This document shows positions 1 to 50,868 of a stretch of DNA of 50,868 bases, in pieces. A program made the position numbers and the translations under genes. Every line of letters begins with the position of its first letter. The first letter of the stretch is position 1. Source of the DNA: Eggerthellaceae bacterium (GTDB lineage Bacteria; Actinomycetota; Coriobacteriia; Coriobacteriales; Eggerthellaceae); assembly GCA_045545435.1 (NCBI GenBank), contig JAZQAV010000099.1, forward strand, positions 1-50,868. Direction: 5' to 3'. The notes below the pieces were generated by a model. The model was given only the letters and a program-made list of their open reading frames with translations. It had not been told where the DNA came from and made no database searches.

Positions 1-257
1 CCAGCGCACGCAATCTGGTCGAATCCGCCGAAGAACGGCAGGCTGCCGTCTCCCCCGTACGCGAACGACCATCCGCAGACCACCCAGAGCACGCCCACGA
101 TTCCGATCACGCCCATGACCATGATCATGGTGTTCACAACGTTCTTGCGTCGCGAAAGACCGCCGTAGAAAAAGGCGAGTCCTGGCGTCATAAGCAGCAC
201 CAGCATCGTGCACACAACCATAAACGCTGTGGACCCCGAATCGTACACAGTAACCAC
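1..257 (-). CDS. amt: ammonium transporter (Amt/AmtB family), N-terminal ~85 codons; the rest lies beyond the left window edge
   Basis: Not in the ORF track because it runs off the window. Hand translation of the minus strand from GTG at 257 gives VVTVYDSGSTAFMVVCTMLVLLMTPGLAFFYGGLSRRKNVVNTMIMVMGVIGIVGVLWVVCGWSFAYGGDG. This carries the Amt signature LMTPGLAFFYGG. An AGAGAGG Shine-Dalgarno lies ~6 nt upstream. Confidence 0.85.
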   Translation of the reverse strand, partial: MVTVYDSGSTAFMVVCTMLVLLMTPGLAFFYGGLSRRKNVVNTMIMVMGVIGIVGVLWVVCGWSFAYGGDGSLPFFGGFDQIACA

Positions 258-468
258 CCAACCTCTCTTAGCTTGTACCATGCTGCTTGGGGCGATGTCG
301 CATGCGATTGCCTATCTCATGCGACCGATTTGTTTGAGCATGGCCATGCGTGTTTAACAAAAACGAGTCTAGGGCGGGTGTATTTCCTGCAGATTGCAGT
401 AACAGAGGCGAAACGAGGCCTTAATCGCGCCGAAAAGAACGCGAAACCTCACCGAAACAGGGGCGGCG

Positions 469-912
469 CTAGAGGTGCGGGTAGGGGTGTGCAACGATGA
501 TGCTGGCGGGGCGCGAAACGGCGGCACCGGCAACGGTTTCCTCGGTGCTGAGGGTGTTCAACTTAAGCGTGTGGGAGCCCCAAACGGTTATGGCTTTAAG
601 AAGCGCCAGCGCATCTTCTTTGTCGCAAGCGGCTACGATGCGATCTTCGTAGGCGGCAAGCCAGTAATTAGCGTTGAAGAGCAGGCGATCCGCGGACGCT
701 TGCGTCCCGCGACGCAGTCCCGAGCGATCCGACGATTCAATCGAGAAAACCGTTTTGGGCGCGAGCGAGTATTCGCGTGCCTGGTATGCGCAGATGACCG
801 TTTTTACGATCTCTATAGGCTTGATGCCCTCAGGGCGCTTTTCAAGCTCCTTTGCGAGCATTTCTTTTGCAGCGTCAACTGCTGTTCTGGCTTTTGGCTT
901 TGGTTTGGTCAT
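469..912 (-). CDS. hypothetical protein, 147 aa (Lys/Glu-rich N-terminus, no motif recognised)
   Basis: ORF track 469..912(-). The composition is protein-like, unlike the Arg/Gly-rich overlapping plus-strand ORFs. ATG start. No family recognised. Confidence 0.5.
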   Translation of the reverse strand: MTKPKPKARTAVDAAKEMLAKELEKRPEGIKPIEIVKTVICAYQAREYSLAPKTVFSIESSDRSGLRRGTQASADRLLFNANYWLAAYEDRIVAACDKEDALALLKAITVWGSHTLKLNTLSTEETVAGAAVSRPASIIVAHPYPHL

Positions 913-1148
913 TTCGGCAGGCCTTTATCAATGGTGTGAGCGGTTGTTTCCAGCGGGTCTGCGCGTTTGGTTGGGCTTTGGTCCGTCACCCTGAGTGCAG
1001 TAATTTCGCCTGACCATATGATATCCGTTCGCATCCCGCTCATTGGGCAACGGATGCGCGTTATTGCGCTCGCTGATGGTGCAACCGAATGGTTTGCCAT
1101 TGCTCTCGTTGTCGCGCGGTGCCGTGTTTGTCGCGCGCCAGGCGCCAT
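909..1148 (-). CDS. questionable 79-aa ORF overlapping the downstream ORF by ATGA
   Basis: The stop/start overlap ATGA at 909-912 suggests translational coupling. However, third-position GC is only ~54% by my hand count. Another minus-strand frame with no start codon (ending at TGA 928-930) has ~62% GC3 and reads more like protein. See findings. Confidence 0.2.
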   Translation of the reverse strand: MAPGARQTRHRATTRAMANHSVAPSASAITRIRCPMSGMRTDIIWSGEITALRVTDQSPTKRADPLETTAHTIDKGLPK

Positions 1149-1255
1149 CTCGTGCGTTTGCTTTCAGCGGCTCTTCTCATAAGAACGGGTAGGCATAGTC
1201 GAAAAAAATGCAACCGAGATGCGCGTGCAGGTAAATACGAATATAAAGTCGTAAT

Positions 1256-1284
1256 TTGGCATTCTGTCTAAACATTATTAAAAT
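1256..1284 (+). promoter_or_regulatory. sigma-70-like promoter for the 1321 operon
   Basis: TTGGCA (1256-1261), an exact 17-nt spacer, then TAAAAT (1279-1284). This sits ~37 nt upstream of the GTG start at 1321, which has a GAGGGG RBS. Confidence 0.5.
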
Positions 1285-1320
1285 ACTCGTCATGTTTAAA
1301 AGCGACCTGAGGGGTGTATC

Positions 1321-3420
1321 GTGTTTTACTACGATCGATCCGTGCTGCCTGTCTATGCATCTGACGTTGTTGTTTACAGCTTAGACTGGGATATTCTTGA
1401 AAGCCTTATTTGCGAACATCCCTGTAATATCGTAATGGTTGAGGTTGCGGGAAAGTTAAGCGGAATAATCAGCAATGGCGATATGATTCGCGCTCGAGAG
1501 CAAGGCGCAAATTCCGTTGCTGTAAACACGAATATCACGTCGCTTCAGGGCAAGCGGTTCATGGAGGCTCGCGAGATATTTAAGGCCAAGGATTTCATCC
1601 GCGAGATTCCGGTGGTGGATGAAAACGGTGCGCTCACTGGTATATGCAGCCGCTACGACGACTTGCTGTACCTGGAATACAGCAACCCTTGGACTTCGAA
1701 TCGTTATGCCGAGCCGTTCGTAAAGCAATACAAACGCGTTTACTTTGTAAAGCCGCCCGAGGGCGACAGCGAGCGCCAGTCCGTCATGCAAACATGGGTG
1801 GAGCATTTCGAAAACTGGGGCGTTGCGTGCGAGCTCATTGATTTTGCGAGCATCCCTCTTGTAGCCGATCGGGCGAAGGCCATTCTGGTAACCGACGAGG
1901 AACAGAGTTTGGCCGCTCATGCATATTTAGAGGTAATACTGCAGAAGCAGTTTCCTTGGGGTGTTTTAAGGTCGTGCAAAGAATTTGAGAGCGCCATGGC
2001 GGAACACGCCTACGATGATTTGGTCCAAAAGCTGGCGAATGCGGGCGTATCCATTTACAACCTCATCTTTACCACCGATGAAACCACGCCTGGTAGGAAA
2101 CGTTTGAACGAAGGCTTTCGCAATTGGTTGGCGAAGCCCGAAGCGCGCAAGGTAAACCCGTATGTAGTTCCATCGCAAGCGAAGGCTTTCTACGGGGAAG
2201 ACTACAGCGAATCGTATGCTCAGCAAGTTGGCAAACATGTTGTTGAGCTTGAAAAGAATGACAACTATACGCGTTTGAAAGACTGCAGCTACCCCTATTT
2301 CAACGTCGTGAACGGAGAGCGCGTAACCATTGGGCAACCAGATGACGCGCCGCGCACCATCTACTTCTTTGGTCCGTGCATCATGATAGGGGCGTTCGTT
2401 GAGGACGCGCATACGATTGAGAGCTGGCTGCAACAAAAGCTGAACGCCGCCGGCTATCGCTTCAAAGTGGTTAACTGCGGGTGCTATGAAAGCCATTATC
2501 AAGAAATGGTGCACATGGCTTCAACGCCCATGAAACCAGGCGACATTGTGGTCATGCATATTGAAAACAGGCACTATGCAGGCACGACTGCTCTTGATGT
2601 GACCGATGTGCTGGACAAGCATAATGTTCCCAATGATTGGCTTTTGGACATTCCCTTGCATTGCAACGGCAAGGTAAACGAACTGTATGCCGAAGCGCTC
2701 TTTCAGCGCATGTTGGAGGATGGCGTGTTGGACGATGCGCCCCAAACCGCATCGATTGATGCCCAATCTGCTGGTAAGCGCGTCATGCTCACGCGCGAGA
2801 TGGCGGTGAATTCGCTGTATCTCGATTTGTATTTTAATGACTTCCACCCAGAAGAGGGCATGACCGTTGGCACCGTTGGCATGCACGGCAACCCCTTCAC
2901 GCTGGGTCATCGTTACCTTATTGAAACGGCCAGCAAGCGCGTCGATAAGCTGTTCGTGCTTCTTATCGGTGACGATCTGGGGATATTCAGCTACGCCGAG
3001 CGGTTTGCGATGGCGGTTGACGCCACGCGCGATCTTCAGAACGTCACCATTGTCTCCGGCGGCCCCTTCCAAGCCACCAGGAATGTGTTCCAGGGGTATT
3101 TCCTGCGCATCGAACCTTCTGAGATGAAAGATGATGCCCTTGACGATACGCTCATCTACGCAGAGATCATTGCGAAAAGGCTCGGGGTTACATATCGTTT
3201 TCTTGGCGATGAGCGACATAATCCCAAAATGAGCTTCTTTAACGAGCTCATGCTTGAAACGCTTCCAAAATACGGTATCAATGCGATTGAAATACCGCGC
3301 TTGGCAATAGACGGCAAGTCTATCTCGGCATCAACAAGCCGTGATGCCGCACGTGACGGCGATGTCGATACGCTGCTTAAGAACGTTCCGGAAACAACGC
3401 TCAAATATCTTATCGGCTAG
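1321..3420 (+). CDS. multidomain protein: N-terminal CBS pair, unknown central region, C-terminal citrate-lyase-ligase-like (CitC C-terminal domain) HIGH-type nucleotidyltransferase
   Basis: The N-terminus shows CBS-like segments: VMVEVAGKLSGIISNGDMIRA and IREIPVVDENGALTGICSRYD. The C-terminus reads GMHGNPFTLGHRYLIETASKRVDKLFVLLIGDD...RFLGDERHNP...GKSISASTSRDA...TTLKYL. This follows the CitC pattern NPFTxGHxYL ... FvGtEp ... ISAS..R as I recall it. GTG start with a GAGGGG RBS. Confidence 0.75.
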   Translation: MFYYDRSVLPVYASDVVVYSLDWDILESLICEHPCNIVMVEVAGKLSGIISNGDMIRAREQGANSVAVNTNITSLQGKRFMEAREIFKAKDFIREIPVVDENGALTGICSRYDDLLYLEYSNPWTSNRYAEPFVKQYKRVYFVKPPEGDSERQSVMQTWVEHFENWGVACELIDFASIPLVADRAKAILVTDEEQSLAAHAYLEVILQKQFPWGVLRSCKEFESAMAEHAYDDLVQKLANAGVSIYNLIFTTDETTPGRKRLNEGFRNWLAKPEARKVNPYVVPSQAKAFYGEDYSESYAQQVGKHVVELEKNDNYTRLKDCSYPYFNVVNGERVTIGQPDDAPRTIYFFGPCIMIGAFVEDAHTIESWLQQKLNAAGYRFKVVNCGCYESHYQEMVHMASTPMKPGDIVVMHIENRHYAGTTALDVTDVLDKHNVPNDWLLDIPLHCNGKVNELYAEALFQRMLEDGVLDDAPQTASIDAQSAGKRVMLTREMAVNSLYLDLYFNDFHPEEGMTVGTVGMHGNPFTLGHRYLIETASKRVDKLFVLLIGDDLGIFSYAERFAMAVDATRDLQNVTIVSGGPFQATRNVFQGYFLRIEPSEMKDDALDDTLIYAEIIAKRLGVTYRFLGDERHNPKMSFFNELMLETLPKYGINAIEIPRLAIDGKSISASTSRDAARDGDVDTLLKNVPETTLKYLIG

Positions 3421-3448
3421 TTGGAAACGCGTTTGAGGTAGGTTGCAC

Positions 3449-3565
3449 ATGGCTGATCGCATACAACTCGCTTTATGGGGGTATGGGTATTATGGCAAGG
3501 ACTTCGAAGCTGTTTTGAAGCAAAGCTGGGCTGATACCTGCACCGTTACGGCCCTTTTCGATTAG
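3449..3565 (+). pseudogene. 38-codon N-terminal fragment, in frame with the GT61 gene below and ended by TAG 3563-3565
   Basis: ATG 3449 has a GAGGTAGG RBS. It translates to MADRIQLALWGYGYYGKDFEAVLKQSWADTCTVTALFD followed by TAG. The same frame continues without another stop into GTG 3605. The peptide across the stop reads as one Rossmann-like segment. Confidence 0.55.
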
Positions 3566-3604
3566 CGGTTCGAGCACATTAACAATGCCACGCCGGACAA
3601 ATCC

Positions 3605-4744
3605 GTGAAAGACCCCGCTGACATCGAAAGGTTTTATCGCGCGGGTCTTTTCGATGCGGTTGTGGTGGGCATTTTCAATCAGCGGCAGCGAGAGCAGGTT
3701 GAATATCTGCTGTACGGGAAGGGAATACCCGTGGTTTCCCTTATTCGGTCGCCTGTTTTTAAACCGCTCGAGTTCTTTGAGCAAGCGCCCAGCGAATTGT
3801 CTCTCAAGTGGAGCGGATATAGCCTCTGTGAATTCGAGGGGATGCGCCTGGAGGTGCAACCGCACAGCGGGTATCCGTTTATTTACGACAAGAATGGCAA
3901 CGTGAACAGCGCGTATTGGCTTGACTATCACTTTCTGCAAGAACCCTTTGCGCGCCTGTTCCGCCCTTCCGAAAACGCTGTGGAGGTCGAGCTTGCCGGG
4001 CAGTGGTGCGTGCTGGCAAAGGTGTATGCGAAAAACTACTGGCACTTTACGTTCGAGGTGCTCGATCAGGTGTGGATGCTCGAAAAAAGCGGTTATCAGG
4101 GGAACTATATTTTAAACAAGCCCTCGTTTGCGCCTGAGCTGCTAACGTTGCTGGGCATTGACCTGAAACGGGTGTTTTGGCTTGAAGATTTTGACGAGGG
4201 TACGGCATACCGCATCGAAAGGCTTGTGTGCACCGTTCTTAATAAGAACAATGGCGCGCACTCTGCCAGGGTTTTAACGGAAATGGCGCCGGACATTGTA
4301 CGCAACCTGCCGCCATCTGACATTTCTTATCCCGAACGCGTATACGTGAAGCGCATAGGCACGCGCAAGCTGAATGTTTCGGAAGAGATGCTGCGCCAAT
4401 ACGGATTTGTAACCATAATTCCCGAAGAACTGAGCGTTGCCGAGCAAATCAGCTATTTCCATAACGCCCGTGTTGTGCTGTCGCCGCATGGCGCCAACAC
4501 AACGAACTCGCTTTACATGAAGCCCGGTAGCGTGCTTATTGAAACGTTTCCCAACGAGTACACCATCTACTTCTTTTTGCACACGCTCAGGTTGCAAGGC
4601 GTGCACTATATTCCCCTTGCTGAGTCGAAACTGGATGCGGAAGGTCACCCAGGGGGCATGTTTGCAGATTATTCGATAGATCCCCGTTTGCTGGAAATGG
4701 CAATCAAGAGCGCCATTCAGCTAGCGGGCACAACAAACTGCTAG
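3605..4744 (+). CDS. glycosyltransferase family 61 / DUF563 protein (as given in the ORF track; probably the truncated remainder of a 3449..4744 gene)
   Basis: Motifs typical of DUF563/GT61 are present: NYWHFTFEVLDQVWMLEKSG and SVAEQISYFHNARVVLSPHGANTTNSLYMKPGSVLIETFP. GTG 3605 has no recognisable RBS. Confidence 0.7.
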   Translation: MKDPADIERFYRAGLFDAVVVGIFNQRQREQVEYLLYGKGIPVVSLIRSPVFKPLEFFEQAPSELSLKWSGYSLCEFEGMRLEVQPHSGYPFIYDKNGNVNSAYWLDYHFLQEPFARLFRPSENAVEVELAGQWCVLAKVYAKNYWHFTFEVLDQVWMLEKSGYQGNYILNKPSFAPELLTLLGIDLKRVFWLEDFDEGTAYRIERLVCTVLNKNNGAHSARVLTEMAPDIVRNLPPSDISYPERVYVKRIGTRKLNVSEEMLRQYGFVTIIPEELSVAEQISYFHNARVVLSPHGANTTNSLYMKPGSVLIETFPNEYTIYFFLHTLRLQGVHYIPLAESKLDAEGHPGGMFADYSIDPRLLEMAIKSAIQLAGTTNC

Positions 4745-4774
4745 CCTGGGGCAAGCCCTGGGTGCAACAGCCAT

Positions 4775-6226
4775 CTATTTCTTTGGCGAATGGTAGAACA
4801 ACACGGTAACCAGGGCGCACAGGTTAAACACGGCAACGCACAGCAGCATGTTCTGGTAACCGGCCAAACCGGGCGCGCTGGCGATCATTCCCGTGAGAAT
4901 TGCAGGAGCAACGGTGGTTCCTATCTGGCGAATGAGCGTGATAGTGGCAATGGCGGCAGCGCTATCGGCTTTGTTCGTGTTTTCCAGAATCATGTAATTG
5001 GTAGGGGCGCCCATGGCAAATCCCATGCCCAGGCCCACCACGAATAAGCCAGCAATAAGCGTGGGCATGCTGGGTGCCACCACCGCAATAAGCGCAAGGT
5101 ACAAAAGACCCGCTATGCCAACCGAGAACCCAATAATAAGCACTGGCTTGGGTCCAATTTTGTCGATGGCTTTTCCGCCCAGGGGAGTCACGATGATGGA
5201 TGCCGCGCCAATAGCCAAAATGTAGTAACCGCCCGATCCCAGTGGGGCTCCCATGGCATACTCTGCCATTTCGGGAACAAGCACCAGCGATATCACGAAG
5301 CAGCCAATGAAGAACGAGGCAATCATCACCACCGCGATGGGCTTGCTGTGGAAGTACTCAAGATGAAAGACCGGGTCTTGGGCCTTTTGCTCGGCGAAGC
5401 GGAAGGCAAGCGCGCATACAAGGGCGCTTGCAAAGCAGGCGAGCGTTGGCGCTGATGTGATGCTGGCGGCGAAATTGGTGAAATCGATGCTGCGGATTCC
5501 CAGCAAAAGCAACAGAACAAAAAGCACGAACAGTATTGATCCCGCTACATCGGATGTGCCTGCGGAAGAGGCGGATGCTAGCTTGTGGCCGCGTGCTTGT
5601 TCGGCGGCGACAGCTTGGTCGTTGGGTACGAAGGCGACCGCCATGAACATGATTGCGATGCAAAGCGGAATGCACAAGTAGAACATCACGGGCCAGTTTT
5701 GGATTCCAAAAGCACCCATAATGGCACTGCCAACTGCAGCTCCAAGCACATTTGAAAGGCCCATGGTGGCTGCGGCCATTCCCAAGGCCATTCCGCGTTT
5801 TTCCTCCGGGAAGGTAGCTGCTATCTGCGCGTTTGCGACAGGTATCATGCCGCCGGCGCCAGCGGCCTGCATAACGCGGCCTACCAGCAGCACGTTGAAG
5901 TTGTTGAGGGGTTGCGCGAGTCCGCAGGTTAAAGACCCTACGGCAAAGATGCCGACGCATATAACAAAAATGCGCTTTCTACCGCGGCGGTCGGCCGCCT
6001 TTCCAATGATGGGGATAAGGGCGGCGTAGAACAGCGAGTAGATGTTAATCATCCATATTCCCGTTGCGCCATCAACGCCCAGGTCGGCTTGGACAACCGT
6101 GCGCACGGGTGCAACCGCGCCAAGGTACAGGCCTCCAATAAGTATACCGAGCAAAAACGTAGCGAGTACGGCTCCGGTTTTCGGCGCTCCGTTTGACGGC
6201 GCGCCTTGGGGTAGATCAGCAACCAC
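4775..6226 (-). CDS. MFS transporter, DHA2 (14-TMS drug:H+ antiporter-like) family
   Basis: 483 aa and very hydrophobic. It has the MFS loop motif GKAADRRGRKRIF and the length expected for a 14-TMS protein. GTG start is 9 nt after the upstream gene's stop. Confidence 0.85.
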   Translation of the reverse strand: MVADLPQGAPSNGAPKTGAVLATFLLGILIGGLYLGAVAPVRTVVQADLGVDGATGIWMINIYSLFYAALIPIIGKAADRRGRKRIFVICVGIFAVGSLTCGLAQPLNNFNVLLVGRVMQAAGAGGMIPVANAQIAATFPEEKRGMALGMAAATMGLSNVLGAAVGSAIMGAFGIQNWPVMFYLCIPLCIAIMFMAVAFVPNDQAVAAEQARGHKLASASSAGTSDVAGSILFVLFVLLLLLGIRSIDFTNFAASITSAPTLACFASALVCALAFRFAEQKAQDPVFHLEYFHSKPIAVVMIASFFIGCFVISLVLVPEMAEYAMGAPLGSGGYYILAIGAASIIVTPLGGKAIDKIGPKPVLIIGFSVGIAGLLYLALIAVVAPSMPTLIAGLFVVGLGMGFAMGAPTNYMILENTNKADSAAAIATITLIRQIGTTVAPAILTGMIASAPGLAGYQNMLLCVAVFNLCALVTVLFYHSPKK

Positions 6227-6235
6227 AATAATGTC

Positions 6236-7234
6236 CTAACGCAAAGCGAAGCTACCCAGATAGCGCAACGAAAATGCCTTGTTGCCGCTCAGGGTTTTGA
6301 AGGCGTCGTATCCGCCGCCTTCGCATTCGATAAGATAATGGTAGTTACCCAATTGGGTTTTCTCGGGGCGGTCGTGAACGGCTACGATGCTTAAGCCAGC
6401 GGCGCTAGCCTCGTTCAACAATGCGGTAAGCTGCGAGGCGGGGCCAGTGGCTACGAAGACCATGCGGTCTGCGGGCTTTTGGTTGGGCGCCTCGGTTGAT
6501 AACACGTAAAAACGGGTGACGTTGTCGTCATTCATCTGAATGCTGGGAGCAAGCACCGTAAGGCCGTACAGCTCAGCGGCGGACGCCGATCCAATTGCCG
6601 CACATTGAAGTCCTTCGGATTCGGCGGCTTTACGCGCGCCTTCAGCCGTGGAAGAAACCTCAACCAGCTGGGCGTTGGGAAGGTTTGCTTCGACCCAGGC
6701 CTTTCCTTGGGCGATGCCTTGCTTGTGCGAGTACACAACGGTAATGTCGTCGTACGTTGCTTCGGGTTTTGCCAGTATGTTCTGCGTTATCGGCAGTTCC
6801 ACCTCGCCAACGACGCTCACATTCTCGTGCGCTATAACTTCATCAAGGTATTCGCTTACCGGGCCGCCTATCGTGTTTTCTTGGGGAATGACGGCAAAGT
6901 CGCTATCGCCTACCACCAATGTCGCAATAGACGCGGCAACGTTTTCGCACGGAAGGTACGTCCCCTGCGCATTGAAGAACCGTGCGCAGGCTTCCTGTGT
7001 GTAGGTTCCCTGCGGTCCCAAATAGCTTACGCGTGTTTGCGAATAGTCAAGGTTCTCCGGAGAATCTTGGGAAGATGCGCTCTCTGAGGCGCTTCCCGTT
7101 GATGAAGCTGCGGCGCGGCTTGAGGCGTTGGATGACGCCGCAGATGCGCTTGCGTCGTTTTGAGACGCCGACGTGCATCCGGCAAAAGCTAAAACGCCTG
7201 CCAGCATTAAACTTATCAATCGAATGCGCTTCAT
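6236..7234 (-). CDS. prephenate-dehydratase (PDT) + ACT domain protein carrying an N-terminal lipoprotein signal peptide
   Basis: The lipobox is in MKRIRLISLMLAGVLAFAGC, followed by a Ser/Ala-rich linker. The PDT domain reads VSYLGPQGTYTQEA...AVIPQENTIGGPV...NVTRFYVLS and includes the conserved TRF. The ACT-like tail reads MVFVATGPASQLTALLNEASAAGLSIVAVHDRP...YHYLIECEG. RBS is GAAGGA. Confidence 0.8.
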   Translation of the reverse strand: MKRIRLISLMLAGVLAFAGCTSASQNDASASAASSNASSRAAASSTGSASESASSQDSPENLDYSQTRVSYLGPQGTYTQEACARFFNAQGTYLPCENVAASIATLVVGDSDFAVIPQENTIGGPVSEYLDEVIAHENVSVVGEVELPITQNILAKPEATYDDITVVYSHKQGIAQGKAWVEANLPNAQLVEVSSTAEGARKAAESEGLQCAAIGSASAAELYGLTVLAPSIQMNDDNVTRFYVLSTEAPNQKPADRMVFVATGPASQLTALLNEASAAGLSIVAVHDRPEKTQLGNYHYLIECEGGGYDAFKTLSGNKAFSLRYLGSFALR

Positions 7235-7422
7235 CGGGTCCTTCTTTTGCGTTTTGGTGTTGCCAGTTTGGGGATTATAGCATCATGCGCCGTTCGTGGT
7301 TGGCCAGACGGCAGATGCTCGCTGTTTTGCACGAGAGCTCAGCCTGCAAAGCGACGCTTTCGACGCTCCGCTAACGTGCAGGGGCATGCGCGGGTTTGTT
7401 TTCAAAAAAATTACAAAAGCCC

Positions 7423-7453
7423 TTGACCCTGACGTTACGTCATAGTTTATGCT
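7423..7453 (+). promoter_or_regulatory. MerR-type promoter/operator with a 19-bp spacer and internal dyad
   Basis: TTGACC (7423-7428), a 19-nt spacer, then TATGCT (7448-7453). The spacer contains the dyad TGACGTTACGTCA (7430-7442). It lies directly upstream of the MerR/TipA gene. Confidence 0.7.
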
Positions 7454-7483
7454 CGTCGTACGGCGGAGAAAGGGAGCAACATC

Positions 7484-8290
7484 ATGAACCGTGCGGCTGC
7501 GCACAAGCACGCGAACGCAAAAAAGCCCCCTGAAGATCTTACCGTGCACCAGGTTGCTCGGTTGGCAGGGGTAAGCGTTAGGACGCTGCAGTATTACGAC
7601 AATATAGGTCTTTTGTCGCCCTCGACGCGTACCGATGCCGGCTATCGATTGTACGCGGCGCAAGATTTGGCGCAGCTGCAGCAGATAATGCTTTTTCGCG
7701 AGCTCGAGTTTCCGCTTAAAGAGATAAAGGCAATAATCGAAAGCCCGCGTTTTAACAAGCAACAGGCACTCGAGCAGCAGGTTGAACTGCTGAAACTCAA
7801 GCGCGACCGGTTGGATGGGCTTATCGCGTTTGCTGAGCGAACGATTGAAGAAATTGATGGCGATACGGGAAAGGAAGGCGCCATGGGCAATGATTTCCGT
7901 GCGTTTGATAACGCGCAATTGGACGAATACAAACAGAAGGCCCGAGAGGCGTGGGGCGCAACGGATGAGTGGCGCGAATACGAAGCGCGAAGCGAAGGTC
8001 GCACGGCCAAGGACGATGCCCTGTTGGGTGCTCGTATGATGGATTTGTTTATTCCGTTCGGGGAAATGGCGACCGCTGGAGTTGACCCAACGGCCCCTGA
8101 GGCGCAGGAACAAGCACGCGTTGTTCAGCGCTTCATCAGCGAAAATTTTTACCAGTGCAGTAACGAGGTGTTTGCGCAGTTGGGCAAGGCATATGGGGCG
8201 GGGGGAGCGTTTACCCAAAACATCAACGCGGCAGCCGGTGCGGGTGCGGCAGAATATGCCGCTCGTGCAATTGCCGCGTATTGTGGCTAA
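7484..8290 (+). CDS. MerR family transcriptional regulator with C-terminal TipAS antibiotic-recognition domain (TipAL-like)
   Basis: The N-terminal HTH reads LTVHQVARLAGVSVRTLQYYDNIGLLSPSTRTDAGYRLY. A coiled-coil linker follows, then a TipAS-like C-terminal region of about 140 aa. RBS is GGAGAAAGGGAG. Confidence 0.85.
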   Translation: MNRAAAHKHANAKKPPEDLTVHQVARLAGVSVRTLQYYDNIGLLSPSTRTDAGYRLYAAQDLAQLQQIMLFRELEFPLKEIKAIIESPRFNKQQALEQQVELLKLKRDRLDGLIAFAERTIEEIDGDTGKEGAMGNDFRAFDNAQLDEYKQKAREAWGATDEWREYEARSEGRTAKDDALLGARMMDLFIPFGEMATAGVDPTAPEAQEQARVVQRFISENFYQCSNEVFAQLGKAYGAGGAFTQNINAAAGAGAAEYAARAIAAYCG

Positions 8291-8390
8291 CGCGCGCGAC
8301 GGAGCAAGATCGCCGCGTATTTTGCTTGATGCTCGCGACGGAGCGAAAGCACCGCGTATTGTGGCTAACGCGCGCGATAGAACAATGTTG
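8274..8390. repeat. three tandem copies of a 39-bp unit (CCGCGTATTGTGGCTAACGCGCGCGACGGAGC...) overlapping the 3' end of the MerR/TipA gene
   Basis: Units start at 8274, 8313 and 8352, an exact 39-nt period. Copies 1 and 3 are near-identical over 26 nt and copy 2 has diverged. Copy 1 contains the last 5 codons and the stop of the gene. Confidence 0.8.
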
Positions 8391-8462
8391 TGTGCAGCGA
8401 TTGGAAGTTGCTTGTGATTAATTAGCTGCAAAGCACTCAGGGTTGCTTCAATCTGTTACGCT

Positions 8463-8503
8463 AAAGTCTGGCTCGCATTTCGGCGATGCCAGACTTTTCT
8501 TTT
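8463..8503 (+). terminator. intrinsic terminator downstream of the MerR/TipA gene
   Basis: Stem AAAGTCTGGC (8463-8472) pairs with GCCAGACTTT (8488-8497) and is followed by TTTCTTTTG. Confidence 0.65.
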
Positions 8504-8558
8504 GCAAAAACGAAAGAGCCAACGAGAAGCAAGGGTGTCTTGCTTTTCGTTTTTTGCG
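8504..8558 (+). terminator. second long imperfect stem-loop (possible bidirectional terminator or leader structure for the MFS gene)
   Basis: GCAAAAACGAAAG ... GAAGCAAG-ggtgt-CTTGCTT ... TTCGTTTTTTGC. An A-run lies on the 5' side and a T-run on the 3' side. It sits ~50 nt upstream of ATG 8606. Confidence 0.35.
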
Positions 8559-8605
8559 TTTGCACTGCGGTATTGTAGGTTTGAAGAAACGGGGAGAGAA
8601 ACGGT

Positions 8606-9877
8606 ATGGGTACGCAACAAAAAAGCAGTTCAAACATGAGGCACTGGGCGGTTTTGGTTGGCTGCTGTTTGCTCATTGGCATATCGTTTGCCTTCCCCAT
8701 GCTTTGCTTCAGCGTCTTTATTTCGCCTATGGTTGCGACGTTCCAATGCAGCGTTACCGAGGTGAGCATTTACTTCACGTTCGTTGCGTTTTCGGCGATT
8801 TTCTCGAGTTTGCTTGGTTCGCGCATCCTTGGTCGGTCTGTTCAGGGGACGGTGCTTATTGCCTCGATAGCCATGGGGGCAACCCTTATTGCGCTTGCAT
8901 TGCTGCCGTCTGTTCCTATGGTGTGGGTTGCTGGCATTGTTGTTGGCCTGTGCTTTCCGTTGTGCACGACCGTGCTGGTTCCCATTGCAATAAACAGCTG
9001 GTTTGCGGTTAAGCAAGGCACCATCACCGGTATTGCTTTTGCTATGGTGGGCGTTTTCGGCATGGTGCTCAGCCCCACGTTTACGGCCCTCATTGGCTCG
9101 TTCGGGTGGCAAACGGCTTTGGTGATCGGCGGCCTGCTGGTTGCCGTTGTTCCTTCGCTGGTGGCCATATTCTTGCTGCGTCAGAGTCCTGCTGCAGTAG
9201 GGCTTTTGCCGTATGGGGCAAGCGAAGCAGCCGATGCGACGGCTGCCGAAGGTGCTTCAGCTCCTTCGGCTGGCAATACGGCTTCGTTTGTGGCAACCGC
9301 TGCATTCGCGCTGTGCTCGGTTGTTATGATCTTCGGTGGCTTCTTCGGAGATTTCAACTCGCAGCTGAACACCATTGCCCAAAAGGCCGGTTTCGATCCC
9401 GTGGTGGCCGGACTGGGTCTTTCGTTCGCTTCAGCGGGTCTTATGATCGGTAAAATCCTCATGGGCCTGGTAAAAGACAAGAAAGGCTCAGCGTTCGCGA
9501 TTTCTTTGGGATGCGGTTTCGGCGTTTTGGCATTCTCGTCGGTTGCGGCGGGAGTTGCGACGCTCAATGTTATCTTGCTGTATGTCGGCTGCTTCCTGTC
9601 GGGCTTCTGCACCTGCTTGGGAACGCTGGGGCCGGCCCTGTTGGCTTCGGAGGCGTTTGCGCCGCAGCATTACGCGAAAGCGGTTTCGCATCTTTCGGCA
9701 GTATGCAGCTTGGGCATGGGCGCTGGCATTCCTTGCTACACGCTTACCTACGACCTTACCGGCTCGTATCTGCCTATTTTGATGGTGTGCATCGCGGTTC
9801 CCGTTTTGGTGACGGTATGCTCGATTGCGGCTATCAGGGCGGGCATGAAAATCCAAAAAGCTGCAGCCGTTCAGTAG
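8606..9877 (+). CDS. MFS transporter (oxalate/formate antiporter-like, OFA family)
   Basis: 423 aa with ~12 predicted TM segments. The N-terminus RHWAVLVGCCLLIGISFAF...VSIYFTFVAFSAI is typical of OFA/MCT-type MFS proteins. RBS is GGGGAGAG. Confidence 0.8.
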   Translation: MGTQQKSSSNMRHWAVLVGCCLLIGISFAFPMLCFSVFISPMVATFQCSVTEVSIYFTFVAFSAIFSSLLGSRILGRSVQGTVLIASIAMGATLIALALLPSVPMVWVAGIVVGLCFPLCTTVLVPIAINSWFAVKQGTITGIAFAMVGVFGMVLSPTFTALIGSFGWQTALVIGGLLVAVVPSLVAIFLLRQSPAAVGLLPYGASEAADATAAEGASAPSAGNTASFVATAAFALCSVVMIFGGFFGDFNSQLNTIAQKAGFDPVVAGLGLSFASAGLMIGKILMGLVKDKKGSAFAISLGCGFGVLAFSSVAAGVATLNVILLYVGCFLSGFCTCLGTLGPALLASEAFAPQHYAKAVSHLSAVCSLGMGAGIPCYTLTYDLTGSYLPILMVCIAVPVLVTVCSIAAIRAGMKIQKAAAVQ

Positions 9878-9949
9878 CGTTACGAAGCAACCTGCAGCTA
9901 CATTCGAGGCGCTGGATTCGCGAAAAGCGCCAAACACGACCTCAATGAA

Positions 9950-9993
9950 CAGCCCCTTTGCGCATTGCGTGCAAAGGGGCTGTCTGTATATTT
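9950..9993 (+). terminator. intrinsic terminator
   Basis: A perfect 12-bp stem, CAGCCCCTTTGC (9950-9961) with GCAAAGGGGCTG (9971-9982), is followed by TCTGTATATTT. Confidence 0.7.
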
Positions 9994-10078
9994 ACTGCTG
10001 GTGTATTTGGTTGTAGGCCCTGTTAAGGCTGCTTGATTAACGCCACCTGCGCCTGTCGAGATAGTTGCGGCTGTTCAT

Positions 10079-10687
10079 TTAGCGATGATGGTGCTCGCCG
10101 GAATGGCTGCCCGGGTGCTCGCCTGGTCTGCCGTTTGGCCGTCCGCCGCTGGGGCGTCCTTCGCCCTGTTGGTCGCGGCGGAATGCTGCTCGCTGAGGAT
10201 TGTCGTGCGCATCGTGGCGCGGGCGTTCGTGCGTAAACGAACTGTCGCGTTCGTCCCGATACTGTTCGGTGGCGCTGTTCGCTTTCTTGGTGAGCACGTC
10301 AAAGAAGCTCGGCTGCTCCTTGGTGTCATCGGTGTGCGTTCGGAGGTGGGGCGGTGCGGGGTGGCCATCGGGTGGCCTGCGGAAACCTTCAGGGCTGGCT
10401 GGCGGCTCGTTTTCTGATTCGTTGGTCGCAAATGCTCCCGCAACGCCTTTCCCGGCAGCATATGCGGTTACGGCGCCAGCAACACCGTTTATTATCTGGC
10501 TGATGTGCTCGTTTTTGGCTTCTTCCGCGGCCTCAGCTGTTTCGCGTTGATACCCAAGTTCCTCTTGCGCCTCGATCCGCGCCTGCTCGGTTTGCACCGC
10601 GCTTCCCAAGTTTCCGCCGCACAGCGGACACTTCAGGTTTTCATCTGCCTCAACGTACGACCCGCAATACTCGCAAACCACCTTCAT
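10079..10687 (-). CDS. zinc-ribbon domain protein with long disordered, His/Arg/Gly-rich C-terminal tail
   Basis: The N-terminus MKVVCEYCGSYVEADENLKCPLCGG has two CxxC pairs. The rest is low complexity and ends in GEHPGSHSGEHHHR. Confidence 0.6.
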   Translation of the reverse strand: MKVVCEYCGSYVEADENLKCPLCGGNLGSAVQTEQARIEAQEELGYQRETAEAAEEAKNEHISQIINGVAGAVTAYAAGKGVAGAFATNESENEPPASPEGFRRPPDGHPAPPHLRTHTDDTKEQPSFFDVLTKKANSATEQYRDERDSSFTHERPRHDAHDNPQRAAFRRDQQGEGRPSGGRPNGRPGEHPGSHSGEHHHR

Positions 10688-10854
10688 GGTGCACCCCTTT
10701 TGCTAACTCTTGTGCGTTGTTATGCGCATATGCGACTTTGAGCCGTTGCATTAAGCCGCACAACGTGTACTGGCTTTACTGTACGGATAAAACCTTAAAA
10801 CCAGCTGAAGGTGCTGCCTCGTCTTTTGCAAAAGAAGCTGCAGGGTGTAGTTCG

Positions 10855-11775
10855 TTAACCCTCGGCGCGTTCGAGGAATTTCATGAGCGCACTCCACTCG
10901 CGTTTAATTTGCGCGCGTCCGCTTTCGTAGTTGCGATACAGCTCGTTGAAATCGCGCTCGGTTCCAGAAAGCGTGAGTTCGTCGCAGTAAAACACGTACG
11001 CTTTGCCATTGCGCTCCAAGGCATCAAGATGGTTGCACGCTTCGTTGTAGCGCGCGGTACGTGTGAGCACCGCGTCGCGCATGGCGGGGTGACGCCAGAA
11101 GAACGTTTTGGCCCAGCTGCTGCTGTCCGTTTTACGGTAGCCGCGCTTGCGGGTGCGTACTACGAATATCTTCTCGAAGCCATCGGCAAGGATGCGCTCC
11201 AATGGCAAACCGCCGCCAACCGCAAAACCGCCGTCGTAGCAGTACTGGCCGTTGATCTTTGGTGGCGGCATGAATATGGGAATGGTGGAGCTTGCCCGCA
11301 CACGAATCATCAGGTCTTCTAGCGTGGCCATGTCTTCTTTTTGGAAGAACACATCGCGTCCGGTGTCGCGCTCGAAGGCGGGGATGGTCACCTTGGCAGG
11401 GTTTGCCTTGAACGTTTCGAAGTCGAAAGGCATGGCGCCTTGCGGCATGCCTGCCTCTTGGTAGATATAGTGCGCGTTGAACAGGCCTTTGTGCGCAAGA
11501 AACGTTTTCCAGTCGCCGATGTTGCTCATGTTCACGAACTCGGTGAACGAGGCAACCGTGCGCCATATGTCGCGCGACACGTAGTTGGCGGTGTTGGAGC
11601 TGCCTGCGCTCACACCGTATACATTATCGAAATATATGCCCTGCTCAAGCAACTCTGCAGCGACAGCGCAGGTGTAAGCAGCGCGCATGCTGCCACCTTC
11701 AAAAAGAAGGGCGGTTTTGAACACGTTGCTTTCAAGAGCGGAGGTCGGGGTGTTTCTTTTGTCTTGTGTGGCCAT
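10855..11775 (-). CDS. patatin-like phospholipase family protein
   Basis: An oxyanion motif FEGGSMRAAY and the nucleophile elbow GVSAGS are present, with a later D-G(G) motif in YCYDGGF. The track ORF begins at TTG 11808. I prefer ATG 11775 (MATQDKRN...). Confidence 0.8.
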   Translation of the reverse strand: MATQDKRNTPTSALESNVFKTALLFEGGSMRAAYTCAVAAELLEQGIYFDNVYGVSAGSSNTANYVSRDIWRTVASFTEFVNMSNIGDWKTFLAHKGLFNAHYIYQEAGMPQGAMPFDFETFKANPAKVTIPAFERDTGRDVFFQKEDMATLEDLMIRVRASSTIPIFMPPPKINGQYCYDGGFAVGGGLPLERILADGFEKIFVVRTRKRGYRKTDSSSWAKTFFWRHPAMRDAVLTRTARYNEACNHLDALERNGKAYVFYCDELTLSGTERDFNELYRNYESGRAQIKREWSALMKFLERAEG

Positions 11776-11948
11776 GTTTTGATCCCGCTGGTTTGTTGGT
11801 CTTAGCAAGCAATTATATGCTGTTTGAGCATCGGTGACGTCGATGTTGTTCGGGTGAAACTTTGCATTTTGATAGCGGCAGCACGTCGTGTTGCGTCGTT
11901 GTGCTAGCCTATTTTAATCCTATTTCGTCGGTTTTCTGGAGTGCAACA

Positions 11949-14588
11949 ATGCGCGCAATCAAATTTTTCCTCGCCATTCTTTTCGCAGCATGCGCTATGG
12001 TCGCTTTGCCAACGATTGCTTTTGCCGAAGAATCGGGTCAGCCTGGGTCTTCCAGCTTGCTCTCAAACGAGTTGAATTTGAATGAGTCGGCTGGCCGCCT
12101 TGCGGCGTCTTCCAACGGCACCGATGGCTCAACTGCCTCGAATGGCGAAGGCCTTTCGGAGGGAACGCGCAGCGATGGCGAAGATACCTTGCGCGGCGAA
12201 GCAGATGGGACCAAAGGCGACCAGGGCGAAAACATGCCCGCGGAGCAAAGCGATCAAAATGGCTTTGGCACGGCCCAGGATGATGAAGACCTTGTTTCTC
12301 CTGGGAAAACCGACCAACCTGCGCAAGGCGCAAACGCTCCTTTGGCAGCGTTAGAGAGTAGCGCAAACGCATCAAATGCGTCCGAATCTTCTGAGGATGA
12401 TTCTGATGCCCAGCAGGACGGAAACGGAAGCGGTCCAAGTGTGCTGTATCGGACGCATGTGCAAAATGTTGGCACCCAGGAATGGCAACAAGATGGGTCA
12501 ACTGCGGGCACCGAAGGCTTTGGGCTTCGCCTTGAATCAATCGAGGTCGAACTGGAGAGCGATCTCGAGGGGATTCTTTGGGGCCAGGCTCATGTCGAGA
12601 ACATTGGCTGGCAACGATTGCAGGGCGCGTCCTCCGATGGGGCCACGATAAAGCTGGGCACCGAAGGCCAGGCGCTGCGCATGGAGGCGGTGCGCTTCAG
12701 CCTTTCCGGAGATTTGTCGCGCTATTACGACATCACCTATCGCGTTCACGTTGAGAACCTGGGATGGCAGTCGTGGGTTCTTGGCGGTGACATTGCAGGC
12801 ACGCTGCGCCAGGCATTGCGTCTTGAGGCAATTGAAATGAAGCTGGTGGAGAAAGACCCTTCAGCTGGTGATTCTGCATCGGATGGCGCTCCGGCTTTGG
12901 TTTATGCCGCCCATGTCGAAAACCTTGGCTGGCAACCCCAGCAACTCTCAGGGGAAACAGCCGGAACCACGGGCCAGTCGCTGCGTGTCGAAGCGCTTCG
13001 CGTTTGGTTGGACGATGCCTCGTATACCGGCGATGTCGAATACGAGCTTCACGTGGAGAACGTAGGCTGGCAGGGCAGCGTTAAAAACGGCGCCGTTGCG
13101 GGTACCACGGGAGAAGGTTTGCGCGCCGAAGCGTTGCGCATACTGCTCTCAGGCGATATCGCTGCTGTCTACGATATTGCCTATCGCGCTCACGTCCAAG
13201 ATATTGGCTGGCAGCCTTGGGCGGTAAATGGTGGCATTGCGGGAACCACGGGACGCGCATTGCGCGTTGAGGCCATCCAAATAAAGCTTGTTCGCAAGGG
13301 CAACTACGCCATTGCGGAGGGCACCTACGAAATCACCCCATCGCAGGACGCTGCTTTTGCTGTTGACGATCCCAATTTTGCAACAGCGCTCGAAACTCAA
13401 ATGCAGATAGCAACACGCAATTTGGGCCAAGCGCAAAAGTTCTACATTAGGCAAGAGTCGCAAGACACCTATTCGATTCAGGTTGTGGCGTCGGGTTTGT
13501 TCTTGGCCGATAAGGCGGGCAAGGTGGCGCAGGTTGCGGATTCTTCAAGCGACGATTCTCAGCGCTGGACGATGCTTTGGGATGGCGGAGTTGTTCTGGT
13601 CAACCTTGCCTCGGGCAACGTAATCGCGTTGGGGGATGCGGGGCTTTATGCGGGCGCCAAACTGCTGGTTTCCCCGGAAGCGTCCTCGAATAATCAGCGG
13701 TGGGTTTTAAGCCAGACGCAATTGATTACAAACGGCTACTACGAGATTCAGTCTCGCAATGGCACCTATGTTGATGTCAGCTGGGCTTCATACGCTAAGG
13801 GAGCCAACGTTCAGGCGTATTCGCACAACGGCAGTGCGGCTCAAAACTTCCATATATACCTTCACGATGGCGCATATGTGATTGAGAACAACAGATCGTT
13901 CATGGTGCTCGACGTTGATGGCGCAAGTACTTCAAATGGAGCGAACGTCATGCAGCATCCGTGGAATGGCGGAGGAAATCAGCGCTGGATTGCCTCAATC
14001 GATCGCGAAGGCTACCTGTCTTTTGAAAGCGTGAATTCGGGCAAGGTGCTTGCTATTAGCGGCAATTCCTCTGAGGCTGGGGCCAATGTCTGTCAGTATG
14101 AATCTACGGGCGAGCACGGACAACAGTGGAAGGTGGTGCCCGTTAGCCGTTATACCTTATCGGGCGACGAACAGCTCGACCGCTATGTTGCAAGTGTTTT
14201 GAGCACGCATGACACCCTGTGGTCGGCTTTCAATTGGGTTGTGAACCACTCCTATCGCGATGGCGAACGCTACTGGTCGGGTCCGCGTGTTCTGTCCGAC
14301 TCTCACACCGCCTGGCTTGCAAAAGATTTCTTTGCGTGGGGAAGCGGTAACTGCTATCAGTTTGCCGCAGCGTTCAATTGGCTCGCGCGCGGTTTGGGAT
14401 ACAGCTGCAACGTGATTTCCGGATGGGTTGTTGGCTATGCAACCCCTCAGGCGCCGCATGGTTGGGTGGAAGTTTACGATAACGGCGGCGTGTACGTATG
14501 CGATCCGGAATTGCAGTACCAAACACCTTCCCGTAACTGGTTTTGGCAAACCTATGACAGTGCGCCAACGGCATACTACAACTGGTAA
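11949..14588 (+). CDS. secreted multidomain surface protein: signal peptide, acidic Ser/Gly/Asp linker, six ChW repeats, two ricin-type beta-trefoil lectin domains, C-terminal transglutaminase-like cysteine peptidase core
   Basis: The signal peptide is MRAIKFFLAILFAACAMVALPTIAFA, with a GGAG RBS before ATG 11949. There are six YxxHVxNxGWQ...GTxGxxLRxEA units. Six QxW/F motifs are present (QKF, QRW, QRW, QNF, QRW, QQW). The C-terminus has GSGNCYQFA ... PHGWVEVY ... VCDPE, a Cys-His-Asp arrangement. Confidence 0.85.
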   Translation: MRAIKFFLAILFAACAMVALPTIAFAEESGQPGSSSLLSNELNLNESAGRLAASSNGTDGSTASNGEGLSEGTRSDGEDTLRGEADGTKGDQGENMPAEQSDQNGFGTAQDDEDLVSPGKTDQPAQGANAPLAALESSANASNASESSEDDSDAQQDGNGSGPSVLYRTHVQNVGTQEWQQDGSTAGTEGFGLRLESIEVELESDLEGILWGQAHVENIGWQRLQGASSDGATIKLGTEGQALRMEAVRFSLSGDLSRYYDITYRVHVENLGWQSWVLGGDIAGTLRQALRLEAIEMKLVEKDPSAGDSASDGAPALVYAAHVENLGWQPQQLSGETAGTTGQSLRVEALRVWLDDASYTGDVEYELHVENVGWQGSVKNGAVAGTTGEGLRAEALRILLSGDIAAVYDIAYRAHVQDIGWQPWAVNGGIAGTTGRALRVEAIQIKLVRKGNYAIAEGTYEITPSQDAAFAVDDPNFATALETQMQIATRNLGQAQKFYIRQESQDTYSIQVVASGLFLADKAGKVAQVADSSSDDSQRWTMLWDGGVVLVNLASGNVIALGDAGLYAGAKLLVSPEASSNNQRWVLSQTQLITNGYYEIQSRNGTYVDVSWASYAKGANVQAYSHNGSAAQNFHIYLHDGAYVIENNRSFMVLDVDGASTSNGANVMQHPWNGGGNQRWIASIDREGYLSFESVNSGKVLAISGNSSEAGANVCQYESTGEHGQQWKVVPVSRYTLSGDEQLDRYVASVLSTHDTLWSAFNWVVNHSYRDGERYWSGPRVLSDSHTAWLAKDFFAWGSGNCYQFAAAFNWLARGLGYSCNVISGWVVGYATPQAPHGWVEVYDNGGVYVCDPELQYQTPSRNWFWQTYDSAPTAYYNW
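12444..13292 (+). repeat. six tandem ChW (clostridial hydrophobic, conserved W) repeat units inside the surface-protein CDS
   Basis: Units of ~45-50 aa begin at YRTHVQNVGTQEWQ, GQAHVENIGWQ, YRVHVENLGWQ, YAAHVENLGWQ, YELHVENVGWQ and YRAHVQDIGWQ. Confidence 0.8.
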
Positions 14589-14614
14589 GACATTTTTTGC
14601 GTAAAGGCTGACAG

Positions 14615-16027
14615 GTGGTTTTTAGCTCGCTTGCGTTCATATGCGTATTCTTGCCCGTGGTGTTCTTACTGCACCAGGTTATCCCCGGATTCGCGGGCAA
14701 AAATGCACTGCTGATAGTTGCAAGCTTGCTGTTCTACGCGTACGGCGAACCGGTATTCGTGTGCCTGATGGCGCTTTCGACGCTGTTCAATTGGGCTTTT
14801 GGATTAGCGGTTGGGAAAACGGGCCCGCATCGTTCGCAAAAGATATGGCTTGCCCTGGCGATAGCGGTTAACCTTGCGTTTTTGGGCGTGTTCAAATACG
14901 CGGGCATGGCGGTGCAAAGCCTGAACGCGGTAGCGGGGCTCGCGCTTCCGGTCCCTGCTATTTCGTTGCCTATCGGCATATCGTTTTATACGTTTCAGGC
15001 AATGAGCTACGTCATTGACGTGTACCGCGGGGATGTAGCCGCTCAAAGAAGCTACCCGACGGTGCTTCTGTACATTTCGTTTTTCCCGCAGCTTATTGCC
15101 GGGCCCATTGTGAAATACCACGACATAGCGCATCAACTCACCGAGCGGCATGCAACCATCGGCGATATTGCGGCTGGTTTCAGGCGCTTTTGCATCGGTC
15201 TTGCAAAAAAAGTGCTCATCGCAAACACGATGGCGGTTGCTGTGGACAGCATTTACGCTGCGCAGCTTGATCATATCAATATCGCCGTTGCGTGGATTGC
15301 GGCGCTGGCGTACTTGATGCAGATATATTTTGACTTCAGTGGTTATTCCGACATGGCTATTGGTATGGCCCGTATGTTCGGATTTACCTATCAGGAAAAC
15401 TTTAAGTACCCCTACACCGCGCCCACCGTTAAAACGTTTTGGCGACGCTGGCACATATCGCTGTCAACATGGTTTAGCCAGTATGTGTACATCCCCTTGG
15501 GCGGCAATCGCAAGGGCCGTCCGCGTACGGTGCTCAACAAGCTCGTGGTCTTTTTCCTGTGCGGACTGTGGCATGGCGCCAGCTGGACGTTTGTTGTCTG
15601 GGGCTTAATTCACGGCTTCTTCTTGCTGCTTGAAGAGTATTTGCCCATTCGCAAGTTACCGAAGCCGTTGGGTATTGTGTATACGCTGCTTGTGGTTGCT
15701 ACTGCGTTCGTGCTTTTCCGAGCCGAGAGCTTCCAGCAAGGCGGCGTCATAATTTCTCAGATGTTTGTTGGGTGGCATTTTGAATATGCCTGCGTGGAAC
15801 TCACTTTCAGGCAGCTTACACCGTTGTTCATTGTTGCCTTCGCTGTTGCGGTGCTTGCCGCTACGCCTGTGAAGGGATTGCTTATAAAAAGAGTGGCGGC
15901 AATGCCTGCTTCCACAGGTCGCGTTGTTGAGTCGCTCAGCTATGTGTTTGCGCTTGCGTTGCTGGTAATTAGCATGCTCGCGCTTTCTGGCGGCGGTTAC
16001 AACCCGTTCATCTATTTCAGATTTTAG
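14615..16027 (+). CDS. MBOAT family O-acyltransferase (AlgI/DltB/PatA-like)
   Basis: The N-terminus MVFSSLAFICVFLPVVFLL is typical. Further motifs are SFYTFQAMSYVIDVYRG, FPQLIAGPIV, FWRRWHISLSTWF..YVYIPLGGNR and LWHGASW..VVWGLIHG, which includes the conserved His. Confidence 0.9.
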   Translation: MVFSSLAFICVFLPVVFLLHQVIPGFAGKNALLIVASLLFYAYGEPVFVCLMALSTLFNWAFGLAVGKTGPHRSQKIWLALAIAVNLAFLGVFKYAGMAVQSLNAVAGLALPVPAISLPIGISFYTFQAMSYVIDVYRGDVAAQRSYPTVLLYISFFPQLIAGPIVKYHDIAHQLTERHATIGDIAAGFRRFCIGLAKKVLIANTMAVAVDSIYAAQLDHINIAVAWIAALAYLMQIYFDFSGYSDMAIGMARMFGFTYQENFKYPYTAPTVKTFWRRWHISLSTWFSQYVYIPLGGNRKGRPRTVLNKLVVFFLCGLWHGASWTFVVWGLIHGFFLLLEEYLPIRKLPKPLGIVYTLLVVATAFVLFRAESFQQGGVIISQMFVGWHFEYACVELTFRQLTPLFIVAFAVAVLAATPVKGLLIKRVAAMPASTGRVVESLSYVFALALLVISMLALSGGGYNPFIYFRF

Positions 16028-16043
16028 GGAGCGGGGAGTAGAA

Positions 16044-17627
16044 ATGGCTGATGCGATGCTACCGAAAAAAGACGATAAACCGACGATGAACGCTGATGGA
16101 GCGTGGGAAATTGCCTCTTCGGGCACCTATACCGACGTGCATGCGCCCCGTTCTGTAGCGCTCGTTGTGCTTGCTTTGGCGCTCGTGATGGTAATGCTGC
16201 CCTTTGTTGGCATGTTGTGGGCTCAAACCGAGTCGACTTCTGAGAACCGCGAATTAGCAAAGGCGCCGACCATCGTTACCGATGCGGGAGCTTTCAATTG
16301 GAACGTGCTCAGCGACGCGGGGACGTATTTTGAGGATCATTTTGCGTATCGGAATCAGCTTGTAGCTGCGAATGCGCATATAAGGGGCCTGTTTGGTACT
16401 TCGTCAACCGATCAGGTTGTTTTGGGAAGCGATGGCTGGCTTTATTACGGGGGAACGCTGCCCGATTATTTGGGACAATCGACTCTTACCAATCGCGAGC
16501 TGAACAACATAGCCCATAATTTGGCGCTCGCCCAAGGTTATGTTGAATCGAACGGTGCCGCATTTGCTTTCACGCTGGCACCAAATAAAAACACGCTGTA
16601 TCCAGGCCATATGCCCTATTATTATCTGGCATCCGACGCGGTCTCCAACGCTCAACGATTGAAACCGTTGCTTGATAGCGCGGGGGTCAATTATGTTGAC
16701 CTGTTCGACGTTTTTGCTACGTACGACGAAGAGTATTACTTAAAGCTCGACTCGCATTGGGACAACAGGGGCGCGCTTATCGCGGCGCGCGCGTTGCAGG
16801 ATGCCGTAGGACGTTCGTGTGCCATTGACGGTGCTGCACCAGTGGCGCGGACCGATTTTTCGGGGGATTTGGAAAGCATGCTCTATCCGTATGGGGCACG
16901 CTCCGATAGCAATTACTATTACGAAGGCATAAACGACGAGCCAGGCATGTCGGGATCCAGCTGGTCGTACATTCAGGGCGAAGGTGTCACCGACGCTTTT
17001 GTGGTCACACGTTCTGCAGCTGGCCGCGGCAGTTTGCTCATGTTCCGCGATTCGTTTGGCAATGCATTGCTTCCCTACGCTGCAACGTTGTACGGGCAAG
17101 GCGTTTTCAGCAAGCTTATCCCCTATAATCTGCCGACCATGCTCGATTGTCGCGCTCAAGTGGTGGTTATTGAGCGCGCGGAGCGTCATCTCGCATACCT
17201 TGTTGAGAATCCGCCGATAATGCCCAATCCAATTGTTTCGTCTGATGCGGCCGAGGCCGCAAGAGCCTCTTCGCGCGTGCTGCCTTCCAATGTCGCAACG
17301 CTGACCGTGGAGGAAAACGGTCCGTATTGGATGGTGCAAGGCGTTGTTGAGCGGGCTTATTTGGAAGATGCTACCCAAGTTTTCATTGAGGTCGCGCCGT
17401 CCGAAGGCGCTCCCGTCATGCTTGATGCCTTTTTGACGAGCGTTCCCGTTGATGGGGGCGAAGTGTCCTCGGGGCAATATGCCATAGATGCAGGATTGGC
17501 CTCCGACGGTGGCTATCTTGTTTACGTGGATAAAGCTCAGGTAAACCTTTCTGGCGCCACCATACGGGTGTACGCATGTGTTGGTGATACGTTTACGTGT
17601 GTCGGGGCCTTCGAGAATTTGCGATAG
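16044..17627 (+). CDS. AlgJ/AlgX/DHHW-family SGNH-like O-acetyltransferase partner (PatB-like), N-terminally membrane-anchored
   Basis: It has one N-terminal TM segment (VALVVLALALVMVMLPFVGMLW). The DxHW motif is in YYLKLDSHWDNRGALIAA. It starts 17 nt after the MBOAT gene with a GGGGAG RBS. Confidence 0.75.
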   Translation: MADAMLPKKDDKPTMNADGAWEIASSGTYTDVHAPRSVALVVLALALVMVMLPFVGMLWAQTESTSENRELAKAPTIVTDAGAFNWNVLSDAGTYFEDHFAYRNQLVAANAHIRGLFGTSSTDQVVLGSDGWLYYGGTLPDYLGQSTLTNRELNNIAHNLALAQGYVESNGAAFAFTLAPNKNTLYPGHMPYYYLASDAVSNAQRLKPLLDSAGVNYVDLFDVFATYDEEYYLKLDSHWDNRGALIAARALQDAVGRSCAIDGAAPVARTDFSGDLESMLYPYGARSDSNYYYEGINDEPGMSGSSWSYIQGEGVTDAFVVTRSAAGRGSLLMFRDSFGNALLPYAATLYGQGVFSKLIPYNLPTMLDCRAQVVVIERAERHLAYLVENPPIMPNPIVSSDAAEAARASSRVLPSNVATLTVEENGPYWMVQGVVERAYLEDATQVFIEVAPSEGAPVMLDAFLTSVPVDGGEVSSGQYAIDAGLASDGGYLVYVDKAQVNLSGATIRVYACVGDTFTCVGAFENLR

Positions 17628-17693
17628 CTGTAAAATAGGCCTATTCGCGCGGAGTAATCCGTAGCTTACAAGGGAGATTAAGGAGTTGGCGTC

Positions 17694-18371
17694 GTGGCAA
17701 TTAATTCGAAAAAGACTATCGCCGCTTTGGTGCTTTCGGCGGCTTTGGCGAGCAGCTTGATGATCGCGGGATGTGGTTCGCAGCAGGCCTCTTCGGCAAG
17801 CGCATCTTCGGCGGCCAGTGAAGAAGTAACAAAGCCAGCCCCCGACGACATTATTGGCAAAGAGTCGTCGGAAGTGTCCGCGCTGGAAATTAAAAACAGC
17901 ACCGGTCGGGCTATTGGGGGCGTACAGGCTAAAGGTGCCGCAGCAGAAGGGGATTTTCTTGCCCTTGAAATAGCTGATGGCGAATGGGCCGATGGCGCGT
18001 TGGCAGCGGTCTATTTTGAGCCCGTCGATTCCTCGGTCTTCACTATTCAAATAGTCTGCGACGGACAAACGTTTACGCTTCACAACGTTGACGTGAGCGA
18101 CCTTGCGGATGCTGAGGTGGTTATTGAAGGCGATATCGCCTACATAACGGCGAATCGTGGCGAAGAAGCAATTAATACGTTAGAAGAAGAAAAATCCATC
18201 CATGAAGCTGAGGTAGCAGCTGCAGAAGCGGCCGCAGCGGAGGCCGCAGCTGCGGAAGCTGCCGCTGCCGAGGAAGAAACGTACTACTATGAGCCTGCGC
18301 CTTCCTACAGCGCTCCGGCTCCTTCCCAGTCGCAAGACTCTTGCGTAGGCGGAGGTGTGGTGCTGCGCTAG
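17694..18371 (+). CDS. lipoprotein of unknown function with C-terminal (AAAEA)n low-complexity repeat
   Basis: The lipobox is in MAINSKKTIAALVLSAALASSLMIAGC. AAGGAG RBS with a GTG start. A 15-nt-period coding repeat at ~18204-18277 encodes EAEVAAAEAAAAEAAAAEAAAAEEE. Confidence 0.65.
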   Translation: MAINSKKTIAALVLSAALASSLMIAGCGSQQASSASASSAASEEVTKPAPDDIIGKESSEVSALEIKNSTGRAIGGVQAKGAAAEGDFLALEIADGEWADGALAAVYFEPVDSSVFTIQIVCDGQTFTLHNVDVSDLADAEVVIEGDIAYITANRGEEAINTLEEEKSIHEAEVAAAEAAAAEAAAAEAAAAEEETYYYEPAPSYSAPAPSQSQDSCVGGGVVLR

Positions 18372-18564
18372 GTCCACAATGCAACAGAGGCGCAACCGCG
18401 CTCTCTGTTTCGATGCGCGCCAGTAAACGTGGAAGATGCGATTACGAGCCTATCGGTGAGTTAACCGTTATTCGCCTCGGTGAAGAGGGGTTTATGCCCT
18501 CTCATCGGGGCGAACGCCTTTATATTGGCTGAATTGCTCAGCACTGTGGGTATATAATGGCCGC

Positions 18565-20358
18565 ATGGAAAAGCAGCAGGGCAATTACCCAACTCCAAAC
18601 AACAATAATGTGCCGCCGGTTCCGCCACCTGGGGCGCAGCGCTATCCGCAACCACCGCCTTTTGGCCCCACGTCGCAAAAAACGAGTACGGGCGCAAAGG
18701 TTGCGGTCAGCGTGGCAGCGGTTATCGGCGTGCTTATCCTTGTTGCGACAATTGTCGGATTGGTTCTGCTGATAAGTTCTTTTAACTCCTGTGTTGCAGC
18801 GTTCAGCGACGAGCCTATTGGAGACTCGCGCGAAACGAAGGCGTTCATTGAGAGCTCAACGGTAACAGCGCGCGACCTTGAAATATTCGACGCGCTCCGG
18901 GGATCGTTTGAGAGCATATACGCTTCCCGGAACAGCGAGTTGGCGGTTGCAACCAAAAGCGAACAAGAAGCCGCGCGGCGTGCGGTAAGCGATTATCGGG
19001 CGCAGCTGGAAACCGGCAGGTGGCCTTCGGGTGCAAAAGCGGCATTTAGCGGCCCGGACTTTCCTACGAGCCCGCAATTGTGGGTGCGCATAGCGGAGCT
19101 CTCGCAGGATTACCTGCAGGACAAAACCGGTGAAACGTGGCGCGTGGTTGATTTTGCTTACCCGTTTCCTAACAACGGCCCCATTCCCGTTCCGCCAAGA
19201 CGCGATGCGGAAGATTGCACACAGACCGTCCTGCTGTGCGAGAGCGGCCCCGATGCGGGTTTGTGCGTGAGCGTGTCCTATTATCGATGGACCTCGCCGG
19301 CTGTGTTCAAGGATGACCTTGAAAATGTGCGTAAAACCGCCTCCGAAATCAAGCAGCGTGTAGGCGAGTTTGAGGCCAGCGGCCTTATGGAAGGCCGTAC
19401 GTTCATGCTTGCGAACGGCGGGTTTGACGTGTTCGTTTGGTCGCGTGGCTCCGAGGACCCCTTGCGTGATGCGCCTACATTCCAGCAGTTTGCATCGGCG
19501 CTTTTCAATTTCATGGGGCGCACATCGTCGGTGGAAGTGCATTTGCTGGAAACAGGGACGCCCTGTGTGCTGCAGTGGCGCTTTTACCATGAGTATCCCA
19601 ATTCGATTCCTGCGCAATGGTTCACCGTTGGGGGCGCCCAAGAAGCACTGGCCGGCTCGTATTCCCTTGACTTCGAGTACGCGCCCGACGACTGCCTGTA
19701 CCGTCTGATGCTGTACCGCGATGGTGGCCAGTCGCAGCTCAGCGGAGCCTTGGTGCCTTCGGAGCTACGCTATCCCTGGGGCGCACCTCAAGAGGGCAGT
19801 GTGTACGACGGCGCGCTCGCCGCGCTTGTCGCCTCATTCTGCGGGGTGGCCGAGTCGGATGTGATAGCGCTTTCTTATGACAAGAGTTCACCAGGCGCAT
19901 CGGCAGGTGGCACATCGAGTGGTGGGTCGCGCGGCGATAAAGAGCTCGCTGTTCGCGTCGTGGTGCCGCGCGGGGCCCTGCCCGAGACCCCTGACGCGTT
20001 TGCTGCTGCAGTGGAAGATCTGTCTCGCGTGTTGTGGAACCATTGCTTCCAACATGCGGGCAGCTCTGCGAATCGCACGCTTCGTCTGCGGGTGTACGTG
20101 GTCGATCCGGAGGACATCGCGACAGCGGACACCACGCTTTCTTTTGCCGACATGCACGCGATGGCGCAAAGCAATCCCGCATCACTGGGCGCGTGCACGC
20201 CACGCGTTCGTTTGGTGGTGTGGAACAGCGTTTCGGCATGGAAAGGCGAAACAGAACCGGGCGAGCTTGATTGGCAAATAGATTTGCGGCAGGACGTTGA
20301 TGGAAGCGTCTGTCGCTCTCGAGAATGGTATCTTAGTAAACTGGACATTGCAGAATAA
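18565..20358 (+). CDS. single-pass membrane protein of unknown function (Pro-rich cytoplasmic N-terminus, ~520-aa extracytoplasmic region)
   Basis: The N-terminus is NNNNVPPVPPPGAQRYPQPPPFGP, followed by the TM segment VAVSVAAVIGVLILVATIVGLVLLI. No motif was recognised in the remainder. The long antisense ORFs here are Arg-rich shadow ORFs. Confidence 0.65.
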   Translation: MEKQQGNYPTPNNNNVPPVPPPGAQRYPQPPPFGPTSQKTSTGAKVAVSVAAVIGVLILVATIVGLVLLISSFNSCVAAFSDEPIGDSRETKAFIESSTVTARDLEIFDALRGSFESIYASRNSELAVATKSEQEAARRAVSDYRAQLETGRWPSGAKAAFSGPDFPTSPQLWVRIAELSQDYLQDKTGETWRVVDFAYPFPNNGPIPVPPRRDAEDCTQTVLLCESGPDAGLCVSVSYYRWTSPAVFKDDLENVRKTASEIKQRVGEFEASGLMEGRTFMLANGGFDVFVWSRGSEDPLRDAPTFQQFASALFNFMGRTSSVEVHLLETGTPCVLQWRFYHEYPNSIPAQWFTVGGAQEALAGSYSLDFEYAPDDCLYRLMLYRDGGQSQLSGALVPSELRYPWGAPQEGSVYDGALAALVASFCGVAESDVIALSYDKSSPGASAGGTSSGGSRGDKELAVRVVVPRGALPETPDAFAAAVEDLSRVLWNHCFQHAGSSANRTLRLRVYVVDPEDIATADTTLSFADMHAMAQSNPASLGACTPRVRLVVWNSVSAWKGETEPGELDWQIDLRQDVDGSVCRSREWYLSKLDIAE

Positions 20359-20410
20359 AAGGAAGCTCCCAGGAAACCGTTTGAAAGGCCAAAGCGTTTT
20401 CTGAGGCGGC

Positions 20411-22216
20411 GTGAGGGTGATCGCGGTGGCTCAAAGCTTCGGGCAATCGAAAACAACAAGACGCACGTTGCATTACTACAGCCTTGCGACACGCAAGCAT
20501 ATGGGGTTGTACTTGGGAATGGTGCTTTCCACCATCACCTACGTTGCCCTGCTGTCTTATGCGAACCCATATGTGATGAGCTTGGTGGTTGACCGCATAT
20601 CGGTGGAACCCGTTGCCCCCGATCAGGTGTTTGCCGTGTTCGGGCCGTTTATTGTGGCGTTGCTGCTGGTTAACGTATTTGGCCAGGCGGCGAGCAAGTT
20701 GCAAGATTATACGCTGTGGAAGCTTGAAATTGCGGTTTCGTACGACTTGGCCACCATGTGCTTCGATGCACTGTCCAACCAGTCCATGAGCTTTCATTCG
20801 AACCGTTTCGGCGGCACGCTGGTATCGCAAACCACGAAATTCATGGCGGCGTATAACCAGCTCATCGAAGGAATCAATTTCCCCTTCATTCCCGTGCTGG
20901 TCTCCATTGTGTCCATTTGCATCGCGCTTGTTCCGCGCGTGCCGGTGTACGTGGCCATTTTGATGACGCTGTTGGTGATATACGCCTGTGTGAGCTATGT
21001 GATGTACCGTCGCATTTTGAATTTGAACGAACAGGCTGCCGGCGCGCAAAATCAGTTGTCGGGCGAGCTTGCCGACAGCGTTGCCAACATTCTTGCGGTA
21101 AAAACCTATGGCCGCGAAGACTACGAGCGCGGGCTTTTCGATGATGCGAACCGCGAGGTGGTTAAGCGCGACAGCAAGCGCATGATGGCCAGTTTGGCAC
21201 GCGGCATTATCACGGCTACGATCGCCGTCGTAATCATGTCCGTGGTCACCATTTTCATTGTGGGTGGCAACGCATGGTTTGGCATTACGCCAGGTACGTT
21301 GGTGATCATGTTCACCTACACCTATTCCGTAACCAATCAGTTCAACTTCATAAACAACGGGCTGCAGCGTCTGAATCGCGCGTTTGGCGACGCTTCGGGT
21401 ATGACGATGGTGCTCGACGAGCCGCGTTTGGTGGACGATGCCCCCGATGCGTTTGAGCTCAACGTGGACAAAGGGGCCATCGATTTTGAGGGCATTGGCT
21501 TCAGCTACACCGACGGCAACGTGCAAACGCGCGTGTTCGAAGGGTTCGATTTGCATATTCCGGCAGGTCAGCGCGTTGGTCTTGTGGGCATGAGCGGTGC
21601 GGGAAAAACCACGCTCACCAAACTGCTGCTGCGTCTTTCGGATATTCAAGAAGGGCGCATACTGGTTGATGGCCAGGACATTTCAAAATGCACGCAACAG
21701 AGTTTGCGCAAGCAAATTGCCTATGTGCCCCAAGAGTCCATTTTGTTCCACCGCACCATTGCCGAAAACATTGCCTACGGGCGGCCCGATGCAACTTTGG
21801 AGGAAATCAAAGAGGCAGCCCGCCAGGCTAACGCCCTTGAGTTTATCGAGAAGCTGCCCCAAGGCTTCGATACCGTAACGGGCGAGCGCGGCATAAAACT
21901 TTCCGGCGGACAGCGTCAGCGCATCGTAATCGCTCGCGCCATGCTGGCAGATTGCCCCATTTTGGTACTTGATGAGGCCACCAGTGCTCTGGACAGCGAA
22001 AGCGAACGGTTGGTTCAGGAGGCTCTGGGCCGCTTAATGGCTGGACGCACCAGCATAGTTGTTGCGCACAGGCTGAGCACCGTTGCCAGCCTCGATCGTA
22101 TTGTGGTGCTCGCCGATGGCAAAGTGTCGGAAGACGGCCCGCATGCTCAGTTGGTTGAAGAAGGCGGAGAATACGCGCTGCTGTGGAATCGGCAGACCGG
22201 GGCCTACCTGGAATAG
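20411..22216 (+). CDS. ABC transporter, fused permease/ATP-binding protein (type I exporter, MsbA/LmrA-like)
   Basis: A six-TM N-terminal half is followed by Walker A GMSGAGKTT, signature LSGGQRQR, Walker B ILVLDEATSALD and an H-loop VVAHRLST. The start is uncertain: GTG 20411 has poor RBS spacing. Confidence 0.85.
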   Translation: MRVIAVAQSFGQSKTTRRTLHYYSLATRKHMGLYLGMVLSTITYVALLSYANPYVMSLVVDRISVEPVAPDQVFAVFGPFIVALLLVNVFGQAASKLQDYTLWKLEIAVSYDLATMCFDALSNQSMSFHSNRFGGTLVSQTTKFMAAYNQLIEGINFPFIPVLVSIVSICIALVPRVPVYVAILMTLLVIYACVSYVMYRRILNLNEQAAGAQNQLSGELADSVANILAVKTYGREDYERGLFDDANREVVKRDSKRMMASLARGIITATIAVVIMSVVTIFIVGGNAWFGITPGTLVIMFTYTYSVTNQFNFINNGLQRLNRAFGDASGMTMVLDEPRLVDDAPDAFELNVDKGAIDFEGIGFSYTDGNVQTRVFEGFDLHIPAGQRVGLVGMSGAGKTTLTKLLLRLSDIQEGRILVDGQDISKCTQQSLRKQIAYVPQESILFHRTIAENIAYGRPDATLEEIKEAARQANALEFIEKLPQGFDTVTGERGIKLSGGQRQRIVIARAMLADCPILVLDEATSALDSESERLVQEALGRLMAGRTSIVVAHRLSTVASLDRIVVLADGKVSEDGPHAQLVEEGGEYALLWNRQTGAYLE

Positions 22217-22518
22217 CGCGGTGCGCTTTTAGGGTTGCTGGTTTAGGCCCGCGTGTTTGCAGCCATCGATTCGTCCGGTTGCATCTCAGGGGTTAACACA
22301 AGCAAGGCCAAGGGTGTTCACTGGCGTTGCTCCAAATAAATTTATACATGTAAAAATTCTGGAAAACGGCAGTTTCGCCGTTGAGGGCGGGGGAGCGTTT
22401 TACTATTTGCTTATGGTGGCCACCGTCTGCAAAGCCTGGCAGCGTTCGTTAGTGCGCGTCATTAGGTTGGGAAGGCGTTGGTTGCATCCTTAAGGTCGGA
22501 TTTGTTGGGGGAGTGGCA

Positions 22519-23151
22519 ATGAAAGCTATTTTTCTGAACGGGAGCCCGCGGAAAAACTGGAACACCGCGCTGTTGCTTAAAGAAGCGCAAAAAGGTGCAC
22601 AATCGGTGGGTGCTGAAACCGAGTATATCGATTTGTACGACCTTAATTTCACGGGTTGCCGCAGCTGCATGCTCTGCAAGCGCAAGGATAGGGAAGCGGG
22701 TCGCTGCTACTGGAAAGACGATCTTTCGCCCGTTATCGACCGCATTTTGCAGGCGGACGCAATGTTTGTGGGGTCGCCCATTTACTTTGGCGAAACCACA
22801 AGCCAGTTCCATGCGCTGCTTGAACGTTTGCGCTTTTGCGTGCTTTCCTACGACGATTACTCGCTCTCCTTCAAAGGAAAGCTCAACGTGGGCATTGTGT
22901 TCACGATGAACGCGCCGCTCGATGGCTACAAGAAAAACTACGAGGCGGCGCTTGCCAACCAGGTGCGCATCGCTGGTTCGTTTGGCGGCAAAACGGTTGT
23001 GCTTCCCGCCTGCGACACCTTGCAGGTTACTGATTACAGCAAGTTCAGAATGGCGGGCTTCGATGCGGCTCATAAGCAGGCAATGCGCGAGGAGCAATTT
23101 CCTGCCGACTTGGCTAAAGCGTTCCAGCTTGGTGTTGAACTCTGTTCGTAA
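22519..23151 (+). CDS. flavodoxin-fold NAD(P)H-dependent FMN reductase / iron-sulfur flavoprotein-like protein
   Basis: The sequence reads MKAIFLNGSPRKNWNTALLL...FTGCRSCMLCKRK...ADAMFVGSPIYFGETTSQF. RBS GGGGAG lies 8 nt before ATG 22519. Confidence 0.75.
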   Translation: MKAIFLNGSPRKNWNTALLLKEAQKGAQSVGAETEYIDLYDLNFTGCRSCMLCKRKDREAGRCYWKDDLSPVIDRILQADAMFVGSPIYFGETTSQFHALLERLRFCVLSYDDYSLSFKGKLNVGIVFTMNAPLDGYKKNYEAALANQVRIAGSFGGKTVVLPACDTLQVTDYSKFRMAGFDAAHKQAMREEQFPADLAKAFQLGVELCS

Positions 23152-23170
23152 AGAATGCAATGTGGTGGTA

Positions 23171-23198
23171 AAAAAGGCGCCCTCCGGGGCGCCTTTTC
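23171..23198 (+). terminator. intrinsic terminator after the flavoprotein gene
   Basis: The hairpin is AAAAGGCGCCC-tcc-GGGGCGCCTTTT. Confidence 0.6.
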
Positions 23199-23310
23199 CA
23201 TTCGCGCCGCTGTGTGTGGAACTCAGGTATCACTTGGGTGACCAATCTTGCCCTCAAGTCGTTTTACGGTACTATGTGACGGAAAAAGAAACGCTGAGAG
23301 AGGACAGAGC

Positions 23311-24087
23311 ATGCTTGAACTTAGGAACCTTATATTTGAGGTGCCCCTTGTTGAGGGCTCTCAAGAGATGAAACGCGTGATAGACGATCTATCGCTGACG
23401 GTCCCCGACGATGGCTTTACGGTTATCACCGGCCCCAACGGCGGTGGTAAATCAACCCTTGCAAAGCTCATCATGGGCATCGAGAAGCCCCAGAGCGGCC
23501 AGATTTTGCTTGACGGCCAGGATATCACCAACCTGTCGGTAACCGAGCGCGCCCGTTTGGGCATTGGCTACGGTTTCCAGCAGCCAGCTCGTTTCAAGGG
23601 CATGAAGGTAAAGAAGCTCCTTGAAATTGCCGCCGGCGAAAAGCTGCCCATGCTGTCATGCAACGAGTACCTTTCCAAGGTGGGCTTGTGCTCGGCCGAC
23701 TGGCTTACGCGCGAAGTGGACAAGAGCTTGTCGGGCGGCGAGGTTAAGCGCATCGAGATTGCCACCATGTTGGCGCGCAATCCTAAGCTGGCCATTTACG
23801 ATGAGCCCGAAGCGGGCATCGATCTGTGGAGCTTCGATCGCCTTACCGATACCTTCCGTCAAATCCACGATGCGGGAAATGGGCATTCCATCATTATCAT
23901 CTCGCACCAAGAGCGTCTTATTCGCCTGGCGGACAACGTTGTCCTTATCGAAAAGGGACGCGTCAGCATGCAAGGCCCCACCGATGAGATTCTTCCCCAG
24001 CTGGGCCTTCAGCAAAAACCGATGGACGGCTGTGCGCTTACCGAGCCCACCCGCCTTCATCTCACCGAAATACCTACCACCTGCTAA
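23311..24087 (+). CDS. sufC: Fe-S cluster assembly ATPase SufC-like ABC protein
   Basis: Walker A GPNGGGKST, signature LSGGEVKRIEIA and Walker B LAIYDEPEAGID are present. There is no membrane domain. It is followed by a SufB/D gene. ATG 23311 has a GAGAGAGGA RBS; the track ORF starts earlier, at 23248. Confidence 0.8.
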   Translation: MLELRNLIFEVPLVEGSQEMKRVIDDLSLTVPDDGFTVITGPNGGGKSTLAKLIMGIEKPQSGQILLDGQDITNLSVTERARLGIGYGFQQPARFKGMKVKKLLEIAAGEKLPMLSCNEYLSKVGLCSADWLTREVDKSLSGGEVKRIEIATMLARNPKLAIYDEPEAGIDLWSFDRLTDTFRQIHDAGNGHSIIIISHQERLIRLADNVVLIEKGRVSMQGPTDEILPQLGLQQKPMDGCALTEPTRLHLTEIPTTC

Positions 24088-24128
24088 GCGCATTGTGCGT
24101 TTCGGGTGTTGCTATAAAGGAGTCACAA

Positions 24129-25058
24129 ATGGCTGTTGATCTTTCTCCCATTGACGAGAGCCTGTTGGCCTCAATTGCCAACATTCACGGTATGCCGAAA
24201 GGCGCTTTCAACATTCGCCGCGATGGGCAACTGCTAGAGCGTCACAATACGGCGTTCGTTGAAATTTCCACGAAAACCGATGTTCCCGGTATCGATATCA
24301 CGGTGAAGCCGGGCACCAAAGGCGAAACCATTTTTATCCCCGTCATCGTTACGCAGTCGGGCCTTAAAGATGTCGTGTACAACACGTTCTACATTGGCGA
24401 AAACTGCAATATCGAAATCATCGCAGGCTGCGGCATTCACAACGACAGCCACAAAGCCAGCGAGCACGACGGCATCCATACCTTCCATATTGGCAAAAAC
24501 AGCCGCGTGAAGTACGTCGAGAAGCATTATGGCGAAGGCGAGGGAACGGGCGAGCGCATCCTTAACCCCACCACCAATGTCTACATGGACGAAAAATCAT
24601 TCTGCGAGATGGAAATGGTGCAGATTCGCGGCGTTACCTCAACGGTGCGCGATACCAATGCCAAGCTTGCCGCAGGGGCAAAGCTCATCCTCACCGAGCG
24701 TTTGCTCACCCATGACGACCAAAAGGCAGTGTCAAATGTGACCGTCGAGCTTGAGGGCGAAGACTCAAACGTGCAGGTTGTTTCGCGCTCTGTGGCGCAG
24801 GACGAAAGTACGCAGGTGTTCAACCCGTTGGTAATTGGCAAGGCAGCATGTCGTGCGCACGTGCAATGCGATTCCATTATCATGGGCAACGCCAAGGTCA
24901 AGTCTGTCCCCGGCATTGAAGCGGTGAGCCCCGACGCCATTCTTATGCATGAGGCTGCTATCGGTAAAATCGCAGGTGAACAGCTGGTGAAGCTGATGAC
25001 GCTTGGCTTGTCGGAAGAAGAGGCAGAACAGGAAATCCTCGAGGACTTCCTGAGCTAG
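24129..25058 (+). CDS. SufB/SufD family Fe-S assembly scaffold protein
   Basis: 309 aa with a beta-helix-like repetitive pattern: NCNIEIIAGCGIHNDSHKASEHDGIHTFHIGKNSRVKYVEKH. The C-terminus MHEAAIGKIAGEQLVKLMTLGLSEEEAEQEILEDFL is typical of SufB/D. AAAGGAG RBS. Confidence 0.75.
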   Translation: MAVDLSPIDESLLASIANIHGMPKGAFNIRRDGQLLERHNTAFVEISTKTDVPGIDITVKPGTKGETIFIPVIVTQSGLKDVVYNTFYIGENCNIEIIAGCGIHNDSHKASEHDGIHTFHIGKNSRVKYVEKHYGEGEGTGERILNPTTNVYMDEKSFCEMEMVQIRGVTSTVRDTNAKLAAGAKLILTERLLTHDDQKAVSNVTVELEGEDSNVQVVSRSVAQDESTQVFNPLVIGKAACRAHVQCDSIIMGNAKVKSVPGIEAVSPDAILMHEAAIGKIAGEQLVKLMTLGLSEEEAEQEILEDFLS

Positions 25059-25091
25059 TTTGCCTTTGCAACACATTCGAAAGAGGCGCCC

Positions 25092-25934
25092 ATGGCTACA
25101 GACGCTTCAATGGATTCTCGGCGCGCATGCGAGTATGCTACGCGCAGCGGCGTTGTGCGCTATTGGGTGGACGATACGGCGGGACCTTCGCAGCCATGGT
25201 TGGTCTTCTTACCGGGATTAACCGCAGATCACCGCTTGTTCGATGCGCAGATGGAATACTTTTCGGGCCGTTTCAACTGCCTGGTATGGGATGCGCCTGC
25301 CCACGGTGCTTCGCGCCCCTATCCGCTTAATTTCAGCATGAACGACCTTGCGCGCATGGTGAGCGACATACTTGACGCTTGCCACGCGTCGCGTTTTGTC
25401 TTGGTGGGGCAATCGTTGGGTGGCTACATTGCGCAAGTGTTCATCGATTTGTTTCCCGCACGCGCGGCGGCTTTTGTTTCCATCGATTCGGCTCCTCTTA
25501 AACGTCGTTATTACCCCAATTGGGAAGTGGCGTTTTTGCGCCATACCAAGGGAATGTACCTTGCCATACCGTGGGCTGTTTTAAAGCCATGGGGCGCTTG
25601 GGGAACGGCGCAAACCGACGAAGCGCGTCAGCTTATGCGCGACTTTATGGACGGCTATACCAAGAACGAGTACGTCGATCTTGCCGCTTGGGGGTACCAG
25701 ATATTGGCGGATGCCGTTGAGGATCAGCGCCCTTACGAGCTGGATTGCCCCACGTTGTTGTTGTGCGGCGAACATGACCATGCCGGCGACGTGCGCACGT
25801 TCAACAGGAAATGGGCTGTGGGTGATAATTTGCCCCTCGTTTGGGTTCCCCGTGCAGGCCATAATGCAAATTGCGACAATCCGCAATTCGTGAACGCTCT
25901 AATAGAGTCGTTTGTGCAAACGCATCTTGCCTAA
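25092..25934 (+). CDS. alpha/beta hydrolase fold protein
   Basis: The sequence shows WLVFLPGLTADHRLFDAQ... and the nucleophile elbow GQSLGG. A late His is present in PRAGHNAN. Confidence 0.8.
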   Translation: MATDASMDSRRACEYATRSGVVRYWVDDTAGPSQPWLVFLPGLTADHRLFDAQMEYFSGRFNCLVWDAPAHGASRPYPLNFSMNDLARMVSDILDACHASRFVLVGQSLGGYIAQVFIDLFPARAAAFVSIDSAPLKRRYYPNWEVAFLRHTKGMYLAIPWAVLKPWGAWGTAQTDEARQLMRDFMDGYTKNEYVDLAAWGYQILADAVEDQRPYELDCPTLLLCGEHDHAGDVRTFNRKWAVGDNLPLVWVPRAGHNANCDNPQFVNALIESFVQTHLA

Positions 25935-26332
25935 TTGCTCGGCAGCGCTTCTTGGGCGCCGTTTTGGTGCGAAGGCTTGCATGTCTCAAGATAGGCAATA
26001 TACTCCTGGCCCCAGGAACTGAGCGCTTCAAGCACAGGATGGAACTTCACTCCCATTTCGGTGAGCTCGTATTCTACCCGCGGGGGAATGGACTCATATT
26101 GGGTTCGGCGCACCAAGCCTTTGTCTACCAGGTTTTTCAGCTGGGAAGAGAGCGTTGCGTGCGTCATCCTTGGCATAAGGCGCAGAAGCTCGTTAAACCG
26201 CAGGGGCCCTCCCTCCAAATAATGGAGGATTAAGATGGCCCACTTGCCGGCAACGAGGCTCTGCGCCGTTGCATACGGGCACCTGCCGAATCGATCTTCC
26301 AGCGGTTTATTGTTGTCGAAGATCGACTGCAT
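25931..26332 (-). CDS. HxlR family transcriptional regulator
   Basis: The sequence CPYATAQSLVAGKWAILILHYLEGGPLRFNELLRLMPRMTHATLSSQLKNLVDKGLVRRTQYESIPPRVEYELTEMG is a canonical HxlR winged helix. Its 3' end overlaps the convergent hydrolase gene by 4 nt. Confidence 0.9.
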   Translation of the reverse strand: MQSIFDNNKPLEDRFGRCPYATAQSLVAGKWAILILHYLEGGPLRFNELLRLMPRMTHATLSSQLKNLVDKGLVRRTQYESIPPRVEYELTEMGVKFHPVLEALSSWGQEYIAYLETCKPSHQNGAQEALPSN

Positions 26333-26343
26333 AGATGCGCTCC

Positions 26344-26745
26344 TTAGACGTCGAACTCTTCCTTGACGTCCATCATACCGCGGATTTCGGCGTGACCGTT
26401 CTCGAGGTAGAAAATGCCCAGTTCCCAGCCGTTTTTATCGTAAAGGGCCATGGTGTCGGGCATAACCTCGCGGGCTTTTTCAACAAGCGCTTCGTCTTTG
26501 ACGACGGTGGCAATGCCGTCGTAGCGCATGAACTCACCATCGCCAACGGCCAAAACCTCTACCTTGGGGTTTGTGGTCAGCTGTTTGAAAACGTTTTTGA
26601 AGGTACCGCAACCAAAATATACCTTGTCGTCGACGAGCATCTGGAACCCAAACGGGCGCCCTTTGGGCTGATCGCCGTCAATGGTGAGGAAATAGAACGG
26701 CTTGTTTGCGGAAAGGAATTCATGGACCTTTTGCGCGTTTGACAT
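26344..26745 (-). CDS. pyridoxamine 5'-phosphate oxidase-like FMN-binding family protein
   Basis: 133 aa. The sequence reads FYFLTIDGDQPKGRPFGFQMLVDDKVYFGCGTFKNVFKQLTTNPKVEVLA, a split-barrel PNPOx-like pattern. It is co-oriented with and immediately upstream of hxlR, which is a common pairing. Confidence 0.6.
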   Translation of the reverse strand: MSNAQKVHEFLSANKPFYFLTIDGDQPKGRPFGFQMLVDDKVYFGCGTFKNVFKQLTTNPKVEVLAVGDGEFMRYDGIATVVKDEALVEKAREVMPDTMALYDKNGWELGIFYLENGHAEIRGMMDVKEEFDV

Positions 26746-26785
26746 CTTCTTTCTCCTTTATAGGTCGATTTTTCGAACTGGTATA

Positions 26786-26815
26786 TTTATACGACCACTG
26801 GGAAAGGGTTAGCAA
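26786..26815 (-). promoter_or_regulatory. candidate promoter for the PNPOx-like/HxlR operon
   Basis: The minus strand reads TTGCTA, an 18-nt spacer, then TATAAA, about 40 nt upstream of ATG 26745. Confidence 0.4.
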
Positions 26816-26937
26816 GTGCGTTCTTTCGTGATACTAGGTACCTTATGGGATACCTGGTATTACCGTGCCATTCGTGCCGATGGTATCCGACGCCTCGCGA
26901 CTTGCTTTCAATTTTGCTTACAGAGCTTCTCTTTCTT

Positions 26938-26972
26938 GGCCCGCGGATATTGTGCCTCCGCGGGCCTTTTTG
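26938..26972 (+). terminator. orphan plus-strand intrinsic terminator-like hairpin in the leader of the BI-1 gene
   Basis: A perfect 9-bp GC stem, GGCCCGCGG (26938-26946) with CCGCGGGCC (26958-26966), is followed by TTTTTG. No plus-strand gene lies upstream. Confidence 0.5.
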
Positions 26973-27064
26973 CGCTTTCGGGCCCTTGATGATAGGATTT
27001 CTATCATCAAAAGGACGTCTGCCCCTTTTGCCCGTGAGTGCAACCGGGAAAGGAAGATGAAATC

Positions 27065-27754
27065 ATGGCAACCTCGGTTATAGATAACAAGGAGCAAAAA
27101 CTCCTGCGCTTAGAGAAAGCAGACGGAGGCCTTCTTTCGAGGCGCATGTACAACGTTGTTATTGGGCTTGTTTTGGCTGTTGGGTTGGCGCTGAACGCCG
27201 CGATGGCCGCATTTTTGCCCGCAAGCGTCTACTTGTTCATGTACCAACATCCCATTATTCTCGTCATCGGATTCTTGGTGGTGTCGTTTGGTGCTATGTT
27301 CATCATTTACAAGTCGGATAACCCCGGCGTTAGCTTTGCGGGCTTCATACTGCTCTCGCTTGCCTTTGGGTTTCTTGTCGCCTCCGTTGTAAGCGCGTAC
27401 AGCTCGGCAACGGTCACGCGTGCCTTCATGCTTACCATGATTATCACGCTGGGCATGGTTGTGCTGGCGTCCATCATGCCCAGCGTGTTCGCGAAAATGG
27501 GGACCGCCCTGTTCGCAATCTTGCTGATTACGCTTATAGCTGAGGTGCTCACCATCATTTTCACGGGCGGCGATCCTGTGATTTTCGATATCGTGTTCGT
27601 GATTGTGTTCGCGCTGTACATTGGCTATGACTGGCAAAAGGCGCAGGCCTATCCGCCCACTTTGGACAATGCGGTCGACAGCGCTGCCGATATCTATGTT
27701 GACATCATCAACCTGTTCGTCCGCCTTTTGGCCATTTTGGGACGCAAGGAATAG
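27065..27754 (+). CDS. Bax inhibitor-1/YccA family membrane protein
   Basis: It has seven hydrophobic segments and the C-terminal signature YIGYDWQKAQ....DSAADIYVDIINLFVRLLAILG. I prefer ATG 27065 (AGGAAG RBS) over the track start at 27038. Confidence 0.85.
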   Translation: MATSVIDNKEQKLLRLEKADGGLLSRRMYNVVIGLVLAVGLALNAAMAAFLPASVYLFMYQHPIILVIGFLVVSFGAMFIIYKSDNPGVSFAGFILLSLAFGFLVASVVSAYSSATVTRAFMLTMIITLGMVVLASIMPSVFAKMGTALFAILLITLIAEVLTIIFTGGDPVIFDIVFVIVFALYIGYDWQKAQAYPPTLDNAVDSAADIYVDIINLFVRLLAILGRKE

Positions 27755-27822
27755 GACGACCAGCCGCGTGCAATGCGATGATCAGCCGCATTACGCGAAT
27801 GGGTTGTGTCCCAAGCTGCTGG

Positions 27823-28941
27823 TTAACTTGTTTTTGAAGCTTGGAGAACCTGCTTTATTTTTGATGTCACGAGCCTGAACGCCCATACAAGGGCGGCGGT
27901 AAGTGCGTATACCACCACTGTGCGAATAATGAGGCTGTGCGAGGTAAGTGCGCCCGTGTAGTAGGTGAAAACCTGCAGTATTTGCAGGTGGATGGCATAA
28001 ACACCAAGACTGAGCGCAGAGAGGTTTTTGATGGTGGGGTAATACTTCGAAGCTCCTATGACGTCGTTGAGTTGTCGCGCAGCTATAAACAGCGACACGG
28101 ACAAAACGAATCCGGGAAGACCCATGGCGTTGGCGTAAAAGCTGTCGTAGGGCGCTTGCGGGTTAAGCGCGCGTGCGACGTCGTTGGTATGCAGGGTCAT
28201 GGCGAACATGAACAGCATGCTTATGGCGGCGGCAACCGCGAGCGCTGAATAGGGGATGCGCTTATCGAGGTATTCGTTGATGTAGTAACCGGCCAAGAAA
28301 TACAACAACCATGAGCTGAGGTAGGGATAGCTAAAGTTGCTCAGCAGGTTGTAGCCGTTAAGGTAGCGAGTGCACAGCGGGAACACCACGCTCATGATGA
28401 AGCAGATGACAATGGCGTACTCAAGAAGGTGCTTGTCGTCCGCGATTTTCGAAAAGATGGGCGTCACTAGGTACAACCCGATGATCGCGTAGAAGTACCA
28501 ATAGATGTTGTTGATGCTGTTGTCCAAAAACGACCAAATGAAGTCTTTCAGCGAGGGTTGGCGCCAGGCGCCTCCCAAGGCCTCAATAGGCAAACATTGC
28601 AAAACGTAGATAAGAATGCTGCAACCAATGAACACCCACAGGATGCGCTTCATGCGCTTCTTGAAGAAGTCTTTGGTGGAATAACGCTTGCGATAGCCCA
28701 GCAGATTTGCGCCGCTGATAAGGAAAAAGATGGGCACCGCGAAGATGAAAACAGATTGGATAGCAACGCAATAGGTCCAGAACAGGCCGCCTTCATTTTG
28801 GAAGACGGGCGTAGAGCAATGGAGCGCCACCACGGCCAAGCAGGCCAAAACATTGAGCGCGTCCATATAGTAAAAGCGCTTGCGTTTGGGAGCGGCAACA
28901 GTGTTGTTTACCGTGCGTTCAGGATTTCTTGCAGAGTCCAC
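27823..28941 (-). CDS. acyltransferase family 3 (OatA/WecH-like) integral membrane O-acyltransferase
   Basis: The sequence YYMDALNVLACLAVVALHCS is followed by ~10 TM segments. The start codon is uncertain: GTG 28941 or the internal Met of MDALNVL. Confidence 0.8.
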   Translation of the reverse strand: MDSARNPERTVNNTVAAPKRKRFYYMDALNVLACLAVVALHCSTPVFQNEGGLFWTYCVAIQSVFIFAVPIFFLISGANLLGYRKRYSTKDFFKKRMKRILWVFIGCSILIYVLQCLPIEALGGAWRQPSLKDFIWSFLDNSINNIYWYFYAIIGLYLVTPIFSKIADDKHLLEYAIVICFIMSVVFPLCTRYLNGYNLLSNFSYPYLSSWLLYFLAGYYINEYLDKRIPYSALAVAAAISMLFMFAMTLHTNDVARALNPQAPYDSFYANAMGLPGFVLSVSLFIAARQLNDVIGASKYYPTIKNLSALSLGVYAIHLQILQVFTYYTGALTSHSLIIRTVVVYALTAALVWAFRLVTSKIKQVLQASKTS

Positions 28942-28983
28942 ATGAGCCCCTTGTTGCTTTTAGCTCAACGATGCGAAAGAACG

Positions 28984-29730
28984 TTAGCCCTCTGCGCTGA
29001 GCTTTCGATAGGCCTCGCACACTTCTTTTACGTCGCCGTTCATGCGCATATGGCCCTTTTCAATCCATACGGCTTTGTTGCACACGCGTTCAACCTGGTC
29101 GATGCTGTGCGACACGAACAACAACGTGGTGCCGTGCGTTTCAACCAGCTCACGAATGCGTTTCTCGCATTTTTCCTGGAACAGGAAGTCGCCAACCGAA
29201 AGCGCCTCGTCAACCACAAGAATGTCGGGGATAACCGCAGTGGCTACGGCAAAGGCAACGCGGGCGACCATGCCCGATGAGTAGTTTTTCATGGGCATGT
29301 CCAAAAAGTCGCGCACGCCGGCAAAGTCGACGATTTCGTCGAAGCGCTCACGCATGAACTGCCTGCTGTATCCCAACAGCGCACCGTTGAGGTAAATGTT
29401 TTCGCGCGCGGTAAGCTCCATGTCGAAGCCTGCGCCAAGCTCGATGAGCGGGGCAATGGTGCCGCCGATTGACACGCTGCCCTTGGTGGGCTCAAGAACG
29501 CCTGCGATAATTTTGAGCAGCGTCGACTTGCCCGAACCATTGGTTCCCACAATGCCGTACTGCTCTCCGCGGTTGACGGTAATGTTTATGTCTTCAAGCG
29601 CCATGAACTCTTTGAAGTGAAGCTCGTGGCGAATCAGCGCGATGAAGTACTCTTTCAAGCTGTTCAACTGCTCGGAGGCGATGTTGAACATCATCGAGAC
29701 GCCCTCTATGCGGATCATTGGCTCGCTCAT
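28984..29730 (-). CDS. tagH: polysaccharide/teichoic-acid export ABC transporter ATP-binding protein (TagH/Wzt-like)
   Basis: The sequence shows LKEYF...FMALEDINITVNRGEQYGIVGTNGSGKSTLLKIIAGV, YSSGMVARVAFAVA and ILVVDEALSVGD. I prefer ATG 29730 (MSEPMIRIEG), 8 nt after the permease stop. The track ORF extends to 29817. Confidence 0.85.
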   Translation of the reverse strand: MSEPMIRIEGVSMMFNIASEQLNSLKEYFIALIRHELHFKEFMALEDINITVNRGEQYGIVGTNGSGKSTLLKIIAGVLEPTKGSVSIGGTIAPLIELGAGFDMELTARENIYLNGALLGYSRQFMRERFDEIVDFAGVRDFLDMPMKNYSSGMVARVAFAVATAVIPDILVVDEALSVGDFLFQEKCEKRIRELVETHGTTLLFVSHSIDQVERVCNKAVWIEKGHMRMNGDVKEVCEAYRKLSAEG

Positions 29731-29737
29731 AAGTATC

Positions 29738-30529
29738 CTAGATGTAAAGAATGAACTTGCTTTCAGACTTGCGGAACACGATAAAGCCAACCGCGAAGGT
29801 AATGGCTGCCATGCCAAAACAAATCAGGCATTCGAGTGCTCCCGGGTTGGTGTTCCACATCATGATGCTTCTAAAGAAGTTGATGTAATGGTACATGGGG
29901 TTGAACTGCATGATCGTCTGCATCCAACCAGCCAACATTTCGTAGGGGTAGAACAGGGGGGTGGCGTAGGTCCAGGCGGTCATAAGTACGCCCCACAGGT
30001 GCATGACGTCGCGGAAGAACACCGACAGAGCCGAGATAAGGAGGCCGAGTCCGGCGCTGAATATGGTGACCATAAGGACGATGAACGGCAGTCCCCATAT
30101 AACGTGAATGGAGGGAACTACCTGGAAAAAGATCATTACGCCAATTGCGGCAACCAGCGAAATCGCGAAGTTGAGCAGCTCGAACAGCACGGTCTCGATG
30201 GGGAACAGCATCTTTTCGATGCGGATCTTTTTAATCATGGAGGACGCGTTGATGATGGAGGCCATAGCGCCACTGGTGCTGCGGCTCATGAAATCGAACA
30301 TGATGGTGCCCAGAATGAGATACACCGGGAAATGCTCAATTTGAAAGCGGAACATATACGAGAATACGGCCGCCATGACTATCATCATCAAAAGCGGGTT
30401 CAAAACGCTCCATAAAATGCCGAGAACGCTTCTGCGGTATTTGAGCTTAAAGTCTTTGCTGACGAGCGTCTGAAGGATGAACCAGTTCTTTTTTCGTTTG
30501 TTCTCTTCGAATGCCTTGTAATCTGCCAT
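29738..30529 (-). CDS. tagG: ABC-2 type polysaccharide/teichoic-acid export permease (TagG/Wzm-like)
   Basis: The sequence reads LVSKDFKLKYRRSVLGILWSVLNPLLMMIVMAAVF and is followed by six TM segments. I prefer ATG 30529 (MADYKAFEE). Confidence 0.85.
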   Translation of the reverse strand: MADYKAFEENKRKKNWFILQTLVSKDFKLKYRRSVLGILWSVLNPLLMMIVMAAVFSYMFRFQIEHFPVYLILGTIMFDFMSRSTSGAMASIINASSMIKKIRIEKMLFPIETVLFELLNFAISLVAAIGVMIFFQVVPSIHVIWGLPFIVLMVTIFSAGLGLLISALSVFFRDVMHLWGVLMTAWTYATPLFYPYEMLAGWMQTIMQFNPMYHYINFFRSIMMWNTNPGALECLICFGMAAITFAVGFIVFRKSESKFILYI

Positions 30530-30575
30530 GCAATTCGCTTTCGTCGGCTTGCGCAAAACTACGCAATTATAGCAA

Positions 30576-32774
30576 CTACTCTTCTTCGGGTTCGACGTTT
30601 CCGCGAATCTTCCGCACGGGAGCGGCTATCATTTCCGACAGACGGAACGATTTCGAGTTGTATACCTCGTAAAGTTCTTCTGCCAGCTGCTCTGCGTGGT
30701 TTTCAACCATATCGACGTACGTTTCGTTCTGAACGCTGTTCATGAATTCCCGCGTTCGCTTATCAAAGAAGTATTTGCCGTCGTGTCCGAAAACGCCCAT
30801 GTTCTCAAGCCAACCGTTGCGGATGACGTCGTAGAACTGACGGCGCGGCTCTTTGAAAATGGTTCCGAACTTCCAGCAGCACATATGTGCAACGTAATTA
30901 TCGAAGTCGCGACGATAGTCTTCCAAGATGCCGCGTTTTTCAAGTTCGTCGCGCATGTACTCAAGGGCTTTCAGCATGTACTGGAATTGCTCCTCGGTAT
31001 CATCGCTGCGGCTTCCCTCGGCACGTTCGCGGCGATAGTGGTACAGCACCTTGTCAAGGTAGAACACGCGATGCGCAGGAGCGACTGCCGCATAGGTAAA
31101 GGGCATGTCCTCATGGGCGCCAATAGTGGGGAACTCAAGGTCCAGCGATTTGAAGTAGCTCATGCGGTACAACTTGTTGACGGTAAAGCCCACCATGTAC
31201 ACGAAGAAGTTGTCCACGTTGCGCGGATCGAAAATGGTGCCTGCGGGAACTTTGTTCTTGACAACGGCATGGTGCATGGGATGGTACCGGTGCGTATCGT
31301 CACGGTATTCATCGATGCCGAAAATTACCACTTCGGCGTTGTTCTCTTCGGCTGCGGTAACCATTTGCTTCACAGCCGACTTGGTGATGAAGTCGTCGGA
31401 GTCGACGAAGAAAAGATAGTCACCCGTTGCACGTTGGATTCCGATGTTGCGGGCGCGGCTGGGACCGCCGTTCTCTTTGTCGATGACCACGATGCGCGCG
31501 TCGTTTGACGCGAAGCGATTGATCACGGCAAGGCTGTTGTCCTTGGAGCCGTCGTTCACGCAAATAATCTCGAGGTTCTCGTGCGTTTGCTTCAGCAGCG
31601 ACTCGAGCGTTTTGGCAAGGTACTCCTCGGAATTGTAAACGGGGATGACAATGCTTACCTTGCGGTGAGCATAAAGGTATTCTTCCTGGCCAGTGCGCTT
31701 TTCGGCGATACCCTTGATTCCCTGGGCAATGGAGCCGGCGCGGCTTCCCAGTGCGCCTAAGATGGCGCGCGGCTTTTCGGTGATGCGCGCACGGCGTTCG
31801 CTTGCAAGGCCCGCTTCGAACACGGCATGGGGGTCCTGCATGATGCGGCACAGCAAATCGTATTCGCCGGGTTTGAAGTATGCAGCGTTTACCTGGCCTT
31901 TTTCGAAGGGCTCGGTAAACTCGCCGGCTACATGCTGCAAGAATTCCTCGCGGAATTCGGGAGCGATGCGCTCGTAATTCCAGTTGTAGGTATCGAACTT
32001 CTTGGCCAAAACGCGGCCGATGAGCTTGTCGTAACGTTCGGGCATGGCGCTCAAGAACAGCTCGATTGACGCGAACTCCTCAACGACAAACATAACCTTT
32101 GCCGCGGACTGGACGGATGAACCCGCGTTGTCCAGGCGGTAGTTAAGATAAGAATCGTGGGTGAGCACGAAGGAATCGCATGCGAGCCACGATTTGAAAA
32201 CGAAACCGGTGTCCTGGAACGATGCGCCGGGCGTCTCAAGGAAGCGGATGTCGGCATTGTTCAAAAACTCGCGACGGTAGATGGCGGCCCAAATTGCCGG
32301 AATTGAGTTGATAACCTGGGCGCCGTCTTCGTCAAGGGGCGACAGAACGCGATCGCACAACGACTGGGGAAAATTCTCAACCTGCGAAGGCGTTTGATTC
32401 TCCACGAACACGTTGTGGTTGCCTTTGATGATGTCGCAGTGGCCGTGCTTTTCGGCAAGTGCGTACAGTTTTTCAAAGGCTTCGGGGTAAATCCAGTCGT
32501 CCGACTCAACGATTCCGATGTATTCACCACGCGCAGCGTTGATGCCGGTGTTCATGGTGTGACCGTATCCACCATTTGGCTTGTCGATAACGACGAATCG
32601 GCTATCGCGAGCGGCATACTCGTTCAATATTTCAAGGGAATTGTCGGTTGAGCCGTCGTTCACGCAGATGAACTCAATATCGTCCAGCGTTTGGGCGACC
32701 AGGCTGTCTAAACATTGCGGAAGAAATTTCGCAACATTGTAGATGGGCGTAATAACGGAAACTTTTGGTTCCAT
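30576..32774 (-). CDS. bifunctional glycosyltransferase with two GT2 (GT-A) domains
   Basis: Domain 1 reads VSVITPIYNVAKFLPQCLDSL...FICVNDGSTDNS...IGIVESDD. Domain 2 reads VSIVIPVYNSEEYLAKTLESL...IICVNDGSKDNS...LFFVDSDD. GGAGGAA RBS. Confidence 0.9.
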   Translation of the reverse strand: MEPKVSVITPIYNVAKFLPQCLDSLVAQTLDDIEFICVNDGSTDNSLEILNEYAARDSRFVVIDKPNGGYGHTMNTGINAARGEYIGIVESDDWIYPEAFEKLYALAEKHGHCDIIKGNHNVFVENQTPSQVENFPQSLCDRVLSPLDEDGAQVINSIPAIWAAIYRREFLNNADIRFLETPGASFQDTGFVFKSWLACDSFVLTHDSYLNYRLDNAGSSVQSAAKVMFVVEEFASIELFLSAMPERYDKLIGRVLAKKFDTYNWNYERIAPEFREEFLQHVAGEFTEPFEKGQVNAAYFKPGEYDLLCRIMQDPHAVFEAGLASERRARITEKPRAILGALGSRAGSIAQGIKGIAEKRTGQEEYLYAHRKVSIVIPVYNSEEYLAKTLESLLKQTHENLEIICVNDGSKDNSLAVINRFASNDARIVVIDKENGGPSRARNIGIQRATGDYLFFVDSDDFITKSAVKQMVTAAEENNAEVVIFGIDEYRDDTHRYHPMHHAVVKNKVPAGTIFDPRNVDNFFVYMVGFTVNKLYRMSYFKSLDLEFPTIGAHEDMPFTYAAVAPAHRVFYLDKVLYHYRRERAEGSRSDDTEEQFQYMLKALEYMRDELEKRGILEDYRRDFDNYVAHMCCWKFGTIFKEPRRQFYDVIRNGWLENMGVFGHDGKYFFDKRTREFMNSVQNETYVDMVENHAEQLAEELYEVYNSKSFRLSEMIAAPVRKIRGNVEPEEE

Positions 32775-32921
32775 CGTTCCTCCGTTTGACGCGTTTGATG
32801 GACTCTGTTTTCGAGCATTGTCTTGAAAGTATACTACACGGGCCTATCGTGCAACTCATCGGCTAAATAAGCGCAGGATAAAGCCGTAAAGCCAACAAGA
32901 AACGGGCATGTGGCCACAGGT

Positions 32922-34670
32922 TTAGGCGTTTTTGCTTTCCGCATCTGACTCTTCGGTTGCGTTTGCAAGGGGCACAGCTTCCAGCTGCTTGCTTTTTTTG
33001 CGGTTCACGTTGTCGATGGCCGACTGAATGGAGGGGTATACGCTTGCGCGCTTCATGATGCGGCGAAGTTCGTAGCGCGTATAGTGGTCGTTTGCCAACG
33101 CAAGGCTGCGAACCAGACGCACGTATTTGCCCTGATTCTTAAGGGTTTTCATGAAGCGCCGCATCGTCTCTGCGGCCGTTTCGTCGATGCTGGTTACCGC
33201 CGACATCTCAAAGATAACCGTATCGATGTCATCGGTTATTTGGTTGCGGATCTCCTCAAGCTCGTGGTCGATATTGGTGAAAGACAAAAAGCCATGGAGG
33301 CGGGCAACGACCATGTTCGCAGGAATGTCAACGTTTTCCGCGCCCATGTCCCCTGTGAAGCCGGCCAGTTTTGCATCGTGTGTTGACTTGGAGCGATAGA
33401 AGCGGGTAATGAGCGATACGACGATTCCCGCAATGACGCCCGCGAGCGCGCCGAAGGCTATGACGACAACGGCAACCAGGACAACAACCGTAAGCTCGAT
33501 GCGCGCGTCTTTCGCATAGCGGCGTACCGAGGAAAAATCGATTACGCGCACCATCGCGTGAACGATGATGGCTCCCAGCACCGGTTCGGGCAAATAGCGC
33601 AGATGCGGCGCCAGTACCAGCACGAACGCGGCAACTACCAAGGCGCCGATGATGCTGGCAAGCTGGCTTGTTCCGCCTGAGGCTTTGGAGGCAGCGGTAC
33701 GCGAGAGGCTTGCGCTGCACGGCGGGCAGCCGATGAGGGAGGAGGCGGCATTGCCCAGGCTCAGGGAGATGAGCTCACGATCGCCGTGAGGCCTGGTCCC
33801 TTCGCGCGTTGAAAAGATGTTCAGGGTTAGAAGCGACTCGATGGCAACGGTTACGGCAATGGAAAAGGCACCGCCCACCATAACGGCAACGCCAAGGCCT
33901 GTGATTTCGGGGAGCACGAACGAGGGTAAATCCGACGGCATCTCGCCCAGCACTTTAACGCCTTGGCCCTCAAGGCCGAAGCCAAGCGAGAAGGCCATCC
34001 CGAACACAAGCACGATAAGCGCCCCGGGAGCTTTGGGTTTTGCGTCGCTGATAAAGAACAGCGCGCATAAGGCGAACGCAGAAAGTACAACCGAAGGAAT
34101 GTTCACCTGCGCGATGAACGAGGCAAGGTCAAGCAGGTCGAGGCTGCTTGCCCCTACCAGTTTTGGAATTTGGTGAGCGATGATGGTAATCGAAATGCCC
34201 AGCACGAAGCCGCACATAACCGGGTCGGGAACGTAGTGGACCAGTTGGCCGGCGCGTGTGAGCGCGAACAGCAGCAAAAAGAGCGCGACCAATATCGTTA
34301 GCATGGGCATAAGCTGGAACGCCTGGTCGCTGCCGAGCGTGACCCCGGCTCCCGCCACGACGCCTCCGGTGACAGCTACCGCTGCGCTGTCCATGCCGAA
34401 CACGATGGAGCGCGTGTTGGTGAGCACGGCAAAAATCAACGCGGGCAGGATGGACGCATACAGGCCATACACGGGCGACAAGCCCGCTATCTGGGCATAG
34501 CCCATTGAGATGGGGATGGAGAGCGCTGCTATTACCAGCCCGGCCATAAAGTCGCGAGGCAGGCTGTGCAAATCGTAATCCCGCAGGCTTGCAAGCGGAG
34601 GGAGATCCGCAAATTTGCGAACGCGGCTGCGAAGATCGAACGTAGTGCGCATTTGGTCGGAAACCGTCAT
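32922..34670 (-). CDS. SulP family inorganic anion transporter with C-terminal STAS domain
   Basis: The sequence reads LPRDFMAGLVIAALSIPISMGYAQIAGLSPVYGLYASILPALIFAV. The C-terminal STAS-like region reads VARLHGFLSFTNIDHELEEI...VIFEMSAVTSIDETAAETM. Confidence 0.9.
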   Translation of the reverse strand: MTVSDQMRTTFDLRSRVRKFADLPPLASLRDYDLHSLPRDFMAGLVIAALSIPISMGYAQIAGLSPVYGLYASILPALIFAVLTNTRSIVFGMDSAAVAVTGGVVAGAGVTLGSDQAFQLMPMLTILVALFLLLFALTRAGQLVHYVPDPVMCGFVLGISITIIAHQIPKLVGASSLDLLDLASFIAQVNIPSVVLSAFALCALFFISDAKPKAPGALIVLVFGMAFSLGFGLEGQGVKVLGEMPSDLPSFVLPEITGLGVAVMVGGAFSIAVTVAIESLLTLNIFSTREGTRPHGDRELISLSLGNAASSLIGCPPCSASLSRTAASKASGGTSQLASIIGALVVAAFVLVLAPHLRYLPEPVLGAIIVHAMVRVIDFSSVRRYAKDARIELTVVVLVAVVVIAFGALAGVIAGIVVSLITRFYRSKSTHDAKLAGFTGDMGAENVDIPANMVVARLHGFLSFTNIDHELEEIRNQITDDIDTVIFEMSAVTSIDETAAETMRRFMKTLKNQGKYVRLVRSLALANDHYTRYELRRIMKRASVYPSIQSAIDNVNRKKSKQLEAVPLANATEESDAESKNA

Positions 34671-34701
34671 ATGTTGAAACGCTCGCTGTCGGGTGCGGGT
34701 A

Positions 34702-34739
34702 CAAAAAAGCCGGCATCGATTATCGCACCGATGCCGGCT
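34702..34739 (-). terminator. intrinsic terminator after telA (minus strand)
   Basis: The minus strand reads AGCCGGCATCG-gtgcgataat-CGATGCCGGCT followed by TTTTTTG. Confidence 0.75.
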
Positions 34740-34764
34740 GTGATGTGGAAACTAGCAGAAAAAA

Positions 34765-35934
34765 CTATGCGCGCGGCAATTGCGCCTGAGTATTTTGCTG
34801 TCGTCCCTCTTGGAGATACGCATCGCGTTTTTCGAGGCGATCGATGTGTTTTTGGCCTTCCTCGGCAATTGATTGGAAGTCGGCAATGGTCTGCTTAATA
34901 CGCGGAAGAGCGGCTTGCTTGTACGCACTGATGTCGTTCAGTGCGTCAATGGTATTCGCGAACGCCTCTTTAAGCGTATCCACGGAGATATTGGCCTCGG
35001 TGGCGTTCTTCTGTATTTCGGCGCCCTGTTCTTTGAGCATGCGGGAAGTAGCCGTAATCATGTCGTTGGTTGCCGCGTTAAGCGTGTTCACCTTGTCAAG
35101 GACAATGCGCTGGTTGTACAGGGCGCCCGCTACGGTTGCGGCAACGCGCAGGGCGGAGACGGTCACGTTTTCGGCGCGATCGACGGCGCGCATGAGCTCT
35201 TGGTTGTTGCGGCGCACGATGTTCATGGACACGATGCCCTGCTGGTTGACGGTAAGCAACTGCTGCAAATCCATGATTTTTTGGCGCAGCGGGAAGATAA
35301 CCTCCTCTTCCACGAACTTAACGCGCTCAGGGTCGGCGGTATCGCGATTGGCCTCAACTGCGTTGGTGAGATACGCATCCAAATCGGTTGCCATGGCAAG
35401 CTGCTGGTTCACCTGCTTGGTAAGCCCGCGCATGGAGTCTTCCTCAAGCTGGAGGGTGACGTTGTCGTTCTTGAGCGTGTTCTTGCCGCGTTCAAGCGAG
35501 CTCACGATATCGGTGATTTCGCCGTCGACGGTTTTGAAGCGCTCGAAGTAGCGACGCGCGGGATTGAAGAGCTTGCTCTTCTTTGCAAAGTCGATGCCTG
35601 AAGGATCGAGGTCGCGCATTTTTATAGCAAGGTCCTCGAGGCCTTTTGCAACCTCGCCGGACTCGCCGCCTTCACGCGAAAACTGTCCCATACGGCGGGC
35701 GAGCATTTGGTTTTTGCCGGCAGACTGGCTCATAACATCGGCGCCCAAATTGTCGATTGCGTTCAAAATGTCGCGCCTATCGGTGATGGACTCAAGGTCC
35801 ACATTCATGATCTGCTGCCCCTTTTCCGCGGCAGTTGAGTTGATGAGCTCGACGTTTGCGGGCGGAAGGGCCAGCTCTTTGCTTACTTCTACTTTGGTAG
35901 CTTCGGGATCGGGGATGTTAAGATCGAATGCCAT
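34765..35934 (-). CDS. telA: toxic anion resistance protein, TelA/KlaA/YaaN family
   Basis: 389 aa and helical. The sequence reads DLDPSGIDFAKKSKLFNPARRYFERFKTVDGEITDIVSSLERGKNTLKNDNVTLQLEE, which is typical of the TelA family. It lies downstream of an XpaC-like gene, as in Bacillus xpaC-yaaN. Confidence 0.8.
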   Translation of the reverse strand: MAFDLNIPDPEATKVEVSKELALPPANVELINSTAAEKGQQIMNVDLESITDRRDILNAIDNLGADVMSQSAGKNQMLARRMGQFSREGGESGEVAKGLEDLAIKMRDLDPSGIDFAKKSKLFNPARRYFERFKTVDGEITDIVSSLERGKNTLKNDNVTLQLEEDSMRGLTKQVNQQLAMATDLDAYLTNAVEANRDTADPERVKFVEEEVIFPLRQKIMDLQQLLTVNQQGIVSMNIVRRNNQELMRAVDRAENVTVSALRVAATVAGALYNQRIVLDKVNTLNAATNDMITATSRMLKEQGAEIQKNATEANISVDTLKEAFANTIDALNDISAYKQAALPRIKQTIADFQSIAEEGQKHIDRLEKRDAYLQEGRQQNTQAQLPRA

Positions 35935-35974
35935 GATGCCGCCTTTCGTATGTCTTCAAACAGGCTTCTCAGAA

Positions 35975-36700
35975 TTAATTTTGCGTGTAGAACTTGGTTT
36001 CGTCAATGAGCGTACGGATTTCGTTGAGCATGCGCGTGCTGTCCTCGGTTGCGTCAACGTTGTCGAGTTTAGCCAGTTCAGCTGTGAGTTTGTCCAATTC
36101 GAACAGCAGCGATTCGTTTGCCGACAACAGTTCGCTCATGTTTGACAGGCTGTTTTGATAAAGGCGCATCTTCTCTTCGTCAGTTGCGCTGGGAAGCTGG
36201 TTTTGCCGGCGCGATGAACTGTTCAGCGCGTGTTCTACGGCGCGGTAGTCGGTGCCGTTGAACGTTTGGATGAGGTTCGCAAGGCGTGCAGAATTGTTGA
36301 GCACGGCTTCATTGGCGCCCGTGCCTGCGGCCAGGAACTTCTCGTAACTGAGGCTTCCCCGAGCGAACTTAGACTCAAGAATCGCGTTGAAGTTGGCGTT
36401 TTTCTGACGCTCGTTATCGAGCATCTGCAGGGCTTTATGCGCATAGGTTCCCACGACGGGGGCGTTGCGGTACTTGCGCAGCACGCGTGCGATGTCGTCG
36501 GCGGACGAGCCGGTTGTTATGTCCATATGCTGGTAGGGCAGCTGTTTTTTGCTTTGGAACAAGGGAACGTAGGGCTCGCCTTTTGCAACGAACAACAGCC
36601 GCCTGATGCCGTAAAAGCACCCAAAACCGAGTGCGCCCAGAGCAATGAGGGGCAAAAGCAATATGAACAAGAGCATCTCGAAGATGAAACCAGGATCCAT
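35975..36700 (-). CDS. xpaC: XpaC-like (5-bromo-4-chloroindolyl phosphate hydrolysis protein family) membrane-anchored protein
   Basis: ATG 36700 has an AGAGGTG RBS. An N-terminal hydrophobic hairpin (FIFEMLLFILLLPLIALGALGFGCFYGI) is followed by a helical domain. The assignment rests mainly on synteny with telA and the overall architecture. Confidence 0.5.
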   Translation of the reverse strand: MDPGFIFEMLLFILLLPLIALGALGFGCFYGIRRLLFVAKGEPYVPLFQSKKQLPYQHMDITTGSSADDIARVLRKYRNAPVVGTYAHKALQMLDNERQKNANFNAILESKFARGSLSYEKFLAAGTGANEAVLNNSARLANLIQTFNGTDYRAVEHALNSSSRRQNQLPSATDEEKMRLYQNSLSNMSELLSANESLLFELDKLTAELAKLDNVDATEDSTRMLNEIRTLIDETKFYTQN

Positions 36701-37060
36701 GGAACACCTCTTTACCAGTTTGGAATCTGTTGCGTGTTCGCTTGCTAGCGCAGTGGGCCTCTGTGGCGGGTGCGCTAGAGCTCGCATCGCAATCCATTAT
36801 CTCACGAGGTATTTACGAATGGTATGCGCGAGCAAAACAAGAAGTTAACAAAGTTGGTTCGAAATACCGTAGGTCCTTGATGGGGGGCGGATGCTGCAAC
36901 GCGAGGCTTGCGGGTCTGCCACGCCAGGAGCGCGGATGCTGCCATGTTAAATGCGCGCAAGCAAGCACGAACTACTGCGCGCTATAATGGCTTGTGAAAT
37001 GCGCTTTCCTTTTGCTGGAAAGCCGCACGACCGTTTCCCTGGTACGCAAAGGAGCACCTC

Positions 37061-37465
37061 ATGAAACGACCGCATGTTGACGGTGGCTTTTTGTTCTGCT
37101 TCGGTCTTAACCTTATCCTGAGTGCATATTGGGCCATTCCTGCGGTGGTTCTCTTCGTGGCGCACGTTATCGCGGGAACCCCGCTTTGGGCTGCTTGGCT
37201 TGCCCTTGGCCTTTGGGTGCTTATCACGTTTGGCATTACGCTGTTTCTGAGCTGGGCTGTTTCACGAGCGCCTGCAGCTGATGCCCAGGGCGCCTATTCG
37301 CGTCGTTCCTCTTCAAGCAATCGAAAAGCAGCTGCGGAAAACGCGCATCATTATGATTCCGTGAACGTCGAATTGCGCACCGTCGAAAGCGCAGAAAACG
37401 TCGCTGTTGAAGGCACAGATAGCGCAGCCGTCGAAGGCGTAGCGAGCAACAATAATTTGGGATGA
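37061..37465 (+). CDS. small membrane protein of unknown function (3 TM segments + disordered tail)
   Basis: The sequence reads FLFCFGLNLILSAYWAIPAVVLFVAHVIAGTPLWAAWLALGLWVLITFGITLFLSW. AAAGGAG RBS. Confidence 0.55.
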   Translation: MKRPHVDGGFLFCFGLNLILSAYWAIPAVVLFVAHVIAGTPLWAAWLALGLWVLITFGITLFLSWAVSRAPAADAQGAYSRRSSSSNRKAAAENAHHYDSVNVELRTVESAENVAVEGTDSAAVEGVASNNNLG

Positions 37466-37568
37466 CGCGGGTATTCTTGGCGCTGTCTCTTGCATCCTGC
37501 GTTTCGAGACGGAGCGATCAGGTATTAGAAAGCGATGCGTCAAAAGCGGGGTTTTAAGCATCGCCCCT

Positions 37569-37644
37569 GAAGTTGTGCGCTGAGCGTCATCTCGAAGTTG
37601 TGCGTTGAGTATCATCCCCGAAGCTGCTTGCTAAACGAGAAATC
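37569..37644 (+). repeat. tandem 25-nt repeat GAAGTTGTGCG(C/T)TGAG(C/T)(G/A)TCATC x2 plus a degenerate third unit
   Basis: Units lie at 37569-37591, 37594-37616 and 37620-37644. The third is degenerate. Confidence 0.75.
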
Positions 37645-37648
37645 TCTT

Positions 37649-37913
37649 AAAAAGAGCGAGTTGTGAGAAGAACAATCATAGTTGCAGTGAAAAACTCGAG
37701 TTGTGAGAGCCGATAGCGAGCTCTTGGTGGCAAAAACTCGAGTTGTGAGAAGTTACGTGTCTGTGGCGAAGGCAGTCTGTATTTTCGATAGCCGTGTGAA
37801 CAGGGGTTGCGGGAACGGAGCATCTGAAAGGGTCCTCTATGTTATGCGGGTTCTTCTCACAATTTGAGTTTTCTACTTCATACAAGATTATTTTTCTCAC
37901 TATTCGAGAGTTG
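37649..37913. repeat. array of the motif AAAA(A)CTCGAGTTGTGAGAAG: three direct and two inverted copies
   Basis: Direct copies are at 37649-37670 (AAAAAGAGCGAGTTGTGAGAAG), 37690-37709 (AAAAACTCGAGTTGTGAGAG) and 37732-37752 (AAAAACTCGAGTTGTGAGAAG). Inverted copies are at 37853-37872 (CTTCTCACAATTTGAGTTTT) and 37891-37913 (TTTTTCTCACTATTCGAGAGTTG). Confidence 0.85.
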
Positions 37914-38145
37914 CAAAAAGTGAATTAATACCGGCGGCAGATGGGCGAGTTGCAGTCGGCAAGCGAGCGAGCTGCCGATTGGCGAGCGGCTCATGGATGG
38001 GTTCGCGCCATACCTGGTAGTGCACCCTACTCGGCGGTTCATACGACTCGGCGACGTACTCGCGTAGACAGTATGCACAAGATGCGATAGGGATTCGTGG
38101 GGGTTTCGTCTACGCGTTGTAGGACCGTTTAATGATAATGGATTT

Positions 38146-39186
38146 ATGGAATACATCATCATCAGTCATAAATCTGCTTTTCGCTATTGGGGAGGGGAGA
38201 AGGCGCATCGTCATCCTGACGAATGCAGGTTCAATTTTGCTCTTTGGGACAACATTGCGACAAAGCTTCCACGCGAACAGGGGCAATTGCTCGATTCGCT
38301 TCGCTCGAGCAAAGGGGAGCTGGATTTACTGGTAAATGACACTTCGCAACGCTGCCATCCAGATGGCCGCGTTGTCCATTACTGGAAAGGTGGTTTTCTA
38401 CCAGGTTCGATGTGCAAAGTCTCCGATGGAGTGCTGGTGGCATCGCCAGAAATGCTATATGTGCAACTAGCGCAAAGCTTAAGCATTCAGGCGGTTATTG
38501 CATGCGCAACGGTTTTGTGCTCGTCGTATTTCCCCGTATGCAAATCGGCCCGCTGTGAAAAGCTCGATGCCGTATTGAGCGGTTCGGCTTCGACAGCTTC
38601 GCTGAAAGGAGATGAAAGAAGGGGGTTCTATCGGCGTCTTCCCCTCACATCAAAAGCGCGTCTCTATGACTTTTTATCAGCGCTCAAAAACCATAACGGC
38701 GTCGCGAAGGCGCGCAGGGCTTTGCGTTGGGCAAGCGAAGGTGCAGCTTCTGCGCGAGAAGCCGAACTCGCGATACGTTTGTTTTCGGCCCGCTGTTATG
38801 GCGGTGATGGTTTGCCTGCGGCTATGCTTAATTTGCCCGTGTATCTTGACGATGCGGCAAAAATGATGTCTGGCAAGCTGTACTGTATAGCCGATTTTGT
38901 GTGGCCGGAAAAACGTTTGATACTGGAATATGACAGCAATCAGCACCATAGCGATAAATCCGCTATGCAGAAAGACTCACGTCGCAGAAATGCCCTTTTG
39001 CATATGGGTTTCGATGTCATGTCTTACACGAACGATATTTTCACGGACCAGCAAGCACGAACAGCGGCTGTCAAGCAGCTGGAATCGCGGTTGTACCCAT
39101 ATGGGCGAAAAAATGCCCGTACTTTTGAAGGCGCAGCGGAAGAGTTGTATCGTGCCGCGCGCGAGTTACCTCGCTGCGTAATTTAG
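38146..39186 (+). CDS. DUF559 (Vsr/restriction-endonuclease-like fold) domain protein with unknown ~250-aa N-terminal region
   Basis: The C-terminus reads YCIADFVWPEKRLILEYDSNQHHSDKSAMQKDSRRRNALLHMGFDVMSYTNDIF, which matches the DUF559 pattern (D..w....l.vE.DG..H). The RBS is weak. The gene looks more AT-rich than its neighbours by eye. Confidence 0.7.
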   Translation: MEYIIISHKSAFRYWGGEKAHRHPDECRFNFALWDNIATKLPREQGQLLDSLRSSKGELDLLVNDTSQRCHPDGRVVHYWKGGFLPGSMCKVSDGVLVASPEMLYVQLAQSLSIQAVIACATVLCSSYFPVCKSARCEKLDAVLSGSASTASLKGDERRGFYRRLPLTSKARLYDFLSALKNHNGVAKARRALRWASEGAASAREAELAIRLFSARCYGGDGLPAAMLNLPVYLDDAAKMMSGKLYCIADFVWPEKRLILEYDSNQHHSDKSAMQKDSRRRNALLHMGFDVMSYTNDIFTDQQARTAAVKQLESRLYPYGRKNARTFEGAAEELYRAARELPRCVI

Positions 39187-39438
39187 GTAGAGGAGGCGAA
39201 GATGGACCTGGTCGCGCGTTCGCGAAGGAAGCAGATACCCCTCATACCACCGTAGCTGGTGCTTTGCGTACTGTGGTGAGGTCACGATTCTCGTCGTCCA
39301 ATATAATGTTACGGGTGAGAGACAAAGTCGAACTCTCGAGTTTTGCAAGCTGGAAAGTGCGCTTCTTGAAACTTATACTGTGCGTATATGCGTGCGTTTT
39401 GGTGTGCGAGCGTTTCGGTCTTTAGGAAGGGGTCAACA

Positions 39439-40050
39439 ATGGCGGTTCATCCGGTAATCAAGCAATTTGAATACGAAAAGCGTGGGCTTACCGAGAACGT
39501 TATTCTCAAGGTGGTCTCGAATGATGCCGCGCTTCCCGTTGAGAATCCAGAGGGCTTTCTTGACCTGGTGAAAGATTTTTCTGATGCCGAAACCGTGGGC
39601 CAGCAGAACATGTGCCTTGGCGGTGCGAATCCCGAAGTGAGCGCTGTGGTGCCGGTAATCCGTGGGGCATACCCTGGAGTGCGCTTCCGCAAGCAGCAGT
39701 TCGCGAAGATCCTGTCCGTGGGCGACGTGAGCGGGCTTTCCGAGGATTACGCCGAGACGCTCTTGGAATCGGGGAGCATCGCGCTTGTCGCCACCTCGTA
39801 CGACGACGAGAGCATTGCTGCGCTTCTGAAGTTCGGTATCCTTCCTCTGCTTTCCGATGAGCCGTTGCCCGTGGGAACCAGCGTACTTATCAAGGGCATC
39901 GTGAATGACATCGTCTTGGACTGCAAGAATCTTACTGCCTTTACCATTACCGATGCGCTGGAGCCTTTGGCGTTGGAGCTGCCCAACCTGTACATCGGCC
40001 AGGAGCCGCCCTATGATTTGGCGCATCTCGACCCCCTTATGAAGGGCTAG
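39439..40050 (+). CDS. hypothetical protein; possibly a degenerate aconitase-swivel/LeuD-like fold
   Basis: AGGAAGGGG RBS before ATG 39439. The segment IALVATSYDDESIAALLKFGILPLLSDEPLPVGTSVLIKGI resembles the aconitase/LeuD pattern (vIAeSFarIh..N....GilPL.f). The GSSRE site is replaced by GGANPE. The similarity is weak. Confidence 0.5.
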   Translation: MAVHPVIKQFEYEKRGLTENVILKVVSNDAALPVENPEGFLDLVKDFSDAETVGQQNMCLGGANPEVSAVVPVIRGAYPGVRFRKQQFAKILSVGDVSGLSEDYAETLLESGSIALVATSYDDESIAALLKFGILPLLSDEPLPVGTSVLIKGIVNDIVLDCKNLTAFTITDALEPLALELPNLYIGQEPPYDLAHLDPLMKG

Positions 40051-40053
40051 TTG

Positions 40054-40650
40054 ATGGGCAAAGCAACAATGCGGACAATTGTGCTCGTTGGTGCGTTGTG
40101 CTTCGCGTTGTCGTTGTGCGCGTGCTCAAATGGTGGCGCAACAACCGCGTCGGGCTCATCTACGCAAACTTCCGCCAGCGCAACGGCTTCCGCAAGCGCG
40201 CAAGCCTCATCGGGCTCAAAGAGCACGCAGGCTGCCTTGCCCATTTTGTCCTTCCAAACGAAAGACGTTAACGGAAACGCGGTTTCATCAGCGGATTTTT
40301 CCGAAGCAAAGGTTATCTTGGTAAACCTCTGGGAGCCGTGGTGCGGCCCTTGCGTGTCCGAATTGCCTGCTTTGCAGAAGCTTTATGACCGTTATCGCGA
40401 TCAGGGGCTTGTAATACTGGGCGCATTTACCACAACTGAAGAGCAAGACGATGTTTTGGACCTCGTGGATAAAAACGGCATCACGTATCCCATCATAGTT
40501 GCGGACGGCAGCTTCGCGCCGTACCAAACGCGTTATGTTCCCACGTCGATGCTTTTCGATGGTCAAGGAAGGCCGCTGTTGGACGAGCCGGTGATAGGCG
40601 CGCAAAGCTACGCGCAGTGGGAAAAGCTCGTCCTTTCGTATTTGCAGTAG
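40054..40650 (+). CDS. TlpA/ResA-like thiol-disulfide oxidoreductase lipoprotein (thioredoxin fold, WCGPC)
   Basis: The lipobox is in MRTIVLVGALCFALSLCAC, followed by a Ser/Ala/Thr linker. The active site reads VILVNLWEPWCGPCVSELPAL. It starts 3 nt after the upstream stop. Confidence 0.85.
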   Translation: MGKATMRTIVLVGALCFALSLCACSNGGATTASGSSTQTSASATASASAQASSGSKSTQAALPILSFQTKDVNGNAVSSADFSEAKVILVNLWEPWCGPCVSELPALQKLYDRYRDQGLVILGAFTTTEEQDDVLDLVDKNGITYPIIVADGSFAPYQTRYVPTSMLFDGQGRPLLDEPVIGAQSYAQWEKLVLSYLQ

Positions 40651-40775
40651 GAAAAGCATACAGCGGAAGTGCGCTTGCCGTCGCAAATTGAGCGCCCGCC
40701 AAGTCGCGGCAGGCGCGCGGCGAAGGTAGCCAGATGGTGATAGGGACACAAGGGGAGCGAAAAGGGGGCTGAGTC

Positions 40776-40916
40776 ATGATTCGCAGGCGTGCAATAGGCA
40801 TTGCGCTTTTGGCGTTGGGAGCGGCGTGCGCGATTATGGGCGCAAGCCAAGGCCAGCCCGCCCTTGTTTTTGCCCAGGCTGCCACAATTTGTCTGGAGTG
40901 CGTTGGAATTGGCTAA
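40776..40916 (+). CDS. 46-aa membrane micro-protein with C-terminal CXXC motif (resembles what I recall as the 'CD1871A family CXXC motif-containing protein')
   Basis: It is not in the ORF track because it is under 60 aa. Hand translation gives [46 protein letters not shown] followed by a stop. AAGGGGG RBS lies 7 nt upstream. The arrangement is a basic N-terminus, one TM segment, then ICLECVGIG. Confidence 0.7.
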
Positions 40917-41772
40917 GGCGCAACGTTTCAGATTGGCCGTTCAGGGGGTGACGGCCCTCATCCAAAACGCCAACGTGGCGGGATTCTTTGCTGGTACGGT
41001 GTATGCGGGCCCCGCCAAAGCAGTGTGTGTTCCCGGTCTGAATTGCCACGCGTGCCCCGGCGCGCTGGGGGCCTGCCCTATAGGAATGCTGCAACATGGC
41101 CTTTCGGCCTATTCGTTCAAGTTTCCCTACTATGTGGTGGGGCTGCTCGTTTTTTTCGGTGCGCTGCTCGGTCGTTTCGTGTGCGGGTTTTTATGTCCGT
41201 TTGGCCTGCTGCAGGATCTACTGCATAAAATTCCTTTCCCGTGGAAGATTAAAACGTTCAAGGGCGACAAGCTTTTGCGTAAAGCGAAGTACCTTGTCTT
41301 GCTGCTGATGGTGCTCGTACTGCCAGTGGGCATCAAGTTGACACCGTTCTTCTGCAAATATTTGTGCCCTTCGGGAACGCTTGCCGGACTGCTGTTGATG
41401 CTCAGCGATAGCTCGTTGTTTCAGCTGGTGGACGCGCTGTATTCGTGGAAGCTGGCCGTGCTCATTGTTGTGGTGATGCTTGCAATGGCCATCAGCCGGC
41501 CGTTTTGCAAGTACCTGTGCCCCTTGGGCGCTTTCTACGCGCCGTTTAACAAAGTGGCGTTGCTGCGCATGAACGTTGACCTGTCGCGATGCGTGGGCTG
41601 TAAATCATGCGTGTCGGTGTGCAAAATGGGAGTTGATCCCTCCGTCGATCCCAATGGTTTGGAATGCATCAGATGCGGGGCGTGCATCGATGCGTGCGAG
41701 CAACATGCCCTCTCGTACGCGCACGTGCTAAGCAAAGCCAACAAGGACGCGTCCTTTCCCGAGCGCTCATAA
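40909..41772 (+). CDS. integral-membrane 4Fe-4S polyferredoxin (NapH/MauN/NosR-like CxxxCP protein)
   Basis: [14 protein letters not shown] and repeated CP motifs ([28 protein letters not shown]) are present. Two ferredoxin clusters read [11 protein letters not shown] and [11 protein letters not shown]. The track start TTG 40801 would overlap the micro-ORF entirely. I prefer TTG 40909 (GGAG 10 nt upstream), which overlaps the micro-ORF stop by 8 nt. Confidence 0.8.
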
Positions 41773-42158
41773 CATTATCTGCAACGGTTGCCTTCAGCGC
41801 AGGCGATGAATGGCAGAAATTGGGGACGACCACGCAATTGTTCTCGGCAGTGTCGCGGACCTTGCTTTCGGCGCGCATCGTATTGCGAGATCGGCTGAGC
41901 TCGCACTGGATGCATTATTGCGGAAACGCGCCCGCGTCTGCACCCGACGTCGTTAAATCAGTCATAATAGAGAGTAACAACGGCGGCACGCCCGTTTGTT
42001 TGCGTTGCTTGACCAAGTTTTGCCTATGCGGGAGCTGAGGTGTTTTATAGCTATGCAGATGCAAGCGCTTGGTACAGATGCGTGCATGAGCGTTCGAAAT
42101 GCATATTTTTTGTTACCGTGCGCACATTGCGGGTAACGCGTCCCTTAGGGGGTCTGCT

Positions 42159-45100
42159 ATGGCAGTCAAAAGCTTTGATTTGAACGAGCAAACGCTTTCG
42201 GTCGTTGAGGAAATTGGCGGGCACATTCCCGGTGGTTTTTTCATATATCGTGCAGAAGGAAACGAAGAGCTGATATACGCGAATAAAGCCGTGTTAGACC
42301 TGTATGGTTGCGCCGATATCGAAGAATTCAAAGAGCTCACGGGTTTCACTTTCAAGGGAATGGTTCATCCCGACGACTATCAGGACGTTTCGCTGTCGAT
42401 CGTGGATCAAATTGCTCGCAGCGATGACAACATGGATTACGCGGAGTATCGCATCATCCGCAAAGATGGCGCTGTGCGTTGGCTGGACGATTACGGCCAT
42501 TATCTTGAGACCGAGACCTACGGTGGGGTTTACACGGTCTTCGTTTCCGACATTACTGAAAAACGAGAGCGGCAAGAAGAAGACGCTGCGGTGCGTGATG
42601 CGGTAATTGCCACGCTCACCAATGCGTACAACACGGTCTGGCTCATCAACGATGTGGTAACCGAACGATGCTCGCTTTACCATACCGACGACGATCAGGC
42701 CCATGCTGTTGCCATTCGTAATGCGTTGAGTCATGCACGGTACACGGATACGAAAACCCAATATGTCAACACGATGGTTGCCCCCGAAGATCGCGCGCGC
42801 ATGCAAGAGCAAATAGGGCTTCCGTACATATTGGAGCAATTCAAAAGCAAAGACCGCTTTTCGGTCGGTTTTGTGCGGGCATTGGACTCGGGTTCGCGCA
42901 ACTACCGCATCGACTTCGGCAAAGTGCATATGCCCGGGGGCAAAACGGGTGTCATGATGGGCTTTCGTGACGTCGAAGAGGAAGTTAGGCAAGAGCGCGC
43001 GATGAAAGATGCGCTTGCGAAGGCAGAAGAAGCCGAAGAGCAGAACCGTTACCTTATGGAAGAGGTGCGTTCGGCAGCCCAGCTGGCCGAACTGATGGGA
43101 TCGGCGTCTTCGCTGCTTACCAATATGCCGGCAATGAGTTTTTCGAAAGACGCGAAAACGGGTGTCTATTTGGCCTGCAATCAAGCGTTTGCTGAGTATG
43201 CGGGTAAAAGCACCCCCGAAGAAGTGGTGGGCCTTACCGACCATGAGATTTTTGATCGAGACACGGCCGATCACTTCGTTGAAGACGACGCCAAAGCACT
43301 CGAAATGGATGAGGCGTACATATTCTTCGAAGATGTCCCTGATGCTACAGGGGCGGAAGTGCGCAATCTTCAAACCACCAAGACGAAATTCGAGGACGCG
43401 ACGGGCCGTTTGTGCTTGTTGGGAATGTGCATCGATGTTACCGAAATGACGCGAATCAAAACAGCGGAAGCGACCAGTTTGGCGAAGCAGCAGGAGATGG
43501 AGGAAAAGCTTGCCCTTCAGGAGCAGTTGCTAACGCAAGAAAAGCACCGCAAAGAGCTCGATAGCATGATTACCGCGATGGCCTCTGACTACCGCAGCGT
43601 ATATCATGTTGATCTTGATGCCGACGATGCGGTTTGCTACCGGGCTGATGCCTCAGATCCAAATCAAACTCCTGAGGGCGTGCATTTTCCCTACTATGCG
43701 CGATTCAGCGAATATTGCGATTTGTACGTTGATCCTGCCTACCAGGATGGTTTCAAGGAGTTCATCGATCCGAATAGCATTCGCGCGGCTCTGAAAACAG
43801 AATCGATCATCGCGTATCGCTATCTGGTTCGACATGGTTCAACGGAATACTACGAAATGCTGCGTATGGCAGGAGTGCGCCATCCGAGCGATCGGGCAGA
43901 CCACGCAGTTCATGCTGTGGGGTTGGGCTTTACCATCATCGATGCCGAAATGCGCGAGTCTATGGCCAAAAACCAAGCGTTGCACGATGCGCTTGTTGCT
44001 GCCGAGGATGCGAACAAAGCCAAAACAGCGTTCCTTTCGAACATGAGCCACGAAATCCGAACGCCAATGAACGCCATAATCGGATTGAATAACATCGCCT
44101 TGGCGGATGAAAGTATCTCGGCGAACACGCGCGAGCACCTTGAGAAAATCGGCGATTCAGCTCATCATCTGCTGGGCATCATAAACGACATCCTTGACAT
44201 GTCGCGCATTGAGTCGGGTCGCATGGCGATAAAAGCCGAAGACTTTTCGTTCGCCAAAATGCTCGAGCAGGTGAACACCTTGGTAAGTTCTCAATGCCGT
44301 GACAAGAATTTAAGCTACGAGTGTCGCGTCGACCCCGCCGTAGCCAATTATTATCATGGTGACGACACTAAGCTTCGCCAAACGCTGCTCAATATCTTGA
44401 GCAATGCGGTGAAGTTTACGCCAGAAGGGGGCTCTATAGCGTTAAAGGTTGAGATTGCTGCGCGTTTCGAAGGAAGAACCACTCTGCGATTCACGATCAG
44501 CGATACGGGTATCGGCATGAGCAAGGAGTTTTTACCCACCTTGTTCGATCCTTTCACGCAAGAGGATTCGTCTTCAACCAACAAATATGGCAGTACGGGT
44601 CTTGGTATGCCTATCGCGAAGAGCATCGTCGAGCTCATGAACGGCAACATTGAGGTAGAAAGCGAAAAGGGCAAAGGCACTACGTTTATCGTCTCCGTTA
44701 CTTTGGAGGATGTGCAATACTCTATCGAGACGCATGAAGAAGGTTCGCTGCATCCTCATGATATGTGCGTTCTAGTTATCGACGACGATCCCATTGCCTG
44801 TGAGCATGCTCAAGTGGTGCTCGGACAGGTTGGTGTAACCTGTGAGGTGGCCCTTTCTGGGGCTGAAGGCGTCGACATGGTTAAGCTCCGTTTTGCCCGT
44901 CAAGATCCCTATCACCTTATTCTGGTGGACTGGAAGATGCCGGACATGGATGGCGTTGAAACCACTCGTCTTATCCGTGCGGCAGTTGGTGATACGACGC
45001 CCATTATCATTCTGACCTCGTACAATTGGGAAGATGTAGCTGATGAGGCAACGGCCGCCGGTGTGGACACGTTTGTCTCGAAGCCGTTGTTCGCGGGCAC

Positions 45101-45554
45101 GGTGATGGATGAGTTCAAGGCCGCTTTCAGACGCAAAAATGCACGTCTCGAACGTGAAACCGCCGATTTGCACGGTCGCCGTGTTTTATTGGCCGAGGAC
45201 ATGAGCGTCAATGCCGAGATTATGGTGATGGTTCTTTCGATGCGCGAAATCGAAGTCGACCTCGCCGAAAACGGCCAAATTGCAGTAGAAATGTTCATGG
45301 AGCACGAAGCGGGATACTACGATGCGATTCTTATGGACGTGCGTATGCCGGTGATGGATGGCCTGGAGGCCGCTCGGCGCATCCGCGCATGCGATCGTTC
45401 GGACGCCCGCAGCGTTCCCATCATTGCCCTAACCGCCAATGCGTTTGATGAGGATGTCCAGCGCAGCATGCAAGCGGGATTGAACGCGCACTTAAGTAAA
45501 CCGGTTGAACCAGAGGTTTTGTTTGCAACATTGGAAAACCTTATTGAACCGTAA
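42159..45554 (+). CDS. soluble hybrid sensor histidine kinase: PAS-type sensory domains, HisKA, HATPase_c and two receiver domains
   Basis: No TM segment is evident. PAS-like regions read GGFFIYRAEG...YRIIRKDGAVRWL and VYLACNQAFAEYAGKSTPEEVVGLTDHEIF. The H-box is FLSNMSHEIRTPMNAIIGL, the N-box LLNILSNAVKFT and the G-boxes DTGIGM/GSTGLGM. REC1 reads VLVIDDDP...LILVDWKMPDMDG and REC2 reads VLLAEDMSVN...ILMDVRMPVMDG...LSKP. ATG 42159 has an AGGGGG RBS. Confidence 0.9.
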   Translation: MAVKSFDLNEQTLSVVEEIGGHIPGGFFIYRAEGNEELIYANKAVLDLYGCADIEEFKELTGFTFKGMVHPDDYQDVSLSIVDQIARSDDNMDYAEYRIIRKDGAVRWLDDYGHYLETETYGGVYTVFVSDITEKRERQEEDAAVRDAVIATLTNAYNTVWLINDVVTERCSLYHTDDDQAHAVAIRNALSHARYTDTKTQYVNTMVAPEDRARMQEQIGLPYILEQFKSKDRFSVGFVRALDSGSRNYRIDFGKVHMPGGKTGVMMGFRDVEEEVRQERAMKDALAKAEEAEEQNRYLMEEVRSAAQLAELMGSASSLLTNMPAMSFSKDAKTGVYLACNQAFAEYAGKSTPEEVVGLTDHEIFDRDTADHFVEDDAKALEMDEAYIFFEDVPDATGAEVRNLQTTKTKFEDATGRLCLLGMCIDVTEMTRIKTAEATSLAKQQEMEEKLALQEQLLTQEKHRKELDSMITAMASDYRSVYHVDLDADDAVCYRADASDPNQTPEGVHFPYYARFSEYCDLYVDPAYQDGFKEFIDPNSIRAALKTESIIAYRYLVRHGSTEYYEMLRMAGVRHPSDRADHAVHAVGLGFTIIDAEMRESMAKNQALHDALVAAEDANKAKTAFLSNMSHEIRTPMNAIIGLNNIALADESISANTREHLEKIGDSAHHLLGIINDILDMSRIESGRMAIKAEDFSFAKMLEQVNTLVSSQCRDKNLSYECRVDPAVANYYHGDDTKLRQTLLNILSNAVKFTPEGGSIALKVEIAARFEGRTTLRFTISDTGIGMSKEFLPTLFDPFTQEDSSSTNKYGSTGLGMPIAKSIVELMNGNIEVESEKGKGTTFIVSVTLEDVQYSIETHEEGSLHPHDMCVLVIDDDPIACEHAQVVLGQVGVTCEVALSGAEGVDMVKLRFARQDPYHLILVDWKMPDMDGVETTRLIRAAVGDTTPIIILTSYNWEDVADEATAAGVDTFVSKPLFAGTVMDEFKAAFRRKNARLERETADLHGRRVLLAEDMSVNAEIMVMVLSMREIEVDLAENGQIAVEMFMEHEAGYYDAILMDVRMPVMDGLEAARRIRACDRSDARSVPIIALTANAFDEDVQRSMQAGLNAHLSKPVEPEVLFATLENLIEP

Positions 45555-45666
45555 AAGTGTAGGTGGATACTCTGTCGCAGGCGCGCTTGAGTTCTAAGTA
45601 CAGCGCGTCTGCGGGCTTATCATTCTCGTCTGTGTCCAGCGCAAGGTTGAATCGATAGATATGGCG

Positions 45667-46899
45667 TTATTCTTCATCGAGCCAGCAAGCGTCGGCGGAA
45701 ACGTTTGCTAGGAAGAATCGCCCCAGGTTCTCACGGTTGCGCGCTTGGTGGAATCTGAACAGCAGCGGCGCACCATCGTCGTGGGCGAACGTGCCGCCGT
45801 TGTGAGCGAGGCCGCTGAGAGCGTTTGACATACTGCCGCCTTGCGCGTCTGGTGCGAGCGCGTTCGTGGATTGCGCTGCAACGTCAAGCGGTCCCAAAAT
45901 TTCAAGTTTGCCCACATCGTGAGACATGATGAAGCGGAATCCCTTGGCAATGCCGCTTAAATTGTTGCGCGTTTGCTCGATGATTTCGCATGCCGTGCGC
46001 AGCGGAACCTGGAAGCGGTTCTTCACGCCAATGGTGGGCCTGCATTGGAACACGTAGTAGGGAATTACGCCAATGCCTGTGAGGGCGTTCATGAGCTCTG
46101 CCATGATTCGCGGCGAATCGTTGACTCCCTTAAGCAGCACCGTTTGATTGCGCACGGGAACACCCGCTCGCAAAAGTTGTTGTACGGCATCACGTGATTC
46201 CGGCGTGATCTCTGCGGGATGGTTGAACTGCGTCACCACATAGAGCTGCTTTTGTTGCGAAAACTCCGAGAGCATCTGCGTTAGCTCGGCATCGGTGGTA
46301 ATACGCTGCGGAAGTACCACGGGAATTCGGGTGCCGAAGCGGATGGCCGACAGGTGCGCGATGGGAGCCAGGAGTTCAAGGTAGCGTTTGATGTTCTCGT
46401 TACTCAGCAAAAACGCATCGCCGCCGCTTATCAACACGTTGGTTATCTCGCTATGGGCCGCTATGTACGATGCGATTTCGTTCACATCGCGTACCACTTC
46501 GTCATGGGCGAGGCCAACCAGGCGACGTCGGAAACAATGGCGGCAGTACATTGCACATTGGTTGGTGGAAAGCAGGAGCACTGTTTCGGCGTACTTGTGC
46601 TGCAGTCCGGGAAGCACGGTGCTTGTGGCTTCTCCGCTGGTGTCGGCAAGACCCGCAAGATCGAGCTCTTCTGTTCCCGGAATGCACATGCGGCGTATGG
46701 GATCGTTGGGGTCATCTGGATTAATGAGCGAAAGATAGTACGGGTTGACCAGGAGGGGATACGTTTTCTGGATGGCGGATAAAATGGCGAGTTTGTTTTC
46801 GGAAAGGCCAAGGCGCTCTTGGAGTTCGGCGATGTTGGTGCAACTTTGGGAGAGAAGCTCGCGCCATGGTGCCTCTTTAGGGGAAGTGAGCAAAGTCAT
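45667..46899 (-). CDS. KamA family radical SAM aminomutase-like protein
   Basis: ATG 46899 has a perfect AGGAGG RBS; the track ORF extends to 47136. The sequence reads LVNPYYLSLINPDDPNDPIRRMCIPG...LLLSTNQCAMYCRHCFRRR (CxxxCxxC)...VLISGGDAFLL...FNHPAEIT...LLKGVND...PYYVFQC...SHDVGK. It follows lysine 2,3-aminomutase along its whole length. Confidence 0.85.
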   Translation of the reverse strand: MTLLTSPKEAPWRELLSQSCTNIAELQERLGLSENKLAILSAIQKTYPLLVNPYYLSLINPDDPNDPIRRMCIPGTEELDLAGLADTSGEATSTVLPGLQHKYAETVLLLSTNQCAMYCRHCFRRRLVGLAHDEVVRDVNEIASYIAAHSEITNVLISGGDAFLLSNENIKRYLELLAPIAHLSAIRFGTRIPVVLPQRITTDAELTQMLSEFSQQKQLYVVTQFNHPAEITPESRDAVQQLLRAGVPVRNQTVLLKGVNDSPRIMAELMNALTGIGVIPYYVFQCRPTIGVKNRFQVPLRTACEIIEQTRNNLSGIAKGFRFIMSHDVGKLEILGPLDVAAQSTNALAPDAQGGSMSNALSGLAHNGGTFAHDDGAPLLFRFHQARNRENLGRFFLANVSADACWLDEE

Positions 46900-47358
46900 A
46901 AATCCTCCTGTCGCAGATGCCCGTTGCAGGCGCCAAGGGGCGTGTCTTAGAGTGTACGCGAAGTAAATATTATAGTTATTTAATACTAACGGCATCCTAA
47001 GGTTGAGCTCGCGAACGGTTGGGGCGCATGGGATGAGCGGCACAGGTGCGCAGGGTGTTTGTCTGGCGAGCATGGCCGCGGCGCGTACGAGTGTCGCGCG
47101 CGCATTCTCTTCGCGGAAGTTGCTAAGCCGCCTCACTCGAAGTGTTTCTGCTGCCGTTTTCTCCGAATGAGATGTGTAACTATAAGCCTTGCGTTAACGA
47201 CGTCGTTGGTGTCCATTACATGGTACTCGCATACGCTTTTTTCAGCGTAAAGTCTGCATTGTCAACAACGGTAGGAAGAGCGAAAAGCAAATCGTAGTTT
47301 TCGCGCTTCCAGCAAGCAGCGTGTGTGTTTGCATATTGCGTGTGAAAGAGAGGTTGCC

Positions 47359-47688
47359 ATGTACGAACCTTCACGACTCGTTAAAACGTTTTTCATCGCG
47401 GGCTTCCAGCGCTATGACGGTGCGCTTGTTCTCGACAAGTTGAAAGCCGGCAAAAAGATCAAAATGGTTCGCGACCCAAAGAATCCCTACGATGCGAACG
47501 CTATCGAGCTGCATTACAAAGGTACCAAGCTCGGTTTTGTGCCCCAAAGCGAAAACTCCCTTATCGCACTCATGATGACATACGGGCATAAAAAGGTGTT
47601 CGAGGCGCGCATCATTCAGGTTGATCGCAAGGCCAACCCATGGCAGCAGGTACGCGTGGGCATTTACGTTACCGATGCTCGTAAATAA
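47359..47688 (+). CDS. stand-alone HIRAN domain protein
   Basis: The sequence reads FIAGFQRYDGALVLDKLKAGKKIKMVRDPKNPYDANAIELHYKGTKLGFVPQSENSLIALMM, the HIRAN pattern (vvG.qyY.g....G..v.L.REP.NpyD.nAi.v.....qiGyvp). ATG 47359 has a GAGAGG RBS. Confidence 0.75.
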   Translation: MYEPSRLVKTFFIAGFQRYDGALVLDKLKAGKKIKMVRDPKNPYDANAIELHYKGTKLGFVPQSENSLIALMMTYGHKKVFEARIIQVDRKANPWQQVRVGIYVTDARK

Positions 47689-47777
47689 CGGACGTCGTAC
47701 TTGCTTCGCGGATGACCTTCCGCCTTCACCAGCGGTTTCGGTGCGTCATGGCTAGCGTAAACGCACTGTCCCAACCA

Positions 47778-47808
47778 GAAAGGGCACCGATTATTTCGGT
47801 GCCCTTTC
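47778..47808. terminator. 13-bp perfect hairpin between convergent HIRAN and MFS genes (likely bidirectional terminator)
   Basis: GAAAGGGCACCGA (47778-47790) pairs with TCGGTGCCCTTTC (47796-47808). No long T-run is present on either side. Confidence 0.5.
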
Positions 47809-47871
47809 GCACGGTATGGTATGACAAGTGCGAATCATAAGCCAGCATCTTGCGCCAATACCGCACGGTTT

Positions 47872-49149
47872 TTAAGCGGCCTCTCCTTTGCGCTTTTGGG
47901 TGAGGGTAAACAGGCCAAGCAGCAAGAGGCAGGCCATGAAGACCAAGCTCAAGATAAACATGATTGTGTAACCATTGGGCAGGTCGGCAATGATGCCCCA
48001 AAATGCGGGTGCTATGGCCGCGGCAACTGCGCCTCCTAAGGATATTCGAGCGTAAATGGTAGTGTAATCGCGCAGGCCAAATGCATGACGCGTGAGGATT
48101 GGCGATTCAACGGCGGCACACGGATACACGCCACCGAACAGGAAGCTGCCCACCATAAGCGTAGCCAGAAGCGGTCCGCCAAGCCACAGCAGCAATACGC
48201 CCGCAACTCCCAAAACTATGGCGAACAAAAGACCGGCCTTCACGTTGTGGTCGCTGATGGCCCCCAAGGCAACCTTGCCAAGAGCTTGGCCGGCCATACA
48301 GGCGCTCGCAACGGCGCCAGCTGCCAGCGCAATTTCTTCCACGCCGAATGACTGGCAGTACGCGGGGAAGAACTGGAAGGTCGTGAGATTCATGGTTGCC
48401 AAGAAGGTGAAAAGCAGTACGGCAAAGAACGTAGGAGACTTGATTGCCTGGGCTGCTTCGATTCCCTCGGACGCTGGTTGATTCGATTTGGAATCGGATT
48501 CATCTGTGGCGCCGTACGGCTCCAGCCCCTTATCGGAAGGTTTGCTGCGCACGAATATGAAAACCACGGGAAGTGCGACAGCGAGAACAATTATCGCAAA
48601 AACCAGATAGGCCATTCGCCATCCCTCGGGCGACGAGTTGATGAGCGCGGTTCCAATGGGGTTGAAGATAACGCCGCCGATGCCCGTAAACGCAACGCAT
48701 AGTCCAATGAAAAAGCCCATGCGCGTTCTGAACCAGCTGTTGATAAGGGAGGGGATCGCCAGGTACAGAATAGGCGCAACGCCCAATCCCAATGCGACTC
48801 CTGCAGCGTAAAAAACCCAAAGTCCTTGCGCTTGCGACATAGCAAGAAAACCAAGGCCATCAAGAGCCATGCATCCGGTAAGCACGTAGCGGAAGTTAAC
48901 TTTTTTAACCAGGCGTTCTGCTATAGGCAAGGCTATGATCATCGCAACGCCCATAATGCTCATGTAGAGGGATACTTGGGCTTTAGGAACGGCAAAGTAC
49001 TCAGCTACGGGAGTGTAAAAAATTCCTGCGCAGCTCAAAGCCATTGCACAGGGGATTCCCATCATGACAATACAGGCTGCCACGATGGCGAAAGCGTAAT
49101 GAAACCCACCGGTTTGCGGATTCTTTGCTGATGACGTTTCCGAAGGCAT
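47872..49149 (-). CDS. MFS transporter (OFA/MCT-like family)
   Basis: It has ~12 TM segments. The sequence reads FHYAFAIVAACIVMMGIPCAMALSCAGIFYTPVAEYF, similar in style to the 8606 MFS gene. ATG 49149 has a GGAGGA RBS; the track start is 49176. Confidence 0.8.
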   Translation of the reverse strand: MPSETSSAKNPQTGGFHYAFAIVAACIVMMGIPCAMALSCAGIFYTPVAEYFAVPKAQVSLYMSIMGVAMIIALPIAERLVKKVNFRYVLTGCMALDGLGFLAMSQAQGLWVFYAAGVALGLGVAPILYLAIPSLINSWFRTRMGFFIGLCVAFTGIGGVIFNPIGTALINSSPEGWRMAYLVFAIIVLAVALPVVFIFVRSKPSDKGLEPYGATDESDSKSNQPASEGIEAAQAIKSPTFFAVLLFTFLATMNLTTFQFFPAYCQSFGVEEIALAAGAVASACMAGQALGKVALGAISDHNVKAGLLFAIVLGVAGVLLLWLGGPLLATLMVGSFLFGGVYPCAAVESPILTRHAFGLRDYTTIYARISLGGAVAAAIAPAFWGIIADLPNGYTIMFILSLVFMACLLLLGLFTLTQKRKGEAA

Positions 49150-49392
49150 CCGTCCTCCTCGTTTTGATGGCGCCACTTTGAGCGTACTGCATCACTCGGC
49201 GATATATGGCGCATGCGAGCTATAGGAAAAAGCAATACCATATAGCACAATATAGTAAGAGAACCCTTCTATGAAATACTGTACATATGTTATTTAAACC
49301 GGATTATGGAGACAATTACATACCGGGCAAGTCGTCCGTAACGAAGCATCATTTGCGATTATTCGGCTTTCAGGTGCGTTGCTGCTGTTTGC

Positions 49393-49836
49393 CTACTGAA
49401 CAGCGCCGCCCTCGCCTTCGTTGCTGCGCAAAATCACATGCGTTTTCTGCCACTCAGTGAACGCGTTGAGCTCGGGCTCGTTGAGCTTCATGGCCAGTGC
49501 GATCACGGCAACGTCATCGACAAGTCCTACAATGGGAATGTTGTCGGGAATAAGGTCTTGCCCTTTAACCAAATAGATGAGCGACCCCAAAACTGATGCC
49601 ACCACTTTGGGGGAAACCTCGGTGTATTCGCGGGTTACGTAGCATTTAATCATATTCGCCATCAGGGGGATGTTGGAAAGTGCGCCTCCAACAGCACCCG
49701 GAAGATTGGCAACGCGCTCTTTTACCTGGCCCAAGATATCTTCAACCTTGGCGGGATCGTTGATGATGTTTTGCGCTTCAGCGATTCCGCTTTCCAGTGC
49801 GGCTTTGGCGTTGTCGATGGTTTCGTTTGCTGCCAT
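49393..49836 (-). CDS. DUF1232 (YkvA-like) domain protein
   Basis: The signature is LIPDNIPIVGLVDDVAVIALAMK. GGGAG RBS. Confidence 0.75.
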   Translation of the reverse strand: MAANETIDNAKAALESGIAEAQNIINDPAKVEDILGQVKERVANLPGAVGGALSNIPLMANMIKCYVTREYTEVSPKVVASVLGSLIYLVKGQDLIPDNIPIVGLVDDVAVIALAMKLNEPELNAFTEWQKTHVILRSNEGEGGAVQ

Positions 49837-49964
49837 GATGCTCCCTTCGAATGAGCTCGCTCAATTGATGCGCGATTGGTGCTGCATCTATTATCGCATG
49901 TGGAATGCGGATTGTCGTGCAGTTCATTCGCGCGCACCGCACGCTGCGCGCAAAATCAAGCTCG

Positions 49965-50705
49965 TTAACGCACAAATGTAAACGTTGACGAGTTCGATCG
50001 CGTTTCGTCAAATGAATACCCGCTCCAATTGAAGCCAAGCAGGTCGCTTGGCTCTTTTGCATTTATCGTTGCAAGGTAACGCACCATTTCTCCGCGGGCC
50101 ATTTTTGCGTACACGCCCTTCTGGACAACTTTGTTATTCTCCAACTCGCCGAAAACGCAGGTGATATAGGCGTCGTTGGGCTGCAGGTATTTCTCAATCG
50201 CTTTGGAATATTCCTTCGACGCGAGGTTTATGAGTACGCGGCTTTCGTCCATGACCTCACGATACAACGCGTCGCCCCAAAAATCGTACAGGTTTGCATA
50301 CCCGTCGGCGGCCCCTTTCGCCTGCATTTCCAAGCGATAGGGCGCCACGCCGTCAAAAGGCTTTAACACGCCGTAAAAGCCTGAAAGTATGCGAAGGTGC
50401 TCCTGGACGTACGCGAGCTGGCTCTCGTCGAATACGGTGGGAGCCATGCTGGTGTACTGGATACCGTCGTAAGCCAGCAGCGCAGGAGTAAGGTTGCGCT
50501 CAAGGTCCATATGCGAAAAACGCTCGGCATTCTGCTGAGCTATTGAATCGCTGCAGGCCCACAACGCTTTTTGCTGTTGATAGGAAAGGTTGCAGATCCA
50601 ATCTTTAAGTTGGCCGGCGCGCTCAATAAAGATGGGCAGGCTATTCCAGCCAATGCCGTCGGTGGCTTCCACCATCTTTTTTGCGGGCGAGATGATTATT
50701 CTCAC
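49965..50705 (-). CDS. yaaA: peroxide stress protein YaaA (UPF0246/DUF328)
   Basis: The N-terminus MRIIISPAKKM carries the SPAK motif. The length is 246 aa. GTG start with an AAGGAG RBS. Confidence 0.8.
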   Translation of the reverse strand: MRIIISPAKKMVEATDGIGWNSLPIFIERAGQLKDWICNLSYQQQKALWACSDSIAQQNAERFSHMDLERNLTPALLAYDGIQYTSMAPTVFDESQLAYVQEHLRILSGFYGVLKPFDGVAPYRLEMQAKGAADGYANLYDFWGDALYREVMDESRVLINLASKEYSKAIEKYLQPNDAYITCVFGELENNKVVQKGVYAKMARGEMVRYLATINAKEPSDLLGFNWSGYSFDETRSNSSTFTFVR

Positions 50706-50721
50706 AAACGTCTCCTTGGAG

Positions 50722-50868
50722 CTAGGCCAAAGCCTCCAGCATGTCCGTAGGATTTTCGGCTGCCTTCACCTTGCCCAGCGCTTTAACGATAATGCCGTCC
50801 TCGTCGATAAGGTACGTGGTGCGAATGACGCCCATAGAAACTTTACCGGCGGTTTTCTTTTCTTTCCA
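50722..50868 (-). CDS. bcp: thioredoxin-dependent thiol peroxidase (Bcp-type peroxiredoxin), C-terminal 48 codons; the 5' part lies beyond the right window edge
   Basis: Hand translation of the minus strand gives WKEKKTAGKVSMGVIRTTYLIDEDGIIVKALGKVKAAENPTDMLEALA followed by a stop. This matches the usual Bcp C-terminus (R.TFlID..G.I......VK...H..evL..L). Confidence 0.7.
   Translation of the reverse strand, partial: WKEKKTAGKVSMGVIRTTYLIDEDGIIVKALGKVKAAENPTDMLEALA

Follow-up and report, generated by a model that had tools for sequence, protein, structure and literature searches.

A dense array of short repeats was found in the non-coding gap upstream of a gene for a DUF559 protein, in DNA of an Eggerthellaceae bacterium (50,868 nucleotides; the whole stretch that was analysed is called the window below). 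The array belongs to a little-known family of repeat modules that adjoin one family of nuclease genes in the Coriobacteriia. The feature is real, and it is neither ordinary nor accounted for by a described system. The reality of the repeats, their linkage to the gene family, the conservation of the motif, the existence of copies without a gene, and a DNA-like instead of an RNA-like character are established by the observations presented below. Judged from the sequence, the chances are about even that the adjacent nuclease recognises the repeats, which would make the array a DNA-level module of phased sites, and that the gene and the sites form one unit. The comparison with known systems suggests a partnership between an enzyme and its repeats that resembles the REP/RAYT systems and would not have been described before.

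The array occupies positions 37569-37914 of the window. It is built from a bipartite motif (about 20-26 nt; an A-run, CTCGAG, and TTGTG(A/C)G) that is present in five or six direct copies and two inverted ones. The array, the partner gene, and a further copy behind that gene have the following layout:

37569-37616, plus strand: tandem pair of two 25-nt units, each with the core variant GAAGTTGTGCG, followed by a decayed third unit (repeat detection, TRF score 75)
37649-37668, plus strand: direct copy 1, AAAAAGAGCGAGTTGTGAGA (repeat detection; profile match, E 0.015)
37686-37710, plus strand: direct copy 2, AAAAACTCGAGTTGTGAGA, 40 nt past copy 1 (profile match, E 1.3e-4)
37728-37752, plus strand: direct copy 3, AAAAACTCGAGTTGTGAGAAG, 42 nt past copy 2 (profile match, E 7.7e-4)
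37753-37852, no strand: centre, 100 repeat-free nucleotides between the direct and the inverted arms (GC 52%; DNA fold z = +1.3, i.e., not self-complementary)
37853-37873, minus strand: inverted copy 1, GAAAACTCAAATTGTGAGAAG on this strand, 20 nt with 90% complementarity (profile match, E 0.036)
37891-37914, minus strand: inverted copy 2, more degenerate, CTCGAATAGTGAGAAAAA on this strand, 40 nt from inverted copy 1 (profile match, E 0.36)
38146-39186, plus strand: partner gene, encoding 346 aa; N-terminal domain novel, C-terminal domain a Vsr/DUF559 PD-(D/E)xK nuclease (Pfam DUF559, E 9.5e-8)
39326-39350, no strand: lone degenerate copy of the unit 3' of the DUF559 gene, AGTCGAACTCTCGAGTTTTGCAAGC, 18/25 identical to the 25-nt unit; tentative second bracket

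All repeats listed in a preliminary description of this DNA were found at their positions by direct reading of 37300-38300 together with repeat detection. The 25-nt tandem units contain AAGTTGTGCG, which has one mismatch to the core given in that description, and their core variant AGTTGTGCG is also present in the locus L119 and in the genome of UBA1367, both of which are treated below. AAAA(A)CTCGAGTTGTGAGA begins at 37650, 37690, and 37732, i.e., with spacings of 40 and 42 nt. Direct copy 3 is the left arm of the best inverted pair, in which 37733-37752 and 37853-37872 are 90% complementary and the arms are 100 nt apart; the second inverted match, at 37891-37908, is weaker. The array cannot be a product of chance. 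Three exact occurrences of the 12-mer core CGAGTTGTGAGA fall within 100 nt, compared with 0.01 expected, and none of 100 shuffles reached three; a 19-mer with up to three mismatches occurs four times, again with an expectation of 0.01. Strong spaced inverted repeats within the 50.9-kb window were found only in the gap of the array. A sequence profile of the unit revealed no further copy in the window; the degenerate match at 39326-39350 came from a comparison with the 25-nt unit, of which it is the best match outside the gap in the whole window, and it lies within a 200-nt gap downstream of the DUF559 gene. Because of this degenerate copy, the DUF559 gene at 38146-39186 may be bracketed by its own repeats.

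The gap between the genes had been described as lacking a credible ORF, and this was borne out: it has six small ORFs without a meaningful Pfam match (one weak match, E 0.066). It had also been called AT-rich, which is correct for the array (45.2% GC, within the lowest 0.4% of 345-nt windows), but only mildly so for the whole gap, which has a GC content of 49.9% compared with 53.8% for the window. A reading as a coding repeat, in which 42 nt would correspond to 14 amino acids, was rejected, since the units change orientation at the centre and the spacings inside are not divisible by three.

The genes flanking the array in the window are ordinary chromosomal genes. Those on the left side encode SulP, TelA, a 270-aa protein, and a 134-aa membrane protein, and those on the right side the 346-aa DUF559 protein, a redoxin, and a ferredoxin. 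The distance from the end of the array to the ATG of the DUF559 gene (38146) is 233 nt. A tRNA search around the array had no result, and promoter- or terminator-like sites in the region were not in excess over chance; the sole promoter-like match is on the opposite strand and is no better than chance. The relatives of TelA have at most 92% protein identity, and the named ones are from Eggerthellaceae or other Coriobacteriia MAGs. Exact protein matches were not found for the two flanking genes, and the species of the window is absent from the collections searched. A search for an empty site of the window locus via the TelA relatives retrieved none, and it is uninformative, since synteny stops after the two-gene TelA unit. 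The presence of short contigs was considered as a sign of repeats, and this argument was dropped because the TelA homologs are likewise mostly found on short contigs.

The partner protein is a member of a family of proteins of about 340 aa with a novel N-terminal domain and a C-terminal Vsr/DUF559 nuclease. Among 53 sequences, no variation was seen at the residues D250, E261, and H268, and almost none at D263. The AlphaFold (AF2) model of the window protein has a pLDDT of 89 and a pTM of 0.87. The fold of its C-terminal domain matches 3r3p (I-Bth0305I; probability 0.99, rmsd 2.7 A), 1cw0 (Vsr), and 3hrl (a DUF559 structure), and the sequence match to I-Bth0305I has an E value of 0.003. I-Bth0305I is a multidomain enzyme and is reported to act as a homodimer with a footprint of about 60 bp (PMC3239194). 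The N-terminal 130 residues modelled alone gave a pLDDT of 85.5. A fold search with this domain against solved structures yielded no match (best E 2.9) and no recognisable DNA-binding fold, and therefore DNA binding by the N-terminal domain is not arguable from homology. The top fold matches of the full-length window protein were Toxoplasma mitoribosomal proteins with low TM-scores, which may reflect the known Vsr-like RAP/FASTK domain relationship (PMC11879112).

Close relatives of the window protein are few, and the closest has 44% identity. A profile search retrieved 57 clusters, the named ones of which are from Coriobacteriia, and an exhaustive search retrieved at least 3,025 representatives at 50% identity (E <= 1e-30), mostly at full length. 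Comparisons of the family with NCBIfam, PADLOC, and PHROGs gave no match, and the family is absent from viral contigs.

Eight loci with genes of this family were examined, i.e., the window, L117, L118, L119, L120, L122, L126, and L131. The family is one of Coriobacteriia proteins, and these loci are only a sample of its members, which at 50% identity form at least 3,025 clusters. In all eight cases a locus-specific motif of 20-45 nt was found in direct and inverted copies at a distance of about 20-400 nt from the gene. L117 and L118 have direct and inverted repeats of 23-28 nt downstream of the gene, and L120 has a perfect 26-nt inverted repeat that ends 22 nt before the ATG. In L119, arrays of CGCACAACTC/GAGTTGTGCG flank the gene on both sides as direct copies of about 150 bp. 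In L126, from Adlercreutzia, two homologous modules that are mutually inverted bracket the family gene and an overlapping YjeF_N gene. The L131 motif of 25-32 nt forms inverted pairs to the left and to the right of the gene; the control gaps of L131 contain none. The motif is thus on both sides of the gene in L119, L126, and L131, and tentatively also in the window. The position of the array relative to the gene varies, and it can be upstream (window, L120, L126, L131), downstream only (L117, L118, L122, and the locus L110 described below; some of them between convergent genes), or on both sides, in either orientation. The separation of the arms is 66-157 nt in the window, L117, L118, L120, L126, L131, and L110. 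In L126 (5049-6272) the family gene overlaps the 407-aa YjeF_N/UDG-like gene by 17 nt, and with both genes between the inverted-repeat modules a two-gene cassette is possible.

P. umbonata (L122, L124, L125) has six palindromic 50-nt units with a period of 73 nt downstream of the gene. L122 (position 5839) and L125 (position 2081) are 99.6% identical over the upstream region, the family gene, and the array, and beyond the outer edge of the array the two strains share only one further, diverged repeat unit (about 70% identity). Because the synteny of the strains breaks exactly there, the outer edge of the array is a rearrangement or insertion junction. Target-site duplications were not seen at nine module edges, and transposase genes were not found across the loci examined.

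The similarity of the repeats tracks the relatedness of the proteins. With full arms, a Mantel test gave r 0.46 and p 0.012; an earlier version, for which short motifs had been picked by hand, did not reach significance (p 0.067). The best arm pairs score 12-13, compared with 8 for the 95th percentile of shuffled arms. The neighbouring genes differ among all family loci with the exception of L117 and L118, and therefore the association of the gene with the repeats has outlasted changes in their surroundings. When L119 was left out of the unit profile, the profile still recovered both copies that bracket the L119 gene (E 0.03 each), and none in control loci. When one detector was applied to all loci, the DNA within 700 nt of family genes had a module density of 0.64 per kb, compared with 0.085 per kb for the remainder, a contrast that is inflated because non-coding DNA is compared with coding DNA. 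The preliminary description had pointed to the adjacent DUF559 protein, and the comparative data indeed tie such arrays to the family of the DUF559 gene. Unrelated perfect spaced inverted repeats also occur in control intergenic DNA of relatives, e.g., in L135 (4676-4851; 27-nt arms, 122 nt apart) and L138 (6759-6948; 69-nt arms, 52 nt apart). Both are intergenic and unrelated to the motif, and they could be invertible segments or other hairpin elements.

A collection of genomes was scanned with a strict pattern of two exact cores at a distance of 20-40 nt. The pattern is expected about once by chance, and it was found at 56 loci because CGAGTTGTGAG recurs in tandem repeats of many phyla, which are of the heptamer type (GAGTTGT)n or have periods of 34-51 nt (L001, L013, L019, L020, L029, L035, L041, L045). 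Unrelated repeats of these kinds in other phyla make up 52 of the 56 loci. The other four are in a single genome, Atopobiaceae bacterium UBA1367, and have the architecture of the window in a cleaner form. In these arrays three to five direct copies of GGAAAG-GAAAA-nnCC-GAGTTGTG-(A/C)G with an exact period of 42 nt are directly followed by four to six inverted copies, and the arrays have up to 11 units. The UBA1367 arrays, at least four in number, are gene-less (no DUF559-family gene within the 8-kb loci), and their neighbours are unrelated housekeeping genes (ABC binding protein, xerC-like/mraW, fba, cysteine desulfurase, nifH-like). The arrays of the window and of UBA1367 share the A-run, CGAGTTGTGAG, and a period of about 42 nt; GGAAAG is not present in the window. 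The observation that the motifs are conserved and the spacers are not, which had been made for the window, holds there, but in UBA1367 the spacers of the units are found again within a locus and from one locus to another. All four arrays of this genome have a T-run (GGAAAGCTTTTTGCC or GGAAAGGTTTTGCC) in place of the A-run in a unit at or next to the centre:

L003, 2079-2185: T-run unit
L006, 2218-2246: T-run unit
L032, 1319-1347: T-run unit
L048, 312-340: T-run unit

The central T-run in each of the four arrays suggests that there is a defined inner module, and not a random amplification of units.

Scans of metagenome and viral sequences with a relaxed two-unit pattern revealed no convincing family member except L110. 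This locus was fetched through the DNA motif alone, and it has three inverted and three direct copies with a period of 43 nt, about 275 nt from a DUF559-domain gene. Only the nuclease domain of this gene is common to the family of the window protein, and its N-terminal part has no match to the family profile. The gene (4301-5331) is apparently split across two frames at about 5011-5230, which indicates either a pseudogene or an assembly error. Repeats of other kinds were also seen on metagenome contigs. L061 has about 18 tandem units of 21 nt at 5930-6300 (GGTCAAAAAGGTCTTCTACGT and variants), which are iteron-like and unrelated to the array of the window. L069, a contig with 60% GC, has three copies of the 26-nt palindrome CACAAGTCCGATGTTTCGGACTTGTG at 269-370 with a period of 42 nt; the palindrome is similar to the core (GACTTGTG), and the architecture is different. 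According to the preliminary description, a REP-like repeat dispersed without positional preference would have spoken against its interpretation. The arrays are indeed dispersed in the intergenic DNA of at least one genome, but a preference for positions next to DUF559-domain genes is also seen.

A structured non-coding RNA with the inverted copies as stems, for instance a repeat RNA of the antitoxin type or an RNA that acts with the nuclease, had to be considered as an alternative, and an RNA stem had been proposed for the best arm pair. The 281-nt region folds better than shuffles on the plus strand (z = -3.2), and both mismatches of the best arm pair are G-U on this strand. However, the same long hairpin forms just as well on the minus strand (z = -3.3), and of the non-Watson-Crick positions in 16 arm pairs, 18 are G-U on the gene strand and 12 on the opposite one, and 35 pair on neither. 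In addition, eight module centres lack self-complementarity (z = -1.7 to +1.3 compared with shuffles), Rfam covariance models had no match at the gathering score or at E <= 1, promoters and terminators are not in excess, and neither the position nor the orientation of the arrays relative to the gene is fixed. An RNA is thus very unlikely, and the stem proposed earlier is not supported. The mismatch pattern argues for a DNA-level element over an RNA-level one, and the features fit paired protein-binding sites, and neither an RNA stem nor a continuous REPIN-type hairpin. The earlier interpretation as an array of sites for a DNA-binding protein is therefore in accord with the evidence. This is not true for its more specific form, an origin or partition site of a former mobile element. 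Remnants of a plasmid, a phage, or an integrative element, be they iterons, a partition site, or arm-type recombinase sites, would be compatible with regular direct repeats that are followed by inverted ones in a locally AT-richer stretch, but the flanks are chromosomal, and no rep, par, or integrase gene is present in the neighbourhood. Furthermore, a blastn search with the gap found no DNA match in 72,556 plasmids and 50,697 phages, the protein family is missing from viral contigs, and the motif is present at several chromosomal sites in UBA1367, in gene-less arrays, so that this origin is the least probable of the explanations considered.

An independent MITE- or REP-like intergenic repeat, the arrays of which are spread by another enzyme or by recombination, would account for the UBA1367 arrays that lie between housekeeping genes with no family gene within 8 kb, as well as for the recurrence of unit spacers within and between loci, which tandem duplication predicts. 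Other spaced inverted repeats in the intergenic DNA of related genomes also speak for it. The proximity to DUF559 genes would then be coincidental, because arrays and genes both accumulate in long, variable intergenic regions. This explanation is nevertheless unlikely in view of the modules at eight of eight family loci, three of them with the motif on both sides, and of the motif similarity that follows protein relatedness. Moreover, L110, although found by its motif alone, has a DUF559-domain gene beside the array, neither a transposase nearby nor a target-site duplication was seen, and the 50.9 kb of the window contain no other copy save the one just after the gene. Somewhat less probable still is that the repeats are operator sites only, at which the DUF559-family protein or another regulator represses a potentially toxic nuclease gene, and that no mobility is involved. 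AbiEi-type antitoxins, which bind paired inverted repeats in their own promoter, are a precedent for such a role, the inverted arms suit a dimeric repressor, and the upstream position in the window, L120 (22 nt before the ATG), L126, and L131 would be appropriate. However, the arrays are only downstream in L117, L118, L122, and L110, in some cases between convergent genes, they can have as many as 11 units, and the gene-less ones have no family gene within the 8-kb loci. In the window, the distance of 233 nt between the array and the ATG and the lone promoter-like match, which is on the opposite strand and at chance level, also disagree with an operator.

For the reading as phased recognition sites of the adjacent nuclease, we infer binding, cleavage, and mobility, which would be connected as follows. 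Several copies of the DUF559-family protein would bind the repeats, and spacings near whole helical turns would place most sites on one face of the DNA. Periods of 31, 42-43, and 73 nt correspond to about three, four, and seven turns; the fit is poorer for the 40-nt spacing of the window (3.8 turns), the 39-nt spacing of L117, and the 25-nt spacing. The inverted arms would permit pairing across the centre of about 100 nt. The nuclease may then nick or cut at or near the repeats, and repair and recombination after this event could copy, expand, and relocate them. The gene and the repeats would be inherited as one cassette that occasionally relocates, and gene-less arrays would remain elsewhere in the genome. 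This would be the logic of REPIN/RAYT, driven by a different type of enzyme. A partnership of nuclease and repeats has, in our view, an even chance of being correct, and the mobility is a tentative and less probable addition. It is also conceivable, though rather doubtful, that the arrays represent a new class of bacterial selfish or domesticated DNA, a non-HUH counterpart of REPIN/RAYT. In it, a Vsr/DUF559-type nuclease, distinguished by its novel N-terminal domain, would recognise its own motif in the phased arrays, and repair induced by nicks or breaks would serve to propagate or maintain the arrays. If true, this would be the first function for a family of at least 3,025 protein clusters.

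DUF559 is among the commonest uncharacterised nuclease domains in bacteria, and a consistent partnership with motif-matched arrays, if true, would offer a testable substrate for a DUF559 subfamily. It would also account for puzzling long non-coding gaps and rearrangement junctions in the annotation of gut and oral Coriobacteriia.

Several known systems resemble the array in part. Among them are the transposon ends of Tn7, Mu, and IS21, which have multiple subterminal transposase-binding sites, and the MITEs derived from such elements. The likeness to these ends consists of direct sites of about 20-25 nt in one arm, inverted sites in the other, and a short core, but a DDE transposase, terminal TG...CA, and a target-site duplication are not present here, and the gene is outside of the inverted pair instead of between the arms. 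As in MITEs, terminal inverted repeats surround a short non-coding core; in contrast to MITEs, there are no target-site duplications (nine module edges) and there is no transposase in any locus. With the EDxHD homing endonuclease I-Bth0305I the partner protein shares the Vsr-like nuclease fold and conserved acidic and His residues, and, as with homing endonucleases, the gene is found in different genomic contexts among organisms. However, it is not located in an intron, an intein, or a phage, but between chromosomal genes, it is accompanied by repeat arrays in place of a single split target, and its N-terminal domain is unrelated to anything solved. The iteron and partition arrays of plasmids also have regular direct repeats, here with periods of 25 and 40-42 nt, together with inverted copies, which is consistent with cooperative protein binding, but the chromosomal context, the lack of a rep or par gene, and the several loci per genome (UBA1367) distinguish the present arrays from them.

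The closest resemblance is to REPIN/RAYT. In these systems two inverted repeats enclose a spacer, repeats of the matching type lie on both sides of the partner gene, gene and repeat types are paired specifically, and copies are dispersed (PMC3337134). Here, too, short inverted motifs enclose a spacer (tens of nucleotides to about 100 nt), the partner gene has repeats of its own type on both sides (L119, L126, L131, and tentatively the window), each gene variant is paired with its own motif variant, and gene-less intergenic copies as well as more complex tandem arrangements exist. The differences concern the enzyme, which is a Vsr/DUF559 PD-(D/E)xK nuclease and not an HUH/Y1 (IS200-like) transposase, and the repeats. 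The spacers do not form hairpins, so that the element as a whole is not a hairpin, the arms consist of several direct copies at helical-turn spacing, and the motif is not a palindrome of the GTAG type. REPIN/RAYT systems have tens to hundreds of dispersed copies per genome and a single-copy partner gene; here, the strict pattern detected at least four gene-less arrays in one genome. Taken together, REPIN/RAYT is the nearest analogue, and the array is not a member of that family; the partnership of nuclease and repeats, if true, would extend the idea of a single-copy enzyme plus dispersed repeats beyond the HUH transposases.
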